Positions 1 to 64,000 of a stretch of DNA of 64,000 bases are shown here, piece by piece. Origin of the DNA: a virus (lineage: Duplodnaviria; Caudoviricetes); IMG/VR virus record IMGVR_UViG_2845860650_000005, positions 55,422-119,421 of that record. The stretch is one strand, 5' to 3'. The notes under the pieces are model-generated. The model was not told the origin of the DNA. It saw only the letters and a list, made by a program, of their open reading frames with translations, and did not search any database. The translations under genes were made by a program, and so were the position numbers. The stretch's first letter is position 1, and every line of letters starts with the position of its first letter.

Positions 1-2291
1 CCCAACTCTTTTAATTCACTATGCAAGCGATCGCACTCTTGTTGTAAATCTTCAATTGTTCGTTGTTGGCACTCAATTGATTGTTGTTTTTGGTTGCACT
101 TATTTTCTAAGTCTGTGTAAGAGTTTTGAAAACTAAGCATTTCGCCCCTAACTTGCTCAAGTGCCACCGCTAATTCATCCCTCTCTGATTTCACTTTTTC
201 GAGTTCTTCTTTGAGGGACTTTGCTTCAGCAAGACTATTTTTGTGTTCTACCTTAAGTCGCTCTATGATGTTTGTGCCAATGCTCTCGGATAATGTTTCT
301 AACTTGGTATCTATTAATTGTGCGATCGCATCTAACAACTTGTTAGATGTAGTTGCTGTTGATTTTTCTGGTAATTTCTCTTCTTTAGAGGCAGAATTGT
401 ACTTACGACGATTTGGGGTTTGCTCCACTGGTTCGTCAGGGCTAATTTCATAAGCACCGAAATTCTGGTCTTTGCAAGCTTTCACCCATCCTCGGCATTT
501 AGTCATTAACTGTTCTGAAAAAGTCGTGCAATAAAGCTTAGGGTTTGTTTTAGCCTGTTGGAATCCAGCAGCTAGCAACTTAGCGATGAAATCAACTGCA
601 TTTTTAGTGTCTGTTTTGCAATCTGGTGGCAGATGAATTTCAATACCCTTTTGCTTGGGATTTTCTCTAAGAATGAATGAAAACACAGAACTGTTTTTGA
701 ATTTGTCAGCAGGAATTACAGTGGCCATTTTAAATACCTCTAGTTTTTGGTTGAATTCTGGAGTGTTGAAAATTGATGTAATGGTTTGTTCGTCCTTGTA
801 AATCACCCATTCCGAACAAACGTTATATTCAGAATCAATGCAGATATGGCTAACAATTTCGCCATCTGGATTGACTAAAGTAACTAAACCTTCTATAAGT
901 TCGTGGGTGTAAATGGATTCACCAATCGCCTTAAGCCCGACCCAAGGGTAAATATCGAAGTAATCACCTTGTTCGTTATCCGATAAATGCCAGTTGTAGG
1001 CTCTTATTGCAGCTTCGTAAACATCATTGCCAGGGAAGGTATGCTTACGGTATCTATCTGGAGTGCGCTTGATATTGCGATCGCTCTTATCAACCGCAAA
1101 CCATTCGCCCTTGTTCTTGGTTTCCCAGACGGTAATGAACCCATCGGGGATGTAAAATTTGCACGACGAGTCATCAAGCTTTTTAAGCGTCCATAGATGC
1201 TGTTGTTCCATAAATAACGAGTTGAGTAACGTTTTGAACTCTCCCAAAACATCCTGATTTGGACGCGCCTTAAGAGCGACTGTTGTTGTCGGGTTCCCGT
1301 TCTTGCCCCGCAAGTTACTGCACACAGGTTCGCCAATTAAGTACTTGGGATTTTCCAAATACCAATTACTCAAATAAGCTGGTCTGCCGTCGTAACCAAC
1401 AATGCCAGGGAAGGCAGAAGTACGAAGGCAGAAGGCAGAAGGATGAGTTTCTTCCCTTCTGCCTTCTGCCCTCTGCCCTCTGCCTTCTTGAACCCGTCGC
1501 CGCAACAGAATTAAGTCGGTGGTGACTTCGGTTTCCCCAACGTGCGAACCACTGGGCAGTCGCACCGCTCCCAAGAATTCGCATTTACCATGCACCCATT
1601 CCCGAAACCTTATGTAATCAGGGGTGCGAGAATCTAGGGTGTTGGTGCTGGTAAGCAATGCTAGCAATCCCCCAGGTAGAAGATGTGCGATCGCAGTGAC
1701 AAAGAATTGAGCGTGAAGCCCAATTCTCAAGCACTTCCCGTCCAGCTTCATCGACTGAACGCCATTAGTAAAAGGGACGTTGCCGATTACCAGATTGAAT
1801 TTTTCAGGGTAAGACCATCTCAAAAAGTCCTTATGGTAAATCTGTGCTGTGGGATGGGCTAACTTAGCGATCGCAGCAGATAACTCATCTTTCTCGACTC
1901 CTACGTATTTGAAGAAACTGGGCATCTCCACAGCAAACCCACCCACGCCGCATCCAGGATCTAGAACTCTATCACCTGGGGTAAGGTGTGGCGTGAGGAC
2001 ATCCCACAAAACCTGCCGCACTTCGGGCGAAGTGTAGTGAGCGTTTTGCAACCCGACATTTTGTAGTGATGCCCACTCCTCCATGTTGAGGAATTCAAGA
2101 AGTTGGAGTTTGCCCAACCTCAACCATTCGGGTTTGTTTTTCTCTAAGAAAACGCCGCACTCTTTCAACACCCCACCACCGGGGAACTGCATTAAAATAG
2201 CCCTCTCGGAATCCGTGAGGGCTAGGGGTTTGGATTTAATGATTTTTATTGCCGCGATCGCATTTTCAAGATGCTGTTTCTTGCTGCACAT
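1..2291 (-). CDS. DarB/N12-class N6-adenine DNA methyltransferase with C-terminal coiled coil (runs off the left edge; absent from the ORF track)
   Basis: Manual translation from ATG 2291: NAHYTSPEV, VLDPGCGVGGF, GVEKD, VIGNVPF, GAVRLP, EVTTDLILLRR; frame open to position 1. Confidence 0.85.
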   Translation of the reverse strand, partial: MCSKKQHLENAIAAIKIIKSKPLALTDSERAILMQFPGGGVLKECGVFLEKNKPEWLRLGKLQLLEFLNMEEWASLQNVGLQNAHYTSPEVRQVLWDVLTPHLTPGDRVLDPGCGVGGFAVEMPSFFKYVGVEKDELSAAIAKLAHPTAQIYHKDFLRWSYPEKFNLVIGNVPFTNGVQSMKLDGKCLRIGLHAQFFVTAIAHLLPGGLLALLTSTNTLDSRTPDYIRFREWVHGKCEFLGAVRLPSGSHVGETEVTTDLILLRRRVQEGRGQRAEGRREETHPSAFCLRTSAFPGIVGYDGRPAYLSNWYLENPKYLIGEPVCSNLRGKNGNPTTTVALKARPNQDVLGEFKTLLNSLFMEQQHLWTLKKLDDSSCKFYIPDGFITVWETKNKGEWFAVDKSDRNIKRTPDRYRKHTFPGNDVYEAAIRAYNWHLSDNEQGDYFDIYPWVGLKAIGESIYTHELIEGLVTLVNPDGEIVSHICIDSEYNVCSEWVIYKDEQTITSIFNTPEFNQKLEVFKMATVIPADKFKNSSVFSFILRENPKQKGIEIHLPPDCKTDTKNAVDFIAKLLAAGFQQAKTNPKLYCTTFSEQLMTKCRGWVKACKDQNFGAYEISPDEPVEQTPNRRKYNSASKEEKLPEKSTATTSNKLLDAIAQLIDTKLETLSESIGTNIIERLKVEHKNSLAEAKSLKEELEKVKSERDELAVALEQVRGEMLSFQNSYTDLENKCNQKQQSIECQQRTIEDLQQECDRLHSELKEL
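1410..1489. repeat. AGGCAGA/TCTGCC(T/C) inverted heptamer mini-element, in frame inside the MTase
   Basis: (AGGCAGA)n...(TCTGCCY)n; encodes EGRGQRAEGRREETHPSAFCLRTSAF. Confidence 0.85.
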
Positions 2292-2613
2292 CACAATCTT
2301 TAATTACTGAAAAAGTCATGTTTGTTCTGTCAACGTCACAAACAAAGACAGGTAAAAACTGTTTTAGAATTGTAAATTCTGCATCGTTTAGAGGTCTGTG
2401 GTTTTCTACCCAGCAATTCAAACCCTCAAATTCAACCGAGCATAAAGCCTCTGACACTAAAACTGCTACTGTTGACAGTATTTCGGGATGGAATTCACTA
2501 TTTTCGGATGAATTCAATACCGCTATCCCATAAGTAAAAATGTCTGGACTAGATTCATTTTCTTCGAGAAAAACACATTCAGAACCTAATGCAACTTTAA
2601 CAAATAACTTCAT
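2266..2613 (-). CDS. hypothetical protein
   Basis: 115 aa, GAGGA RBS, operon packing. Confidence 0.65.
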   Translation of the reverse strand: MKLFVKVALGSECVFLEENESSPDIFTYGIAVLNSSENSEFHPEILSTVAVLVSEALCSVEFEGLNCWVENHRPLNDAEFTILKQFLPVFVCDVDRTNMTFSVIKDCDVQQETAS

Positions 2614-2624
2614 TTTGATTCCTC

Positions 2625-4265
2625 CTATTTTGCAAATAAATCTAACGTACCAATGTGTAACAGTTCTAAGTCCTTGTCATCTTGGCTAAATCCTTTAAGA
2701 GGAGCGCCAATCTTTAGGCGAAAATAGTTGAACATTAATTTAACATTGTGACGCTTTGATAACATACCTCCATTCTTGTCAATAACTCTGTTAAGCCAAT
2801 CAGGATTAGATTTATTCCAATCAACTTTTGATAGCTTATTCAATGCGTTTATCATTCCGTTGATATTTCCCGAAAGCCCAGCACCCTCTCTTAAATATTT
2901 GCCCAGTTCTCCTAATGCATGAATGGTCACGCCATGAGAAGCAATGGTTAATTCTCTGACTTCATCGGGAGTAGAATCTCCATCTAATACCTGTTGCCAA
3001 GGTGCGATCGCATCTATCAAACTTTCCCAAAAAGCCTGACAAAACTTGAAATCAAAATCTTCATTCTTTCCCGGTTTCATAAGCACTGTAGCATCATACA
3101 AATGCTTATAGATAAGCAATTTATCTGACTTTTTACCTAATGAACTTTTCTCTGTTTCTGCAAATTGTACAAATAGTGGAATGCTTGACAAGACGCTATT
3201 AGCAAATTCTCCTATTGGCGAATCGTTGTAGAACGTCGTCAAATTCTTGCTAACTGATTTTGCTTCTGAATTTACCTCCCTAAATATCTTCTTCCTTAAT
3301 TCCAGCGATGCATTAACAATCAAGTCCACCGAAATAAATTCAGCTTTGTACTTGATTCCATCGTCACTTTGCATTATCTGACGAATCGCCCAAGTGCGAT
3401 GCTGTCCGTCAATCAAACGGAACAATACAGTTAACGGCACTTCTAAAATGCCGTTGAATGCATCTTTTTTAAAAGGCGTAAATATGGCATTTTTATCTAT
3501 CTCTATAGATGCCACCATTGGGGGAAAGTAATAGTTTGGGTTACTAAGAATATAGTTTTTGATTTTCTTAGCATGGGAGGGATTAAGAGCGCGGTTCGCT
3601 CTTTGGCTTGCTGGCAAGTTCGGGTCTTCGTACATGAAAAACTGAGCGACAAACTGCCAAGGTACAGACGCCTGATAAATTACAAGTCCGTCGCTACGCA
3701 CTCGGCGTAAAACCGAAAGCGTGAGGTTTGATTCCATCATTAACTCCTTTGCTTTTTGAGTAGCTGTAACAACTCCTGTTGATTTGCGCTTTTTCTCCTG
3801 ATGTGGCGGAATATCTAAGCCCAGTTGTTCAATCAATGCATCAATTTTTTGAGTAGTTTTATCCCATACCTCAGTGGGGGTAAGATTTTGATGCAAGTCG
3901 TCAATTCGGATATCTCGGCTTAGAGAACAAATAGCTAAAGCCTTAATCCCGACTTGTATTGGGCGCTCGTGTACGGAAACCCAAAACTCTCGATAGCTGG
4001 CTTCTTTATGGGTTGTCTTGTCTATGGGCGAAGAATTAGCAGTTATTTGGGTTGGGCGGCTAATAAGTTCCAACTTAGAAGGTGAAAAATCAACTCCCAA
4101 ATCCCTGCCACGGTTGTTTTTTGGAGCTATACCAGTACGAAACATTACTCTAATTGAGTAATCTAAATTATCTGTGACGTGTCCGGTGATGCCAAAATAT
4201 TTGGAATTTCGGTCGATGACTTTGACCTTATCGTACATCTGAAATATTTCAGATTTCATGGACAA
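2625..4265 (-). CDS. DGQHR-domain / DndB-family protein with N-terminal KOW/SH3-like extension
   Basis: RANRALN, YYFPPM, LIDGQHR, FREVN, SHGVTIHALG, LSKVDWNKSNPDW. Confidence 0.85.
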   Translation of the reverse strand: MSMKSEIFQMYDKVKVIDRNSKYFGITGHVTDNLDYSIRVMFRTGIAPKNNRGRDLGVDFSPSKLELISRPTQITANSSPIDKTTHKEASYREFWVSVHERPIQVGIKALAICSLSRDIRIDDLHQNLTPTEVWDKTTQKIDALIEQLGLDIPPHQEKKRKSTGVVTATQKAKELMMESNLTLSVLRRVRSDGLVIYQASVPWQFVAQFFMYEDPNLPASQRANRALNPSHAKKIKNYILSNPNYYFPPMVASIEIDKNAIFTPFKKDAFNGILEVPLTVLFRLIDGQHRTWAIRQIMQSDDGIKYKAEFISVDLIVNASLELRKKIFREVNSEAKSVSKNLTTFYNDSPIGEFANSVLSSIPLFVQFAETEKSSLGKKSDKLLIYKHLYDATVLMKPGKNEDFDFKFCQAFWESLIDAIAPWQQVLDGDSTPDEVRELTIASHGVTIHALGELGKYLREGAGLSGNINGMINALNKLSKVDWNKSNPDWLNRVIDKNGGMLSKRHNVKLMFNYFRLKIGAPLKGFSQDDKDLELLHIGTLDLFAK

Positions 4266-4279
4266 AATACCCTAAAATT

Positions 4280-4456
4280 TCAAAAATCATCGATGTGTTT
4301 TTTGGATATTAAAGACTTCTCGTTCGGTAAATTGCAAGATAGCCATAACCATCCTTCTTTTTCTTGAGGATTTGATTTACTTTCTCCGTACCAAATCCAA
4401 AGTAGGCATTCAGTAGATGGATACTCGTTGATATAAAACCAGTGATAATTTTTCAT
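4280..4456 (-). CDS. small hypothetical protein
   Basis: GGAGG RBS before ATG 4456. Confidence 0.5.
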   Translation of the reverse strand: MKNYHWFYINEYPSTECLLWIWYGESKSNPQEKEGWLWLSCNLPNEKSLISKKHIDDF

Positions 4457-4544
4457 TTTCCTCCAATAAAAAATACCTAGCAAAACCGCTAGGTATTAAA
4501 TTTGTTCAGTTGAAAAAGGCGATCGCCTTGTAGAGAATCATCAA

Positions 4545-4567
4545 GCGATGCTTTGCAGGAGCATCGC
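4545..4567. repeat. HIP1 split by a 15-nt hairpin insertion (SDR-like)
   Basis: GCGAT-GCTTTGCAGGAGCAT-CGC. Confidence 0.6.
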
Positions 4568-4575
4568 TTTTTAAT

Positions 4576-5089
4576 TTACTGATTTTGCAACTTCTGAATT
4601 ACGTACTTGGCCGCGAATTCGGCATTGTCATTGAGTAGTCGTTGCCAAGCTTCTTCTTCTGAGGAGCGATCGCACTTCTTTATCTGGTTTCTCATCAAAC
4701 ACCAACTGCAACCTATCAAAGTCTTTGTTGCGAACCAGTTTGAGTCCTAGTTCTGGGTATTCCTCTTCAGAATCAGCTTTCTCTAAGAAAGTCTCTCTTT
4801 GTTGTAACTCCTCAATCCGTTTTTTAACGCGGCGAATCTCTGCGTTGTTGTTTTGCAATCTAAAATCAGCAAACCCAACACGTTGGGCAAAGTCAGGAAC
4901 CAAAATCTTACGAGCTACATTTTCCGATATCCCAAGCTTGATTATCTCCTCAACTTTTTGGCCATCAGTTAAATTTTTGCGGATAATCTTGTTAGCATCC
5001 TTCATTTGTTGTTGAAACTTTTTTAACTGTTCTAGCTTAGCTTGCAATTGTGCGATCGCGTCAGAGTCAGTGCTTCTAATAGCGGTCAT
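4576..5089 (-). pseudogene. DUF3560-like protein, frameshifted near the 3' end
   Basis: LQNNNAEIRR, RLQLVFDEKPD; the typical tail AWQRLLNDNA lies in another frame ending at 4576. Confidence 0.6.
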
Positions 5090-5128
5090 AATCCGTACCT
5101 AAAACGACATCGTGACAACTTTTGGTCA

Positions 5129-5168
5129 CAAAAAAGGACTGAGAAATAATTACTTCTCAGTCCTTTTG
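5129..5168 (-). terminator. intrinsic terminator-like hairpin
   Basis: AAAAGGACTGAGAA...TTCTCAGTCCTTTT with T-tract on the minus strand. Confidence 0.6.
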
Positions 5169-5182
5169 AATAACCATAAGTT

Positions 5183-5527
5183 TTAACTACAAGTCCAAAT
5201 GTTTTTGGGATCAAAAACCTTGTTTGGGTGATATTCTTTAGCTAGCAATATAGCTGTTTCCTTGTTGTAGGCGGATACATACTCATGCTTGCTTCCATCT
5301 AGCGTATCCACAAGAAAAACTTTAATCTTGTTGTATCCAGTGCATCGCCAAAACAGCTGTTCTTTCACTACATATTCAATATCTTCAGCTATTTGCTCGA
5401 AGTGTTTAACAGCAGTATTTACACGTTTGTAATACTTCCTGTACAAAGGATATCCCAACATAGTTACTTCAACCGAAGTATTGTCTAGACTGACTTCGTA
5501 AAAGCCAATTGTCTTTTTGTTATCCAT
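5183..5527 (-). CDS. hypothetical protein
   Basis: 114 aa, abuts upstream gene. Confidence 0.6.
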   Translation of the reverse strand: MDNKKTIGFYEVSLDNTSVEVTMLGYPLYRKYYKRVNTAVKHFEQIAEDIEYVVKEQLFWRCTGYNKIKVFLVDTLDGSKHEYVSAYNKETAILLAKEYHPNKVFDPKNIWTCS

Positions 5528-5812
5528 TTACACACGCTCCCTAAAATACTTGCCTTCTGTCGTAAATAGCAATTCAAACACCAACAAATAGATAGAAAAG
5601 TTATAGACATTGTTGTCTCTAAAGCTAGGACTAAAATCAAGTTTTTGGTATCCACGCCAATGAAGGTAATGTAGAATAGGTTTCCCCGGCAATCTCCATT
5701 CAAATGTTAGAAATCGCATGTGATGATATTGGATAGTAAACCTAATTAAATAGGATTTAAAGAATATATTCCAACACCAACTCTTACAACTTTTCTGTTT
5801 GATAACTTCCAT
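5528..5812 (-). CDS. hypothetical protein
   Basis: 94 aa, tight packing. Confidence 0.5.
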   Translation of the reverse strand: MEVIKQKSCKSWCWNIFFKSYLIRFTIQYHHMRFLTFEWRLPGKPILHYLHWRGYQKLDFSPSFRDNNVYNFSIYLLVFELLFTTEGKYFRERV

Positions 5813-5814
5813 GT

Positions 5815-6324
5815 TTACCTCAAAACAATTATGTGACCTGAACCAATATCAATCACTCTCCCATTAGGGCATTGAGATTGTACGTAGCTGATAAATTCTT
5901 TGCGCGTATAGTACTTTTGGAAAGTACCAATGCTGGTAATTCCAGACTCTTTTTTATCGGTACGTACTGCTACTACTAGTGCTTTCGTACATAGAGAAAA
6001 TGCAAGCTGTAAAGTGCGATCGCGGTCTTTATCACACTCTATTACATTCAACACATACAACAAACTAGTTATTGGATAGCACTTATCCAATAACTCAAAC
6101 TTAGGTCTGTAATACGGGTCAAAACCAATGGCGTCGTAATGTCCTGGCAATCGTTCTACATCTTCACCATGACCGCACCCAATATCAAGCCAGTTGCCAG
6201 CGGTGGGGAGTTTCCCTGATTCCAAAGCATTTCGCATTGGCAAGGATAGCTTGGGTCTTCTGATTGCTGTTTTCCAGCGTGGTGTACCCCAATTTTTTGG
6301 GTCTAAAAATTCTCGGTTGTTCAT
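5815..6324 (-). CDS. SAM-dependent methyltransferase, single-domain homolog of the DNA-phosphorothioation-associated MTase
   Basis: TAIRR..LS.PMR.AL, LDIGCGHGEDV, GFDPYYRP, YVLNVIE, GITSIGTFQKYY. Confidence 0.8.
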   Translation of the reverse strand: MNNREFLDPKNWGTPRWKTAIRRPKLSLPMRNALESGKLPTAGNWLDIGCGHGEDVERLPGHYDAIGFDPYYRPKFELLDKCYPITSLLYVLNVIECDKDRDRTLQLAFSLCTKALVVAVRTDKKESGITSIGTFQKYYTRKEFISYVQSQCPNGRVIDIGSGHIIVLR

Positions 6325-6338
6325 AATTTTTTAGGCAT

Positions 6339-6371
6339 GAAAAAAGCGATCGCGTTTAAGTGCGATCGCTT
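6339..6371 (-). terminator. terminator-like hairpin built from two HIP1 sites
   Basis: AAAAAAGCGATCGC-GTTTAAGT-GCGATCGCTT. Confidence 0.5.
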
Positions 6372-6393
6372 GGTTGAGTTTTAGATGGTCGTG

Positions 6394-6585
6394 CTAGCCC
6401 AATCCTTGATAGCCTTCGTGGCGTCTTGTAGCGTCAACCGCTTGGACTATAGTCGTCCAGTTGTCGGCATCTTCTGGTGAGTCATCTTTGCGTTGATAGT
6501 ATTCGTTACTCTTGTAGTTATATTCAACTTGATGCCTGTTAACGGCTACCTCTTGTCCGTTTGGCAATGAAACTTTGACTTCCAT
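6394..6585 (-). CDS. hypothetical protein
   Basis: AGGAG RBS before ATG 6585. Confidence 0.6.
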   Translation of the reverse strand: MEVKVSLPNGQEVAVNRHQVEYNYKSNEYYQRKDDSPEDADNWTTIVQAVDATRRHEGYQGLG

Positions 6586-6641
6586 GTTGTTCTCCTTTGT
6601 TTTGATTAATTTGATTTTTATGGGGCAACCAAAAAATGACA

Positions 6642-7383
6642 ACCCCATTCATGCGAATGACGAATAATCAAGAATTATTTTTTCCAAAATCCCTTTGAGC
6701 CATCCCCATAAACTGGCTCTTTGCCAGGAATAATCATCGCTTGAGTTCGGTTGTGCCTACAAACCAGGATTTAACTGATTAGGCATTTTCGCTACTGGGA
6801 GTAGAGGAATTTTGTCTCCAAAATGAACCATTAATTTTGCCAACAACAAATAGGTAACATCGATTAATCCTCCCTCGTGCAGAGAGAAGTATTTTTGCTC
6901 CACCATCCAATTAAAAGATCTTGAATTCTGCACCAAAGAACCATCTTGATCGAGATCTAATGTCGAGTAAGCAGGTAACCCCTGTTGGTAATTTGCCGCG
7001 ATCGCATAGATCGTCTGGAAAGTCAGCACTTCTTTTTCGTAAGCATGTGTTGTACCCCGGAACAATCCTAGATAGGTACTTTTATCTTGTTCTGCCAGCC
7101 AACAAATAAATTTGTAGGCTGAATTTTCACCAGCTTGAATGAGAAAAACTTCTGGCTGTTGGTTTGAGTTAGACACGATTGCCCTCGCGATAATTTTTGT
7201 CAATACCTAAATAATCCATCAACTGGCGATCGCTAATTAAAGTTCACCCCATTTCATGCGAATGACGAATAATCGAGAATTATTTTTTCCAAAATCCCTT
7301 TGAGCCATCCCCATAATTGGCTTAGTTTAGTTGCGCGACCAACTAAGATAGAAATCCCCGTAAACTGGCTCTTTGCCAGGAAT
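6642..7383. repeat. direct repeat pair 6642-6731 / 7246-7383 (left copy internally deleted)
   Basis: shared CATGCGAATGACGAATAATC...GAGCCATCCCCATAA and ACTGGCTCTTTGCCAGGAAT. Confidence 0.85.
6757..7203 (-). CDS. hypothetical protein
   Basis: 148-aa ORF. Confidence 0.6.
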   Translation of the reverse strand: MTKIIARAIVSNSNQQPEVFLIQAGENSAYKFICWLAEQDKSTYLGLFRGTTHAYEKEVLTFQTIYAIAANYQQGLPAYSTLDLDQDGSLVQNSRSFNWMVEQKYFSLHEGGLIDVTYLLLAKLMVHFGDKIPLLPVAKMPNQLNPGL

Positions 7384-8103
7384 CCAGTAGCGCCCATTGG
7401 CTTCTCCTGGGGTAACAACGATGCGCTCCATATTGAGGAACACAGCAAATACTACCCGCTTACGGTCATCGTAGGAAAGTTGTTTCTTCTTGTATGACGA
7501 CAAGTCTCTCCCTAAAATTTCGTTGGGGAGAAGCACTTCCCCCCACTTGTAGGAATGGGGGGAAGGGGTTTTAAACTCGCCTATTCTCCCAAACTTATTG
7601 GGTAGGCACAAAAGCAATCGCTTGACGACTTCAAACAAATCATCAAAATTGGTAAAAGTTAATTCTTTATCAAAGATTGCCTTAACAACAATCTCTGCCT
7701 CTTGTCTCAGGGGTTGTGTTTGGGGTAGGCGACGACACTGGAATTTTTCCAGATAACTCTTGACTCCCTGATAAGACATTGTTTTTACTTCATCAACGGT
7801 CAGAGGTTGATGAAAATATCTGACCTCATAATTGAGGTACTCATCACATGCAGTAAACTCCTGCCCAATATATGTGATTCGGGCAAAGAACCCAGCCGAT
7901 TCTTGATGCTGGGTTATTTTTACTACCTGCCCTTTGCAGGTGTAATCGATTGTAAATCTATTAAAGCAATCCGGATCATCTGATTGCTTGATTGTAATAT
8001 CACTTTTTTCTACTACCAAGGCAGATTTTTCTATTGGCGCTTCCATCAACTTTTTGAGCGCCTCTTGTGGGGTAATTTCAATTTTTTTGATAGGTTCTAA
8101 CAT
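7327..8103 (-). CDS. hypothetical protein (possibly prematurely stopped)
   Basis: GAGGA RBS before ATG 8103; frame reopens after the TAA to 7237. Confidence 0.65.
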   Translation of the reverse strand: MLEPIKKIEITPQEALKKLMEAPIEKSALVVEKSDITIKQSDDPDCFNRFTIDYTCKGQVVKITQHQESAGFFARITYIGQEFTACDEYLNYEVRYFHQPLTVDEVKTMSYQGVKSYLEKFQCRRLPQTQPLRQEAEIVVKAIFDKELTFTNFDDLFEVVKRLLLCLPNKFGRIGEFKTPSPHSYKWGEVLLPNEILGRDLSSYKKKQLSYDDRKRVVFAVFLNMERIVVTPGEANGRYWIPGKEPVYGDFYLSWSRN

Positions 8104-8202
8104 GATGTCTTTTCCTCTGCTTGTACTTGGTGTGGCAACAGATCCAACTGTGCTACCACGTCTCTGTAATCTTGAGCGATCAATCAACAACGATCGCACA
8201 AA

Positions 8203-8391
8203 TTAACTTCGTTCTTTCTTGTACTTGAGAAGTGCGATCGCTTCTCGAAGGACAGCCGCTTGATTGGGCTGTGCTTCAAGCCATTCCCATAGTTCCGCTT
8301 CCATTGCCCAAGCTTTACGCCCTTTGACAATAGGAAGCGAACTTACTGGGGAATAACCCTTTGGGCGACCACGCCCACGGTTTTTGGTCAT
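8203..8391 (-). CDS. small DNA-binding protein (AT-hook + RHH-like)
   Basis: GRGRGRPKG; LWEWLEAQPNQAAVLREAI. Confidence 0.6.
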   Translation of the reverse strand: MTKNRGRGRPKGYSPVSSLPIVKGRKAWAMEAELWEWLEAQPNQAAVLREAIALLKYKKERS

Positions 8392-8512
8392 ACGCTTAGT
8401 AATATCCGTTAGAGGCAATAAATTCGTTATATGCAGAGATAAAAACAAGTTCTCCGCAAAGCGATCGCACTTAATTCGATGAAGCAGCATCATGCTTGGC
8501 GATCGCGCTATT

Positions 8513-8743
8513 TCAACCCAAACCTAAACTAATTGCAATGCCTTCAATAATTCCTGACGCTTGTTCCATCAACAAAAAATTACGGGTGAATCCAGCACAC
8601 CCTCCCCAGTTCACAACTTCATCAGAAATACTTGCATTGATTTGCCACCAATCATCTTTCTGCAAAAGCTCTATGCTTATGCCATTATCGTTTAGGCGCT
8701 GAATATGTGTTTTTGTCTGTAATGAAATAGATTCCGTTTTCAT
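8513..8743 (-). CDS. hypothetical protein
   Basis: AAGGAG RBS. Confidence 0.6.
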   Translation of the reverse strand: MKTESISLQTKTHIQRLNDNGISIELLQKDDWWQINASISDEVVNWGGCAGFTRNFLLMEQASGIIEGIAISLGLG

Positions 8744-8768
8744 TTTTTCTCCTTATGATTTATTTGGT

Positions 8769-9455
8769 TCATGATTTAAGGGTATACCTTTTATTTAAGA
8801 ATGTCAATACATTATTTTCCCTCCAAGTAACCCAAGTAATTGCTTGTAGCTGGTTGGGCAACAGATCCAACTGTGCTGCCACATCTCTGTAATCCTGTGC
8901 GATCGCATCGTATTTTTCGGGCGATCGCATGAAATTTAGCAGTTGCCTTTCCCCTAACTTTTCACCCGCCCAAACACTAAGGGCATGGCGATCTATGCAA
9001 ACATCGTGACTGTTTGTAGGGTCGTGCAACAGGCTAAAAAATGCCCGTACTTTGTTGCCTTTTAGGGCTTCTAGTGATGGTTCCCCTGCCAAGATCCGCC
9101 AAGACTTAATCATGTTTGCCCTGCCATAAGACCCAATAAACGGGGCATCTGTGGCAGTGCAACCCATCTTGAAATAATTGAGGCATTTCTCGGCTTCATA
9201 GATGTTCTTCTCCCAGCTACAACCGGGAGACAATGCAGCTATGACGCCACATACCCTTTCTGTAGCAATACCGTAGATATCGCCTAAATCATCGGCAATT
9301 GCATGGGCATCTACATACCAATTTTTCCCCTTTCGCATCTGGATAGGGGAAGCGGTATAATACACCGCTAGAATATTCCTTTTTCCTATTTCCATTGATT
9401 TAATAAGGATACTGAAAACTACTTTCTTCGGACTCAATCGTGCGATATCGGTCAT
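8769..9455 (-). CDS. phage HhH-type DNA glycosylase-like protein (DUF7178-like)
   Basis: WY, IAALSP, GNKVRAFF, VCIDRHA, QLQAITW. Confidence 0.7.
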   Translation of the reverse strand: MTDIARLSPKKVVFSILIKSMEIGKRNILAVYYTASPIQMRKGKNWYVDAHAIADDLGDIYGIATERVCGVIAALSPGCSWEKNIYEAEKCLNYFKMGCTATDAPFIGSYGRANMIKSWRILAGEPSLEALKGNKVRAFFSLLHDPTNSHDVCIDRHALSVWAGEKLGERQLLNFMRSPEKYDAIAQDYRDVAAQLDLLPNQLQAITWVTWRENNVLTFLNKRYTLKS

Positions 9456-9666
9456 TCACCACATCGACTTTTACCCGCCAATGTGGGCAATAACCAGGAA
9501 CATAGTATGTGAAGATGACTTTCCCCATCCCAGAAAAATTGGGAGTATTGACAACAACTAAGTCACCTGATTGAGATTTGGATTTTGTTGGCGCGTCTCT
9601 GTTTATCTGCAATTGCCGCTGATGCGCTTGTTCTAGTTCTTCCGTCACATCTATGAATTGAAACAT
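9400..9666 (-). CDS. hypothetical protein
   Basis: 88 aa, in operon. Confidence 0.5.
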   Translation of the reverse strand: MFQFIDVTEELEQAHQRQLQINRDAPTKSKSQSGDLVVVNTPNFSGMGKVIFTYYVPGYCPHWRVKVDVVNDRYRTIESEESSFQYPY

Positions 9667-9739
9667 TTTGGTTAACTACGCGGGAATTCAGTTACCGCGT
9701 TGATGACCAAAATCCCCAGGAAAACTGGGGAAATAACAA

Positions 9740-10099
9740 CTATTCCATTGATGCAATTAAGGCGATCGCTGAAAATATCTTTACAATTGTTCTGTGGTGA
9801 ACGTTGGGTTGAATGTGCCCATCTGCTAAATTCAGTCTTTGCATTTCATCAGGCATCAATACCTGAGATAATAATTTAGGTAAATCCAAAGCAAAACCAT
9901 TTTTATAAAAATGCACTTCTAATTCCCCATATTGTTGGGGAGAAATAAGCTTATAATTTGGTAGACTTTGGCGATCGCATCCAGCGTACATACAAGCCGA
10001 ATAGCCACCAGATAGCTTGATTTCAATGCCAAAGCATTTACCCATATCTGCCCACTTCATAGGAAAATCATGAATAGATTTTTGAGTTTTAGTAGTCAT
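9740..10099 (-). CDS. hypothetical protein
   Basis: ATG 10099 follows upstream stop. Confidence 0.6.
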   Translation of the reverse strand: MTTKTQKSIHDFPMKWADMGKCFGIEIKLSGGYSACMYAGCDRQSLPNYKLISPQQYGELEVHFYKNGFALDLPKLLSQVLMPDEMQRLNLADGHIQPNVHHRTIVKIFSAIALIASME

Positions 10100-10106
10100 A
10101 TTTCTT

Positions 10107-10691
10107 CTAACGTTTGACGTTTTCAATCTTGATATTTGCAATCAGCGATCGCATTTTTGAAGCCTGTTTCTTGTCCTTGCGATGTTGACGGCGATTAGCC
10201 ATCGGATCGTTTGTTTGGGGGCATCTGTATGTGTAACTACCCCCATAGTTAGCTGTGCCCTTAGAGGCACTTTGTAGGGGACGTTTACGCGCAATAGTGC
10301 CGTCTACATCAATCCCAGCAGCCCCAGCAAAGGGACGCATTTGGTTGATTTCATTCTGAGTGAGTACGATTCCCTCACACGGGAACCACTCACCCTGGAT
10401 TTTCTCCAAGATCGGAACCTCTAAGCCAGTCTTGCAGTCCCTACGAAATACCTGATTAGGCAGGTACTTGTAAAACACTACCCTGTACTGGGTAAAGTTT
10501 GATGATTCCTTGGAGTATTGCCCATTAGCAACACTTTTTGAGGTTTTAACACCTGTAAAGTGCTGCTTTTTGGGCGCAATTGCCTGCCTAGCATCCATCG
10601 ACATATCTGCATTCATACCGGGTGTATGACGCACGGTTACGCGCTGCTGAATTCTAGCGTCAGCAGACTTTAGACAAGTAATATTTTTCAT
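10107..10691 (-). CDS. basic hypothetical protein
   Basis: 194-aa ORF. Confidence 0.7.
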   Translation of the reverse strand: MKNITCLKSADARIQQRVTVRHTPGMNADMSMDARQAIAPKKQHFTGVKTSKSVANGQYSKESSNFTQYRVVFYKYLPNQVFRRDCKTGLEVPILEKIQGEWFPCEGIVLTQNEINQMRPFAGAAGIDVDGTIARKRPLQSASKGTANYGGSYTYRCPQTNDPMANRRQHRKDKKQASKMRSLIANIKIENVKR

Positions 10692-10740
10692 AGTTGCATT
10701 TAGGTAACTGGGGTGACTCGCACACCCCAGAGGTACATAA

Positions 10741-11565
10741 CTAAACTGTAGCAGGTGTTAAGATTTTGGCGATCGCCAGGATCTTCCCAGCTTTGGAACC
10801 CCCAACGTTGTAATGTTTGGCTAAAGCATTGACTTGGTTAGTGTCTAGTTTTTTCAGATGCCCTACTTTATCAATAGATGCTTCTAGTTCATCAACTAAG
10901 ACCTTAGTCAAAGTAACATCCGGCTTAGGGGTAACAGGCGCTTTTTTCTCTACCTTAGTAAACCGTTTCTGCACGATCTCGAAAGCCATATCGAAGTCTA
11001 GATAACCTTCGTTAACGCCTTTGGCTTCTAACTTCTCATTGTGCTTAGTGAGTAATTCTGTAGCCTGTTTCTCTAAGAAATACTCGCGTGTTGGATGATG
11101 CGAGAACTGTACTGTTTTGTCAGTAGTTTCAAGGTGCTTGTGACGATGACGCACCTTATCAAGCATCTTATCGACTGCGGACATTACCTTAGCCGATAAT
11201 GCCGTCAACTCTCTGATAGGATTATCGTTGAGTTTTTTCTCAATTCTTGCGATCGCACCTGTTAACTTTTCTATCTCAGCTTTTTTAAGTTCCGATGCTT
11301 CACCCTCTAAAGATTTTAGAACATCCTTAGCAGCATTCCTAGTTTTTTCTAGGGTATCGCGCTCGGTCAGCAAAGCATCGTACTCATTCCAAGCGTCGTA
11401 GTCCACAACAATTTCATCGTCTACCACCACTAAACGCCCAAGTCTCACACGTTGCGACATCGGACGGTTAGCTAAGCGTAGTTCCTGATAGAACACGCCC
11501 TTACCATTAACGGTAATAACAGTGTTTGCCTTATCGTCAGCTTTGGTAATTAAAAGACTAGACAT
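10741..11565 (-). CDS. coiled-coil hypothetical protein, first gene of the leftward early operon
   Basis: 274-aa ORF. Confidence 0.75.
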   Translation of the reverse strand: MSSLLITKADDKANTVITVNGKGVFYQELRLANRPMSQRVRLGRLVVVDDEIVVDYDAWNEYDALLTERDTLEKTRNAAKDVLKSLEGEASELKKAEIEKLTGAIARIEKKLNDNPIRELTALSAKVMSAVDKMLDKVRHRHKHLETTDKTVQFSHHPTREYFLEKQATELLTKHNEKLEAKGVNEGYLDFDMAFEIVQKRFTKVEKKAPVTPKPDVTLTKVLVDELEASIDKVGHLKKLDTNQVNALAKHYNVGGSKAGKILAIAKILTPATV

Positions 11566-12120
11566 AGTGTAAAATTAGTTTGGTGATGTTAACTCGTAGC
11601 AATCAAAGCTACAGACTAAAAGTAACTTCCAGTGTGTAACTTTTTGCCACTAAAATAGGGCGTTAATCCGCTAAATTAACGCCCTTAAAAACAGGCAAAC
11701 TATTAAAAAACGGTTACTCAAAACTACTCAACCCTACCTACCTTACAACCCTACAAAGTTTTATAAACCTTGTCGTTCAGTAGTCTCAAGTACAACGCCT
11801 AAATACTTATAGCATATAGCTATGGCTTAGTTATGCCCCGTAAAGCATAGGTCAGATGACCACCCCTACTTTTACCCGTCATCAGCCAGCACGAACTGTC
11901 ACAGCCAATTATTACTAATCAGCGATCGCATTGACTAACCACGCAGTATGTAGTGTAGTGAGATAGGCTGTATCCACCTTATGGTGTGGTGTGGTTGTAT
12001 TAACGATTGCCACATTTACCAAGGAATGAAACTCTCTTGGCTACTGCAAACGATACGACTAAAACAAGTGCCTATGAGCGTACTTTTGTAAGCACAAGCA
12101 TCATTTAATTTTTACTTTTT
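11566..12120 (-). ncRNA. candidate long structured leader / ncRNA
   Basis: no ORF of 60 aa or more; hairpins such as AGGGCGTTAAT...ATTAACGCCCT, CCAAGG...CTTGG, GTAGC...GCTAC. Confidence 0.35.
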
Positions 12121-12361
12121 TATTCACCTCAAATTTATTTATTTCACATTACTAACTTAGCAGCTTTATCTAAGAATCAAGCATAAGTTTACATAAGTTT
12201 ACAATTAAAATTCATCTATATATAAAAGCCCCCGGTGGCTACTACGGAGGCTTTTATCAAGTATTTTTTATTACAGCCTAATTTTAACTGCTTTAGATCC
12301 GCGCCCACGCCAAGATCCAGAAAATTTGAGGTTTTATCGGATCGGCGGATCGGATCGCGGA

Positions 12362-12589
12362 TCAAGTTTTACTAGGCTTGCGTCCAGATAATTTTGGTAA
12401 AATTATGCCGTTAATTCTCGCGCATTTACTTACGGCATCAGGTTTGATTTCCTTACCAGTTTCTTCAGAAAGAATTTTAGCTAGTTCGGGGTAAGACCAG
12501 TCTCGCTTTTGAGCTTCAGCTTCTTTGATTAATTCTTTAACGCGCTCAGGATCTATCGTCCTTGGCGCTCCCATCTTCAACACTGCCAT
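12362..12589 (-). CDS. small HTH DNA-binding protein
   Basis: GAPRTID...WSYPELAKILSEETG...DAVSKC. Confidence 0.65.
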   Translation of the reverse strand: MAVLKMGAPRTIDPERVKELIKEAEAQKRDWSYPELAKILSEETGKEIKPDAVSKCARINGIILPKLSGRKPSKT

Positions 12590-12683
12590 ACCATTACCAA
12601 TCTCTAACAGACTTATCTTAGCAAAATCAATACTAAGTCTACATACTCTTTCTCAACTTTAACTCTGATATACAAGGAGTCTG

Positions 12684-13145
12684 CTATTTCCATGTTTTAC
12701 ATTCAAAAAAAATCAAGACAAAGTGATTCAACTCCAAGAATTCAATTTGTGCCGGAGTAACTTTCACCAAAATCCCCTGTGGTTTTGGTTGATTGTGCCT
12801 TTTACGAACTTTGAAAAATGTTCCAGAGCAACTTGAGACAAAACTAGAGGAATCATTTTCTAGGTAATTAGCTTGCACTAAAGCATCTAAAACTGAACCT
12901 TGCAGATTATCGGCATCACTGCTGAAAAAGTTGATGAATTGGCACTCAACACGACAAGGTATCGGTGCTGGGGGATAATTTTGCATTTGAAGCGCGATCG
13001 CACTTATGGCGTTTTCTTTCCAATCTCCATATTTTTGGGCAGTATAAATCATTCCCGTCCGCCAGTTAGTCCGCGGACGGGCCTTACCAACACCCCTTCC
13101 CGATAACCAAAATAGTGCTTCAGTTTGAAATTCAGTAGCTAACAT
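12684..13145 (-). CDS. rusA: RusA-family Holliday junction resolvase
   Basis: GKARPR, DADNLQGSVLDAL..A..LENDS. Confidence 0.85.
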   Translation of the reverse strand: MLATEFQTEALFWLSGRGVGKARPRTNWRTGMIYTAQKYGDWKENAISAIALQMQNYPPAPIPCRVECQFINFFSSDADNLQGSVLDALVQANYLENDSSSFVSSCSGTFFKVRKRHNQPKPQGILVKVTPAQIEFLELNHFVLIFFECKTWK

Positions 13146-13158
13146 TTTTAGTCTCTAA

Positions 13159-13944
13159 TTATACAGAATCAAGAAGTTTATTCAAATTATAAACAGAATT
13201 CTCCGTCCCATTGCTTTGATTATTATGTCGTTTATCATCTCCAGATTCTAAGTCTGCATAGGATTTTTCGACTTCTAACTCTGGCTCAGAAATTAGTTCA
13301 ACAGGCAATATGTTGCGCTCGCTACTATGCATAAAAGTATTGTTGATTCCGTTTTGTTTGAGTTGATTATTTTGTCGTGGTTTTGGTATCGGTATCGTGC
13401 TGAGAAACACCACAATTGCTAGCGCAAGTAATATAGGATGCGATTTCACTAACTCAAACAACCACTGTAATTTTATTTTAGGTAATTGAGGCAGTGAAAG
13501 TGGAGGAACTTGAAATTTGGGAATTCGTAACCAAGAAGTAGCTGTTTTATATCCCGGTTGCCATTCTTTTTCAAGATTGACAAACACAACCTTTACACGG
13601 GGATCTTGTTGAACCATCGAAGCGGTAGTGAAGGCTGATTTTTGCTCCCTAGCTTCGGAAGTCAAAAACCCCATTACTACCAACTTACGTTTGTTTCCTA
13701 AGCCATAAAGATTCAATTGTCCGACAGCTTGATAAATTGTGTTGCGGTCGAGATATTTTTTGACCTCGATAATCGCCCCATCCATCCAATCACTAACGAT
13801 ATCGGCCCGACCACCGTTTGCGCCTGCTTCTAGCTTGACTCCGTAACCTTGTTCTTGGAGGCGCTCAGCTAAATACTTTTGTAAGTGCTTTTCTTGCCAG
13901 CGTTCAGGGAACCCGGCAAGTTCTACAAATTGTGATGGGTGCAT
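13159..13944 (-). CDS. PD-(D/E)XK endonuclease-like protein with a transmembrane helix
   Basis: E..LQ, GGRADIV, IIEVKK, QAVGQL; TM ILLALAIVVFLSTI. Confidence 0.7.
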   Translation of the reverse strand: MHPSQFVELAGFPERWQEKHLQKYLAERLQEQGYGVKLEAGANGGRADIVSDWMDGAIIEVKKYLDRNTIYQAVGQLNLYGLGNKRKLVVMGFLTSEAREQKSAFTTASMVQQDPRVKVVFVNLEKEWQPGYKTATSWLRIPKFQVPPLSLPQLPKIKLQWLFELVKSHPILLALAIVVFLSTIPIPKPRQNNQLKQNGINNTFMHSSERNILPVELISEPELEVEKSYADLESGDDKRHNNQSNGTENSVYNLNKLLDSV

Positions 13945-13949
13945 AAGTT

Positions 13950-14374
13950 TAATTCGTAATTCGTAATTCGTAATTCGTAATTATTTTTCTTTTAGTTTTT
14001 TGGTGGAAGAGACTAGGATTTTGCCGATTTCGTTGGCTTCTTGTAGAAGCAACTCGAATTTTTGTTTTTCTACTAGTCCCGATTCAATTAAGATTTCTAG
14101 CCAGTATTGGGTTTCTCTGGCTTCCTTAAGTGCAATTTCTAGTTTGTTGATAAAATCTTTATCAGACTGCGCTGATTGTGCTTCTCTGACGTTTGCCCCA
14201 ATTGAAGTACCAGAACGCAATAGTTGTCTTGATAACGTTCTTGTAACCCCAGACTTTTCATCAAGAAAGCTGCAAGCTTTCACAATCCTAATCGCAAACG
14301 CCTTCGTTCTATCTGTAATACTAATTTGATTGCTTGTCATAAATTACGAATTACGAATTACGAATTACGAATTA
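13950..14374. mobile_element. STRR (AATTCGT)n inverted-repeat-bounded cassette carrying a four-helix-bundle gene
   Basis: (AATTCGT)4 at 13951-13980 and (ACGAATT)4 at 14342-14374 exactly bracket the ORF. Confidence 0.7.
13981..14340 (-). CDS. four-helix-bundle protein (23S rRNA IVS / Avd-like family)
   Basis: QLLRSGTSIGANVREAQSAQSDKDFINKLEIALKEARETQYWL. Confidence 0.92.
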   Translation of the reverse strand: MTSNQISITDRTKAFAIRIVKACSFLDEKSGVTRTLSRQLLRSGTSIGANVREAQSAQSDKDFINKLEIALKEARETQYWLEILIESGLVEKQKFELLLQEANEIGKILVSSTKKLKEK

Positions 14375-15937
14375 TCCCGGTATTTTGTCAAATCTATAAG
14401 CCTGAAATCTGCTATTGATTGTTCCAGCTTGAATAATTCCATCACCTCGTCCCTGGAGCGAGGTTACAACTTCGCCGTGCCTGTGAAGCACCATTCGCCC
14501 ATCAATCGCTTCGATACAGCGAAAGGCTATTCGTGCTGGTAGATTTGCTCTGAGGTCTGGCGGTAATCCTTGGGGGTCTTCTTTAGAGCGTTTAGAGCCG
14601 TGTTGCAACCCAATTACTATATGAATCCTTAATCCCCGCCCTCTGCGTGCGACTTCACAAAGTTGATCGTCGTAAAGTTTACGAAGTTTATCGTCGAAAG
14701 GCACAGTTCCTTTATATTCGTCAACTAACAAAATCCAAGGTTGCTGTGCAGCTAATTCAGACTTATTCATTGAGTTGCGGCGATCGCACTCCTGGTAATA
14801 TTCGCCAACATATTCAAAAGTTTTGCCCATATCATTGGCGGTAATTGTAGGGAAGCGCTCGGCAAAATCTTCATAATCACTAACTTTACCACCACAGATA
14901 TCTACTCTTCCTCCCTGAGCCAAAAGGCAATAAGCAGCAGAGCGTAGAAAATTAGATTTACCAGAACCAGTTGTGCCGACTACCAACACCTGGGGAGTAT
15001 CTTCGTTGCCCAAATCGATAACCACTTCCCCATCAAGGGACTGTCCCAAAACTATTAATCTTCCCCCTTGCTGCCACTCACGAATTGGGAAGTCATAAAA
15101 TGTGCGTTCGGTTGCTCCTAATCCCACCTCCACTGCTACTTGTTCGCTACCAAAAACGTACATGGGAAATTCTTCATCCTTTCCCAGGGAAACTTTTGCA
15201 GCTTTTTTCCACTTCGGCAGTAAGTGGTAATCCACCGTCCGCAGACTAAAAATTAAACGCTGGTAACTCGGTGCTTTATCAATCTTCAAACATTCGGTTT
15301 TCAATCCCACAACCGCAGCTGCTTTTTGTAGTTGAATCGTTGTATCTGATTGTTGTTGAATTTGTAGCGCTGCTGCTTGCGATATCGCGGTAGTTTGGGG
15401 AACTGATTGAGCGATGAATTGTTGCTCTTGTAATTCCGTTTGTCGATTTTGAGCAATCAATTTTGCTTGCTCCATTTGCATTTGAGCATCGGAAACCGCA
15501 GTCAAAACATCTCCAATAGACGCACCATTTTGAACCATTCCCAGCGCCATCTGCACCACCGGGCCGTTCTTCCCAGTTAGTTGTAGCAGCTGTGTAAATA
15601 TTGGTGCTGTTTGTTCTAACAATACCAACTGTCTTTCAATAGATTTATCTGCCTGTTCGTTGGCAAGTTTTGACTCGGCGGCGGATTGCAAATACTGTAA
15701 TTGCTCTTCTACTTGGGTATCTTTCAGTACTCGTAAAGTATCTTCTGTGCGCTCGATGTCTTCGTACTTTTTACCCATTCCTTGGAGCATACAAATGGCA
15801 TTAACTCCAAATGCGATCGCGGCGACATTCCTCGGATAAAATAACCAAGGCTCATTTTTATTAGCAGATAACACAAACACCACCGCGAGCGCACCTTGCC
15901 CTATAATTCCTAACCAACGAAAAAACATTTCGACCAC
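14372..15937 (-). CDS. FtsK/SpoIIIE-family ATPase with two N-terminal TM helices
   Basis: Walker A GTTGSGKS, Walker B LLVDE, ARRGRGLRIH, LQGRGDG. Confidence 0.88.
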   Translation of the reverse strand: MVEMFFRWLGIIGQGALAVVFVLSANKNEPWLFYPRNVAAIAFGVNAICMLQGMGKKYEDIERTEDTLRVLKDTQVEEQLQYLQSAAESKLANEQADKSIERQLVLLEQTAPIFTQLLQLTGKNGPVVQMALGMVQNGASIGDVLTAVSDAQMQMEQAKLIAQNRQTELQEQQFIAQSVPQTTAISQAAALQIQQQSDTTIQLQKAAAVVGLKTECLKIDKAPSYQRLIFSLRTVDYHLLPKWKKAAKVSLGKDEEFPMYVFGSEQVAVEVGLGATERTFYDFPIREWQQGGRLIVLGQSLDGEVVIDLGNEDTPQVLVVGTTGSGKSNFLRSAAYCLLAQGGRVDICGGKVSDYEDFAERFPTITANDMGKTFEYVGEYYQECDRRNSMNKSELAAQQPWILLVDEYKGTVPFDDKLRKLYDDQLCEVARRGRGLRIHIVIGLQHGSKRSKEDPQGLPPDLRANLPARIAFRCIEAIDGRMVLHRHGEVVTSLQGRGDGIIQAGTINSRFQAYRFDKIPG

Positions 15938-16170
15938 CCAAAGACTAATCCAACCGCCACAGCTTGGAATGTAAGCGAATTATTTTGATGCCCTTTTAGA
16001 TAAAAAATTACTGCTGCAAGTGCGATCGCATACTGTGAGTGAGAGAGTACCGCAATCAATTGTGCGAATGCACTTGCAACAACAAATCCAAACACAGACT
16101 GCAAAATCTTGCAAATTTCAGAGCCACTCATGAATATCCTTGTTGCATTGCTAAAATAATTTGTTTGCAA
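15910..16170 (-). CDS. small membrane protein
   Basis: hydrophobic stretches; overlaps FtsK start. Confidence 0.55.
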   Translation of the reverse strand: MQTNYFSNATRIFMSGSEICKILQSVFGFVVASAFAQLIAVLSHSQYAIALAAVIFYLKGHQNNSLTFQAVAVGLVFGWSKCFFVG

Positions 16171-16358
16171 TACTCGTTATTTGCGTTAATGATGGTGTTT
16201 ATAGCGTCGCGAACATCAGAAGATTCTGCGTATTCTGAAGATACAAATTCCAGCAACGAACTAATTACTTCATTATTAGAATCAACCAACTTTTGTCCTG
16301 CATGAATAACTTGTAAAAAAGTTGATTCAGAGTTGTTAGTCGTAACTACCGCAATCAT
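16128..16358 (-). CDS. hypothetical protein
   Basis: AGGAG RBS. Confidence 0.55.
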   Translation of the reverse strand: MIAVVTTNNSESTFLQVIHAGQKLVDSNNEVISSLLEFVSSEYAESSDVRDAINTIINANNEYCKQIILAMQQGYS

Positions 16359-16532
16359 TTAGTATCTCCTGATAACTTTCTTAGGTTGATGCTGAATCCA
16401 AAATCCGAAAACGCCACACCCGGATAACCCAATACCAAGCCAAATTAGCTTACGTGCTTCAAATTTTTGTACGCCAAAACAACCAATTCCAAAGCAGACA
16501 ATCAAAAATGCTGTAACTGCAATTTTTTTCAT
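16359..16532 (-). CDS. 57-aa two-TM protein (not in ORF track)
   Basis: MKKIAVTAFLIVCFGIGCFGVQKFEARKLIWLGIGLSGCGVFGFW; TAATG overlap. Confidence 0.6.
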   Translation of the reverse strand: MKKIAVTAFLIVCFGIGCFGVQKFEARKLIWLGIGLSGCGVFGFWIQHQPKKVIRRY

Positions 16533-17182
16533 TACGATGCTTTTATCCTTTGTGTAACTCCAAATGAAGCGCCTGAATATCTTGCTTCTCTAAGTTGACG
16601 GAACTTATCAACTAAAGAAGTTGTTTGCTCCTCGTAAGGTGTTGGCTCTTTTTTAGTCGTTTCAGTTGTTAATCGCTCTTGCTTTTTAGCTTTATTTTCT
16701 GTGTATTGAGAAGCAATGCGATTAAGACTAAGCTCTAAATCGTATTGTTTGCTGGCGATCGCACTTCTAGAATCGCCAACAATTTTTCTGTATTCAGCTT
16801 CTAAACCCGCAAGACTTGTTTTCAAGTCTTTCTCCAACTGAGCAATAGTTACTCTAGATTGAGCAACATTTTCACTCACAGTAGATTGAGTTTCTCTGAC
16901 TTTAACCAGAGCTTTTAAATATCTAGAAATTGCTGTCGAATATTCACCCCAGTTTTTTGATTGAAGTTCAGCACCTTTAGCTTTTTCAATAGCAGAAGCT
17001 ACATCTTCATCGCTCAAGTCGCCAAAAACTTTAAACCCAGCAGGCAGCATATCAGCAATACGCTGAGCGTTTTCCCAAACCTCCAATTCCAAACCAAAAT
17101 GGGAATCGGGAAAGACGATCGCATTGGTAATACTGCCATTTAAGTCAGAAAGGTCTAAATCATTCGACTTTTGTTTTGCCAT
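16532..17182 (-). CDS. coiled-coil hypothetical protein
   Basis: 216 aa. Confidence 0.7.
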   Translation of the reverse strand: MAKQKSNDLDLSDLNGSITNAIVFPDSHFGLELEVWENAQRIADMLPAGFKVFGDLSDEDVASAIEKAKGAELQSKNWGEYSTAISRYLKALVKVRETQSTVSENVAQSRVTIAQLEKDLKTSLAGLEAEYRKIVGDSRSAIASKQYDLELSLNRIASQYTENKAKKQERLTTETTKKEPTPYEEQTTSLVDKFRQLREARYSGASFGVTQRIKAS

Positions 17183-17348
17183 TGTTAATAACCTCTACTT
17201 CTTGGCTTAAAAACAAATTCCATCTCGCCCTTACCAACCCACCAATAGCATCATCAGCGTTGATGCCGTAACAGTAGTAAACACCATCCGGATATATTAC
17301 TTTAGCGAGATAAAGCTCCTTACGCACTGGCTCGACGGTTATTTTCAT
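17160..17348 (-). CDS. small hypothetical protein
   Basis: ATGA overlap. Confidence 0.5.
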   Translation of the reverse strand: MKITVEPVRKELYLAKVIYPDGVYYCYGINADDAIGGLVRARWNLFLSQEVEVINNGKTKVE

Positions 17349-17806
17349 CTGACATTAATTAGCGAATCACAAGGCTTATACTCTACAAAAACATCATCTT
17401 CAAAAGCTTGCCATTTTCCATCAAGGGAACGGAAGTAACGAACATTGTCTTCAAGTTTTATTTCCAGGTTTAAGTCTGGAAATTTCAACAAATTATCCTG
17501 CTTAATTACTCTTATTACTTCAACGTCCCTATCAATTTGCATTCCTAAAGTTAAAGGAGTGCCTTTTTTCTTGTACTGCTGCCAGTAGTAGGAAAACTGA
17601 TTTTTATCTAAGAAATTGACATTGCATACAGGACTACCAGATTCAAACAACAATGCAAATATTCCTAAATCTGGATGATGAATTTTACCTATACCTAAGT
17701 TCGCTTCGTAGTTCCAGTAGGCTCTGTGGAAGTCTGCGGTTTGCAAAATATTTGCTCCAATTTTTTGACGACAATTTTGGCAATAGATTGACGAAATAAT
17801 GACCAA
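17345..17806 (-). CDS. hypothetical protein with CxxC
   Basis: 153 aa. Confidence 0.55.
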   Translation of the reverse strand: MVIISSIYCQNCRQKIGANILQTADFHRAYWNYEANLGIGKIHHPDLGIFALLFESGSPVCNVNFLDKNQFSYYWQQYKKKGTPLTLGMQIDRDVEVIRVIKQDNLLKFPDLNLEIKLEDNVRYFRSLDGKWQAFEDDVFVEYKPCDSLINVR

Positions 17807-18207
17807 GCGTGGTTTTGTTGGATTTTTAGTTGGGCGGCAGCAATTTCAGCATCGCTGGGTAGAATGCTGCCACAGGTTTCCAAATTTTGAATGGCTTGGC
17901 GGAATGTCACCACCTCAGCATTAGCTGGGATATTGGGGGCAACAGCACTAGATAATCTCTGCAATGCTCCTTTTACTGTTGCGGATTCATTTTTGACGCG
18001 CTCTAATTCTTGTTGCATCAGTTGGATGGTTGTGGCATTGCTTTGAGCGATAGTACGCTCAAAATCAATTAAGTAATTTTCGAGCTGCTGATTTACTAAA
18101 CCCTGGACTATTTGGGAAATTTGGTGGATTGCCTTACCTTCTGATAATGCTTGAATTGAGGCTTGAATTTCAGGCGATAGGTTTGGCGTTGCATCGGAGT
18201 CCTGCAT
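17695..18207 (-). CDS. coiled-coil hypothetical protein
   Basis: 170 aa. Confidence 0.6.
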   Translation of the reverse strand: MQDSDATPNLSPEIQASIQALSEGKAIHQISQIVQGLVNQQLENYLIDFERTIAQSNATTIQLMQQELERVKNESATVKGALQRLSSAVAPNIPANAEVVTFRQAIQNLETCGSILPSDAEIAAAQLKIQQNHAWSLFRQSIAKIVVKKLEQIFCKPQTSTEPTGTTKRT

Positions 18208-18706
18208 CGGTTTCTTCCCAGGTAATTTCGATTTTCAATCTAGAAGCAAATGCTTCTACAGTTTTTCTCATATCCTCTTCGGATAAAAGTTCACAAGCAT
18301 CGATAAGTTTTGGCAGATCTACATCAATAAATTGCTGTTGCTGTTGCAGTTTGAATTTCTTCATTTTTTCGGCGAACTCTGCCCTAGCTTGCTGCATCCC
18401 AGAAAGCCTTGCCTTTTCAGTTGCCGCCAATCGACCCAGTTCAACGGTTTTAGCCAACTTTTCCTCGTCCGATGCTAGAGCATCAATCTCCCGCTTGGAC
18501 TGTATCAAACGCCCAATCATAGCAGCGCATAAATCTGCATCAAACGAGATTTCCAACTCTTGGATTAATAAAGCCTGGGCCTGCGGTATTTCTGTTGGAA
18601 TTGTGCTGCTGATTTCGTTTTTTGGTCGTCGGGCCAAAATACTTTTAGATTTCGACTCAATTTCTGTATGTTCCGGAGCCACCGTCAACTGATTACTACG
18701 AGCCAT
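18170..18706 (-). CDS. coiled-coil hypothetical protein
   Basis: 178 aa, TAATG overlap. Confidence 0.7.
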   Translation of the reverse strand: MARSNQLTVAPEHTEIESKSKSILARRPKNEISSTIPTEIPQAQALLIQELEISFDADLCAAMIGRLIQSKREIDALASDEEKLAKTVELGRLAATEKARLSGMQQARAEFAEKMKKFKLQQQQQFIDVDLPKLIDACELLSEEDMRKTVEAFASRLKIEITWEETDAGLRCNAKPIA

Positions 18707-19500
18707 TAAGCAATTCTCCTTTTATCACTTGCAATTTTTCTCCAATTACTCAATTCCGCAACTGAATAATGCTTTTTCTGGCTATATTCACCCCATCTGT
18801 ACAGGGTGAATAGTGAAACCTTAAACCCACAAGCAGCAAGGTATTTGGGTAAATCTTTTCCCTTGCACCCCTTCATGTGCCACTCGTGAAACTGCTTACC
18901 ACTGGATGCTGTTTCTAGCGTCATCGCTTCACGGGTGCGATCGCGCATCATCAACAATAAGCGATTCACCGAAGGAAGACTACCTTTGTAGTTGTCACGC
19001 CGCCAGCAAGCAATGAATACTAATAGTGTTGCTGTACCCTCATCAACTTGTTTGATTCTTAGAGAAAGTCCGAGGTGCTTCTTCCAATTAACCCAGCACT
19101 TCCTAGAAATCTCCCTCCCCATAATTTCGTCACAGCAAACTTTAACCTTGGCGATCGCTACTAATTTCTCTTGAGGTTGAGTTTTTGGAGTTTCCCCGTT
19201 GGCGATCGCTTCAAATACTTCCTCAATTTTGTATTCATTACTTAGCCAGTATTGTCTGAGGGTTTTGTAGGTCAGCTTGCGCCTGGGGAACTGCCGCCTA
19301 AACCACGCTAAGCACAAGAATAATTGTGTTTGCTCGTCAGTATATTTGCGAGTTTTTAGTCTTTTACCTTGGGCATAACAAGCTCCTACAAGTTCTTGCC
19401 AATGATGCCAGGTTCTATAGGGGATTTTTCTGCGAAGAATTATCTCGCATTGTTTGATTAAGTTCGGATGCTGGGCCATCCAATCTTCGATGATTGTCAT
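18706..19500 (-). CDS. basic protein with tandem MerR/wHTH-like repeats
   Basis: two repeats W..W...LG...L.(L/F).A.W.R. Confidence 0.6.
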   Translation of the reverse strand: MTIIEDWMAQHPNLIKQCEIILRRKIPYRTWHHWQELVGACYAQGKRLKTRKYTDEQTQLFLCLAWFRRQFPRRKLTYKTLRQYWLSNEYKIEEVFEAIANGETPKTQPQEKLVAIAKVKVCCDEIMGREISRKCWVNWKKHLGLSLRIKQVDEGTATLLVFIACWRRDNYKGSLPSVNRLLLMMRDRTREAMTLETASSGKQFHEWHMKGCKGKDLPKYLAACGFKVSLFTLYRWGEYSQKKHYSVAELSNWRKIASDKRRIA

Positions 19501-19654
19501 TTTTCACGATTAACCAAGTTGCAAGAATACAAAACGTGATTACCCCAACCACCACACAAAATTCTAAAATTCCCGACTCATTATGCTCAATTTTGATGCT
19601 AGTTTCCACCCTACCATCTGCATGGATAACTGATTTCTCCTCCTTTTTGTACAC
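19415..19654 (-). CDS. small single-TM protein
   Basis: FCVVVGVITFCILATWLIV. Confidence 0.5.
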   Translation of the reverse strand: MYKKEEKSVIHADGRVETSIKIEHNESGILEFCVVVGVITFCILATWLIVKNDNHRRLDGPASELNQTMRDNSSQKNPL

Positions 19655-19966
19655 ATCTAATTCCTGCTTTATGTGTATTAATTTGTATCTGCTTACTCAG
19701 CACCCCAAAAACACAACACCTTCAAAAGCGCGATTTAGCAGAGGTAATTTTTTGCTTAACTTTAGGTAACTTGATTCAAAACAAGACAAATCAAGAGTTT
19801 TGTGAAAAGTTGGCTTTTCATCAGTCCCTCTCTATGGTTTTTTGAGCCTCTGCACTTTGGCAATTGTGCCAATTTATTGAAGTTTGTGAATTCTGCAAAA
19901 ACCCCCGCAAACCTTATCCTCAAAGCATCATCACCAGAATTGACGATTAAATCTGCAATACAAAAT

Positions 19967-20287
19967 TTAGTCTTGGTCAAGAGTCAAGTGTACGGTGACT
20001 CTATGTCTATTTTTGTACTGGTTTTGTAGGTGATGTAACTTTTGCTCAATACTGCTTTGGTGTTTTTGGAACAACTTTTCAAGTTCCTCTTTCGAGGTGT
20101 TGTTGAATTGTTCCCGGCTGTGGATTCCTGGTTTAATTCCAAGGAAAGTTCTGATTTCGAGAACTCTTCGGACTTCGCCCCAGGATAAATGGTTATTCCC
20201 AAATAATCCCAAAGCCTTTAGGTCTTCATTTATTGTGTCCCGACTTTGGATGTCTAAAAGCTCGCGGCATTCTTTGATTGTTGGCAT
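19967..20287 (-). CDS. HTH DNA-binding protein heading the FtsK operon
   Basis: TIKECRELLDIQSRDTINEDL. Confidence 0.6.
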   Translation of the reverse strand: MPTIKECRELLDIQSRDTINEDLKALGLFGNNHLSWGEVRRVLEIRTFLGIKPGIHSREQFNNTSKEELEKLFQKHQSSIEQKLHHLQNQYKNRHRVTVHLTLDQD

Positions 20288-20542
20288 GACTATTGGGCGG
20301 TTTTTCTAAGTTCCTCTTTTACCTCTTGCCACGACCGATTTGTTGAAAGTTGCTGAGCATTTTCAATTAATTTTTTATAGTTGGCGCTCGTACCGTCGCC
20401 GCGTGCTGAATTGATTGCGAATATTTCAGCTTGTTGAGTATCGCTAAGTTTGTTCATATTTGTTCGTCGAAGGCTTGAACACTTTCATACTAAAAAACCC
20501 ATCAAAGATGGGCAAGTTCAAAATGGTAGTAACAATGGTGTT

Positions 20543-20809
20543 TCAGTCTTTGATGCCTGAATTATGCGCTTCAAAAAATAAAACAGAAGTATGGTATTCT
20601 CGTTCTTCTTTGTCTTGAATAACCACTTCTGCGTTATCAAGATAAGCATTACGCATTGCCCACCCACCTTTTCTGATATACTGATTAGCTATTTTGAGCT
20701 TTATTTCAAATGGATATCGGATTCTACTGCCATCAACTGTATCGACTAAAGCTACGATCTCGTCGCCATCAGTAAGTTGTTTGCACAACTGAATTACGTA
20801 AGATTTCAT
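20543..20809 (-). CDS. hypothetical protein
   Basis: ATGA overlap. Confidence 0.55.
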   Translation of the reverse strand: MKSYVIQLCKQLTDGDEIVALVDTVDGSRIRYPFEIKLKIANQYIRKGGWAMRNAYLDNAEVVIQDKEEREYHTSVLFFEAHNSGIKD

Positions 20810-21006
20810 GCCGATATCAATTGCTCCGAACTCAATTGCTGGTCAATTTTATTTGCCAAGATGAATGCCATTTTGGGAGGGTTGCGATAATTGCTAGCAG
20901 TTTTACTAAATGCCCATCGGCGTACTTCCGCTTCAGTCAGTCCAAATTCTCCGGCCAACTGATGGTAAGACCAATGGTGCTTTCTCATTAAGTCGATTGG
21001 GTGCAT
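20806..21006 (-). CDS. Cro/XRE-like HTH protein
   Basis: WSYHQLAGEFGLTEAEVRRW; AGGAG RBS. Confidence 0.7.
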   Translation of the reverse strand: MHPIDLMRKHHWSYHQLAGEFGLTEAEVRRWAFSKTASNYRNPPKMAFILANKIDQQLSSEQLISA

Positions 21007-21175
21007 ACTTGAATTGCTCTCCTGTGAGTTGTAAATAGCGAACAGGCGGGAAGTCCTGGAAGATGTCTCGCACACATCTCCAGGGCGCTTTTTGAGTATC
21101 TTACCACGGTTTAAAATTTTTAGATAAATTTGCCATCACATAAGGTAAACTAGTGGCAAGAATAGACCTTAGAAA

Positions 21176-21688
21176 ATGGCATATCAATTCTCACTTACCT
21201 ATTACTACATCACTCAAGAACATGACGATTACCTTACTTCATTCAGCGAAGCATCGGGGGATAGTCGGCAAACACTAGTTATGCAGTACGTTCGCGGATG
21301 GTTGGGACGCAACCGCAAATATTACGAACAGCTAGCAAAGATTGATGTAGCTAAAAGGGAAATGGATATTGATGAGTGGGTGAATGTAGTTATAAATGAT
21401 GGTTTTGCTGGAATGCCTGACTATAGATATCCAATAGCGGATGGCGATATACCCCCCAATCCCCTTGGGCATATTGTCTTACCTGGAAATATGGAAAGGC
21501 GAGATATCAACTACATTCATTTGACCAAGCAAAACTACATTTTGCTAAGAACGGGCATTCATTTTGATGGTGGGCGAATTGCTCACTTCATGTCAAAAGT
21601 TGTCCACGAACACTTATTTAGGAACTGGCAGGTACTTTACCTGCCACAAATTCAAGCCGAAACTTCAAATGATTGGTTAAAGGAGTAA
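21176..21688 (+). CDS. putative regulator with two RHH-like repeats, divergent from the Cro-like gene
   Basis: 170 aa; two strand-helix-helix segments. Confidence 0.55.
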   Translation: MAYQFSLTYYYITQEHDDYLTSFSEASGDSRQTLVMQYVRGWLGRNRKYYEQLAKIDVAKREMDIDEWVNVVINDGFAGMPDYRYPIADGDIPPNPLGHIVLPGNMERRDINYIHLTKQNYILLRTGIHFDGGRIAHFMSKVVHEHLFRNWQVLYLPQIQAETSNDWLKE

Positions 21689-21692
21689 GACA

Positions 21693-22025
21693 ATGGTAGC
21701 AACCCCAGCTAATAGCGAATTGACTTTAGAAAAAGTCACTGCCGCGATCGCACTTATCTTAGAAGAACTTGGCGAACCACAAAATGAAGCACAGCGCCAA
21801 GGCTTATCGGCTTATAAGTCTGGTAATCAGACATTTGTGAAGAGGTTATCGCTAGTAAACCCAACCGACTATTTCCTTAAATCGTTGGGGTATTTGGGAG
21901 GAGCATTAAAGCTGACACCCAACACAGACACGATTCTTGCAGAGTCTCTGCGCGCAGCTGTCGATCATCGCAGAGAAGCAAAGTTGCAGGAGTTGGGCTT
22001 CAAAATTGGTGAAATTCTAGATTGA
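21693..22025 (+). CDS. hypothetical protein
   Basis: AAGGAG RBS. Confidence 0.7.
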   Translation: MVATPANSELTLEKVTAAIALILEELGEPQNEAQRQGLSAYKSGNQTFVKRLSLVNPTDYFLKSLGYLGGALKLTPNTDTILAESLRAAVDHRREAKLQELGFKIGEILD

Positions 22026-22040
22026 GAATTTTCTTAGTGA

Positions 22041-22400
22041 ATGAGCGAGATCGCGCTCATTCACATTAAAAAACCCAGCTTTAATGCTGGGATCGCAGTT
22101 GAGTTTTACATACCTAAATTGATGATTAACCATTTTTACGATCCTTTAGCCCATTCGCCCCAAGAAAACCAACAGTATTTGATTGAGTTGGTCAAAGAAA
22201 TGCGATCGCTTTTGGTGGAGATGCAGCACGGTGAAGAAGATTATTTGCGTTCCTCGAAAGATACTAGAGCAATGCTGCTGGCTGTTATATCAGAGGCGGA
22301 AAAATGCTTAAAGCCATCCGAAGAACCTAGTCGAAAAGATGAGATTGTAGTTGATTATGGGTTTAACCCAGAGCATTTACAGCGTATTTTAGGTGAATGA
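22041..22400 (+). CDS. hypothetical protein (start uncertain)
   Basis: 119-aa ORF. Confidence 0.5.
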   Translation: MSEIALIHIKKPSFNAGIAVEFYIPKLMINHFYDPLAHSPQENQQYLIELVKEMRSLLVEMQHGEEDYLRSSKDTRAMLLAVISEAEKCLKPSEEPSRKDEIVVDYGFNPEHLQRILGE

Positions 22401-22455
22401 GGTACATGGTAAAGGCGAACGTCCGTTCGCCTTTACAATAGTCTGTACCTTATAA
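22399..22455. repeat. cyanobacterial REP-like palindrome
   Basis: GTAAAGGCGAAC-GTCC-GTTCGCCTTTAC within AGGTACA...TGTACCT. Confidence 0.65.
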
Positions 22456-22849
22456 ACTCCGAATCTGCTGTGTATGACCGTTGAAGAACTGATTGAGAAG
22501 TTGCGATCGGTTTCCTTTAGATATGCAGGTTGCAATCCGCGCTAGCAATAACTGGCTGGAAATTGTATCGATATGTCGCGCTTTTGAGCATCCACCGTCT
22601 GAACCCCACAACGCTCAGACGTTAACTACAACTTTTGGTTTAACTCTCAACACGGACGCGCACCGACTTGGGCAGATGCGATGGCTCACTACTCAGAAAA
22701 GGTGCAGCAAAAGTGGATGACTCAATTTAGTAAGTGCGGAACAGATATCTATTCCGCACTTACTAACTGGCAATTTAAAATCCGAGCAAGAACTTAGCGA
22801 TCGCCTAAATTCTTGACCTGCTAAAAGTCTGGGAATGATACCATACTCT

Positions 22850-23041
22850 ATGAACCAATTAATAACTCAAGCCCAAGCAAGTCGCCTGTGGGCGATCGCC
22901 TATAAAGAACTCGGATTAAAAGAAAAAGAAGTAAGATTGGTTTTTGGAGAATTTGGAGTAACTTCCACAACCGATATTCCGCTAAATCAATACAACCAAG
23001 TTCTTCAAAGGCTCAAGGAATATGCCGATGTGGAATTTTAA
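22850..23041 (+). CDS. small hypothetical protein
   Basis: LITQAQASRLWAIA. Confidence 0.6.
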   Translation: MNQLITQAQASRLWAIAYKELGLKEKEVRLVFGEFGVTSTTDIPLNQYNQVLQRLKEYADVEF

Positions 23042-23046
23042 TAACA

Positions 23047-23298
23047 ATGACCAACCTAGATTATTCAGAGCATAGATACGCCATCATCACCCCAGACGGC
23101 AAGGGCAAATACACCCTCACTTACGATTTAGACGGTAAAGAATGGCGACATCCATCTGCCTGGGAAAGTGTTGAGCCGATCGAGGAATATATCAATCGCT
23201 TTACAAAAGAAACATCCACTAGTTTCTACAAACTTATTCGAGATTCCCCCGAAGGCAGAATTTATAGAAGAAATCGGCTCCCTAGCATCTACTTGTGA
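23047..23298 (+). CDS. hypothetical protein
   Basis: 83 aa. Confidence 0.55.
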   Translation: MTNLDYSEHRYAIITPDGKGKYTLTYDLDGKEWRHPSAWESVEPIEEYINRFTKETSTSFYKLIRDSPEGRIYRRNRLPSIYL

Positions 23299-23421
23299 GG
23301 CGTTAGCCCTTGGTTTTGTATAGGGCTAATAAATGGCATGTTCGCAGGAAAAACTAAACGTGGGGTGGGCATCTTGCCCACCCCACAATCAAATCTATCC
23401 CAACATTTAAGGCTAGACATG

Positions 23422-23543
23422 CTAGTGGTCTGTCCCATTAATTTTGCTGGGTTAATAAACGAACTGCAAAGGGCGCAAAGAGCGCAAAGAAAGAAAAATT
23501 AAGAATGAGTTTACCCATCAGAACTAATGGGACAGACCACTAG
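23422..23543. mobile_element. MITE with perfect 19-bp TIRs beside a GTGGGGTGGGCA REP-like palindrome (23359-23386)
   Basis: CTAGTGGTCTGTCCCATTA ... TAATGGGACAGACCACTAG. Confidence 0.8.
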
Positions 23544-23686
23544 TACAAACGGTTGCACGAAAAACCCAGCATCAAAGCTGGGTAGGAAATTGTAATAGAT
23601 TGATTAACTAATTTTTAACAAACCCACAGGCGCGATCGCACCCCCTCACTCCTTGTTCGTGACACTGGCAATACAAAGGTCAAGTA

Positions 23687-23908
23687 GTGCCCAAGGATTT
23701 TGATGAGTATTGGGAGAGCAATAATTTGCCTGCGATCGCGGTTCAAGCAATTATAAAATCGTTTGAACAAAAGATGAACGAACGCATTACTTACCCCCAT
23801 ACTCGTTTACAATGCACTTATCAAGAACTGCTATATTTACAATCAAAGCAAATCGCTTGGTTTTTAACTGGAGAAATTGAAGAATATTACTCACCTGATT
23901 TGAGGTAA
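23687..23908 (+). CDS. hypothetical protein
   Basis: 73 aa. Confidence 0.45.
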   Translation: MPKDFDEYWESNNLPAIAVQAIIKSFEQKMNERITYPHTRLQCTYQELLYLQSKQIAWFLTGEIEEYYSPDLR

Positions 23909-24169
23909 ATTATGTTTACAACTACTAAAACCAATAACCAACCGACAACTTTCCCGCTTGTACCTGATAGTTTAGCTTTCTCATCGCTACAAACAAAAGG
24001 GATTCATGACCATAACATAGATAAAACACTTAAATTGATTACTTTTACTTTTCATATTCAAAGCTATTCTCAAGGAGTTTATATAAATAGAAATTATTTT
24101 TCAATAAAACATTAAAAAGTTCGTGCCTTCTTCAAGGAATTCTGTTTCCTGCCCACTGAGAGCGACCAA

Positions 24170-24376
24170 AGGGAGTAAGGGTTTAAGTCCCCCACCAAAA
24201 TCGAACGCGAGTGCGTCTCGTTGGCGCAGCCTCTCGTAGAGAAGAGAAGCCTACACTGATTGCAAACCTTCTGCCTTCTGCCCTCTGCCTTCTTGTGTAG
24301 GTCTGTTCGCGTAGCGTCTCGTAGAGAAGCCCAGACTGCATTGCATCCTTCTGCCCTCTGCCCTCTGCCTTCTTCA
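24170..24376. repeat. composite TCTGCCY heptamer/SDR element
   Basis: shares GTAAGGG..TTAAGTCCCCCAC with 55753 and GTTCGCGTAGCGTCTCGTAGAGAAGCC with 52180. Confidence 0.75.
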
Positions 24377-24392
24377 CAGCTTTGACAACATA

Positions 24393-24662
24393 ATGCTTAC
24401 TTTAGAGACAGAGTTTGAAATTCAAAAAGTAAAAAAGATAGCTTTAGAACATGGTTTAAATTTTCACGCTCAAGGAACATTAAGTTTTAATGTTTTAGAC
24501 GAATATTTAGAGTGTTTAGATGAAATCTCACCTTTATTTGCCACCGTTAAATGGGATGGCAGACGATGGATTTGTAGACGTATGGGTCTATATTACACGT
24601 CGTTTTCTGCGCTTGAAACAGTTTTTCAAAAAGCCAATAGTTTATATTTTTGGGAAGAATGA
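24393..24662 (+). CDS. hypothetical protein
   Basis: 89 aa. Confidence 0.55.
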   Translation: MLTLETEFEIQKVKKIALEHGLNFHAQGTLSFNVLDEYLECLDEISPLFATVKWDGRRWICRRMGLYYTSFSALETVFQKANSLYFWEE

Positions 24663-24991
24663 TGATAGGAATTATATTAATTGATTTGCCCAGCACCATT
24701 GAAGGGGATTACTTTTTTCGTAGCGGAGAAATAGTTCAAGTTGGATATCACAGAGCAAATGGAGAACTTTGTGATGCAGAAGATGAATATCTTTGGGCAG
24801 AAAATTTCGGATGGAATCCAAAATCTAGTTTGGATTTTTTAAATGCTGATGAAGTGGCAATAGTTTTGGAAATTATCACTCAAAAAGAAGCTCACGTTTT
24901 TCTTGAGCAAGAACTTAGCAAGAAAGGCAGAGGGCAGGAGGCAGAAGGAAATTCTGATTCCTGCCCTCTGCCTTCTTCACCGATCGCCTAA
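24650..24991 (+). CDS. hypothetical protein; C-terminus derived from an AGGCAGA element (24922-24977)
   Basis: ends KGRGQEAEGNSDSCPLPSS. Confidence 0.55.
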   Translation: MGRMMIGIILIDLPSTIEGDYFFRSGEIVQVGYHRANGELCDAEDEYLWAENFGWNPKSSLDFLNADEVAIVLEIITQKEAHVFLEQELSKKGRGQEAEGNSDSCPLPSSPIA

Positions 24992-25071
24992 ATTCTTGAC
25001 AATATAAGTAACATTTTTACTTTTTGCCATAAAAGTATGTCATCAGTTCTTGACATATTTTTTTAATCATT

Positions 25072-25150
25072 AACGCAAGAATCAATATTTCACCCCTGCA
25101 TCTGGGGAGTAGTCCCCAGATGCATACCTGAAACTCCTATTATTGCGTTG
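25072..25150. repeat. ~78-nt palindromic element, inverted homolog of the 48222-48376 tandem unit
   Basis: ACGCAAGAATCA...TGCATCTGGGGAGTAGTCCCCAGATGCA...CGTT. Confidence 0.7.
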
Positions 25151-25169
25151 CACATCAAAATAAGTATCA

Positions 25170-25985
25170 TTACGGTGCTAATTTAGCCTTTTTGTATCGA
25201 TGTTCTATATACCACTCGGATAGTAGTGGGGTGTAGATTTTCATAATTTCCAAGACCATGTCTGCCATAATTCTGATTTCATCTTGGGCATTAGCTTTAG
25301 TTCTCAAATCCATCCAGTGCCACAAAGCTTCAATTGTGGATGACATTGAAAAGTCTTGCCTGAAGCATTGGGGTAGTGAGTACCTAGCATTTTCGTAGGG
25401 TTGCCCAAGCGATGTCCTTTTTTTAAAAACAACGCACCGATTATAGTATTCTGCTATATCAAACTCCCGCATAGTTTGGGTATATTCAAATGAATTGCCC
25501 TCGCGATCGCGCTGCCTACCCACTGGCGGAACATAAAAAACCTCTTCTACACTCAATTCCCCACTAGCCACCTTAATAAATCTTTCCCCGGTGTACCTAC
25601 CAGACTGGACTAAATAAGTGGTGTTCTGTTTTACAGCAAGTTCCAATGCAATCAAGTCTTCATCTAGGAGGGTGCAGCTGTCTTTGTGCCTGACAATTTG
25701 CATTACCGTATTGTGATCAAATCCTTTAAAATGAAGCACCACAAACCCGAAATTGAGAACCGAATAATGTCCCCTATCCCCAGCGAGTTGATGCTTGATA
25801 ATTGCCGACTCCGATCTAGCATTGCTGGGCGGGACATCTTCCATTGTCCAGTGGTCAGATACACACTGGTGCTGCGATCGCCAAATTCCTTTCCCTGGTC
25901 TAGGGGATGAAGCATCGGTATCCAGTGCCACAGCAAAACCGTATTTTTCACAGATACAAGTGAGGTTTTTTAATTTGTAAATCAT
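25170..25985 (-). CDS. thyX: FAD-dependent thymidylate synthase
   Basis: GHYSVL, QIVRH...QSGRY, ENARYSLP, DLRTKANAQDEIR. Confidence 0.88.
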   Translation of the reverse strand: MIYKLKNLTCICEKYGFAVALDTDASSPRPGKGIWRSQHQCVSDHWTMEDVPPSNARSESAIIKHQLAGDRGHYSVLNFGFVVLHFKGFDHNTVMQIVRHKDSCTLLDEDLIALELAVKQNTTYLVQSGRYTGERFIKVASGELSVEEVFYVPPVGRQRDREGNSFEYTQTMREFDIAEYYNRCVVFKKRTSLGQPYENARYSLPQCFRQDFSMSSTIEALWHWMDLRTKANAQDEIRIMADMVLEIMKIYTPLLSEWYIEHRYKKAKLAP

Positions 25986-26014
25986 CTACGCCATCCAAAA
26001 ACAAAACACCATGT

Positions 26015-26053
26015 TAATTCGTAATTCGTAATTCATAATTCGTAATTCGTAAT
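26015..26053. repeat. STRR (AATTCGT)n tract
   Basis: about 5 heptamers between divergent genes. Confidence 0.85.
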
Positions 26054-26082
26054 TAAAATATTCAAAGAGTTTCTTTACTACC

Positions 26083-26394
26083 ATGATTAATATCGACTTT
26101 ACAACTGAGGAACTACAAGCACTTTCAAAAGCCATTGACTTTGTTACTAACAACCCGACTCGTGGTGTTAATGAAGCGACAAGTAGTGCGATTATTAAGA
26201 TACAATCGCTTTCTACTAATATAGAATTCACACCCCAAGAAATTCAAGGGTTTGTTTCTGCCATAGGCTTTTTGAAAACTAATCCCAAATCCTGCTGGAA
26301 CGTGCATACTGAAAGTGCCTACAACAAACTTAAAATTGCACTTAATACCTATAACAAATCCCAACCCCAATTACTCGAAGTTGAAATTCTCTAA
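26083..26394 (+). CDS. hypothetical protein with internal duplication
   Basis: NI(D/E)FT.(E/Q)E.Q....AI.F...NP twice. Confidence 0.65.
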   Translation: MINIDFTTEELQALSKAIDFVTNNPTRGVNEATSSAIIKIQSLSTNIEFTPQEIQGFVSAIGFLKTNPKSCWNVHTESAYNKLKIALNTYNKSQPQLLEVEIL

Positions 26395-26396
26395 GA

Positions 26397-26609
26397 ATGG
26401 CTAAATATCAAAAGTGTCCCCGATGCTGCTTGGGTCTAATTGATCTTCCCCTTGGATGTATTGGCGAGTGTCCCCAATGCAAGGGAACCGGACAACTCCC
26501 AGAAATCAAACACTGTTGCCCGACAGGATGCGGCTACGAATTAGACCTAACATACAGTGTTATAGGCGCTCGCCCATCCATGCCTGACGATTTTTTATCC
26601 CCTAAATGA
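26397..26609 (+). CDS. Cys-rich zinc-finger protein
   Basis: CPRC, CPQCKGTG. Confidence 0.55.
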   Translation: MAKYQKCPRCCLGLIDLPLGCIGECPQCKGTGQLPEIKHCCPTGCGYELDLTYSVIGARPSMPDDFLSPK

Positions 26610-27457
26610 ATCTTCCACAATACAACTGGTGGGGGTTCGGCAAAAATGAACCTCCAGAGCATCTCAAAACCAAAAAGCAACTAGCTGGACTCAAACTCTC
26701 GCCAAAGCAACCAGTTGCCTACATCGACACGCCCAAATACACCCTCTACCTCTACGACCCCAGCAACCCCGACTCGGTAAAACCCAAGCGCCAAGCAACT
26801 CCAAAGCAACTGGCAGCACTACAAAAATTAAGAGAAAAACAACAAAAACGAAGAGAATACAGAGATTGGTGGAGATGTGAGGGTTTTATCGAGCGAGATA
26901 GAGCAAATGTCGTACAGTGGGTGCAAAAATTTTTAGAAACTGATGATTGGGTAATTTTGGATTCTGAAACTACAGGTCTTGGCGATGCCGAAATTGTGGA
27001 AATAGCCATCATTGGTTACCAAAAAGAAACACTACTTAATACTTTTGTTAAACCATCAATCCCTATACCTAACGACGCGATCGCAGTTCACGGTATTACC
27101 GACCAAATGATTGCCAATGCTCCCACTTTTACTGATATTCATCCTCAAATTGTAGAAATTCTGGATGGGAAACGCATACTTATTTACAATGCCGAAGCAG
27201 ACCGAAATTTTTTAAACTATTGCTGCAAATTATATAAACTGCCCAAAATCAAATTTAAAGACCGGACATTTTGCTTAATGACTTGGTACGCTCAATGGTG
27301 TGGCGATTATAGTAGCTATTGGGGCGACTATAGATGGCAACCATTGGGAGGAGGGCATAAAGCATTGGGTGACTGCCTAACTGCCTTTGACCGATTAATG
27401 GAGATTGCCAAAGATGACCCCAACTTTAACTTACCAGAAGAATTTAAAGATTTATGA
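26606..27457 (+). CDS. DEDDh 3'-5' exonuclease (DnaQ-like)
   Basis: ILDSETTGL, YNAEAD, HKALGDC. Confidence 0.9.
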   Translation: MNLPQYNWWGFGKNEPPEHLKTKKQLAGLKLSPKQPVAYIDTPKYTLYLYDPSNPDSVKPKRQATPKQLAALQKLREKQQKRREYRDWWRCEGFIERDRANVVQWVQKFLETDDWVILDSETTGLGDAEIVEIAIIGYQKETLLNTFVKPSIPIPNDAIAVHGITDQMIANAPTFTDIHPQIVEILDGKRILIYNAEADRNFLNYCCKLYKLPKIKFKDRTFCLMTWYAQWCGDYSSYWGDYRWQPLGGGHKALGDCLTAFDRLMEIAKDDPNFNLPEEFKDL

Positions 27458-27726
27458 ACAGAGTTTTACACCTTCCAGATGGTTCCGATATTAATCTATT
27501 GTTAATTACAGATGTTAGTCCAATTGGTGGAGATAAAGACTGGCAAAGATACGTTGTAAATTTTATTGGGGGACAAAAGATTGAGATTTATGAAAAACGT
27601 AAATATAGCGAAACTCAAATTCTAAAGCAAATGCCGCGCATCGATTTTATTAAAGCTTGGACTGCTGCAATTACTAACAATGATAATATTTACTTACCCC
27701 AAGAATACCGCGATAAATTTTCATAA
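27454..27726 (+). CDS. hypothetical protein
   Basis: ATGA overlap. Confidence 0.6.
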   Translation: MNRVLHLPDGSDINLLLITDVSPIGGDKDWQRYVVNFIGGQKIEIYEKRKYSETQILKQMPRIDFIKAWTAAITNNDNIYLPQEYRDKFS

Positions 27727-28022
27727 TGCCCAGGAAATATAATCCTAAATATACTCACTGGCTAAACCCCAATTCTACCAAACTCTCGGCTTGTGGTGTG
27801 CCCACAGGAGTTGAGGAAATATCCCAAGTTACTTGTCCTAAGTGTTTGAAAGTCATTCAAAAGCGATCGCATCTCGCTACTTTACCTAAAACTCTCTACG
27901 AAGCGGCAATTAGCGCTGTTGGTACAAATTTACCAACATGGGATGAAATGCCTAAAGATTTTCGGCATCGCTACACACAATTGGTCGTAAGCGGTATTGA
28001 ATCTGTTTTTACAAAGACGTAG
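27726..28022 (+). CDS. zinc-binding hypothetical protein
   Basis: H..CG..TCPKC; TAATG overlap. Confidence 0.6.
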   Translation: MPRKYNPKYTHWLNPNSTKLSACGVPTGVEEISQVTCPKCLKVIQKRSHLATLPKTLYEAAISAVGTNLPTWDEMPKDFRHRYTQLVVSGIESVFTKT

Positions 28023-28166
28023 ATAACATCTGCGATCGCTATAAGATAGGTTTTCGGAGTTTATGCGATCGCCTAAGATAGATAAAGTTTAAAATTTTAA
28101 CCGAGTGTAAAAAATTTTTGGCTAAATTTTACTGAAATCTATCATGTATCAAACAGATGCGATCGT

Positions 28167-28790
28167 ATGCGTACTGAACTAACTCAAAAACAGAAAGAAG
28201 CGGCTGGATATCTTGCTCAGGGATTAAACAACAATAGGACGGCGGAGGCGGTTGGGTGCGATCGCGTGACTATTGGTATTTGGAAGAAAAGCCCACTGTT
28301 TCAAGAGTATTTACAAAAATTGATTGCTGAAAGAGAGGCAGACAGAAAGAAAGCTGTAACCAAAGCAGTAATTCAAGAGGAGTTCGACCGTCGCGCTAGC
28401 ATCAACGAATGGAAGCAATGTAGAGTCGAGGCAAATAAAAAGAAGCTAGAGCGGGGAAACGAGATTGTTGAAAAAATGATGGCTCGTTTCCGCGATTTAC
28501 CTCCAGAAGCTTATCCTCCAAGTGCGATCGCACAACTCATCAAAGCAGGTGAAGATATGATGGAAGCGGCTTTTGCTGCGTGGGGAGAAACTATAGATTT
28601 AGAAGAAGCCAAGCCAACTTATACAGCAGAAATGGCAGCAGTCCAAAAGTTAGTAGATGCTGGAATTCTTCCTACTTCAATTCGTGAAGAAATTAGTGCA
28701 GCGTTAGATGAATTTGAAAAGAAAGCGGTGTCAGCGCTCAATCCTGCTAATGCATCAGTAGCAGAAAATTTATCTGAGATAAAAGTTTGA
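28167..28790 (+). CDS. N-terminal HTH protein, candidate terminase small subunit (phBC6A51-like)
   Basis: LTQKQKEAA..LAQG...TAEAVGCDRVTIGIWKKSPLF followed by helical oligomerisation-like region. Confidence 0.55.
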   Translation: MRTELTQKQKEAAGYLAQGLNNNRTAEAVGCDRVTIGIWKKSPLFQEYLQKLIAEREADRKKAVTKAVIQEEFDRRASINEWKQCRVEANKKKLERGNEIVEKMMARFRDLPPEAYPPSAIAQLIKAGEDMMEAAFAAWGETIDLEEAKPTYTAEMAAVQKLVDAGILPTSIREEISAALDEFEKKAVSALNPANASVAENLSEIKV

Positions 28791-28793
28791 AAA

Positions 28794-30531
28794 ATGGTAG
28801 TGAATCCAGGACTAAAATTTTATATTGACAATCGTCTTTTAATAGTCAAAAAGCACTATTGTAGGAACTGGGGTGATGTAGATTTTTGGGAGTGCCAAAG
28901 ACAAGATGACCAAAGAATAAGTATTCTTCGGACATCTACTATTGAACATTTCTTAAACAATCCATCATCAGATTTATCAGTAGAATTAGACAAATGTCCG
29001 AAACTCAAAACTATGAACCCAAACTGAAAGAAGCCCTAGCCAAAATGGAGGCGATTGCCAAGGAATACGAACTGGGTTTTGTGATTGCTTTAGCTAGTGC
29101 GACCCATTCAGAATTCAAAACAGAATTCCCCGAATGGTCATTAATCCAGCGTACTGAACAGGGGATTCGTTTGCGACTGCGTTCTAGCGAACCAAAGCTA
29201 ACTGAGGACAGTGTTTCAGTGCTGTTAGGACTGCGAGATATGTCGGGGATGATGTGCGAAAATTTGTCGATGGTTGTGGATGAAGCCAAAAAACACATAC
29301 AAATCCAGCACAACCGCATTACTGACGATGATGCTATCAGGAATTGGAAACCCAGAAATAAACGCGATCGCAGGAGGTAGCATGAACCAAGATATAAATT
29401 TTGTAGAGCAAATCACCCAAGAAAAATTTGATTTTTACGAACAGGCGATCGCAAAATATGGACAAGATGTATTGCATATTCAAATTGCTGCTAAACCTAA
29501 ATTTCGACCACTGCCTTGTTCTTTAGAGGAAGACATGGTAACGCCTCTCGTTCCACAAATACGAACTTGTCAATTAAGATTGCGACTTGCACAAATTACA
29601 AAAGGGCGTAATTGCTGGTGGCAGTATATTAACGAAGGGGAAATTTAAATGTCATTCTCAGTAAATGAAATCTGTATTCCAAACTGCTTAACTCTAGAAC
29701 AGTTACAATACGCCATCAAACAACTACCAAACCCTGAAGACACAACATTGAAAGTTGGTGACGAGTGTATTGCTCAGCTACCCAAAAAATTCAAGAGTCG
29801 GATTAAACTAGGAGAGAAAATACCTACAGAGATGGAAATAGTAAAATACAAATTTACTTTACGAAGTTACAGTTATAAAAATGAAGAACAGGTTATTTGT
29901 AATAAAAAGGTTTGGGTGTTTTTGGGAGATATCATTGTTGAGGTAGAATAAATATGCATAAATCGACTTTTTGGAACCAGAACATTGACGAAATACAAAA
30001 GATTTTTGATGAAGAAACCGAAGCCATAATTTCTGAAGATGAACTCAACAAAGTTGGCGATCGCTTCTATGCCCAAGGATACAGACTCATCAAAATTTCT
30101 GATTTGCAGCAGCAGATGATGACAGCATCTTTAGAACCGTGTCCCGACACATTGGCTGATAAAATTGAACCCCTAGCCAATACAGCGATCGCCATTCTTA
30201 GAGAAAATCTAGGAGGTTCCAAACCATCTTCTGCCGACAAAACTCACCTTGCTTTAGAAGTATTGAAAATTATTTTTTCCAGTAAAGGATAATGGTAAAT
30301 TTACTCAGTTACACAATTCCAGTTAAACCCCCTATTTCTCAAAAACAATTGAGTTTAACTATTCAAGAACAAGCTCTAGAAAAAGCTTTTCATGATGGAT
30401 TGATTGCAGAGCATGAATATTTGGTAGGCTTGCGTATAATTCGCAATTCAGACAAAATTTTAGAATGGGCTAGGCATCAGGTTGCACAAATTAGCAGGCT
30501 ACCAAAAGTTAAGTTACTAATCAACAAATAA
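28794..30531 (+). CDS. run of six tightly packed hypothetical genes (28794-29027, 28994-29380, 29382-29648, 29649-29951, 29954-30292, 30292-30531)
   Basis: abutting/overlapping ORFs with RBSs. Confidence 0.6.
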
Positions 30532-30532
30532 C

Positions 30533-30847
30533 TTAACTATTACAATAGTTCACTAACTTTTTAACCAAACTCAATACTAGATATCCTTCATTTACACTCA
30601 GATTTCTAGGTGATTCCCCAATAATTCTACTTACAAAACTACAACGCCACTCAAATGAAATTTCTGAAATTATGCTGTATGAAAGCCAGAAATCATAAAG
30701 ATTAGCTATTTTTTCAACGACCATATCCTGACTTCTAAATATAGACAATGAGGCATTAATACCTACTATTGCAGGATACGATAACTGATATTTTTTAACC
30801 ATGTATTCATAAACTTCAAAAAACATTTCTACGTAGATATCGTTCAT
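30533..30847 (-). CDS. hypothetical protein
   Basis: 104 aa, AT-rich. Confidence 0.5.
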   Translation of the reverse strand: MNDIYVEMFFEVYEYMVKKYQLSYPAIVGINASLSIFRSQDMVVEKIANLYDFWLSYSIISEISFEWRCSFVSRIIGESPRNLSVNEGYLVLSLVKKLVNYCNS

Positions 30848-31383
30848 GCGATCGCGCTTAATTACCTGGTTTACATTTTTTGTTATAATTCTCTATCTTT
30901 TGACAAATATAGGCGATTGCGGAAGAAGAAATTTGGAATCCGTATTTTTTTCTTTTTTGATTAATTACTTCAGTTATCCGCCAGATTGCGTGTTGAACTT
31001 TTAATGTGTTACCAACATAATATGTAAAAATTGCATCTTTAACACAAGTTTGAGGAACATCTACAGGAAAACTTAGTTTTATCCAGGGGGAATAATTTAA
31101 ACCCCAGCTAATCGGCAAAACTCCTTGGCATTCCTGTAGACAATTAGGGGTTTGCCAAAAAAAATGTTACGCCTTTTGTATAATTTACAGGATAAGAGCA
31201 TTCTGAAAGGTTTAATATTGTTTTGCCCTTGGATATATGAATAGTAGTATTAAATAAAGTGTAGCTCATACAATATTCTCCTGATTTTGATTAATAGCAA
31301 ATGTATCTAATATTTTAGAATACGCTAGGCAAAAGATATCTCGTACTCAATCCGTTGTAGTCTGTATATGGGGGACTACGACG

Positions 31384-32037
31384 ATGAAAATAAACCGACA
31401 TGGAAAAGCTAAGGTGCTGACACAGCAAGAGATACAACTAATCTTCAGTCGCGGGCTAGACAACGGACGAGATCGCACAATATTTGGCATCTGTCTATTT
31501 AGCGCTGCCAGAATCCGCGAGGCTTGTACTTTGCTGACTTCAGATATCTACACATCTAAAGGACAAGTCAGATCGCACTTTATCATCAGGAAATCAAACA
31601 CCAAAGGAAAGCTGGCAACCCGCTCTATACCAGTAATCGAAGACCTCCGGCGATTGCTCATTAAATACCAACCCTTGGCAGGGGATAACTATCTATTCCC
31701 CGGACGCAGCAATGGGCATATCAGCCACGATTCAGCCGCCCGCATATTGAGAACTGCCTGCCAGCAAGTGGGTATTGAAGGAGCCAGCACCCACAGTTTT
31801 CGCCGCACTGCCCTGACCCAAATGAGCAATGCTGGTGTTCCTTTGCGGGTAATTCAGGAAATTAGCGGACACCGCAGTTTGGAGCAGTTGCAACGTTACT
31901 TAGAAATAACCGAAGAACAAGTGCTGGGGGCAGCTTCATCTCTATCTTTACTTTCCCCAGTAGAAGAAAATGTCGGGAAATGCATGTTTGACGACATTGG
32001 CAAAGAAGTTACTCACCACAGGCAAACTCAATTATAA
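31384..32037 (+). CDS. small tyrosine recombinase/resolvase (catalytic domain only)
   Basis: ARIREA, NTKGK, HSFRRT, SGH..L..LQRY. Confidence 0.92.
   Translation: MKINRHGKAKVLTQQEIQLIFSRGLDNGRDRTIFGICLFSAARIREACTLLTSDIYTSKGQVRSHFIIRKSNTKGKLATRSIPVIEDLRRLLIKYQPLAGDNYLFPGRSNGHISHDSAARILRTACQQVGIEGASTHSFRRTALTQMSNAGVPLRVIQEISGHRSLEQLQRYLEITEEQVLGAASSLSLLSPVEENVGKCMFDDIGKEVTHHRQTQL
31969..31998. promoter_or_regulatory. candidate loxP/dif-like recombination site
   Basis: AATGTCGGGAAA-TGCATG-TTTGACGACATT: 12-bp arms (10/12 match) with 6-bp spacer. Confidence 0.5.
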
Positions 32038-32086
32038 AGGGGCGATCGCCTGAAGAAGGCAGAAAGTTTTCTTCGGAAGGGGGATT

Positions 32087-32794
32087 TCAATAATGACTAT
32101 TGTAAGACCGAATAAATCTTCGCTTGCTTTCTAAATCGTCATAATATTCTATATCACAAGTATCGTTCCCCCATCCAACAATGCAAGTAACAACTACTCC
32201 AGGATATCTTCCTGGGATGTATTCATAAGGTTCGTGCCCTATTGATTCAACCTTTTTAAGCTTTAACTTCGTCCAAGCTTGGGAAGCATTAATTCTCTGG
32301 GTATTACTTAAGTCCGGATCTAAATACATACGTTGAATATTCATTCTGTATGTATTCCCGTTGTTGGTTCTAAAAATAACTGAAGCTATAAAATCGTATA
32401 ATCCTTCAACAACTCCCTCACTAATACCGTAGGCAGCAATTGTATGACTGAGAGCTTTTCGTCCTAGCCGATTAATCCGAACTTTATCTTGTGGTTTTAA
32501 CATATATAAATAAGTACTATTGAGTGCAATTATTAAATCTTTGACTGCTTGCTGTGTTTCAGCCTTAATTAATAATTTACCACCATCACAAGCGACCCAA
32601 ACTACATTTGATAAATTTTCTAAAACTGTGTAATTAGGTGGGCAAGGAGAAACCAAATAAGTATTATCTCCGAGTGATTTAAAAGTATAATCTTTGCCTT
32701 TATTAAGCTCTAGTAACTGCTTCTCAATTTTGCGGGACAAGCGAAGCATTGCTAAAAAAGCAAAGCCAAAAGTGATTACCCAAAGAAAATTCAT
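32087..32794 (-). CDS. hypothetical protein with N-terminal TM
   Basis: 235 aa. Confidence 0.6.
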   Translation of the reverse strand: MNFLWVITFGFAFLAMLRLSRKIEKQLLELNKGKDYTFKSLGDNTYLVSPCPPNYTVLENLSNVVWVACDGGKLLIKAETQQAVKDLIIALNSTYLYMLKPQDKVRINRLGRKALSHTIAAYGISEGVVEGLYDFIASVIFRTNNGNTYRMNIQRMYLDPDLSNTQRINASQAWTKLKLKKVESIGHEPYEYIPGRYPGVVVTCIVGWGNDTCDIEYYDDLESKRRFIRSYNSHY

Positions 32795-33186
32795 GTCGCC
32801 TGACTTTTTTGTATTAATTTAATTCTTTTATTTTTTTGGATATCTAAAGCACTAGAGATAGAAACAACTTCATTTAGATTTTTGTACAACTCCACATCGG
32901 CAGCTAATAAATTACGCTTGTAGCAAATTGCTGCTAAGATACCTCGTGTAATTTTATCTTTTTCTTCACCTGTTAACACTCGATAATTTTCTTGGAGAAT
33001 TGGAAACATAAGAGATTCAACAAATAAATTATATCCGGGATTATTCTCAGGGACATAACAAAGCATTTGAATTGATTCTTTATCAACTACAACAACAAAA
33101 AAATAACGTAATGAAGCGTTATAGGGTTGCGACTCTAAAATATCGCCTGTTGCAATATTCATTTCTTCAAAATTAGCCCAAGCCAT
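32791..33186 (-). CDS. hypothetical protein
   Basis: 131 aa, ATGA overlap. Confidence 0.6.
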   Translation of the reverse strand: MAWANFEEMNIATGDILESQPYNASLRYFFVVVVDKESIQMLCYVPENNPGYNLFVESLMFPILQENYRVLTGEEKDKITRGILAAICYKRNLLAADVELYKNLNEVVSISSALDIQKNKRIKLIQKSQAT

Positions 33187-33188
33187 AT

Positions 33189-33304
33189 TAATTCGTAATT
33201 CGTAATTTTTAATTCGTAATTGTAATCAGTAAACCATTATCACTGATTATAAACTCGTATTTGCCTTTTTTAATTACGAATTACGACTTATGAATTACGA
33301 ATTA
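33189..33304. repeat. empty STRR inverted-repeat cassette between TerL stop and next start
   Basis: (AATTCGT)n...(ACGAATT)n with internal TAATCAGT/ACTGATTA hairpin. Confidence 0.8.
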
Positions 33305-34825
33305 TAATTGGCTCATCCAATCATAGCTACTGGCATCATCCACATCTTCAGCGAAACTATACGCGAGCGCATCGCCTCTGTCGGTACTGCGTCCCAATCT
33401 CTTAATAATATCCTCCTTACTTTCTACTCGAATTTCACCAAACTTATTTCTAGAACCAGTGCGACTCCATCTGGGGGCAGTAAGGTCAGCTATTAATTTG
33501 GGGTCGTTGGGCAGCGCCACATCGTACCCATTGGCAGGGTCGAGCAATTCTCTTAAGTGCCACCACCAACGAGAACGTAAATTGAAAAACTTTAGTAACC
33601 CACTTTTATCTAAAGCTTCTGTAGCTCCTCCACCATTTAACCCAAACACCAATTTAGTGCCGCGCCGATTTAGGGCATCCACCACTGCATAACCGACACC
33701 CAAAGTATCTACTCGAATCTCTACTTTGTTAGTTTTACGAACAACTTCGATTTGGTCTGCCAAGGAGTCACCATCTGGTGTTTCTTTGCCTGGAAAAGCA
33801 ATTATGGGCCCAATCCAATAATGATGCCGAGAAATTATCACGCTCTCGTCGCGTCCACCTCTTGCCACGTCTACACCCAAATGCGACTGTGGTGCATTTG
33901 GCGTCGGCGTCCAGCGTTTGACAGCGGCATCCACCCAGGCGCTCGGTATAACTTGCCAAGGATGGTCAATCTTAGCGACTGTGGTAAAGTCTCCTCTTAG
34001 TAATTGCGATCGCAGTGGTTCCGGTAACCGTTGCAATACCGACCTATAGTTAGAATTTCTCAAGTAAGCATTATCTTCTAACCGAGATGGAATAAAGGTA
34101 CGGCTTCGCGGTTGAATCATTTCCCCTTCGTGTTCAAATGGTTCGCCTGATGGGACTTCTTTCTCCTCATCCCCCACCATTGCGTACCATCTGATTTCGC
34201 CTGGAGCAGCTGGGTTTGGATGCTCTGGGTTTAGCCAAGCTGCCCAGTACTCTTTAATCCACATTGATTCTTCAGAACTGGGAGGATTACAAGTAGCGAC
34301 CACCCGACACCGAACCGATGGGTCTGAAGAACGGTTCCAGGTTATTAAGAACTCGTACTGTTTCTTAGAAAATTCTCCAAGTTCGTCAAAAGCTTTGAGG
34401 TCGTGTTCTACCCCCCGATAGGCTTCTACGCTGTCCTCGTGTTGTACCGCACCAAATTCTAAGGTGCGATCGCCTGGGATACCACGCCAGATTTTATCGT
34501 TACTGTTATACCGAGCGATCGCGCCTAGAAGTCTGCGTGACTTTTCGATTATGTCCTTGAGTCGGGGATATTCGCGGCGGAAGATAATAGCCCGTTTGTG
34601 GGCAGATGTTCCCAACATTAGCAAGAGGGCCGTTTTACCCCCACCATAGGCATCCCCCTAAAAACCAGCGGCCCCGCCAAAGAGTAACTCATCTGCCGGG
34701 GATAAAAAAGCCTCAGTCTGCGGCCCGTCTTGGGGTTTCCATAACTGATCTAGCAATACCTTGGAAGCCCCTTGCACCTGTCGCGTTGTCCTGTCTAATG
34801 ATTTACGTAAAGAGGATAACTTCAT
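33302..34825 (-). pseudogene. terminase large subunit, interrupted by an in-frame 21-nt insertion containing TAG in Walker A
   Basis: ATG 34825...WKPQDGPQ..F....DELLFGGAAG[F*GDAYG]GGKT; Walker B AFDE; TCNPP; nuclease GVDVARGGRD, STDRGDA. Confidence 0.85.
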
Positions 34826-34841
34826 TACTATTAACTAACTA

Positions 34842-35753
34842 CTAATTGCCAATTCTAAACGATTGCAAGCAATTATCGCATTGCAGTAGATTTTTGTTTT
34901 TACCACTTCTCGCTGCTTGATAAACTTCACTACTATCACAAAACACACAAATATGTTTTGATTTAGTTCGCTCAACATTAATTGAAAATTGGCTTAAACA
35001 ATCTTTACACCTGTGTCCCGAACCATATCTAATAGTATTAATACTTTTGCAAATCTTACAATTTGGACTTAAAAAGATTTTTGGCTTAATTCTTTTACCC
35101 CATCTGCCATTATTCCCAGTGGTTGCTGCATAACTGGGTATATTCAATTGAACTCTTTTGTTACTAATAACAGTTTTTGAAACCCCCGCTTGTTTCACCA
35201 AAGCATAATCAGGCATTTTCCCTAGCTGTTCAATAATAGTTTCAGAAAGTTCAATTTTGTTCCATCCACCCATTGCAGGAACAACAAAATTTGTTTGCAA
35301 GCATCTAGGAATTTTTAACTTTTCTCTCTTGTACTCTACTGATTTGCGATCGCACCCTAGTAATTCGGCAATATATGTATCTGTTTGTTTACCTAATAAA
35401 TTAATAGTCTCAGGCGTCCATACAACTCTTTTATTAGTCCCGTGGCCACCAAATACAGCAGACCCTTTGTTAGTAAGAGTATTTGTTATTGAGTAGAACT
35501 GTTGCCAAGCTTCTTCCTTTGCGATCGCCTCCTCTCTAGTTGCGTTCGTCACCAATTCAACCTCCCTGATTTGGGGTCTGACTCCTACAGCAAGCATCTG
35601 AGCTATGTATTTACCTTTTTCTGTTCTCTGCTTCTTCCCATCTCTAATGTGAGTATGCAACCTTCTATTAAGAGACATGGTTGTACGACCAACATAGAAA
35701 ATACTTCCATCTCTAGGGTCAGCCAAGACATAAATATATGTGGTAGTATTCAT
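34842..35753 (-). CDS. free-standing GIY-YIG endonuclease with two HTH repeats and C-terminal zinc ribbons
   Basis: YIYVL...FYVGRT...RRL..H...E...TN; LG..(T/P)D repeats; four CxxC. Confidence 0.85.
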   Translation of the reverse strand: MNTTTYIYVLADPRDGSIFYVGRTTMSLNRRLHTHIRDGKKQRTEKGKYIAQMLAVGVRPQIREVELVTNATREEAIAKEEAWQQFYSITNTLTNKGSAVFGGHGTNKRVVWTPETINLLGKQTDTYIAELLGCDRKSVEYKREKLKIPRCLQTNFVVPAMGGWNKIELSETIIEQLGKMPDYALVKQAGVSKTVISNKRVQLNIPSYAATTGNNGRWGKRIKPKIFLSPNCKICKSINTIRYGSGHRCKDCLSQFSINVERTKSKHICVFCDSSEVYQAARSGKNKNLLQCDNCLQSFRIGN

Positions 35754-35796
35754 TTGAGTAACATCTGACGCTATCGGTTACTCTGCAACGTGTTAA

Positions 35797-35833
35797 TAGC
35801 CTCTGTTCGTAGCAGAGGCTTGTTGCATTATAA
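35797..35833 (-). promoter_or_regulatory. TATAAT box followed by GCCTCTG-CTACGAA-CAGAGGC hairpin ahead of GIY-YIG/TerL
   Basis: minus-strand TATAATGCAACAAGCCTCTGCTACGAACAGAGGC. Confidence 0.45.
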
Positions 35834-35865
35834 TCATTTTACCATTAAATAAATCCCTAATTAAT

Positions 35866-36276
35866 ATGAATTATTCTCTGTTCGATGTTCTAGACATTAT
35901 AAATTTTGAGTCAGGAAATATAAAATATCATCAAATCAAAAACCAACAATTCAAAAATGAAATATGGGAGTCTTCAAAGTTGATTAAATTATGGTGGTTT
36001 ATGTGGAGACTCAGCCCTAAAGCTGATATGGTAGAGTTTATATTTTCAAAATTATTTGGGGAACATATTTCAATCGGTAATTTAACTATCTTTGGATGCA
36101 ATGCAATGATGTTCGCTTTTCAGTTGCGTACTAAAAAAGGTATTTGGTTATTTCAACCACCATGCTTTAACCTTTATCATCATAAATTTACCTGGGGAAT
36201 ATTATATTTATCCCCTAACGGAACATCGAGACATCCAATGGCAAAAATCTATTATGGTAGAAAGCGATCGCCATGA
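35866..36276 (+). CDS. hypothetical protein
   Basis: 136 aa. Confidence 0.55.
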   Translation: MNYSLFDVLDIINFESGNIKYHQIKNQQFKNEIWESSKLIKLWWFMWRLSPKADMVEFIFSKLFGEHISIGNLTIFGCNAMMFAFQLRTKKGIWLFQPPCFNLYHHKFTWGILYLSPNGTSRHPMAKIYYGRKRSP

Positions 36277-36640
36277 AGCTGCTAAAAATCAACCCCAATC
36301 AACGTTGGTATTTTGCAATATTTTGGCAACCAAACTTTAAAATTAGGGCAATCAGATTTATTGACTATTACTGTCACAATTATTTACAAATTGGATGATT
36401 AGAGTTTGGTTTTATGTAAAGATGTGGAAAAATCCATGACATTCCATCTTAACGCGATCGCATCTACAATTAATATTTATAGAAACCGCGATGTCTACGC
36501 GCTCTTACACTAAATATGAATCAATCTATAGAGCTATTATCGAAATTTAATGAGATTCACTCAAATCAAGCGAATATAGTGTGAATGCCATCAAAGGTTT
36601 CATAATATTAAGAAAAGTCCAAAAGTTGAGGGAAGTAAAA

Positions 36641-38979
36641 ATGTCAATCAGGCAGCGCCGAAGAAACCGCCATAAACTAAAACTAATAAACAAACCAAAA
36701 CTAGAACCAAATCCAATACTAATTAATTTTACTATTGATACTACTAAAGTAACATCCGCTATGTCTAGCGCCAGTAAGGCGATCGCTATTAGATTTGCTA
36801 TTAATGCCTCTAAAGCAAAAGCCACTGAATATGAAGAACGAATGAAAAAGCTTGCTGATGGCATTGTTTTGAGAAAACATCATGCATTAGTTGATACCAG
36901 TTATTTGCATCCTCGATTTAATCCCAACAATTGTAATTTCTTAGAGAAACATCCCGATACCTAACGGATAGCTAGGATACAACTATGAATATTGACCAAA
37001 TCAGAGATATGATGCTACTTTTACACCGTGAAGATTTTAAAGTCACGGATTGGGTAAAAGTAATTGATTCTGATTCTAAGAGATATTTATGTGTTGGTGA
37101 GGTGATTGAATGCTCTGATGGACATTTCAAAGTTGATTTTAAAGACGGTGAAAAAGAATGGTTCAAATATAATAAAATATCTAGAACCTACGAACCACCA
37201 GAAGATAAGTATGAGGATGAAGGTACTGTTAATTGGTGGCCAGTCAAAAAAGAGTAGTAATTTTGAGGTTTAGTAAATGGCGACTGAAGTGTTAAATATA
37301 CCAGAAGAATATTTAGAGCAAGTAATACTAGTTATCCGTAGGGGTATACAGAAAAGTGAAGAATGTGGAGGAGTGCAGCAGGAAGTAATTGAGCAATTAA
37401 AAAAATGGTGTGATGAGGAGGAAGCTTATTTACAAGAAGAAGGCTAAAACATGAATTTGAAAGTTTTTAAATTTGATTGCTACCCCAATGCAATTAACTG
37501 GTTAAATGAAAATAGTGGCGTAGCAGTTCGCGGTGAAGATATGCCACCTAGCTCTTTTGGGGGTCGCGTTTCATTACATTTATTATTTTCAAATTTAATG
37601 AGCCAAGGAGATAAGTTAAAAATATTAGAATTCTTCCCCCAATCTCAAGACTGCAACCAAATACGGGAAAAACTTGGATATCCACCGCTTGAATATCCTC
37701 ACGCAAACTATTTAATTCATGGGTATACCCGTAATCAAATAGTTGAGATTTTAAAAAAGAACTTTGGTGCGATCGCGGTTAAATCTCCCTGCTGTATGGA
37801 GACTGTAGATAATGAAGAAGTGTTTTCCAGGTTGAAAGAATTAGAAATAAGACTTGGCGGGCCGTTAAGTCAGCAAGACCCAACAAAAATTGGCGGCCTA
37901 TATAGGAAATTGTACCAATGAGCCTAAAACCAATTCTACACACTCAAACTGGCGAAATTGTTGTTATTGAAGTCTCCCCTTTGTTTGAAATTAATCGTCA
38001 AGTTACAATTCTAGGAACTAAAAAATCGCTTGATATGGGTCTAGAATTAACTGATGAAGAATTGGTTACAAGTCTTTCTGCTTGTAGTGATGTTGGTAAA
38101 ATACTTGAAAGCAAAGGGATTAAAGTTATTTATTGAAATATGCTAAAATTTACGGCTAGTTTGCAAAATGGTGGTACGCTTTATGGGTTTGGATTAGCAG
38201 AATCTAACCTTAATAGGTTAGAGTTCAATGACGAACCAATATTTTTTGATTTTGACTATGCCGGACATCCTGAATTGTTCGGATTAATTTTATATTTTGG
38301 TCAATTTGCAACACCTGAAGAAATTTCTGCCAATCCTGATGCAGTAGACAATCGCTGTATGCCTTTTATAGACGAAAAATATGGGGTTACAGGAGAAACA
38401 TTAAGGGTATTTCCAATTGCTAAAAGCATTATGGAGACAATGAGAAATACCCATCTGTACAGTTTTGAAACGAAATGTGAAATTAGTAATCCTAACGATA
38501 TACAACTATTCTTCTCTGGGCGAACCGAGCAAGAACTCGCAGATTATTTCAGAAAAACTGGGCTTGTTACCCAAGAAACAAGGCAATACAAAGGATTTGA
38601 AAAACGAGATAATTGATGTGGTATCAAAATTATGGAAAAGCCTGTAGTTAATTTAGTTCAAGAGTCTGTATACAACATTGATGTAGACTACAAAGTTATC
38701 AACAATGCTTACAAAGCTATTAAGGACTTTTACGAAAAGTACCGAACAAATCCCGATTATTTAATAGTTGGATCTTTAGTATTCGTTTCTATCGCTCATT
38801 ATTTTATGAAAAATTATTATATGGCATTCGATGATATAACCTCTTTTGAAAACGTTCCGATGATTTTAGATCCTACTGCCAAAGTAGATAGTGCGATCGC
38901 AGTATTCGCATCTCCCAGCAAAGTATTAAAGTGCCAAGTAACTCCAGATGAAATAATAAAACCCGTAGACCAAAGCTAA
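36641..38979 (+). CDS. run of hypothetical genes (36641-36964, 36985-37257 KOW-like, 37277-37447, 37451-37921, 37918-38136, 38140-38616, 38632-38979)
   Basis: co-directional, tight packing. Confidence 0.6.
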
Positions 38980-39366
38980 ATTTCTTCAATTTGAATAGTA
39001 ACTTTGTATTTCGGGCTACTAGAAGATTCATCACTACCAACAACAAAAAACATAGAGCCATTTTCATTACGCTCCAGATTTGAAAGAACAACTAAATCAT
39101 TGCCTTGTTCATCTTTTAAAATTAAATCTGCTATTTGGTTTCTGTACTTTTTGTTGTTCATAAACTTGTAACAACGTGCAATATTTAAAGTATACTAGTT
39201 AAGTTGTTAACTGCGGCAAGACATATCTCATTGAGGAAATTTGCAGCAAAGCGATTGCGTGTCAGGTGCGATCGCTTTTTTATGACAAAATAGTAATGTA
39301 CAGCTTTTACTGTTGATTAATAAGCGACTGAAATGGGATAGAAGCAGCGTCAATTGACGCTGCTTT

Positions 39367-39735
39367 TTAATCAACTGAAGTTTCAAATAGAGCTTTCCAG
39401 AAATAAAAATCGGGACAATTGCACCAAACGGTAATAAATCCATCAAACAATTTTATTTCTGTCGGTCTAAAACCTTGAGGCAACATTTGAATTAGAACTG
39501 GAATATTTAAATCGCATTCCCAATGCTCAATTTCTTTTTTAACTTGAGCGATCGCATCTGGGTGAAACCCCTTATTGTTATTACAGCATTGAGTAATCAA
39601 ACAATCGTTGCCATCGCTTTTAGCTTTGTCAATTGATAAAGCTATATAATCCCACGCTGCTTGAACTTGGGCGTTAATATTAGGAATGCCGTAGTTTTCT
39701 TTTAATATTTGTTTTCTACGTTTAGATTCTCCCAT
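39367..39735 (-). CDS. hypothetical protein with cyanobacterial MGESKRRK N-terminus
   Basis: motif and TAATG overlap. Confidence 0.65.
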   Translation of the reverse strand: MGESKRRKQILKENYGIPNINAQVQAAWDYIALSIDKAKSDGNDCLITQCCNNNKGFHPDAIAQVKKEIEHWECDLNIPVLIQMLPQGFRPTEIKLFDGFITVWCNCPDFYFWKALFETSVD

Positions 39736-39929
39736 TATTCTTGCTCGATAATAATGTGTCCTAGCTCAATTTCTTTTTTGAGAGCCTCAAAAAGAAATTG
39801 AGTTCGCCCAGTTTCACTGGCCATATCATATCCTTCCATCCAAAAATTTGATTTGGCGTTATCTCTGGGTTGAAAAAGAATATTGCTAATCCATCCATCA
39901 TAAAAATCATTGTATCCTTTAACTTTCAT
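39735..39929 (-). CDS. small hypothetical protein
   Basis: 64 aa, overlaps both neighbours. Confidence 0.55.
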   Translation of the reverse strand: MKVKGYNDFYDGWISNILFQPRDNAKSNFWMEGYDMASETGRTQFLFEALKKEIELGHIIIEQE

Positions 39930-40417
39930 AGTTTTGGAAACTTCCTAATTTGCAAATCTTCAAGAAATTCTGACACATCGCCGCCTTTTCTATCGCATAA
40001 TTTAACTTTGTATTAGTAACTGCTACACCATCGATGTAAGGCAAGGAATTAACAACATTTTCACCCAATTGTTTCACAAATACTGGAACACTTGCATCTT
40101 GGCACTGCTTGACAAGCGATCGCACCCAGTCAATATGGTTTGAATGCAATCGACCAAGTTTACTACCGCGTTGGCGTAGCCCGCCGGAGGCATCGCACAT
40201 CCAAACGGCAATGATTCAAAAGTTGATTGCTCTTTAGGAAAGTACTTGTTTTTCATATAAGTCCAGGCATTTTTTTGCTCGGAAGTCTTTTTCTTAGCAG
40301 CACAAACAATAAGCGACCGCGATAATTTGTACCCCAAGAACGTGTTTCATATCGCTTCACTTCCATACCAATTAAAGTTGCCCAAGGTTGCCATAATGAT
40401 AGTGCTTTAATTTCCAT
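39926..40417 (-). pseudogene. fused remnants: ASCH-domain N-terminus + DUF5131 (Gp37/Gp68) C-terminus
   Basis: MEIKALSLWQPWATLI...YETRSW (frameshift) ...LPFG; then IDWVRSLVKQCQDASVPVFVKQLG and DRKGGDVSEF..DLQIRKFP in other frames. Confidence 0.75.
40168..40196. repeat. 21-nt SDR5-type element inserted in a HIP1 site
   Basis: GCG|TTGGCGTAGCCCGCCGGAGGC|ATCGC. Confidence 0.8.
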
Positions 40418-40428
40418 TTTTATCCTCA

Positions 40429-40635
40429 CTAGTGATTAACAATTCCTTCAATAACTCCAGACAACATAGCTTGATGTTTAATCAAATTAAACGCAATGCC
40501 AGATATTCCATTACTGGGTTCAAAAATAGGGTCTTCTTCTAGGCTTTGAATCTCTAGCTGAATAGCTGCTTGCATTTCCAGAAGTGCCCTTTTATATTGT
40601 CTTTTCCTGCTAGCTACAGGGTCGTAATCGCTCAT
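40429..40635 (-). CDS. small hypothetical protein
   Basis: AAGGAG RBS. Confidence 0.6.
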   Translation of the reverse strand: MSDYDPVASRKRQYKRALLEMQAAIQLEIQSLEEDPIFEPSNGISGIAFNLIKHQAMLSGVIEGIVNH

Positions 40636-40653
40636 TTGATTCTCCTTTGTGGA

Positions 40654-41307
40654 CTAAACTCCACTGATTTCATGTGACCAAGCAATTTCTTGTACAATAT
40701 CTTCTGCCTGTTTTTCACTAATAGCAGAATCAGGAGTTTTATAAAACCCAATGATTTGCCCTTTGGGACGCACAATAATGCGCTGTGTGGTCAGTTGCTT
40801 ATCCCAAACAAAGCATGAAATAGTGATGTTATCAGTTGCCCACCGAATACCCCTCTTATCCTTGCGAAAGCAGTACCGTGGATATACAAGAACTAAGTTC
40901 GGTGGGTTTTTCTCTAAGAATTCTGCCCGGTCGTCGCAGGGTTCCAAAAAACTAGTCAACAAAAATGCTGCAACGCCTACTTTTGCTCTCGAATGAGCAT
41001 TTTTGATAATAGGTGCTGCAAATTCGGCATACGGTGGATTGGTGACAATCCAATCGGCGTCGGGAAACTCATCCCACGACTTAGATAGCGTTACATCAAG
41101 ATGGTAATCAGCTTGTTTTTTGGGGTCAATATCATTCGTCCAGATACCTCTGGTGTGGGGCCACACATTTAGTAGTGATGCGATCGCACCCCCACCTACA
41201 CATGGTTCTCCCACTACTCCTTTAATTTTCACGTACCGAAGTAGTTCAGTAGTGAACCAAGATGGTGACTCGTAAAAGTTTAATGGATGTCTCTCAAGTA
41301 TTTTCAT
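40654..41307 (-). CDS. small phage amino-DNA methyltransferase
   Basis: FYESP, EPCVGGGAI, IVTNPPY. Confidence 0.85.
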   Translation of the reverse strand: MKILERHPLNFYESPSWFTTELLRYVKIKGVVGEPCVGGGAIASLLNVWPHTRGIWTNDIDPKKQADYHLDVTLSKSWDEFPDADWIVTNPPYAEFAAPIIKNAHSRAKVGVAAFLLTSFLEPCDDRAEFLEKNPPNLVLVYPRYCFRKDKRGIRWATDNITISCFVWDKQLTTQRIIVRPKGQIIGFYKTPDSAISEKQAEDIVQEIAWSHEISGV

Positions 41308-41860
41308 TCAATGATTCCTTGGATGGTGGTAAATAAAACGTGTATGGAGTTTCATAACCAAACTCCAAACGATAATATTTGATTGCCCATTGCTCCCGTA
41401 AGCGTTGATTGGGAGCAATTTCTAGCAGTAGTTCTCGATACAAATTCTTGACTTCCGTTGTTGCGTCTTGAAACAATACGTTTTGAAACCATTCAACTCT
41501 AGGACGCATGTAGGCACGGGCAAAGCGCTCTATACATGTAGAAAACCACATTCCATTTTTTTCTGATTTAGCAATTCCAAAAGTCTGCTTCCAAGACTGA
41601 GCAAATTCTTTTTCAAGGTTTTTAATTCGTTTATTCCAATATTTCTCCCAGTATTCGTCATTGATATCTTTAGAATCATTAGCACAAGTTTTTAGCAAAT
41701 CATAAGCTGAGTCAATTGCTATAAAATCTTCAGATTTACCTCCGCAATCTGGATGTGTAAGCAAACATAGTTTTCGATAAGCAGTTTTTAGTTCTCCCAT
41801 AGAAAAAGGAGACTTCAATTCTAAAATTTTAATAGCCTGATTGATTGTCATTTTTGTCAT
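41294..41860 (-). CDS. J-domain (DnaJ-like) protein
   Basis: LKTAYRKL...HPD.GG..EDF..I..AY. Confidence 0.85.
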   Translation of the reverse strand: MTKMTINQAIKILELKSPFSMGELKTAYRKLCLLTHPDCGGKSEDFIAIDSAYDLLKTCANDSKDINDEYWEKYWNKRIKNLEKEFAQSWKQTFGIAKSEKNGMWFSTCIERFARAYMRPRVEWFQNVLFQDATTEVKNLYRELLLEIAPNQRLREQWAIKYYRLEFGYETPYTFYLPPSKESLNENT

Positions 41861-42059
41861 TGGACGCTCCTTTTCGTTACCCATTTATCCCAATACTCGC
41901 GTTCAGTTGCAGGGTGCAAATCAAAATATCTTTGGCATATAGCCCAGCTAACTTCCAATCCTGGGGAAACAATTCCTTCTAAGGTATAAAGTTCAGAGTA
42001 GCGGCTGCTAGTGAACTTCTTGCAGCGATCGCACCTTTCTCTATACTGTTTACTACCGC

Positions 42060-42626
42060 TCATTTTTTGCCATTCCCGTAATGCTTGTTCCAAATATCAT
42101 CAACTGGGAACATAGATTTTTTTGAGTTATCAGATTTAACAGATTCAATTATTGATAAGCGGCTTTCTAAATCTTCATATTTTTGAAGTAGTTGAGCATT
42201 TTGTTCTATCAGACTCTCTATTTTACTTCCTACTTCTTGAAGCTTGTTTTCTAATTGCTCTAGTTCTGCAATTTTTGATTGGCAATCATCAGTAGAATTT
42301 GGTAGATTCAGGTATTGAGTAATTGCAGCAATCATTACCTGGGTACGCGTCCGACTAGTCAACTTGGCATTATTATCAACTGCTTCCCAAAGTTCTTGAG
42401 GTACGCGTCCTGACAAAAAAAGTTTCTCTGAAGCTATCATAATTGTACCTAATTCTTCCAATAAATCTGCTCTAGTTAATCCCTCATTTTGTGCTAATTC
42501 ACCTAATATTTCCCAAATAGAATCTGTTACGCGGATACTTCTGACTATGCGTAATTCGTTTGATTTAGGTGCAAATTTCCCATTTTCATTACGTCCCTGC
42601 ATCATCACATTTCTTAAACTCCACAA
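42060..42626 (-). CDS. tandem RHH + coiled-coil protein
   Basis: RSIRVTDSIWE; SGRVPQELWEAV. Confidence 0.65.
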   Translation of the reverse strand: MWSLRNVMMQGRNENGKFAPKSNELRIVRSIRVTDSIWEILGELAQNEGLTRADLLEELGTIMIASEKLFLSGRVPQELWEAVDNNAKLTSRTRTQVMIAAITQYLNLPNSTDDCQSKIAELEQLENKLQEVGSKIESLIEQNAQLLQKYEDLESRLSIIESVKSDNSKKSMFPVDDIWNKHYGNGKK

Positions 42627-43281
42627 CCCAAATCCAAGGATCTATAGCCCAACTATTTGCCCCATTAACCGATTCCCAAAGACTCTGAAAAGATGTTCTT
42701 GGACGTGTATAAACAAAAGCCCCTGAATGATAGTCTTTATATAATTCTCTTGCTGGTTGGTTATAGCTTGCATCCCTGAAAACTTTTTCAACTCCTTCTC
42801 TAGTCGCACTTATTTGGTTAATATCCCACAGCTTTTCTACCCGGATATTCAGTATTTCAAGCCAAATACGAGCAGCTTGTTTGGGCATATGGATAGAAGG
42901 TTTCCACGCACCATTTACTGCTACAAGTTTCTCAAGTTCTGGTACAGAGGGGGAACATTTATAGGACATGTCCGCTTTATAAGCGAAACACACAGCATCA
43001 TCAGATGGCGCTTGTCTCCAAGTTTCACGCACCCAAAGCAAATCCCCTGGTTGTCCGTAAGGACAAGGAATATCAACCAATTCTCCTGTTGTTAAATTCT
43101 TGAATTTAGCGACTGTCACCAAGTCCTTTTTTGGTTTTTCTAAAATCAATGCTTCAAGGAAGAAGTTATCAGGCGCTTTATTGATGTAATCAAGCGATCG
43201 CAATCTGCGAGTTTCCGATTTGGAACCTTGTAAAATTGCACAGACCATATCACCATTAAATAGTAAAGGACGCTCTTTCAT
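42589..43281 (-). CDS. conserved phage protein (ASCH/PUA-like MKERPxLF family)
   Basis: MKERPLLFNGDMV.AIL.G.K..TRR, PYGQPGD.LWVRETW, WKPSIHMP. Confidence 0.8.
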   Translation of the reverse strand: MKERPLLFNGDMVCAILQGSKSETRRLRSLDYINKAPDNFFLEALILEKPKKDLVTVAKFKNLTTGELVDIPCPYGQPGDLLWVRETWRQAPSDDAVCFAYKADMSYKCSPSVPELEKLVAVNGAWKPSIHMPKQAARIWLEILNIRVEKLWDINQISATREGVEKVFRDASYNQPARELYKDYHSGAFVYTRPRTSFQSLWESVNGANSWAIDPWIWVVEFKKCDDAGT

Positions 43282-43562
43282 AAAATAGTAATAGTTGCAA
43301 CTAAAGTTTTTTCTCCATCACTTAGTTCACCTATTTCTTCCCAAGCTTGTTTGGTAAAAAATAAGTGTCTTTTTGCAAAGCCTAGTTCAGTTAGATCTTG
43401 GATTTCCCAAATACCAGGAATACCTTGGTAAAACCTGACTAAATTCGTCCCAGATAAATAAATATCGTCCGATAACTGGTACAAATCCTGTAAAGTTTTA
43501 ATTTCAGCAATATGCCCTAAAACAACTTCACTCGATTCAAATCCGTAAAATCTTCTTTTCAT
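43278..43562 (-). CDS. hypothetical protein
   Basis: 94 aa, ATGA overlaps. Confidence 0.55.
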   Translation of the reverse strand: MKRRFYGFESSEVVLGHIAEIKTLQDLYQLSDDIYLSGTNLVRFYQGIPGIWEIQDLTELGFAKRHLFFTKQAWEEIGELSDGEKTLVATITIL

Positions 43563-43659
43563 TCTTTGATTAAAATTGGGTATATCTGCTTAGCAATGGT
43601 TTCAAATTTATCGCCATCTGGGTAGGGGCGTGGAATATCTTTACCTTGTTCATAGCAAA

Positions 43660-43885
43660 CACTTTTTAGGTGGGTTGAAAGGATAGAGCAACAGATTCTT
43701 TGTTTGAAGAGCTTGATTTTAGCTCTAATATTGAAACTGATTAATTACCCTATAACAAAAGAAGAGTTCTGCCATACTGTATGTATGGCAGGGTGTTGTA
43801 ATGACATACAATTTGTCAACGCGGACAATAATTTGGCACACGGACATTAATCTGTCAACGCGGACAAATAATTTGGCAATCGACA
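43660..43885 (-). mobile_element. orphan left end of a type V-K CAST (Tn7-like) transposon
   Basis: minus strand TGTCGATT then four G(A/C)CA-N6-7-TGTC TnsB-type sites incl. GACAGATTAATGTC; homing crRNA ~200 nt inside. Confidence 0.8.
43668..43698 (+). CRISPR. isolated truncated type V-K repeat with 17-nt tRNA-homing spacer
   Basis: AGGTGGGTTGAAAG (3' end of the Cas12k repeat) + GATAGAGCAACAGATTC (tRNA D-arm/anticodon-stem-like). Confidence 0.75.
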
Positions 43886-43927
43886 GCAATTGCTATCAAA
43901 GCAATTTCAGTTTCCAAGGAAATTTGG

Positions 43928-45064
43928 TTAGTCTGCATAATTTTCCTCACCAAGGATTGATTGAATTAAGGCGTACCAGGCAGGAGCTTTTTTACCGTTC
44001 ACTGGGGCCAATTTATTGAATTCTTGCCACAGTTGATCGTCTGTTGCGTGTGGTAGTTTTTTCTTGGCCCAGGCGATCGCATCGTGAGGAGTTTTCCACT
44101 TATGCCATTCTGAAGCAGGTTCAAGCATCTTTATCGGCTCAACCACCTGAACATCGACATCTATATAATCAATAGCCCTTGCATCTCCCCGCAGCAGACC
44201 CTTCACCACAGACTGAGATACTGGAAGCTGTCGGGCTTGATACTCGTTAAATTCAATCCAAGCCCTACGCAGGGCCATATAGTTGGGGTCAATTTGAATT
44301 GAAATTGCCCAAATTTTTTTGTCTGCCTTCTTCCCAGTCCGCAGTCCATTTTCAAAAATCGGAATTTTAGTCTTAATCTCAGTCCTACTGAGAATGAATG
44401 GAACTTTGTGTTTGTACTGGGAACAAGGAAAGGGAGCATTGGTAATGCTTCCTAGCATCTCTTTGAACTCTCTTAATTTGATATCCAGATAACTAATATC
44501 CTCCAGGGAATGGAGGGTCATTTGCCCAGGAATCATCAAGTCGTTATCTAGCAATTCCCGGACATAAAAATGCAGCTTCCCCTCAGCTTTGCATCCATGT
44601 TGGCACTGCATAGATAACGATTGCCCCTGCATGGGACAAGGCGTATCGTGACAATCTACAAGTTGGTGATACTGCCCTTTTTTGTCCTGGAGCATCACAG
44701 ATTTTTTAAGGATATTGGTGCGATCGCACACCAATTGCAGACCTGAGCCTTTATAGCTAGACATTGAAGTTGCAAAAGTTCTATCCACCTCGTCGAACGG
44801 CAGATATATATTTAGGGCTTGAGTCAAAAAATCTCCATTGCTATCGGGATTTCCATAACTTTTGGAAAAAATGGTAGAGGCTTCTCTATTGGTGGTAACT
44901 AGGCGGATATTACTACCTAAGTCTTTCCCGTAGCCCTCGTATTCTTTTCCCCCATCAGTTCGATTTTTGACCTTACGACTGCCTTTGAATGCAGACACTT
45001 CTATCCTGCCTAAAGGATTGAAATTTGCATCATCATAACGGTTTGTCAAACCAGAAATAGGCAT
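43928..45064 (-). CDS. Gp3-like recombination protein (recombination directionality factor-like family)
   Basis: IYLPFD, L.LVCD, C...CP...C..GCK.EG.L.F, PFILSR. Confidence 0.65.
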   Translation of the reverse strand: MPISGLTNRYDDANFNPLGRIEVSAFKGSRKVKNRTDGGKEYEGYGKDLGSNIRLVTTNREASTIFSKSYGNPDSNGDFLTQALNIYLPFDEVDRTFATSMSSYKGSGLQLVCDRTNILKKSVMLQDKKGQYHQLVDCHDTPCPMQGQSLSMQCQHGCKAEGKLHFYVRELLDNDLMIPGQMTLHSLEDISYLDIKLREFKEMLGSITNAPFPCSQYKHKVPFILSRTEIKTKIPIFENGLRTGKKADKKIWAISIQIDPNYMALRRAWIEFNEYQARQLPVSQSVVKGLLRGDARAIDYIDVDVQVVEPIKMLEPASEWHKWKTPHDAIAWAKKKLPHATDDQLWQEFNKLAPVNGKKAPAWYALIQSILGEENYAD

Positions 45065-45203
45065 ATATTAGTTATGTATGAATGATTTATTAGAACTCTA
45101 CTAATCACAATATCATATTGTAGGTGATATTCGTCATTTTATATATGATATTATTTGCTGAAAGCCAGAAATATATGCAGCATTCAGCTTGATAGGAGAT
45201 TCT

Positions 45204-45449
45204 ATGCGGATTGCTCGGACAACTTACATTGATATTGAAGGATTGGGGGACAGGATAAGAACAGCAAGGAAGCTTGATAAAAGGACACTTAAGCAAATTG
45301 CAAAAGAAGCTGGACTGTCCGAAGGGCACTGGCACGTTATCGAAAAAGAGCAGGGCGTGATACCAGAAGAAACTTTATTGAGGATGCAAGAAGTCCTTCA
45401 AGTTAATTTAGGATTCCAGGAAGAATTTGATAAATTATCAAAAAGTTAA
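45204..45449 (+). CDS. XRE-family HTH (Cro-like)
   Basis: LGDRIRTARK...LKQIAKEAGLS..HW..IE; AGGAG RBS. Confidence 0.85.
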   Translation: MRIARTTYIDIEGLGDRIRTARKLDKRTLKQIAKEAGLSEGHWHVIEKEQGVIPEETLLRMQEVLQVNLGFQEEFDKLSKS

Positions 45450-45503
45450 TTTTTTTACCGCCGTAATATTTTTAGCCAAATTCCCACATTCAGCAGCACA
45501 AAC

Positions 45504-45986
45504 ATGAACGAGTTACACGAAAGACTTCAAGAGAGCAGGATTAAAGCGCTGACGCCAGTTATTGCAGATGTTCTCTGTAGCTGTGATTTGAACGGATACA
45601 GAATAGATGAAGTGTTAATTGTACTAAGCAACTACGTCAAGGAGCGCAAATTAAGTGCGGCGGTGAGGCTTTTGGAAGAAGCCGTTAATGTTGTTCAAAT
45701 CCAACAGCAAAAAAACCACAATTTACTGCAATTAGCTGAGATTCAAGAACAATTGCAAGAAAATCGCATTGAAGCACTGACGCCAGTCTTTGTTGATGTT
45801 CTTTGCATTGTAGAAGCCAACGGCTACACGATTGATGAAGTTGTTATTGTGCTGACAAAATATGCTAGAAAGCGAGATTTGAGCGCAGCTGTTCGACTGC
45901 TCGAAGATGCAGCAACCGCTATCCAGCAACAATATCAACAATCAAATGTAGCAGTTTTACCTGCTCTGTCTTATCGAGAGATCTGA
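45504..45986 (+). CDS. protein made of two ~70-aa tandem repeats
   Basis: LQE.RI.ALTPV..DVLC....NGY.IDEV.IVL..Y...R.LSAAVRLLE twice. Confidence 0.75.
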   Translation: MNELHERLQESRIKALTPVIADVLCSCDLNGYRIDEVLIVLSNYVKERKLSAAVRLLEEAVNVVQIQQQKNHNLLQLAEIQEQLQENRIEALTPVFVDVLCIVEANGYTIDEVVIVLTKYARKRDLSAAVRLLEDAATAIQQQYQQSNVAVLPALSYREI

Positions 45987-46257
45987 TACTGCTAAGCATG
46001 TCTTCAGCAACTTTTGGTTTTGGATGATGATGTTGTTGTTCCTCCCCTTTGACCACTGCTAAAAGTTGCAGGACATCACCTTGCCCCCAAGCCTCGGCGA
46101 TCGCAATCAAGTTATCTATAGTAGGCCAAGTCCTAGCCTGCTCCCAGTTGCGTATTGTAGTTTGAGATACGCCTAAACGCATACCAAGATCCTCTTGAGA
46201 GTATTTTCTTTGGATGCGAATTTCCTGGACTATATCAGCTAATTTTTGCTTTTCCAC
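45919..46257 (-). CDS. XRE-family repressor-like HTH protein
   Basis: YSQEDLG.RLGVSQTTIRNWEQAR..P. Confidence 0.85.
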   Translation of the reverse strand: MEKQKLADIVQEIRIQRKYSQEDLGMRLGVSQTTIRNWEQARTWPTIDNLIAIAEAWGQGDVLQLLAVVKGEEQQHHHPKPKVAEDMLSSIRSLDKTEQVKLLHLIVDIVAG

Positions 46258-46328
46258 GTCTTAATTACCCAATTTTGTACAAATATTGCATATAAAAAAT
46301 AAACAGTGTTATTAGCAACATGCTGATG

Positions 46329-46353
46329 TATCATCATGTATGTACTGATGATA
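46329..46353. promoter_or_regulatory. candidate operator
   Basis: perfect IR TATCATCA-N9-TGATGATA between the repressor and the replication operon. Confidence 0.5.
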
Positions 46354-46498
46354 AAAAAGCAGCATGGCCCTAAACAGATTTAGGGCTGAGTTTGCTTTGA
46401 CTTTATATGGGAACTTATATGTACCAAAATAAACGTCCATTTGGCAAGAGTACTCGAACTGTGCGCTTACACAATTCTCCACAGATTACAAATTCGCT

Positions 46499-46864
46499 AT
46501 GAAAAATATTGCAAGCTCACGAAACATGAGTGTATACTGTGTTTGTAGCAGAATAGATTATTTTTTATGGCAACTAAATGCAACACTCCGAAGTATAGAG
46601 GACTTATTCCAAGGAAACCTACTTGGAATCTTGGAGAAACCACATGCATCAGGATACCGAAAAAAATTAAAGACCAAGTTCTCCAGTTCGCCAGAGAACT
46701 GGACGAACAACAACAATAATACAACCCCAAAATTAAAATCCCCAAACACTGCTTGCGACAGTTTTGGGGAATGGGGTACTCCTATCAAATCAAACCTAAC
46801 TAGGAGCATTACTTATGAATATAGCCGGCTGTGCCCCAAAACTGCAACTGGGGAAAGGCCATGA
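46499..46864 (+). CDS. hypothetical protein
   Basis: ATGA overlap with Dam-like gene. Confidence 0.45.
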   Translation: MKNIASSRNMSVYCVCSRIDYFLWQLNATLRSIEDLFQGNLLGILEKPHASGYRKKLKTKFSSSPENWTNNNNNTTPKLKSPNTACDSFGEWGTPIKSNLTRSITYEYSRLCPKTATGERP

Positions 46865-47709
46865 ATAACAGCATCCCCGCGTTGCGGTATTTCGGGGGCA
46901 AGCATCGGGACGCTGCCAGAATAATTTCCCATCTCCCCCCACACGAAATATATTGCGAGGTTTTTGGAGGCGGGGCCTCTGTGCTGCTACAAAAAACCCC
47001 CTCAGATTTTGAGGTTTATAACGACCTCAGCAAAGACGTAACCAATTTTTTCCGAGTTTTGCGCGATCGCCAAGATGAATTAATTCGCGCAATTGAGCTT
47101 ACTCCCTACAGCCGCGACGAATGGAAGAGGTCTTTCGAGATTGCAGACGACCCAGTAGAAGCAGCAAGGCGTTTATATGTCCGCAGTTGGCAATCCTATT
47201 CTGCCGATGCCATTGCTTACAAAAATTCTGGGTGGAGGTTCCAATACCAGAAGCACCAGGGCTTCAATAATGTAGTCGCCAATTTTAACAGAGTAAATCA
47301 TCTGTGGGAATTGGCAGCACGTTTCAAGCAGGTGCAAATTGAAAACGATTCGGCAATAGCGGTTATAGAGCGCTATGGGCGTAATCCAAATTGCCTGATT
47401 TATTGCGACCCCCCATATGTCCATTCAACAAGAACTGAATCGGGCAATTATCTTTACGAGATGTCTGATGCAGAACATAAAAAATTGGCCGAGTCTCTAC
47501 ATTCGGCCAAGGCAATGGTAGTTCTGTCTGGGTACGACTGCGAATTGTACCAAGAACTTTATAAAGATTGGCGATTAATCCAATGGACGACATTAATCAA
47601 CGGCAACAAGCGTACTGCCACTGAATCGTTATGGATTTCGCCAAATTGTGAGGATAAAAACAAGCTTCCTTTACTTGCTTTTCTCAATTCATCAGAGATG
47701 ACGATATGA
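46861..47709 (+). CDS. D12-class (Dam-like) N6-adenine DNA methyltransferase
   Basis: RYFGGK, EVFGGGASV, VYNDL, YCDPPY. Confidence 0.93.
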   Translation: MNNSIPALRYFGGKHRDAARIISHLPPHEIYCEVFGGGASVLLQKTPSDFEVYNDLSKDVTNFFRVLRDRQDELIRAIELTPYSRDEWKRSFEIADDPVEAARRLYVRSWQSYSADAIAYKNSGWRFQYQKHQGFNNVVANFNRVNHLWELAARFKQVQIENDSAIAVIERYGRNPNCLIYCDPPYVHSTRTESGNYLYEMSDAEHKKLAESLHSAKAMVVLSGYDCELYQELYKDWRLIQWTTLINGNKRTATESLWISPNCEDKNKLPLLAFLNSSEMTI

Positions 47710-49619
47710 ATACATTACCAGAAACTTTAGATGAAAACGCATCCTATTCAATTCTCACCAAAGCAGAATGTTTGTTTTCTGCCATTTGGCATAACCCCAA
47801 GGGTGCGATCGCTACCGAAAAAGTAGCCGAATATTATGGGGTTTCCCCAGACGCTATTTCAGAATTGCTCCAAACCCACTGGGAAGAATTTGATGAAGAA
47901 ATCACCAGTGGATGGACACCAAGGGCAGCTATTCGATTGGGGATGCTATTAACTTCCCCTACCGCTACAAATGTGCGATCGCTTGCACTGGATGTTATTG
48001 AAGCGCACAAAATCCCCAGCAAGCGAGCTTCTGTGGAATTCTTGTTGAAGTCCGCTTCCTTTGTTGAGTGGAGCGACAGAGAAATAGGCAGGATAATTGG
48101 ATGCGACCACAAAGTAGTTGGCGGCGTCAGAAAAAAATTGGAATCAGAGGGCAAGGTCATCCCCATCGACCGCCGCAGATGTAATAGGGGTGGTAAAACT
48201 ATCGAGCAACAAAGGCATAAACAACGAGAGAATGAGGATTCTAGCCTTCATCTGGGGACTAACTCCCCAGATGCAGCCCAAAACCCTGATTCTTACGTGG
48301 AACGAGAGAATGAGGATTCTAGCCTTCATCTGGGGACTAACTCCCCAGATGCAGCCCAAAACCCTGATTCTTACGTAGCGAAAGTCAGAGTTTCATCACA
48401 ATCCCACATTCGATATGGGCAGGAAGGCACAATTACTGGTCAAGCAAATATGACACATGTGTTCGTTGCTTTTGCAGATTGTCCTAGTGAGTTGGTTGCG
48501 ATCGCGGACTTAGATAGTAGCAGTGTTCCGTATCCGCAACCCGCCAGAACCTACACCGAAGAAGAACTCGCTAAGTGCATAGAAGAAGCCTTGATTGGGC
48601 GGAAAGTAGAAATTGAGGAGTTGGCCGTTCGTCAAGTGCGAGAACAGCTGCAAGCCTCCAGGAACCTTGTGCAGCAGATGAAGGCGGAAAACGTCAAACT
48701 GCAACAAGAAATACAACAATTAGAAGCACTGAAGCTTTTAGAGGAGGAAAACCAACACCTCCAACAACGGAACGCAGAGCTAGAAAAGCTTGTTGCCGAA
48801 AAACCTATGGAATGGTCAAATCCAATTCCAGAAGCAGCAGCTAAAGTTTTGAATCAACAGGTGAAACAAGCTTTAAAAAACACCATTGATTTAAGACAGC
48901 TAGCCGTTGAACCTCCCAAAGACGCCGTGTTGTGTCTGCAATTGATGGGATTGGCTTTGGGCAACTTAGCCCAAGCCATCAATAACACCCAGGCCTTGGA
49001 AGCAGCAGCAATTCTCTTGGGATGTGAAGCGAACAAAACTGCGATCGCTCAAAGGATAATGGCCGAGAAAGCGATTGAAGATATCCGCGCAATCTTATCA
49101 ACAAAATGCTCTTGGGAAAAATTTTGGACAGTGGCCCAGAAGTACCAAGAAGTAAAAGAACTGTACTGGCCAAAATTAACTAATTCTGAAAAAGATTTCA
49201 TCAGAACAATCAAACGCAATCACGAAACTCAATTTCCTTCCATTGAAAAGAAGGCAGAGGGCAGCAGTTCGACAAGCTCACTGACCGGGCAGAGGGCAGA
49301 AGGTAGGAATTTGGAGAGGGATTCAGCGCAAAGTCAGATCGGAGGCTTCCTCCGCTCTGAACTTTGTAAGACAGACCCCCACCAAATAAATGCCACTGAA
49401 TCAGAAGATAGTATTCCTTCTGCCTCCTGCCTCCTGCCCTCTGCCTTTCTTGTTGAATTGAACAAAAAAGTTGCGTCTAGCGATATCTACAGCGAACTCT
49501 ACGTTAAAGAGGGAGTGGTGGTAGAGGAGATTTCATCTGATGAAGTTATGGTGCTTTGGAACCACGACAAAGAAAAGCGTCCCAGGAGATATTTTAAAAA
49601 CGAGTTGCGCTTAATTTAA
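47706..49619 (+). CDS. multidomain DNA-binding protein (HTH, KOW-like, coiled coil) with in-frame repeat insertions
   Basis: WSDREIGRIIGCDHKVVG.VR; coiled coil; insertions at 48222-48376 and 49250-49450. Confidence 0.75.
   Translation: MNTLPETLDENASYSILTKAECLFSAIWHNPKGAIATEKVAEYYGVSPDAISELLQTHWEEFDEEITSGWTPRAAIRLGMLLTSPTATNVRSLALDVIEAHKIPSKRASVEFLLKSASFVEWSDREIGRIIGCDHKVVGGVRKKLESEGKVIPIDRRRCNRGGKTIEQQRHKQRENEDSSLHLGTNSPDAAQNPDSYVERENEDSSLHLGTNSPDAAQNPDSYVAKVRVSSQSHIRYGQEGTITGQANMTHVFVAFADCPSELVAIADLDSSSVPYPQPARTYTEEELAKCIEEALIGRKVEIEELAVRQVREQLQASRNLVQQMKAENVKLQQEIQQLEALKLLEEENQHLQQRNAELEKLVAEKPMEWSNPIPEAAAKVLNQQVKQALKNTIDLRQLAVEPPKDAVLCLQLMGLALGNLAQAINNTQALEAAAILLGCEANKTAIAQRIMAEKAIEDIRAILSTKCSWEKFWTVAQKYQEVKELYWPKLTNSEKDFIRTIKRNHETQFPSIEKKAEGSSSTSSLTGQRAEGRNLERDSAQSQIGGFLRSELCKTDPHQINATESEDSIPSASCLLPSAFLVELNKKVASSDIYSELYVKEGVVVEEISSDEVMVLWNHDKEKRPRRYFKNELRLI
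48222..48376. repeat. 78-nt in-frame tandem duplication with palindrome
   Basis: RENEDSSLHLGTNSPDAAQNPDSYV twice; CATCTGGGGA-CTAAC-TCCCCAGATG. Confidence 0.9.
49250..49450. repeat. in-frame AGGCAGA mini-element with nested small repeats
   Basis: AAGGCAGAGGGCAG...CTGCCCTCTGCCTT; nested hairpin CAAAGTCAGATCGGAGG...CCTCCGCTCTGAACTTTG. Confidence 0.8.
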
Positions 49620-49650
49620 CACTGTTCAATTATTAACTGGAATCAGCAAC

Positions 49651-50136
49651 ATGCAATTACTTCAAATCAATACTCTAAGAAAGCCTAAATATCAAGTATC
49701 AATCAACAAAATTGTTATCAAAGGCGATTGGGAAATTCAAATCGATTACGAACTACCATCGCAAGACACGGAACGTAAAAATGTGAAACTGTTTTGTAAA
49801 GAACGCCCCACAAAACAGTTTATAGAAGCTTTTGAAAAACTAAAGCCCAACCTCTATACTATTTGCGGATTAGATAGGAAGATTTGGGAGCCAGGGCGAA
49901 TTACTTCTATTCGCTTCAAAGAACAAGAACAGGGCACAATGCTGTCGATTACGCTTAGAGTTGTGTCAGAAGAAGCAATAGCAATTGCTGGCACTGAAGA
50001 ACTTTACCCCAAGGGTGAATTCTTAGATAAAGTCAACAACTTAATTGCTGAATTGGAGGACTACATAAATGGTGTAAGGGAAGCCCAACAAATGACGATA
50101 GATGGTTATTTAGAAGGTCAAAAGGATAATGGCTAA
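49651..50136 (+). CDS. hypothetical protein
   Basis: 161 aa. Confidence 0.7.
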   Translation: MQLLQINTLRKPKYQVSINKIVIKGDWEIQIDYELPSQDTERKNVKLFCKERPTKQFIEAFEKLKPNLYTICGLDRKIWEPGRITSIRFKEQEQGTMLSITLRVVSEEAIAIAGTEELYPKGEFLDKVNNLIAELEDYINGVREAQQMTIDGYLEGQKDNG

Positions 50137-50476
50137 TGGAACCTTCCTTGCTTTATTTTTGGCTATCTTCTCAAGACTTTGCCCGTGTTTTGAGGGGTTG
50201 GAATGATTTTACTTCCAGATAACCGAATTCAGATTGGAACACGATGTATTTTCTATGAAAGGACTAGCAATATTCGTATATCGCATCTATATGCGATTAT
50301 TGGCGATCGCTCTTACTGGACGAATCACATTTGACATGAAACTACCGCATTTGAAACAACAAATGCGGTAGTGGTAACCATAATTTATCGACATGGAATA
50401 AGCTTTGTATGACTTATTGTAGCATTAATCAATTGAATATTCATGGCTTTTACTCAAATTTACAAGAGGTGGAGTC

Positions 50477-51583
50477 ATGGGCATGAAATATAAATATTTA
50501 GCAGATATAAGAGAAGGTATTCCTTATAGAAAATCCCTGCGAAAACACGTCGGCAGTATTGCCGCAACTATTTTAATCCAGCAATTGGATTTTCATTTTG
50601 CTGATTATCCTGATGGAATATATAAATTTCTTGCCCCTACGCCAGGGCATCCAGATTATCGAGAAGGTGATAGCTGGGTCGAAGAATTAGCTTTTAGTGA
50701 AAAAGAATTTAGGGCAGCCTTCGATCAACTGGGAGTTAGGCATACTTCCAAAACTGCTTATCTTCAAGCCGACAACCCTTTTATCAACGAGCAAGGGGAA
50801 GAAAAATATTACTGTAGCTATCACGACAAGCAAAAAGGACTGACTTGGTACTTCCGCAACCATGATAAAGTCGATGATTTGATTGAGCAGTTAATCAAAA
50901 TAGACGCGCCAAAAGCTAGCAAACGTCCGACCAGCAAGGAATCTACTGTAACTGCCCAAAGGGAATCTACCGTAACTGCCCAAAGGGAATCTACCGTAAC
51001 TGCCCAAAGGGAATCTACTGTAGATGACCTTTGGGAACCCTGTAACTTACCTTTGGGCAGTTACGTAACTGCCCAAAGGTCATCTACATTCATATACAAA
51101 GAAAATACAAAGAATACAAACAAAGAAGAAGACCCTCCTACCTCCCAAGGTGAAAATTTGGGTGCTGTGGAAAACGGGACAGCAATAGTCAGGCGATCGC
51201 TTAGCGAAGAAGAATACGAAATTTTGAGGCAAGCTCAAAATTTGTCCTACAACCCCTCAATTGCTCCTTGGAGGATAAATGCCACAGAATTCAGTTCAGA
51301 GGTCTGCAAAGCCGTTTTCGCGGCAAATCCTGAGTGGTATTCGCTTGAGGATGGAACCACAAATTTAAAAAAAATCAAAGATCGGCTGAAAACTCTAGAG
51401 AGGAATATTAGAAATTCAAACTGCGTAACGGCACTTGAAGCCTATAGCCAGCTTATGGACTATGTCCACATGTCTGAGATGTCGTCCAGTGGTATCAACG
51501 GCAAGCAGATTTTACAGCAATTCAGCGAAGATTCGGAACTACAAAGGATTAGGCGCGCCACGAGCAAAAAATTTGAACTATGA
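50477..51583 (+). CDS. phage replication initiator (lambda O-like)
   Basis: wHTH-like N-terminus (ILIQQLDF, W.EELAFS..E), central iterons, followed by loader gene. Confidence 0.8.
   Translation: MGMKYKYLADIREGIPYRKSLRKHVGSIAATILIQQLDFHFADYPDGIYKFLAPTPGHPDYREGDSWVEELAFSEKEFRAAFDQLGVRHTSKTAYLQADNPFINEQGEEKYYCSYHDKQKGLTWYFRNHDKVDDLIEQLIKIDAPKASKRPTSKESTVTAQRESTVTAQRESTVTAQRESTVDDLWEPCNLPLGSYVTAQRSSTFIYKENTKNTNKEEDPPTSQGENLGAVENGTAIVRRSLSEEEYEILRQAQNLSYNPSIAPWRINATEFSSEVCKAVFAANPEWYSLEDGTTNLKKIKDRLKTLERNIRNSNCVTALEAYSQLMDYVHMSEMSSSGINGKQILQQFSEDSELQRIRRATSKKFEL
50938..51130. promoter_or_regulatory. replication origin candidate: 24-bp iterons, palindrome and A-rich tract
   Basis: GGAATCTACYGTAACTGCCCAAAG about 3.5 times; CCTTTGGGCAGTTAC|GTAACTGCCCAAAGG at 51050-51079. 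Confidence 0.8.
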
Positions 51584-52158
51584 TTACCCAAGAAAAATTT
51601 GAAAAAGCGATCGCAATACTGCAAACTTACTTCAGCAAGAAAATTGAGCCGGAAGCCGCATTAGCCATCTGGCAGGAATATCTCGGCGACAATTTGAACG
51701 ATGCTGAGCTGGGCCAAGCTGTTAAGGAAGCCATTATCCAATGCAGACCTCATCCCAGCTTTATGCCGACCCCTAAAGAGCTTGTTGCTTTCGTCAACGG
51801 AGGAAAAGAGGTGCAAGCAATCAGGGAATGGCAAGATGTCTTATCAGCAGCATCAGGTAGAAAAGATGCGATCGCTTATTTGTCGGTTAGGGGCAAAGTA
51901 GCTTTAAGTGCAATTGGTGGATTACACGCAATTGGCGCGGCCGAAGAAAGAGTGCGCGAGAAGATGGAGAAAAATTTCATCGTGGTTTATTGTCAATGCT
52001 CAGACAAAGATTCGCGTTCTTTGCCTATGGCATCACCATCACAAGAACCAACACAGCAAGATTTTGTGCCGATGCCGGAAGAAATCAAAGCACAAATGAA
52101 GGATTTATTTAGCAAGAAAGGCAGAGGGCAGGAGGCAGAGGGCAGAAGGAAATTCTGA
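51580..52158 (+). CDS. replicative helicase loader/inhibitor-like protein
   Basis: W...L..L.D.EL..AV...I...FMPTPKEL; ATGA overlap with initiator. Confidence 0.65.
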   Translation: MITQEKFEKAIAILQTYFSKKIEPEAALAIWQEYLGDNLNDAELGQAVKEAIIQCRPHPSFMPTPKELVAFVNGGKEVQAIREWQDVLSAASGRKDAIAYLSVRGKVALSAIGGLHAIGAAEERVREKMEKNFIVVYCQCSDKDSRSLPMASPSQEPTQQDFVPMPEEIKAQMKDLFSKKGRGQEAEGRRKF

Positions 52159-52258
52159 TTCCTGCCCTCTGCCACGACCGTTCGCGTAGCGTCTCGTAGA
52201 GAAGCCTACACTGATTGCAAACCTTCTGCCCTCTGCCCTCTGCTCTCTGCCTTCTTCA
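52116..52258. repeat. composite AGGCAGA element
   Basis: near-identical to 24922-24977 and 24240-24376. Confidence 0.8.
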
Positions 52259-52285
52259 CTAGCATTTCAAACGGTAAAAGAAAGC

Positions 52286-52636
52286 ATGGATGAAAATTAC
52301 TTACAACAATACTTCATTCAGATTGCCCAACACACCTTGCATGAATGGAACTACTGGAGAAAGCAAAAAACAGAAGTCGTTGGGTGTGTTGCTGATGCTA
52401 AAAAGCGGTGGGAACAATACAATAAACTGCGATCGCAAGATGAAATCGCGTCTATTAAATGGTTGATTGACTACCACTTTTGCATTCCCAATCAGCAAAC
52501 TCCATCTTCTGATTTACAAAGCCTACAAATTTACATTGAAAAGCAATCATCAGATTTTGTAAAAGCTTCTATTAAAACCGCACTACCTTTAATTGATTGG
52601 AGTGCAATTGCGCTTGAATTGGGGGAATATGTATGA
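52286..52636 (+). CDS. hypothetical protein
   Basis: 116 aa, overlaps next start. Confidence 0.65.
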   Translation: MDENYLQQYFIQIAQHTLHEWNYWRKQKTEVVGCVADAKKRWEQYNKLRSQDEIASIKWLIDYHFCIPNQQTPSSDLQSLQIYIEKQSSDFVKASIKTALPLIDWSAIALELGEYV

Positions 52637-55600
52637 TTTACTAGTTCAATTAAATAGCGGATATAGCCAATGGACTTTAGATGCTCATTTTCTGGTAGAG
52701 GCTTTATGCCAGAACTTTATCCGTCCTCAACACTTCAAAACCCACCTTCACGAATTTATTTTAGAGTCCTATGGAATTAAATCTTCTTGCCTAATTCCAG
52801 ACTTACATTGTTTTGTCAATGCCCAAAGTAATACTTATGGTTATCAAGGGCATTCTGAAGTCAATAATATTGCTGGGTCAATTCAATTGTGTCCAGTTCG
52901 TTCTAAAAAGGCTGGCGATGGAAGTCGTAAAATCATAGTCAAGCGTCCCGATTGCAAACATCTTAATTTCAAAGAGTGCAGGAATTTATATGACTCTGGA
53001 GCTTTCCCAGAAGTTGTTGCCGATGCCAGAGTAACTCCTGAAGTATCTTTACAAAGACAACTGGATACTCTTGCTCAACTTCCGGAATTCAAAGAAACCC
53101 TACTTGTGTCTTACGACCGCCTAATTGACGAAAAACACCACCAAGGAAACCGGATAAAACAGCGTTGGAGTGTAGAAGAAGGAGAATTAGCGGTTGCCCA
53201 AACTGTAGAAGCTGCTGCTTACCTCAATTCTCAAAGGTCAAGACTGCAAAACTACACCCTAGTTCAATCCTGTCAAGGTGTTGATGCCCAGCAATATCTC
53301 AGATGTGTTGAACAAGTCCTATCCTACTGTCAAAAAGGGGATGTTCTGGGTCTGGGCGGATGGTGTATCTTGGGACGGCAACCTAGTTATCTACAAACCT
53401 TTTGGGAAACCATCAATTTAGTAATCCCCCTTGTTGCTTCCTCTGGCATCACCAAAATCCACATCTTTGGATGTACTTGGTACAAACCTAAAAAGTACCA
53501 CCCTTTACCCCCACTACCACCTTTGCTTTGGTTGTGCGATCGCCACTATATTTCACTCAGCACCGATGGACGTTCCCCCATTGGCAATGCCTTATGGAAG
53601 GACGGATGGCAATCTGCTGGTGCAACATTCCCCTATTGGCGGCATAACTTAGCTTGGGTCAAATCAGAATTGGCAACCCTGCGCGACTCTCCCCAGTACC
53701 AAGCACCACCAGGATATACAGAAGCACCACGTTTATTTATCATGCCCAATAAATTCTTAGAGAAAAGTTTAGAGTCCCCTAAACTACGCGATCGCGTCAC
53801 TATTGAACGTTGCGATATCAAGTGGGCCCAAGACCTTGCAACTAAAAACCATTATTTACATCGTCCCATTCATCCCCTATCTTTACCTTTTGCCTATGCC
53901 ATCAAGCTTGATAGCGAAACGGTCGGGACGATAATTATGAGTACGCCACACTTTACCAAGAAAAAGGACTTATTTGGTTATGACGGGTTACCCTCTAAAT
54001 GGCAAGTCTTACAAATAGCTAGACTTTGGTTAGACCCGAAAGTGCAAGTTGCTCAAACTAACGGACACGCCAATTGTATAGCGAGTTGTGCGATCGCTAA
54101 AATGCTCAAGCGAGTAAACGCCGATTGGTTAGAGCATCACCCCCCAAAATTCCCAGAACAACCCCACCACATTGAATTAATCTTCTCTTATGCAGATACG
54201 GGAGTAGGGCATCAAGGAACCATATATAAAGCCTCAAACTTCATCCAGTGGGATGTAACCACTAATAATCGGGGACGCCATACTAAAACAAAAACCGAAA
54301 CCACAGAAAAAATACTGTATGTCTACAAACTACCCCAGGCTAAAACCCCAATTGTTGCACCAAATATATTCTTAGAGAAAGAAACTGCTCAAAATAGCCA
54401 ACAAGCAGGATGCCTTTATCAATATCTAGAATCCAAAAAGCTAAAAGACGGTTCCACCATCGAATACCCCAAAGTTGTTGGAGAGCGCGACCCCAATAAC
54501 CCCCAACACTGGAGATGGGGATTTAACTGGAAGGAAAAGCAAGCAGGGAAATGGAAGGGTAAAAGTATTGGGTCTATTCCCCATAGTGCGATCGCCCAAA
54601 TTCGCACAATGCAAGAGCAAGGAGCAAAGCGAGAAGAGATTGTTAGCTTTGTCCTTCAAGCTAAAGAACAAATCAAAACTCCTAACCCATTACTCCTTAC
54701 TCCTAACCCATTATCAACGACCACTCCCATTGCTGTTGTCTTGTTCGCTGGAGGCGGCGGCATTGAGTCCGGTATGGTTGAAGCTGGAATTCGCCCAGTG
54801 GTTGCAGTGGAGTGCGATCCAACTAAACCGAAGCTTAGTAGTGCGATCGCTGACTGCCACCAACTCAACTTTCGACAATATGGTTGTAAAGTTGTTCGCC
54901 AAACCGTTCAACAAGTTGCTGCATCTAACTTTATCGGACTCCCTTTGCATCCAGACTACTTCCACGCTTCTTTAGTTTGTTCCAGATTCAGCAAATCTTA
55001 CACAGCAAAAGCTGGGCATAGAGGTGAAAGCCAAGAAGACATATCGGCAGCACAAGCGGTAGGGAAAGCCATTACAAAACTACTTCCCGCAGTATTTACT
55101 TTGGAAAATGTTCCTGGCTATATTGAAAGTCAAAGCTTTGAAACTGTTGTTAATGCCTTAAATGAAAGCGGGTATTCAGTCACTTACGAAATTATCGACT
55201 TTGCAGACTACGGACTACCTCAATCGCGCAAACGAGTTATCTTAACTGCTGGGTTAGGCTTCAATATCCTCCTACCCCCACCATCAAATAAGAGGATGGG
55301 GTGGTATGAAGCAGTTGCTTACCTCATCCCCACCATGCCCGATTCCAAACTATTAACTTCTCAACAAAAAGTAGTCGATGAGTTTTTGCTTTCCAACCCA
55401 CCCCAACCCCTACTCATCCAACGCACCGGCATCCGCGACAAAAAACCAAAATATAAACCAGGACATTTACCTTGTAATACCATAGTGCGATCGCAATTCA
55501 CCGATGACAAAGGGCACAACCGTACAAAGTTTGCCGATATCTGGTTACCTAATGGTATGGTGAAGTCCCTAACAATACAAGCAGCAGCAATTTTACAAGG

Positions 55601-55763
55601 ATTTCCCAGTTGGTATGAATTCCCTGCTGAAGTTGCCACCGCTGGTTCAATTATTGGTTACTCTGTTCCACCTAGCTTTGCAAAGCTGCTATTTGTCCAC
55701 TGCGAACAAGAAAGGCAGAAGTACGAAGGCAGAGGGCAGAAGGCAGAAGGAGTAAGGGCTTAA
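52629..55763 (+). CDS. multidomain DNA-modification protein: TGT/DpdA-like + Mom-like + small domain + C5-cytosine methyltransferase
   Basis: DSGAF, QSCQG, GLGG, IHIFG, STDG; NHYL, IARLW, FSYAD...GH.GTIYKASNF; LFAGGGG, SLVCSRFS, LENVPG, PQSRKR, LQGFP, IGYSVPP. Confidence 0.8.
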   Translation: MYDLLVQLNSGYSQWTLDAHFLVEALCQNFIRPQHFKTHLHEFILESYGIKSSCLIPDLHCFVNAQSNTYGYQGHSEVNNIAGSIQLCPVRSKKAGDGSRKIIVKRPDCKHLNFKECRNLYDSGAFPEVVADARVTPEVSLQRQLDTLAQLPEFKETLLVSYDRLIDEKHHQGNRIKQRWSVEEGELAVAQTVEAAAYLNSQRSRLQNYTLVQSCQGVDAQQYLRCVEQVLSYCQKGDVLGLGGWCILGRQPSYLQTFWETINLVIPLVASSGITKIHIFGCTWYKPKKYHPLPPLPPLLWLCDRHYISLSTDGRSPIGNALWKDGWQSAGATFPYWRHNLAWVKSELATLRDSPQYQAPPGYTEAPRLFIMPNKFLEKSLESPKLRDRVTIERCDIKWAQDLATKNHYLHRPIHPLSLPFAYAIKLDSETVGTIIMSTPHFTKKKDLFGYDGLPSKWQVLQIARLWLDPKVQVAQTNGHANCIASCAIAKMLKRVNADWLEHHPPKFPEQPHHIELIFSYADTGVGHQGTIYKASNFIQWDVTTNNRGRHTKTKTETTEKILYVYKLPQAKTPIVAPNIFLEKETAQNSQQAGCLYQYLESKKLKDGSTIEYPKVVGERDPNNPQHWRWGFNWKEKQAGKWKGKSIGSIPHSAIAQIRTMQEQGAKREEIVSFVLQAKEQIKTPNPLLLTPNPLSTTTPIAVVLFAGGGGIESGMVEAGIRPVVAVECDPTKPKLSSAIADCHQLNFRQYGCKVVRQTVQQVAASNFIGLPLHPDYFHASLVCSRFSKSYTAKAGHRGESQEDISAAQAVGKAITKLLPAVFTLENVPGYIESQSFETVVNALNESGYSVTYEIIDFADYGLPQSRKRVILTAGLGFNILLPPPSNKRMGWYEAVAYLIPTMPDSKLLTSQQKVVDEFLLSNPPQPLLIQRTGIRDKKPKYKPGHLPCNTIVRSQFTDDKGHNRTKFADIWLPNGMVKSLTIQAAAILQGFPSWYEFPAEVATAGSIIGYSVPPSFAKLLFVHCEQERQKYEGRGQKAEGVRA

Positions 55764-55910
55764 GTCCCCCACTGAAACGAACTGGATGTGGCCCCAATTA
55801 AGGAAGGGTCTGAATCCCCTTCTTAATCGTCCCTTCTGCCTTCTGCCTTCGTACTTCTGCCTTCCTTGATAACAATCATGTTACTTCTGCCCTCTGCCTT
55901 CTGCCTTCTC
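55711..55910. repeat. AGGCAGA inverted mini-element (55711-55866) plus solo tract, between convergent genes
   Basis: AAGGCAGAAGTACGAAGGCAGA...TCTGCCTTCGTACTTCTGCCTT. Confidence 0.85.
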
Positions 55911-56549
55911 TTCAGGTAGTAACTTCAAGGCTTCAAGTCGCATAGTTTCTAATCTATTTACAGACTGCTTCCCTTCTTTAATGGCCATATCCATAAGTAT
56001 TGGATATCCACTATCTATGGATTCCAATACTTCTTCCCTGGTCGCCTGCCTCCCTTCCCTAAACCACTCCACTTTCAATGGATTTCCAATTTTAAAAACT
56101 ACTCCATTTCCTGCATTAATAACTTTGTAGGATTTAGTTATCCAAAGACAAGTTACTCCTGGCTGCCTTGCGATCGCAATTCCACCAGGCTCTTTTATAT
56201 TATCGGGCAAATGCGTTTCTCTCCTGACTTCTTGCTTCTGAGCTAAAAAAGGGCAAGCTTTGATTGACCACTCAGCACATTCAGTATGTGAAGGAGGTTC
56301 TGAAATTGTTCTGTTGATTGCACACATTGGCCCAATTGGGAAGGCTAAATGACTTCCTAATCTTTCTCCACAAATCCAGCATCGCTTCAAATTGACAGCC
56401 CTCTTTAACTTTGCCCCATCCATAATCCTAAAATCATATTTCCCGTTAACTTCAGCAACAAACCAAGGCACAGGAAACCCATTTTGTACTGGTAGAGATA
56501 ATATCCTCTGGGGAAATGGGTGGGGTAAATCAGTTTTATATTTGTTCAT
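55881..56549 (-). CDS. conserved phage protein with Cys/His zinc motif
   Basis: GFPVPWF, CWICG, EPPSH.ECA, ACPFL. Confidence 0.7.
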   Translation of the reverse strand: MNKYKTDLPHPFPQRILSLPVQNGFPVPWFVAEVNGKYDFRIMDGAKLKRAVNLKRCWICGERLGSHLAFPIGPMCAINRTISEPPSHTECAEWSIKACPFLAQKQEVRRETHLPDNIKEPGGIAIARQPGVTCLWITKSYKVINAGNGVVFKIGNPLKVEWFREGRQATREEVLESIDSGYPILMDMAIKEGKQSVNRLETMRLEALKLLPEEKAEGRGQK

Positions 56550-57109
56550 GGTTTAGCTAATCTGTATTCAACCATTGCCACGGGATTACTGATATTTGGT
56601 GGCGTCCCAATTTGAATTAAATTTAATTGGTATCTACCATTATGAGCGTAAATCTGATTTATTTCTGCTCCACTTTTACGTATATCTCCGGTGGTTTCTC
56701 CATTGTTACCTGATTGCACATTTAGCATTTGCACTACAGATCCACTGGATTTAAAATTCAATCTCCAGTAATTGCTGGAAGATAAATTCCCTGTTGTGCT
56801 GAATCCTATGTTTAATTTTGTTAAATATAAATGGTTTGTGTTTCCAGTAGAAAAAGAAACATCACTGCTATTATTATTTAATAAGCCAATAATAGTGCCT
56901 AAAAGAGATATTGTTTGCCCTGTATATAAATCTACTGTAGTGCGAAATTTTTCTCTGCTTATCCAGCTATTACCACTCCATTCCCATTGAGAAATTCTAC
57001 CATTGGCGTCAGGTTCATCCCAGTAATCACCAGGGTTTGGCGAGGAATTTGGCGTCAAAGAACAAGAGTACGCTTTTCCCGCCAACGTAGTGCTTGCAGA
57101 TCTTTGCAT
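56546..57109 (-). CDS. putative virion/fiber-associated protein
   Basis: PNPGDYW...WEWSGNSW; beta-rich. Confidence 0.5.
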   Translation of the reverse strand: MQRSASTTLAGKAYSCSLTPNSSPNPGDYWDEPDANGRISQWEWSGNSWISREKFRTTVDLYTGQTISLLGTIIGLLNNNSSDVSFSTGNTNHLYLTKLNIGFSTTGNLSSSNYWRLNFKSSGSVVQMLNVQSGNNGETTGDIRKSGAEINQIYAHNGRYQLNLIQIGTPPNISNPVAMVEYRLAKP

Positions 57110-57110
57110 T

Positions 57111-57473
57111 TTACTCTTCCAATAGAATCATCGTGCCATTTTCAGCAAAGGTGAATTGCATATAAGTATTTGTGGCGATCGCTTTCCATGCATTTACTTC
57201 ACCAGATGTTGGAGCAATCGCTAATCCCGCAATAACTCCGTCCCAAAAAGATTTGAATAAATTATAAGTCGGATGCATCCCGCTAGCATAATCAAGCACC
57301 GCAGATTCCAATCGGGTGACTGCGAGTATTTGGGTAGTTTGTGAAGTAATTCTTTGATAACCAGCATCAGATAAAAATCCAATTTTAGCTCCAGTCCAAT
57401 TTGGAAGAATTGGGAAATTATCAATTTCTTGCACTTCAATTAAAACACCGTTTTCGTAAGTTTCAATATTCAT
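57111..57473 (-). CDS. hypothetical protein (fiber-assembly-like)
   Basis: operon packing. Confidence 0.55.
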   Translation of the reverse strand: MNIETYENGVLIEVQEIDNFPILPNWTGAKIGFLSDAGYQRITSQTTQILAVTRLESAVLDYASGMHPTYNLFKSFWDGVIAGLAIAPTSGEVNAWKAIATNTYMQFTFAENGTMILLEE

Positions 57474-57475
57474 AG

Positions 57476-58042
57476 TTAACCAGCTCTGAGCCAAAATAAT
57501 GGGGCAAGATTCCCTGTGATGAATGAAAGATTATCTATTGGCGCAACACTAGGCATTGCTCCATAGGTAAATCCTGATTGCCTTATTGATGCAGTGGCGC
57601 TTGTACTTGTAGGAGTTGCCTGTCCCAGTAAATAATTGTTTCCTAAAAAAGTTATTCCATTGTAAAGATTTGGTGGAACTGGCGTTGCGCCAGCGTACCA
57701 ATACCAGTCAAGGAGTGAAGCGCTAAAAGAAATGATTGCTTCTTTAATGCCTGAAGTTGCTGCAATTATTTCTCCCGTGTCTACCAATAAATTTCCAGGC
57801 ACACCGTTTTTATTAGTATAGATGCCAAATCTCGCTGCACCATTGGCAACAGTACCAGCGCAGGAAATAGCGAAGCGATCGAAAATGACGTTTTTGTCAA
57901 TTCTGAATGGAGTATAAGTAAGACTGTTTACAGTAAGTACACCAGTGGAGCTGCTGTCTGTGTAAATAAGGGGAGTATTTTGATAATATCTCCCAGATAC
58001 ATAGCCCGGATGGCTTGGCGTCCATATCAGGTTCCTTTGCAT
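57476..58042 (-). CDS. putative virion beta-sandwich protein
   Basis: ARFGIY...G.PG.LL.D.G. Confidence 0.55.
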   Translation of the reverse strand: MQRNLIWTPSHPGYVSGRYYQNTPLIYTDSSSTGVLTVNSLTYTPFRIDKNVIFDRFAISCAGTVANGAARFGIYTNKNGVPGNLLVDTGEIIAATSGIKEAIISFSASLLDWYWYAGATPVPPNLYNGITFLGNNYLLGQATPTSTSATASIRQSGFTYGAMPSVAPIDNLSFITGNLAPLFWLRAG

Positions 58043-58043
58043 A

Positions 58044-58628
58044 TTAAGTCCAGTACTGAATTAGTACGATTGTTCCGGCAGTGGAACTAGCAAAATACAA
58101 TGTGCCAGTAAAAGTTGCACTTCCAAAATCCTGCATCTCTTCAACATTAGAATCCAAGGTGTAATAAGGCAAAGTTGGACTTGCGACTTTGTTTATCACA
58201 TTGGAAAAACGCAAACTTCCTCCACCAGATAGCACTTTAAATGCGTATTTTTTTACTGAAGTGAAGGTAAAAGAATATTCAGTATTGGCAGCAATAATTT
58301 GGACGTGGCTAAATGTAGGGGCGATCGCCGTGACAATTGATGATTGCACATCAACCGGAATCCTGCCGCTAATCAAAGCAGGTATCCTTTGAGTAAGGAA
58401 TAGATAAATTGCTGATAGGAAGCCAAACAAGCCCACGCCACCGCTTGGCATACTTGCGCCGGTGACGGGAGTATCACCAAGACGATCGCGTATCTCGCCT
58501 AATCTTGTAATCTCGGCTTGCTGATTAGTAGCAGAAGCATCTCCACCGCTTCCACCCCCTCCAAATTGATTAATTATTTGTCCCGATTCATCGACTATAT
58601 GACTTCTCGGAAATGATGTTCCTGGCAT
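58044..58628 (-). CDS. putative virion structural protein
   Basis: GGGGSGGDASATNQ; beta-rich C-terminus. Confidence 0.55.
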   Translation of the reverse strand: MPGTSFPRSHIVDESGQIINQFGGGGSGGDASATNQQAEITRLGEIRDRLGDTPVTGASMPSGGVGLFGFLSAIYLFLTQRIPALISGRIPVDVQSSIVTAIAPTFSHVQIIAANTEYSFTFTSVKKYAFKVLSGGGSLRFSNVINKVASPTLPYYTLDSNVEEMQDFGSATFTGTLYFASSTAGTIVLIQYWT

Positions 58629-58651
58629 AAAATGGTTTTATTTTAGATATA

Positions 58652-59083
58652 ATGTCAGACCCAATATTTTCAATTAAATACTCCGACAAACAAGTCAGCG
58701 ATCGCTTCTCTCGTCTTATGGAACAAACTGGCAATCTCCGACCTGCTTTGCAAGAGATTGGTGAATATATGCTTTACTCCACAGACCAACACTTTGTCAC
58801 CGAAACTGACCCCCAAGGCATTCCCTGGAAACCTCTTACACCGTTCACTCTTAGAGAAAAACGAGCTAAAGGTCGGATTCTCAAAATTCTTCAAAGCACT
58901 GGGTTGATGCGATCGCGCATCAACTACCAAGTCAGCGATAACCAGTGCGTTGTGGGTGTTAACGACGAAAAAGCTAAAAAGCATCAGTTAGGAATAGGTG
59001 TTGATAAACGAGAATTTTTAGGTGTTAGTACTGATGATAAACAAGAAATCGTTAGCATTTTAGACGATTATATCCAATCGTAA
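58652..59083 (+). CDS. phage virion morphogenesis protein (P2 gpS / Mu gpG family)
   Basis: F..E.DP.G.PW.PL, L..TG.MR, HQLG...REFLG. Confidence 0.88.
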   Translation: MSDPIFSIKYSDKQVSDRFSRLMEQTGNLRPALQEIGEYMLYSTDQHFVTETDPQGIPWKPLTPFTLREKRAKGRILKILQSTGLMRSRINYQVSDNQCVVGVNDEKAKKHQLGIGVDKREFLGVSTDDKQEIVSILDDYIQS

Positions 59084-59368
59084 TCTAATTTCTTCTATGT
59101 TCGTATTTCTGATTTCTAAATATTTATCTTCAATTGCCAAATCGTCGGTGCTAGTACCAAAGATATCGGCAATAGCTTTGAGTAGCGCGTACTCAGTACG
59201 GTTTTTACCGGATTCGATTTTTGATAATGATTCATTGCAAATGCCAAGATAATAGGCAAATTCTAATTGAGTCATAGGTATTTCCTTTCTCACTTCTTTT
59301 ACGTTTTTTCCAATAATTCTGTAAACCTCTAAATTCTGCAACAAAGGCATTCCTGTTAGTTGTGGCAT
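59060..59368 (-). CDS. XRE-family HTH regulator divergent from the head operon
   Basis: IGKNVKEVRK..MTQLEFA..LGI....LSKIESG. Confidence 0.85.
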   Translation of the reverse strand: MPQLTGMPLLQNLEVYRIIGKNVKEVRKEIPMTQLEFAYYLGICNESLSKIESGKNRTEYALLKAIADIFGTSTDDLAIEDKYLEIRNTNIEEIRLRLDIIV

Positions 59369-59401
59369 TTTGACTCCTTATTATTAACCATTTAAATTAT
59401 A

Positions 59402-59451
59402 TTTTGCCATTTCAGCAAATAGGAAAACATAATTTTGCTGAAACAGCAAAA
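59402..59451. promoter_or_regulatory. inverted-repeat operator candidate
   Basis: TTTTGCCATTTCAGCAAA ... TTTGCTGAAACAGCAAAA. Confidence 0.55.
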
Positions 59452-59484
59452 ATTTTAAAATTTTAATAATAGAAATTACGATCT

Positions 59485-60855
59485 ATGCAGTCCAACAAAA
59501 TCATTGGTCGTAAAGTGGCGATTAGATTTGATGCCGGAACAGCAACTAAAAAACATGAATTTACGCCGGAAGGATATCTCCGCGCCGAAGCAACTTTTGC
59601 TAGAGACGGTGTTTTGCAATATCTTACCTCCGACGGTAAAATTCGCCGGGAACTAAGGACTCCTGAGGCAAATAAGCAAGCTTTAACAAGTTTTGGGCTA
59701 AAACCCATTTCTTTCGAGCATCCCCGTGAGTTAATCAATTCTGAAAACGCCAAACAATATTCTGTTGGATTAAGTGATTCCACAGTTGTTTATGAAGATG
59801 GTTTTGTAAAGGGGGTAATTACAGTCCTTGATAGCGAAGCTGTAAAAAGCATTAAGGATAAAGAAACTGTACAAATTTCGGCTGGATATAAATGCAATAT
59901 CATTCCTAAGCCTGGAGTTTGGAAAGGGCAGCATTATGATGCCATCCAAACAGATTTAGAAATTAATCATATTGCAATTACTAAAAAAGGTAGAGCAGGT
60001 GAGGAAGTTGCAATTCATTTGGATAGCAACTTACAAAATGAAGATGTCGCTTTTGAAATTCAACAATCTAAAAAAGCTATGGCTAGAGTAACTATTGATA
60101 GTGTTAGTTATGATGAAATTCCAGAAATTTTTGCTTCTGTAGTGGGAACAAAAATTAGTGAATATGAAAAAACAAAATTAAAACTTGATGGTATTGAAGC
60201 TGAAATTATTACTTTAAGAAATCAATTAAAAGAAGCAGAAGAAGAACGCGATCGCGCTTTAGGTCGTGCCGATGGATATGAGGAAATTGTCAATTCTGCA
60301 ATTCCCATACTTGAAGAAAACGGATATAGCTGGAATTCCGATTCAGCAGAATTCATAACTGATTCCAAAAAGGCTAAAAAACCCATGCCGGAAGCAGAAT
60401 GGAACGAAGGTGAACCTGAAGATGAGGATGAAGACGAACCTGAAGATGAAGAGGAAGCGATGCCTTCCTCTAAACGTAAAACTAAAAAAACTGATTCGGT
60501 TGCTCAAATTGTTTCTACTCTTAGAAAAGCTGAGTTATTGTTAGGCGATAGTTTTGATGATTCAAAGTTTGATTCTGACGATTTAGACGCAGATTCAATT
60601 AGACGCTCTACTTTACAAGAGCTATTACCTGACCAAGATTTAAGTGGCTATCATCCTGGATGGATTGAGGGACTTTTTGATGCTATGCATTTACAGAGTT
60701 TTTCAGATGAGGAAGAAGAACCACACGTAGATAGCACGCTTCAAGACATGATTAAAATTGCAAGAATTCCAAATTCAACAACTGCAATTAGTCAAAATGA
60801 ACGCTCTCAATCGTTAGCTAATGCTTGGCAAGAACCTTTGTCTTTGAGTAGGTAA
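59485..60855 (+). CDS. DUF2213 head maturation protease/scaffold
   Basis: TPEGYL, R.GV..Y, EHP, QISAGY, INHIAI...GRAG; acidic C-terminus. Confidence 0.9.
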   Translation: MQSNKIIGRKVAIRFDAGTATKKHEFTPEGYLRAEATFARDGVLQYLTSDGKIRRELRTPEANKQALTSFGLKPISFEHPRELINSENAKQYSVGLSDSTVVYEDGFVKGVITVLDSEAVKSIKDKETVQISAGYKCNIIPKPGVWKGQHYDAIQTDLEINHIAITKKGRAGEEVAIHLDSNLQNEDVAFEIQQSKKAMARVTIDSVSYDEIPEIFASVVGTKISEYEKTKLKLDGIEAEIITLRNQLKEAEEERDRALGRADGYEEIVNSAIPILEENGYSWNSDSAEFITDSKKAKKPMPEAEWNEGEPEDEDEDEPEDEEEAMPSSKRKTKKTDSVAQIVSTLRKAELLLGDSFDDSKFDSDDLDADSIRRSTLQELLPDQDLSGYHPGWIEGLFDAMHLQSFSDEEEEPHVDSTLQDMIKIARIPNSTTAISQNERSQSLANAWQEPLSLSR

Positions 60856-60908
60856 GGGGGTAATTCGTAATTCGTAATTCGTAATTCGTAATTATTTAGG
60901 AGTAAAAA

Positions 60909-61775
60909 GTGACATTTTCATCTAATACACCTATTACTGGGCAAACTAACTTTGACCGCTACATGCCCCCGGCGCTACCGGGGATGTTGTCGGGGTTTGG
61001 TAGCTGCACTATCTTGCCACACATCAATAGCGTGGCAGCTTTCGATACAGTGACGATTACACCTCCTGCTACTGTAGATAACTCGAAAGAGTACAAGGTC
61101 ATTGTTAATGGTAGAACCGTTAGCTTCACCACTGACGCCAACGCGACAACTGCGGAATTAGGGGCCGGATTATATGCAGCAATCCAGCAAGACCCAGTTG
61201 TATATGGATTAGTCGATGTTGCCTTAAATACTGGCACTTCTGTTATTACTTTGACTGCCCGGACTGTAGACCTTCCTCTTACTGTTGCGACCAACAGTGC
61301 CGATACAACCAACGACATTGCGATCGCTAAAACAGTCAGCACTTCAAGCAACGCAATCATTCCCTTTGGTAGGTTTGTCGGGCGTAAATCAACTTATACC
61401 CGCGACACCTTAGAAGGGGTAAGCCAAGCCACCTTGATTGACGCTACCTCTGGATACGAAGTTTTAGGTGTCACTCTTTCATCCCAAGCTACCCAAAAAG
61501 TCGGGCGATTTTCTGCTGCTAAAGATGGCTACGCTTTTGACACAGTGATGAATGTTTTAAAAAACATTGGCACTTATAAAGGCGTTTGGGTGGAATCAGT
61601 TGATGCTGATTTAGCAATTGGGGATACACCGTATATTGCAGTCGCATCTGGTAATGAAGGCAAAATTACCAAAACTTCTAGTGGAAATTTAGCAGCTGGT
61701 AGCAATATCAAAATTATCTCTGCGGCTCAACAATCCTTTGGTAAAAATATCGCCTTAATCGAAATTAAACTTTAA
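60909..61775 (+). CDS. capsid decoration/cement protein
   Basis: A.PG, IPFGR.V, G.VWV; between protease and MCP; GTG start with AGGAG RBS. Confidence 0.7.
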   Translation: MTFSSNTPITGQTNFDRYMPPALPGMLSGFGSCTILPHINSVAAFDTVTITPPATVDNSKEYKVIVNGRTVSFTTDANATTAELGAGLYAAIQQDPVVYGLVDVALNTGTSVITLTARTVDLPLTVATNSADTTNDIAIAKTVSTSSNAIIPFGRFVGRKSTYTRDTLEGVSQATLIDATSGYEVLGVTLSSQATQKVGRFSAAKDGYAFDTVMNVLKNIGTYKGVWVESVDADLAIGDTPYIAVASGNEGKITKTSSGNLAAGSNIKIISAAQQSFGKNIALIEIKL

Positions 61776-61792
61776 TTTAGGAATTAAAATAA

Positions 61793-62719
61793 ATGCCTAT
61801 TTCATCGCAAATTCGCTTGGATGCCCCCACGGTCGGGGCATTTGAGCAACAACTGGAACTTAAAGAAACAGAAGTAATGAAGCGGATGCTGCCGGAATAT
61901 AAGGCAGCTTCAGGAAAGTTATTTCAAATAGAAGAAATTAATGCACCTTGGGCACAAACTACTAGTTTTACTAGCATTGATGGTGTTGGTACTTTTGAAT
62001 TAGATACTGGAGACACTACTAATCTACCTTATGTAGATATGGTGGGCGACGAGTACTATCAACGCACATTTAGATATCGTTCTGGTTACTATTTTGATGA
62101 AGATGAAATAGCAGCGACGCTTCATCGTGGCATACCAATTGAGGATCAAAAAGTCAGTCTTGTTCAACAGGCCTACACTGAAACCATGAACAAGTTGTTA
62201 CTGGTTGGTGATAAAAAAACTGGTAATCCAGGTTTCATTAATCATCCAGCTTGGTTGCGTTCCATTGCACCTTACAAATTAGATGGCAGTGTTACCTCTG
62301 CAAACTCCATATTGGCTACCCTAAATGCTGGCGTCCAGGGCATGAAAAACGCCACCAATAAGGTGATGGCTCCCGACACCTTACTCCTAGCCGAGCGCCG
62401 CTACGACTTTTTAATGTCCCAGCTACGCCTCAACGACTTCCAAGAAAAAAGTGTACTGAAGTTTTTCTTAGAGAATAATCCCAGCATCAAGAACATCGAA
62501 CCTCTAGCAGAACTCGAACAAGCAGGCCCCAACGGTGAAGATTTAGCCATCTTCTACAAACGCGACCCCAACTGCTTCAAAGCCAGAATCACTGACGCTT
62601 TCCGTCCCCGCCCACTACAAAACGTCGGCCCGTTTAAGGTTTATCGCGCTTACTCTTTCAAGTTTGCAGGATTAGTTGTTTATCGTCGTTACAGCTGTCA
62701 CGTAATGATTGGAATATAG
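61793..62719 (+). CDS. major capsid protein (DUF2184 family)
   Basis: GD...G..G.INHP, PDTLLL, FF.ENNP, G.VVYR; gene order. Confidence 0.88.
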   Translation: MPISSQIRLDAPTVGAFEQQLELKETEVMKRMLPEYKAASGKLFQIEEINAPWAQTTSFTSIDGVGTFELDTGDTTNLPYVDMVGDEYYQRTFRYRSGYYFDEDEIAATLHRGIPIEDQKVSLVQQAYTETMNKLLLVGDKKTGNPGFINHPAWLRSIAPYKLDGSVTSANSILATLNAGVQGMKNATNKVMAPDTLLLAERRYDFLMSQLRLNDFQEKSVLKFFLENNPSIKNIEPLAELEQAGPNGEDLAIFYKRDPNCFKARITDAFRPRPLQNVGPFKVYRAYSFKFAGLVVYRRYSCHVMIGI

Positions 62720-62832
62720 TTAATTCGTAATTCGTAAGTCGTAATTCGTAATTGCAATACCCGATGCCCGATACCGAATAACCAATAACCAATGACCAAT
62801 GACCAATGACCAATGACCAATACCTAATACCC

Positions 62833-63324
62833 ATGTCTTATACCTCCGTTATTTACAGTCCCGAATTTGAAAAAGCCACTGGTCTACCTTTCGGTGTGAA
62901 AGGCGATCGCATTTTCTACTATCAAATTGAGCGTCCCAAACCTTTAAAAGGGGAAAAGGAAAGGGTAGAACTAGAGTCGATTACTCTAAGAAAAGGTACA
63001 AATTTCATTGATACCGATGCTTGGGAAGCGGTCAGTAAGCATCCATCTAACGAGGATGAATTAGCTAGGCTGATTAAAATAAGAGCAATTACTATCTACA
63101 CCCCAGACGACCCCGAACTGTGTGGCAAGGATACTACTGATTTTGCTGATGAAACAATCGTCCAAGAATTGGTTGAAAATAGCAAGGACTTAGAATGGTT
63201 GGGTCTTTGTTTGAACGTAGACCGTCGTTTGAATGTGCGGAAATTAATCAGCGATCGCATTAGGGAACTCAAAGAAGAAATCTCTGCCCAACGGCAACGA
63301 GTTGCAGCAAGCTCATTTTCGTAA
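62833..63324 (+). CDS. hypothetical head-associated protein
   Basis: between MCP and adaptor. Confidence 0.7.
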   Translation: MSYTSVIYSPEFEKATGLPFGVKGDRIFYYQIERPKPLKGEKERVELESITLRKGTNFIDTDAWEAVSKHPSNEDELARLIKIRAITIYTPDDPELCGKDTTDFADETIVQELVENSKDLEWLGLCLNVDRRLNVRKLISDRIRELKEEISAQRQRVAASSFS

Positions 63325-63341
63325 TTCGTAATTCGTAATTT

Positions 63342-63740
63342 ATGAGTGTAGTAAGCGCTGATGATTTTTTGGCTAAAGGATTTCACAGGTTCGCTACTAT
63401 CGACCCTGCTAACATCCAAATTTGGTTAGATACTGCCACCCTATCTTACGTCCCGGCATCGTTTTGGGGTGTGCATCGAATCACGGGTATTATGCTGTGT
63501 GCAGCGCATTTTTTGGAAATGGAATGGTTTCAAACTGCTGAAACTGCTGGGTCTGCTACCGCGATCGCAGCAGGAAATGGCGGACGTTCTCCATCTGCTC
63601 AACAAGACGACTTCCAATTAACCACATGGGGTAGGAGATTCACTTTTTTACGCAAAGGTCTACTCGATGGCACTATCTCACCACTTGCCGATAAATCTTT
63701 CAATGGCACTCCCAAATTTGGTATTGGGTTTCCTTTATGA
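63342..63740 (+). CDS. DUF4054-family head-tail adaptor
   Basis: F..F, W, L.AAH, T.WG.RF..L. Confidence 0.8.
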   Translation: MSVVSADDFLAKGFHRFATIDPANIQIWLDTATLSYVPASFWGVHRITGIMLCAAHFLEMEWFQTAETAGSATAIAAGNGGRSPSAQQDDFQLTTWGRRFTFLRKGLLDGTISPLADKSFNGTPKFGIGFPL

Positions 63741-64000
63741 GCGACTTTATCTCCCAAATGATTGGGTTGCGCGACTCGCTCCCAGTAGTAGCGACAGCTT
63801 TTGGTATCAGCAGCCTCAAAAGATTTTACATCCATCGACGAGAAAATAATGGATTGGTAGTTGAAGAAGTTATCCCAACTCCAGTTATTGAGGAAATCAC
63901 ATTAGAACTGAAAAATGTTGAGGATTTAAACAGTCTAAAAGGTGCATCTAAAGTATTTGAAGTAAAAGGAGTCAGTAAAACATATCAACGCATTGAATTA
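63737..64000 (+). CDS. head-tail joining region protein (partial)
   Basis: ATGA overlap; open to window end. Confidence 0.6.
   Translation, partial: MSDFISQMIGLRDSLPVVATAFGISSLKRFYIHRRENNGLVVEEVIPTPVIEEITLELKNVEDLNSLKGASKVFEVKGVSKTYQRIEL

Follow-up and report, generated by a model that had tools for sequence, protein, structure and literature searches.

A type V-K CAST left end with its tRNA-homing guide inside a broken gene of a cyanobacterial phage

Type V-K CASTs are CRISPR-guided transposons, 20-30 kb long, thought to insert into phages and plasmids under the guidance of their array spacers and thereby to spread between cells. Their left end (LE) reportedly bears an anchor crRNA, also called delocalised or homing crRNA, an arrangement of AnCAST/ShCAST type that Saito et al. 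are said to have described in 2021. Solitary repeat-spacer units and mini-arrays are carried by phages and plasmids, rely on a host effector in trans and usually target competing elements. Also known are aberrant excision, which gives rise to specialised transducing phages, and the aberrant resolution of cointegrates formed by replicative transposition. In the layout given in the passages of Ziemann et al. (2023, PMC9938897) that deal with V-K element organisation, the LE follows a tRNA gene, and a truncated repeat of ~12 nt (R*) with a 17-nt anchor spacer stands next to the LE and reads toward it; the PAM is GTN, and tnsB-tnsC-tniQ are located at the right end. The same paper mentions 'degenerated' cas12k loci in cyanobacterial chromosomes, and according to the part of PMC11406308 concerned with transposition, V-K CASTs are devoid of TnsA and form cointegrates by replicative transposition.

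In this study we describe an LE of this type in a phage genome. The window, that is the whole stretch of 64,000 nucleotides of viral DNA that was analysed, contains at 43647-43885, on the minus strand, a 239-nt remnant of a type V-K CAST LE, in which a TGT tip and four TnsB-type repeats precede a terminator-like hairpin and the anchor unit, R* plus a 17-nt spacer. The parts of the remnant and of the phage gene that surrounds it are the following (window coordinates, strand in brackets).

43647-43885 (minus): whole remnant, a V-K CAST LE with its anchor-crRNA module; 93-98% identical to the LEs of tRNA-Arg CASTs, all matches ending at 43647
43863-43885 (minus): LE tip TGTCGATT and first TnsB-type repeat GCCAAATTATTTGTC, from the sequence and a repeat search; the tip adjoins tRNA-Arg in 13 of 15 related loci
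43843-43856 (minus): second TnsB-type repeat GACAGATTAATGTC, family D1, spacing 19-20 nt; kept in the native LE alignment
43824-43837 (minus): third TnsB-type repeat GCCAAATTATTGTC, from the sequence, the repeat search and the alignment with native LEs
43803-43817 (minus): fourth TnsB-type repeat GACAAATTGTATGTC, repeat family D2, also in the native LE alignment
43769-43791 (minus): terminator-like hairpin with a 9-bp stem and a T-rich tail, from a terminator scan and folding; the stem is kept in related LEs
43668-43681 (plus): R*, truncated V-K repeat AGGTGGGTTGAAAG, pointing toward the LE tip; the only exact copy in the window, the same 14-mer standing at the anchors of host contigs C40 and C37
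43682-43698 (plus): 17-nt anchor (homing) spacer GATAGAGCAACAGATTC; 17/17 to tRNA-Arg(CCG), the R* plus spacer 30-mer occurring in 20 other loci
43647-43667 (plus): last 21 nt of CAST interior, upstream of R*, delimited by a three-way comparison of the window, native CASTs and the intact phage allele
43886-43938 (minus): what is left of the broken phage gene at its 5' end, codons 1-18, MQTNQISLETEIALIAIA; from the sequence, the list of open reading frames and the intact allele in the related viral contig L083
43559-43646 (minus): 3' stump of the same gene, ending in EQGKDIPRPYPDGDKFETIAKQIYPILIKE and a stop codon; 70% over 27 aa by tblastn to L044-L046, and the L083 alignment
43914-43950 (minus): candidate PAM GTG (43950-43948) and protospacer (from 43947); 62 nt from PAM to LE, as against 56-64 nt in native elements

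Read on the minus strand from 43885, the remnant begins TGTCGATT-GCCAAATTATTTGTC-CGCGTT-GACAGATTAATGTC-CGTGT-GCCAAATTATTGTC-CGCGTT-GACAAATTGTATGTC, which is letter for letter the repeat layout that an initial annotation of this DNA had proposed. The extent given there, 43660-43885, holds at the tip but falls short at the other side, since the element spans 43647-43885 and thus 239 nt. The four repeats are 14-15 nt each and stand 5-6 nt apart. A repeat finder groups three of them in one family with a spacing of 19-20 nt, and the terminal TGT followed by tandem TnsB-type repeats is found alike in the sequence, in the repeat family and in an alignment with 10 native LEs. R* corresponds to the last ~12-14 nt at the 3' end of V-K repeats and faces the LE; the repeats of the array end in GGCGGGTTGAAAG. 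The sequence GGTGGGTTGAAAG is present in the window as one exact copy only.

The hairpin at 43769-43791 folds with -17.3 kcal/mol (z = -4.19), and one in 200 shuffled sequences folds equally well. Seen from the LE it points inward, and its direction is that of the phage operon. Inspection of the related LEs by eye shows only G-U changes and a few broken pairs in the stem, and we make no claim of covariation. A search of 40000-47000 for known RNA families in Rfam returned one sub-threshold chance match and nothing else.

As judged from the alignments, the kinship of the remnant with CAST LEs is far beyond chance. A search of 389 family genomes retrieved 43647-43885 from nine members of the same genus, with alignments of 225-243 nt at 93-98% identity, in agreement with the similarity to CAST ends that had been suspected. 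Weaker copies exist in further family genomes, and every match stops at 43647. Moreover, one public contig (run X1) is identical to the remnant over 231 nt. Fifteen related loci were inspected, and in 13 of them TGTCGATT, or a one-letter variant, stands directly 3' of tRNA-Arg(CCG); the other two gave no tip match to the search pattern used. Cas12k (NF038191, above cut-off) is encoded within ~1 kb of the related LE in three of the four relatives tested (G278, G192 and G262), and none was found near the related LE of the fourth, G169. Because the layout in the organisation passages of PMC9938897 puts the LE after the tRNA, with R* and the anchor spacer reading toward it, the name 'left end' that had been given to the remnant is the correct one.

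The anchor module is equally widespread. The exact 30-nt R* plus spacer is present in 20 loci of other named cyanobacterial genomes, belonging to Nostoc, Stigonema, Brasilonema, Desmonostoc, Aulosira, Tolypothrix and Calothrix; 16 of these loci adjoin tRNA-Arg and the other four are rearranged or elsewhere. The distance from spacer to tip is 187 nt in the remnant and 154-198 nt in 14 native loci, and the native distance from PAM to LE is 56-64 nt (14 loci scored automatically). Contigs of four public runs cover only 43647-43885 and then enter tRNA-Arg or CAST interior; they come from the native CASTs of other organisms. Two of the four runs are RNA libraries, but the contigs show neither strand nor transcription.

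The anchor spacer matches tRNA-Arg(CCG) of the host genome at 17/17 positions (C69:25402, minus strand) and the match is preceded by a GTG PAM, which bears out the tRNA-Arg homing with a GTN PAM suggested by the initial annotation. Apart from the spacer itself, the 9-Mb genome has no other exact match, and this one covers the D-arm and the anticodon stem of the tRNA with anticodon CCG. No CAST end was found in the 700 nt downstream of this tRNA gene, which indicates that the homing site is empty in this genome. The remnant does not have the position of a homed element, 46-82 nt beyond the PAM at its anchor's target, since it is on contig C29 and the matching tRNA gene on contig C69.

Contig C29 is a cyanobacterial phage genome of ~119 kb, and the window corresponds to G000:C29:14705-78704. 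PHROGs identifies in the window the large terminase subunit, a head maturation protease and the major head protein; several DNA methyltransferases and a Mom-like domain are present as well, and portal and other phage families follow farther along C29. The whole window is collinear, at 65-89% identity, with a 100,096-nt viral contig whose completeness is estimated at 83%. This collinearity, together with the terminase, protease, major head and portal genes, confirms that the carrier of the remnant is a phage, as had been claimed. C29 measures 119,490 nt and has the same 243 nt at both ends; this terminal overlap indicates that it is probably a circular or terminally redundant genome of ~119.2 kb. 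There are no tRNA genes in the window nor on the rest of C29.

None of the partner genes accompanies the LE. A tblastn search with the proteins of the complete CAST on contig C40 found no homologue of Cas12k, TnsB, TnsC or TniQ on C29, and neither a second CAST end nor a right end was detected there, so that the absence of tns genes, cas12k and right end noted initially extends to the whole contig. In the rest of the genome the same search gave matches only on C40, plus one weak TnsB-like match on C75, and end-like sequence is confined to the remnant LE on C29 and the two ends of the C40 element. The remnant is not a complete CAST, its CAST homology stopping 21 nt upstream of R*, and no CAST of its lineage was found elsewhere in the genome.

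The gene that holds the remnant is intact in the related viral contig L083, where it is uninterrupted by any LE and has 138 codons; its protein starts with MQTNQISLETEMALIAIA and ends in DEGKDIPRPYPDGDKFEAIAQQIYPILIKASEQ. Chromosomal homologues of 137-138 aa in two genomes confirm that this is the normal length. The intact homologues gave no match in Pfam and nothing significant in PHROGs. In the window, the reading frame of the broken gene continues into the LE and ends after 27 residues, and the stop codon of the 3' stump overlaps the ATG of the next gene. Window 46491-43886 aligns with L083 at 87.6% identity as far as the last base outside the LE tip; 266 nt further on the alignment resumes, between window 43647-43258 and L083 3946-4350. 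The net change is the replacement of L083 3680-3945 (266 nt) by the 239-nt remnant. Thus comparison with an uninterrupted allele, which the initial annotation had called for, upholds its view that a small gene is interrupted, but the gene is not merely split, 266 nt having been lost relative to the intact allele.

Both borders can be placed closely. At the left junction, 43886 is the last base with phage homology to L083 and 43885 the first with homology to CASTs; lying at the exact transposon tip, this is by its sequence a transposition junction. At the right junction, the three-way comparison shows the window to agree with native CASTs through GCTATGAAC(A) and to follow the phage allele thereafter. 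Seen from the CAST side, the window and the native elements agree through GTGTTTGCTATGAAC(A), after which the native CASTs go on toward their array, and the intact allele reads AGCGATGAAGGC at this border. The inner join therefore probably falls within a microhomology of 6-7 nt, ATGAAC(A), as estimated from a related phage and not from the parent.

Such a right junction, an illegitimate join of microhomology type, might equally be produced if the piece had been picked up from a chromosomal CAST by illegitimate or homologous recombination, in a transduction-like manner, or if C29 were an assembly chimera. Phage and host have many short dispersed repeats in common, and the public runs available lack the flanks of the junctions. 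However, the left junction is located exactly at the terminal transposon nucleotide and brings no tRNA or spacer sequence from beyond the LE with it, and it is because the outer junction is at the exact tip that transposition rather than pick-up is called for. As for a chimera, the other copies in the genome are only 88-89% identical over short parts (75 and 44 nt), which leaves no repeat for an assembler to confuse. Collinear phage sequence is, moreover, present on both sides of the remnant. We consider both origins extremely improbable.

The remnant appears to be confined to this phage. Both junction sequences are absent from the metagenome contigs searched, and in viral contigs neither the R* plus spacer 30-mer nor the 23-nt LE tip was found; the structure of the remnant thus rests on one assembly. 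Window 43278-44400 has no match among phage records and the 239-nt piece none among plasmid records, and the phage flanks of the remnant were found in no public run. One further possibility for the locus, a non-autonomous mini-element, was rejected in view of the lack of an inverted tip nearby, of an inner boundary that lies in CAST interior and of the 266 nt of gene that are gone; nor do the borders form a 5-bp target duplication (ATTGC versus TTTGC), the intact allele showing instead a loss of 266 nt.

We infer the following order of events. A CAST very probably transposed into the phage, and a single illegitimate recombination then removed most of it together with part of the gene. This history, inserted and later mostly deleted, had been proposed from the outset, and it fits both the exact junction at the LE tip and the 266 nt that were co-deleted; the full insertion is deduced from one junction, because the target duplication and the right end are gone. 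The inserted transposon would have come from the lineage that homes to tRNA-Arg(CCG), and its LE would have become linked to codon 18 of a small accessory gene of the phage, with PAM and LE in their usual orientation. A phage cannot keep a CAST, because V-K CASTs transpose replicatively and are 20-30 kb long. The recombining sequences would have been ATGAAC(A), 21 nt from R* on its upstream side, and a resembling stretch of the phage gene 266 nt further along; the exchange would have taken place either inside a simple insertion or when a circle was aberrantly excised from a cointegrate of chromosome and phage, two routes with the same product. This deletion would have cost the CAST its array, tracrRNA, cas12k, cargo, tniQ-tnsC-tnsB and right end, and the gene ~88 codons; the remnant still has the complete protein-binding region of the LE, the inward terminator and R* with its 17-nt anchor guide. 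Since the genome has no CAST of the same lineage and an untouched tRNA-Arg site, and since a public contig is identical over 231 nt, the event was probably recent and probably occurred in another, earlier host.

How the transposon was directed to this gene is less firmly indicated. A spacer that can no longer be recognised may have guided the insertion, or there may have been no guide. A GTG is present 62 nt from the LE, within the native range, but by our own estimate a GTN occurs at 56-64 nt by chance in ~4 of 10 sites, and RNA guidance of the original insertion is for this reason a candidate only. The protospacer that the initial annotation expected outside the LE found no counterpart: none of the 19 spacer-like segments of the C40 and C37 arrays, anchors included, corresponds to the insertion site, and none was found in the 389 family genomes, in which the 80-nt flank was searched. 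Recurrent 21-nt exact matches to the flank were rejected as spacers; they represent the ribosome-binding site and the start of a conserved dehydrogenase-like gene.

A single complete V-K CAST, at 303554-331119 of contig C40, is present in the genome that contains the phage. It encodes Cas12k (NF038191, E = 2.8e-294), has an array of 17 repeats and carries a type I restriction-modification system as cargo; at its far end are an ORF of 562 aa of a transposase family and two unclassified ORFs, which from their position and order we take as tnsB-tnsC-tniQ. Its array-proximal end is identical to the remnant LE in the first 27 nt and 88% identical over 75 nt, and has its own unit of AGGTGGGTTGAAAG and spacer, with an R* identical to that of the remnant. 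Furthermore, the region between cas12k and the array contains AACCCACCT, which would pair perfectly over 9 nt with AGGTGGGTT of R* (-15.6 kcal/mol). The MerR-type gene beside cas12k falls in no family found and occupies the position described in the organisation passages of PMC9938897. Separately, C37:61758-62146 is a decayed CAST with the identical R* 14-mer at its anchor, and decayed CASTs show that the LE region is often what survives.

Contact between this host and the phage is recorded in its spacers. Two of the 16 spacers of the C40 CAST array match the phage: spacer 14 at 38/38 positions (C29:113156-113193), with GCA in the position of the GTN PAM, and spacer 13 at 27/33 positions (window 41255-41287), with a GTG PAM and 2.4 kb from the remnant. 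As a control, 30 shuffles of each C40 spacer reached at most 25/33. The protospacer region of spacer 14 has no match in the related viral contig (estimated 83% complete). A separate array of defence type on C40 has a spacer that matches window 50119-50152 at 34/34 positions, with GTC on the PAM side.

What the remnant does today is most likely limited to its action as a mutation. The small gene is cut to 27 residues and its stop/start overlap with the next gene is uncoupled; in addition, the LE places a terminator-like hairpin in the phage operon, by which expression of the operon may be affected. That the remnant is not inert, and serves either as a homing address in trans for the host Cas12k or in cis as target immunity for the phage, is unlikely as a whole, and the two functions are weighed separately below.

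With regard to the first, the initial annotation had suggested that the relic crRNA could still guide a host Cas12k. In this case R* plus the 17-nt spacer would be transcribed from phage DNA and would enter Cas12k together with the C40 tracrRNA. Because R* is identical to that of the host CAST's anchor and the tracrRNA anti-repeat matches it, the remnant guide is compatible in sequence with the host CAST, as is expected of a solitary unit borne by a phage whose repeat suits the effector and the tracrRNA of the host. The pairing of AACCCACCT with AGGTGGGTT, the perfect match of the spacer to a host tRNA-Arg(CCG) with a GTG PAM and a free target site, the presence in the host of one full set of Cas12k, TnsB, TnsC and TniQ, and the letter-for-letter identity of the R* plus spacer 30-mer with 20 native loci all point in the same direction. 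That part of the suggestion stands, but a simple consensus scan of the plus strand (43300-43668) shows no promoter-like site upstream of R*, and this segment is antisense to phage genes. Moreover, the array reads toward the LE according to the passages of PMC9938897 on its orientation, and the array with its leader, the simplest source from which the anchor could be co-transcribed, has been deleted. The tRNA-Arg site is unoccupied despite a guide and machinery in the same genome, the MerR-type gene beside cas12k means that the CAST may be repressed, and the sequence identity reflects recency rather than selection, with no evident benefit to the phage. We therefore judge a live guide to be distinctly improbable. 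If it were real, the resident CAST, or an incoming one, would gain the empty tRNA-Arg(CCG) site as a second homing address, and the phage would reprogramme the landing place of a host transposon.

The second function would rest on the TnsB-binding repeats, which might discourage further CAST insertion into the phage in the manner of target immunity of Tn7 and Mu type. The whole repeat block of the LE has been kept, and as it shares its first 27 nt with the C40 LE, resident TnsB should bind it; two of the 16 C40 array spacers match the phage, the one with the GTG PAM being 2.4 kb from the remnant, and V-K CASTs 'seem to possess target immunity' in the wording of the relevant passage of PMC11406308. 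On the other hand, the remnant is fully explained as a by-product of the deletion, and it is unique to this phage, being absent from the related viral contig, from viral contigs and from metagenome contigs, which gives no sign of selective retention. Such immunity appears very unlikely, and the reading of the remnant as a deletion by-product that acts as a mutation is the one we retain.

The locus is a natural record of a CAST jumping into a virus, in which a V-K LE was joined by its exact tip to a phage gene at a PAM-appropriate distance, and a rare natural trace of a CRISPR-guided transposon entering a virus. The phage that carries it is targeted by spacers of the host CAST array and of a defence array, and the product of the one-step deletion is of the kind left by an aberrantly resolved cointegrate or in a packaging-limited phage. 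The locus also makes a small natural test system, one cell combining a complete CAST with a solo guide that suits it and a target site that is still empty.

The architecture of the LE with its anchor and the existence of decayed CASTs are already known from the corresponding passages of PMC9938897. New are the location in a phage genome and the clean comparison of the gene before and after the event; in the article texts searched, no V-K CAST end was found to have been described from a phage. Like the LEs of AnCAST/ShCAST type (Ziemann et al. 2023, in the passages of PMC9938897 on these ends), the remnant has a TGT tip, tandem TnsB-type repeats, R*, a 17-nt spacer reading toward the LE, a GTN PAM on its tRNA target and a spacer-to-tip distance of ~190 nt. 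Unlike them, it lies away from its tRNA target, inside a phage gene, and is deprived of array, tracrRNA, cas12k, cargo, tniQ-tnsC-tnsB and right end.

With decayed chromosomal CASTs (C37:61758-62146, L063, L071, L072 and L075) the remnant shares the preservation of LE-proximal parts, namely the LE, R* and a few repeats. These elements are mostly found at chromosomal attachment sites (L071 at a non-tRNA site), whereas the remnant is carried by a phage, shows a single-step deletion that can be dated and can be compared with an intact allele. Its resemblance to the products of specialised transduction and of cointegrate resolution lies in one illegitimate recombination by which foreign DNA was gained at the junction and own DNA was lost; in contrast with specialised transducing phages, the foreign piece starts at a transposon tip and not at a phage attachment site, and the cointegrate route would be one way to arrive at it. 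Finally, like solitary repeat-spacer units, the remnant has a single repeat fragment and one spacer, on a mobile element without cas genes and with a compatible effector encoded by the host, but its spacer targets a host tRNA gene for transposon homing, and it is the by-product of a deletion.

The phage contig C29 of the host genome G000, of which the window is positions 14705-78704, carries 243 identical nucleotides at its start and end. These identical ends indicate that it is probably a phage genome of ~119.2 kb, circular or terminally redundant, rather than an integrated prophage. ParB-like and FtsK-like genes lie at window 2625-4265 and 14372-15937, respectively, and several genes are predicted to modify DNA:

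Predicted DNA-modification genes of the phage
Window 52593-55763, + strand: 1056-aa ORF with a Mom-like DNA-modification domain and a C5 cytosine methyltransferase domain
Window 40654-41307 and 46831-47709: further methyltransferase genes (at least two) near the Mom-like ORF

The Mom-like/C5 methyltransferase ORF, together with at least two more methyltransferase genes, suggests that the phage bears a heavy anti-restriction load. Phage and host also share sequence: dozens of 30-120-nt stretches of C29 recur, with 90-100% identity, scattered across other G000 contigs, and look like short dispersed repeats. Among them are two exact matches, one of 179 nt to the start of C114 and one of 86 nt to C96.

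Host CRISPR arrays contain spacers against this phage. A defence-type array on contig C40 (~150000-150800), whose 37-nt repeat has the end GGGATTGAAAC, holds a spacer identical over 34/34 positions to window 50119-50152 (+), where the PAM side reads GTC; it is therefore a perfect self-targeting spacer in the host against the resident phage genome. The array of the complete V-K CAST of the host, also on C40, matches C29 with 2 of its 16 spacers. Spacer 14 matches over 38/38 positions at C29:113156-113193, outside the window and inside a phrog_31840 gene, with GCA in the PAM position. The 27/33 match of spacer 13, at window 41255-41287 (+), has a GTG PAM; it falls in a gene for a DNA methyltransferase, at a distance of 2.4 kb from the CAST left-end remnant.

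This complete CAST (C40:303554-331119; L019, L020) is not inserted at a tRNA, its left end being located ~40 nt past mutL. Its anchor spacer matches the mutL 3' end (20/21) with a GTA PAM, 64 nt from the left end, and at the same mutL-adjacent site in another genome (L075) the left-end tips form a nested pair. Between cas12k and the array (~305455-305465), the tracrRNA region contains the anti-repeat AACCCACCT, which pairs perfectly with R* (GGTGGG), the truncated repeat preceding the anchor spacer. Against the array repeats (GGCGGG) it would be mismatched at one position, a hint that pairing with the tracrRNA could be better for the homing guide than for array guides.

Other decayed or displaced CAST pieces were observed. 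A second remnant in G000 (C37:61758-62146; L021) comprises a TGTACA-type left end, R* with a 17-nt spacer matching the adjoining tRNA, and two array repeats; contig C37 carries no cas12k or tns genes. In other genomes (L071, L072 and L063), the same tRNA-Arg anchor unit as in the phage remnant is found out of place: one is accompanied by a TGTACA-type left end at a non-tRNA site, one has no left end within 400 nt, and one adjoins a tRNA-Arg that has lost its 5' half, protospacer included.
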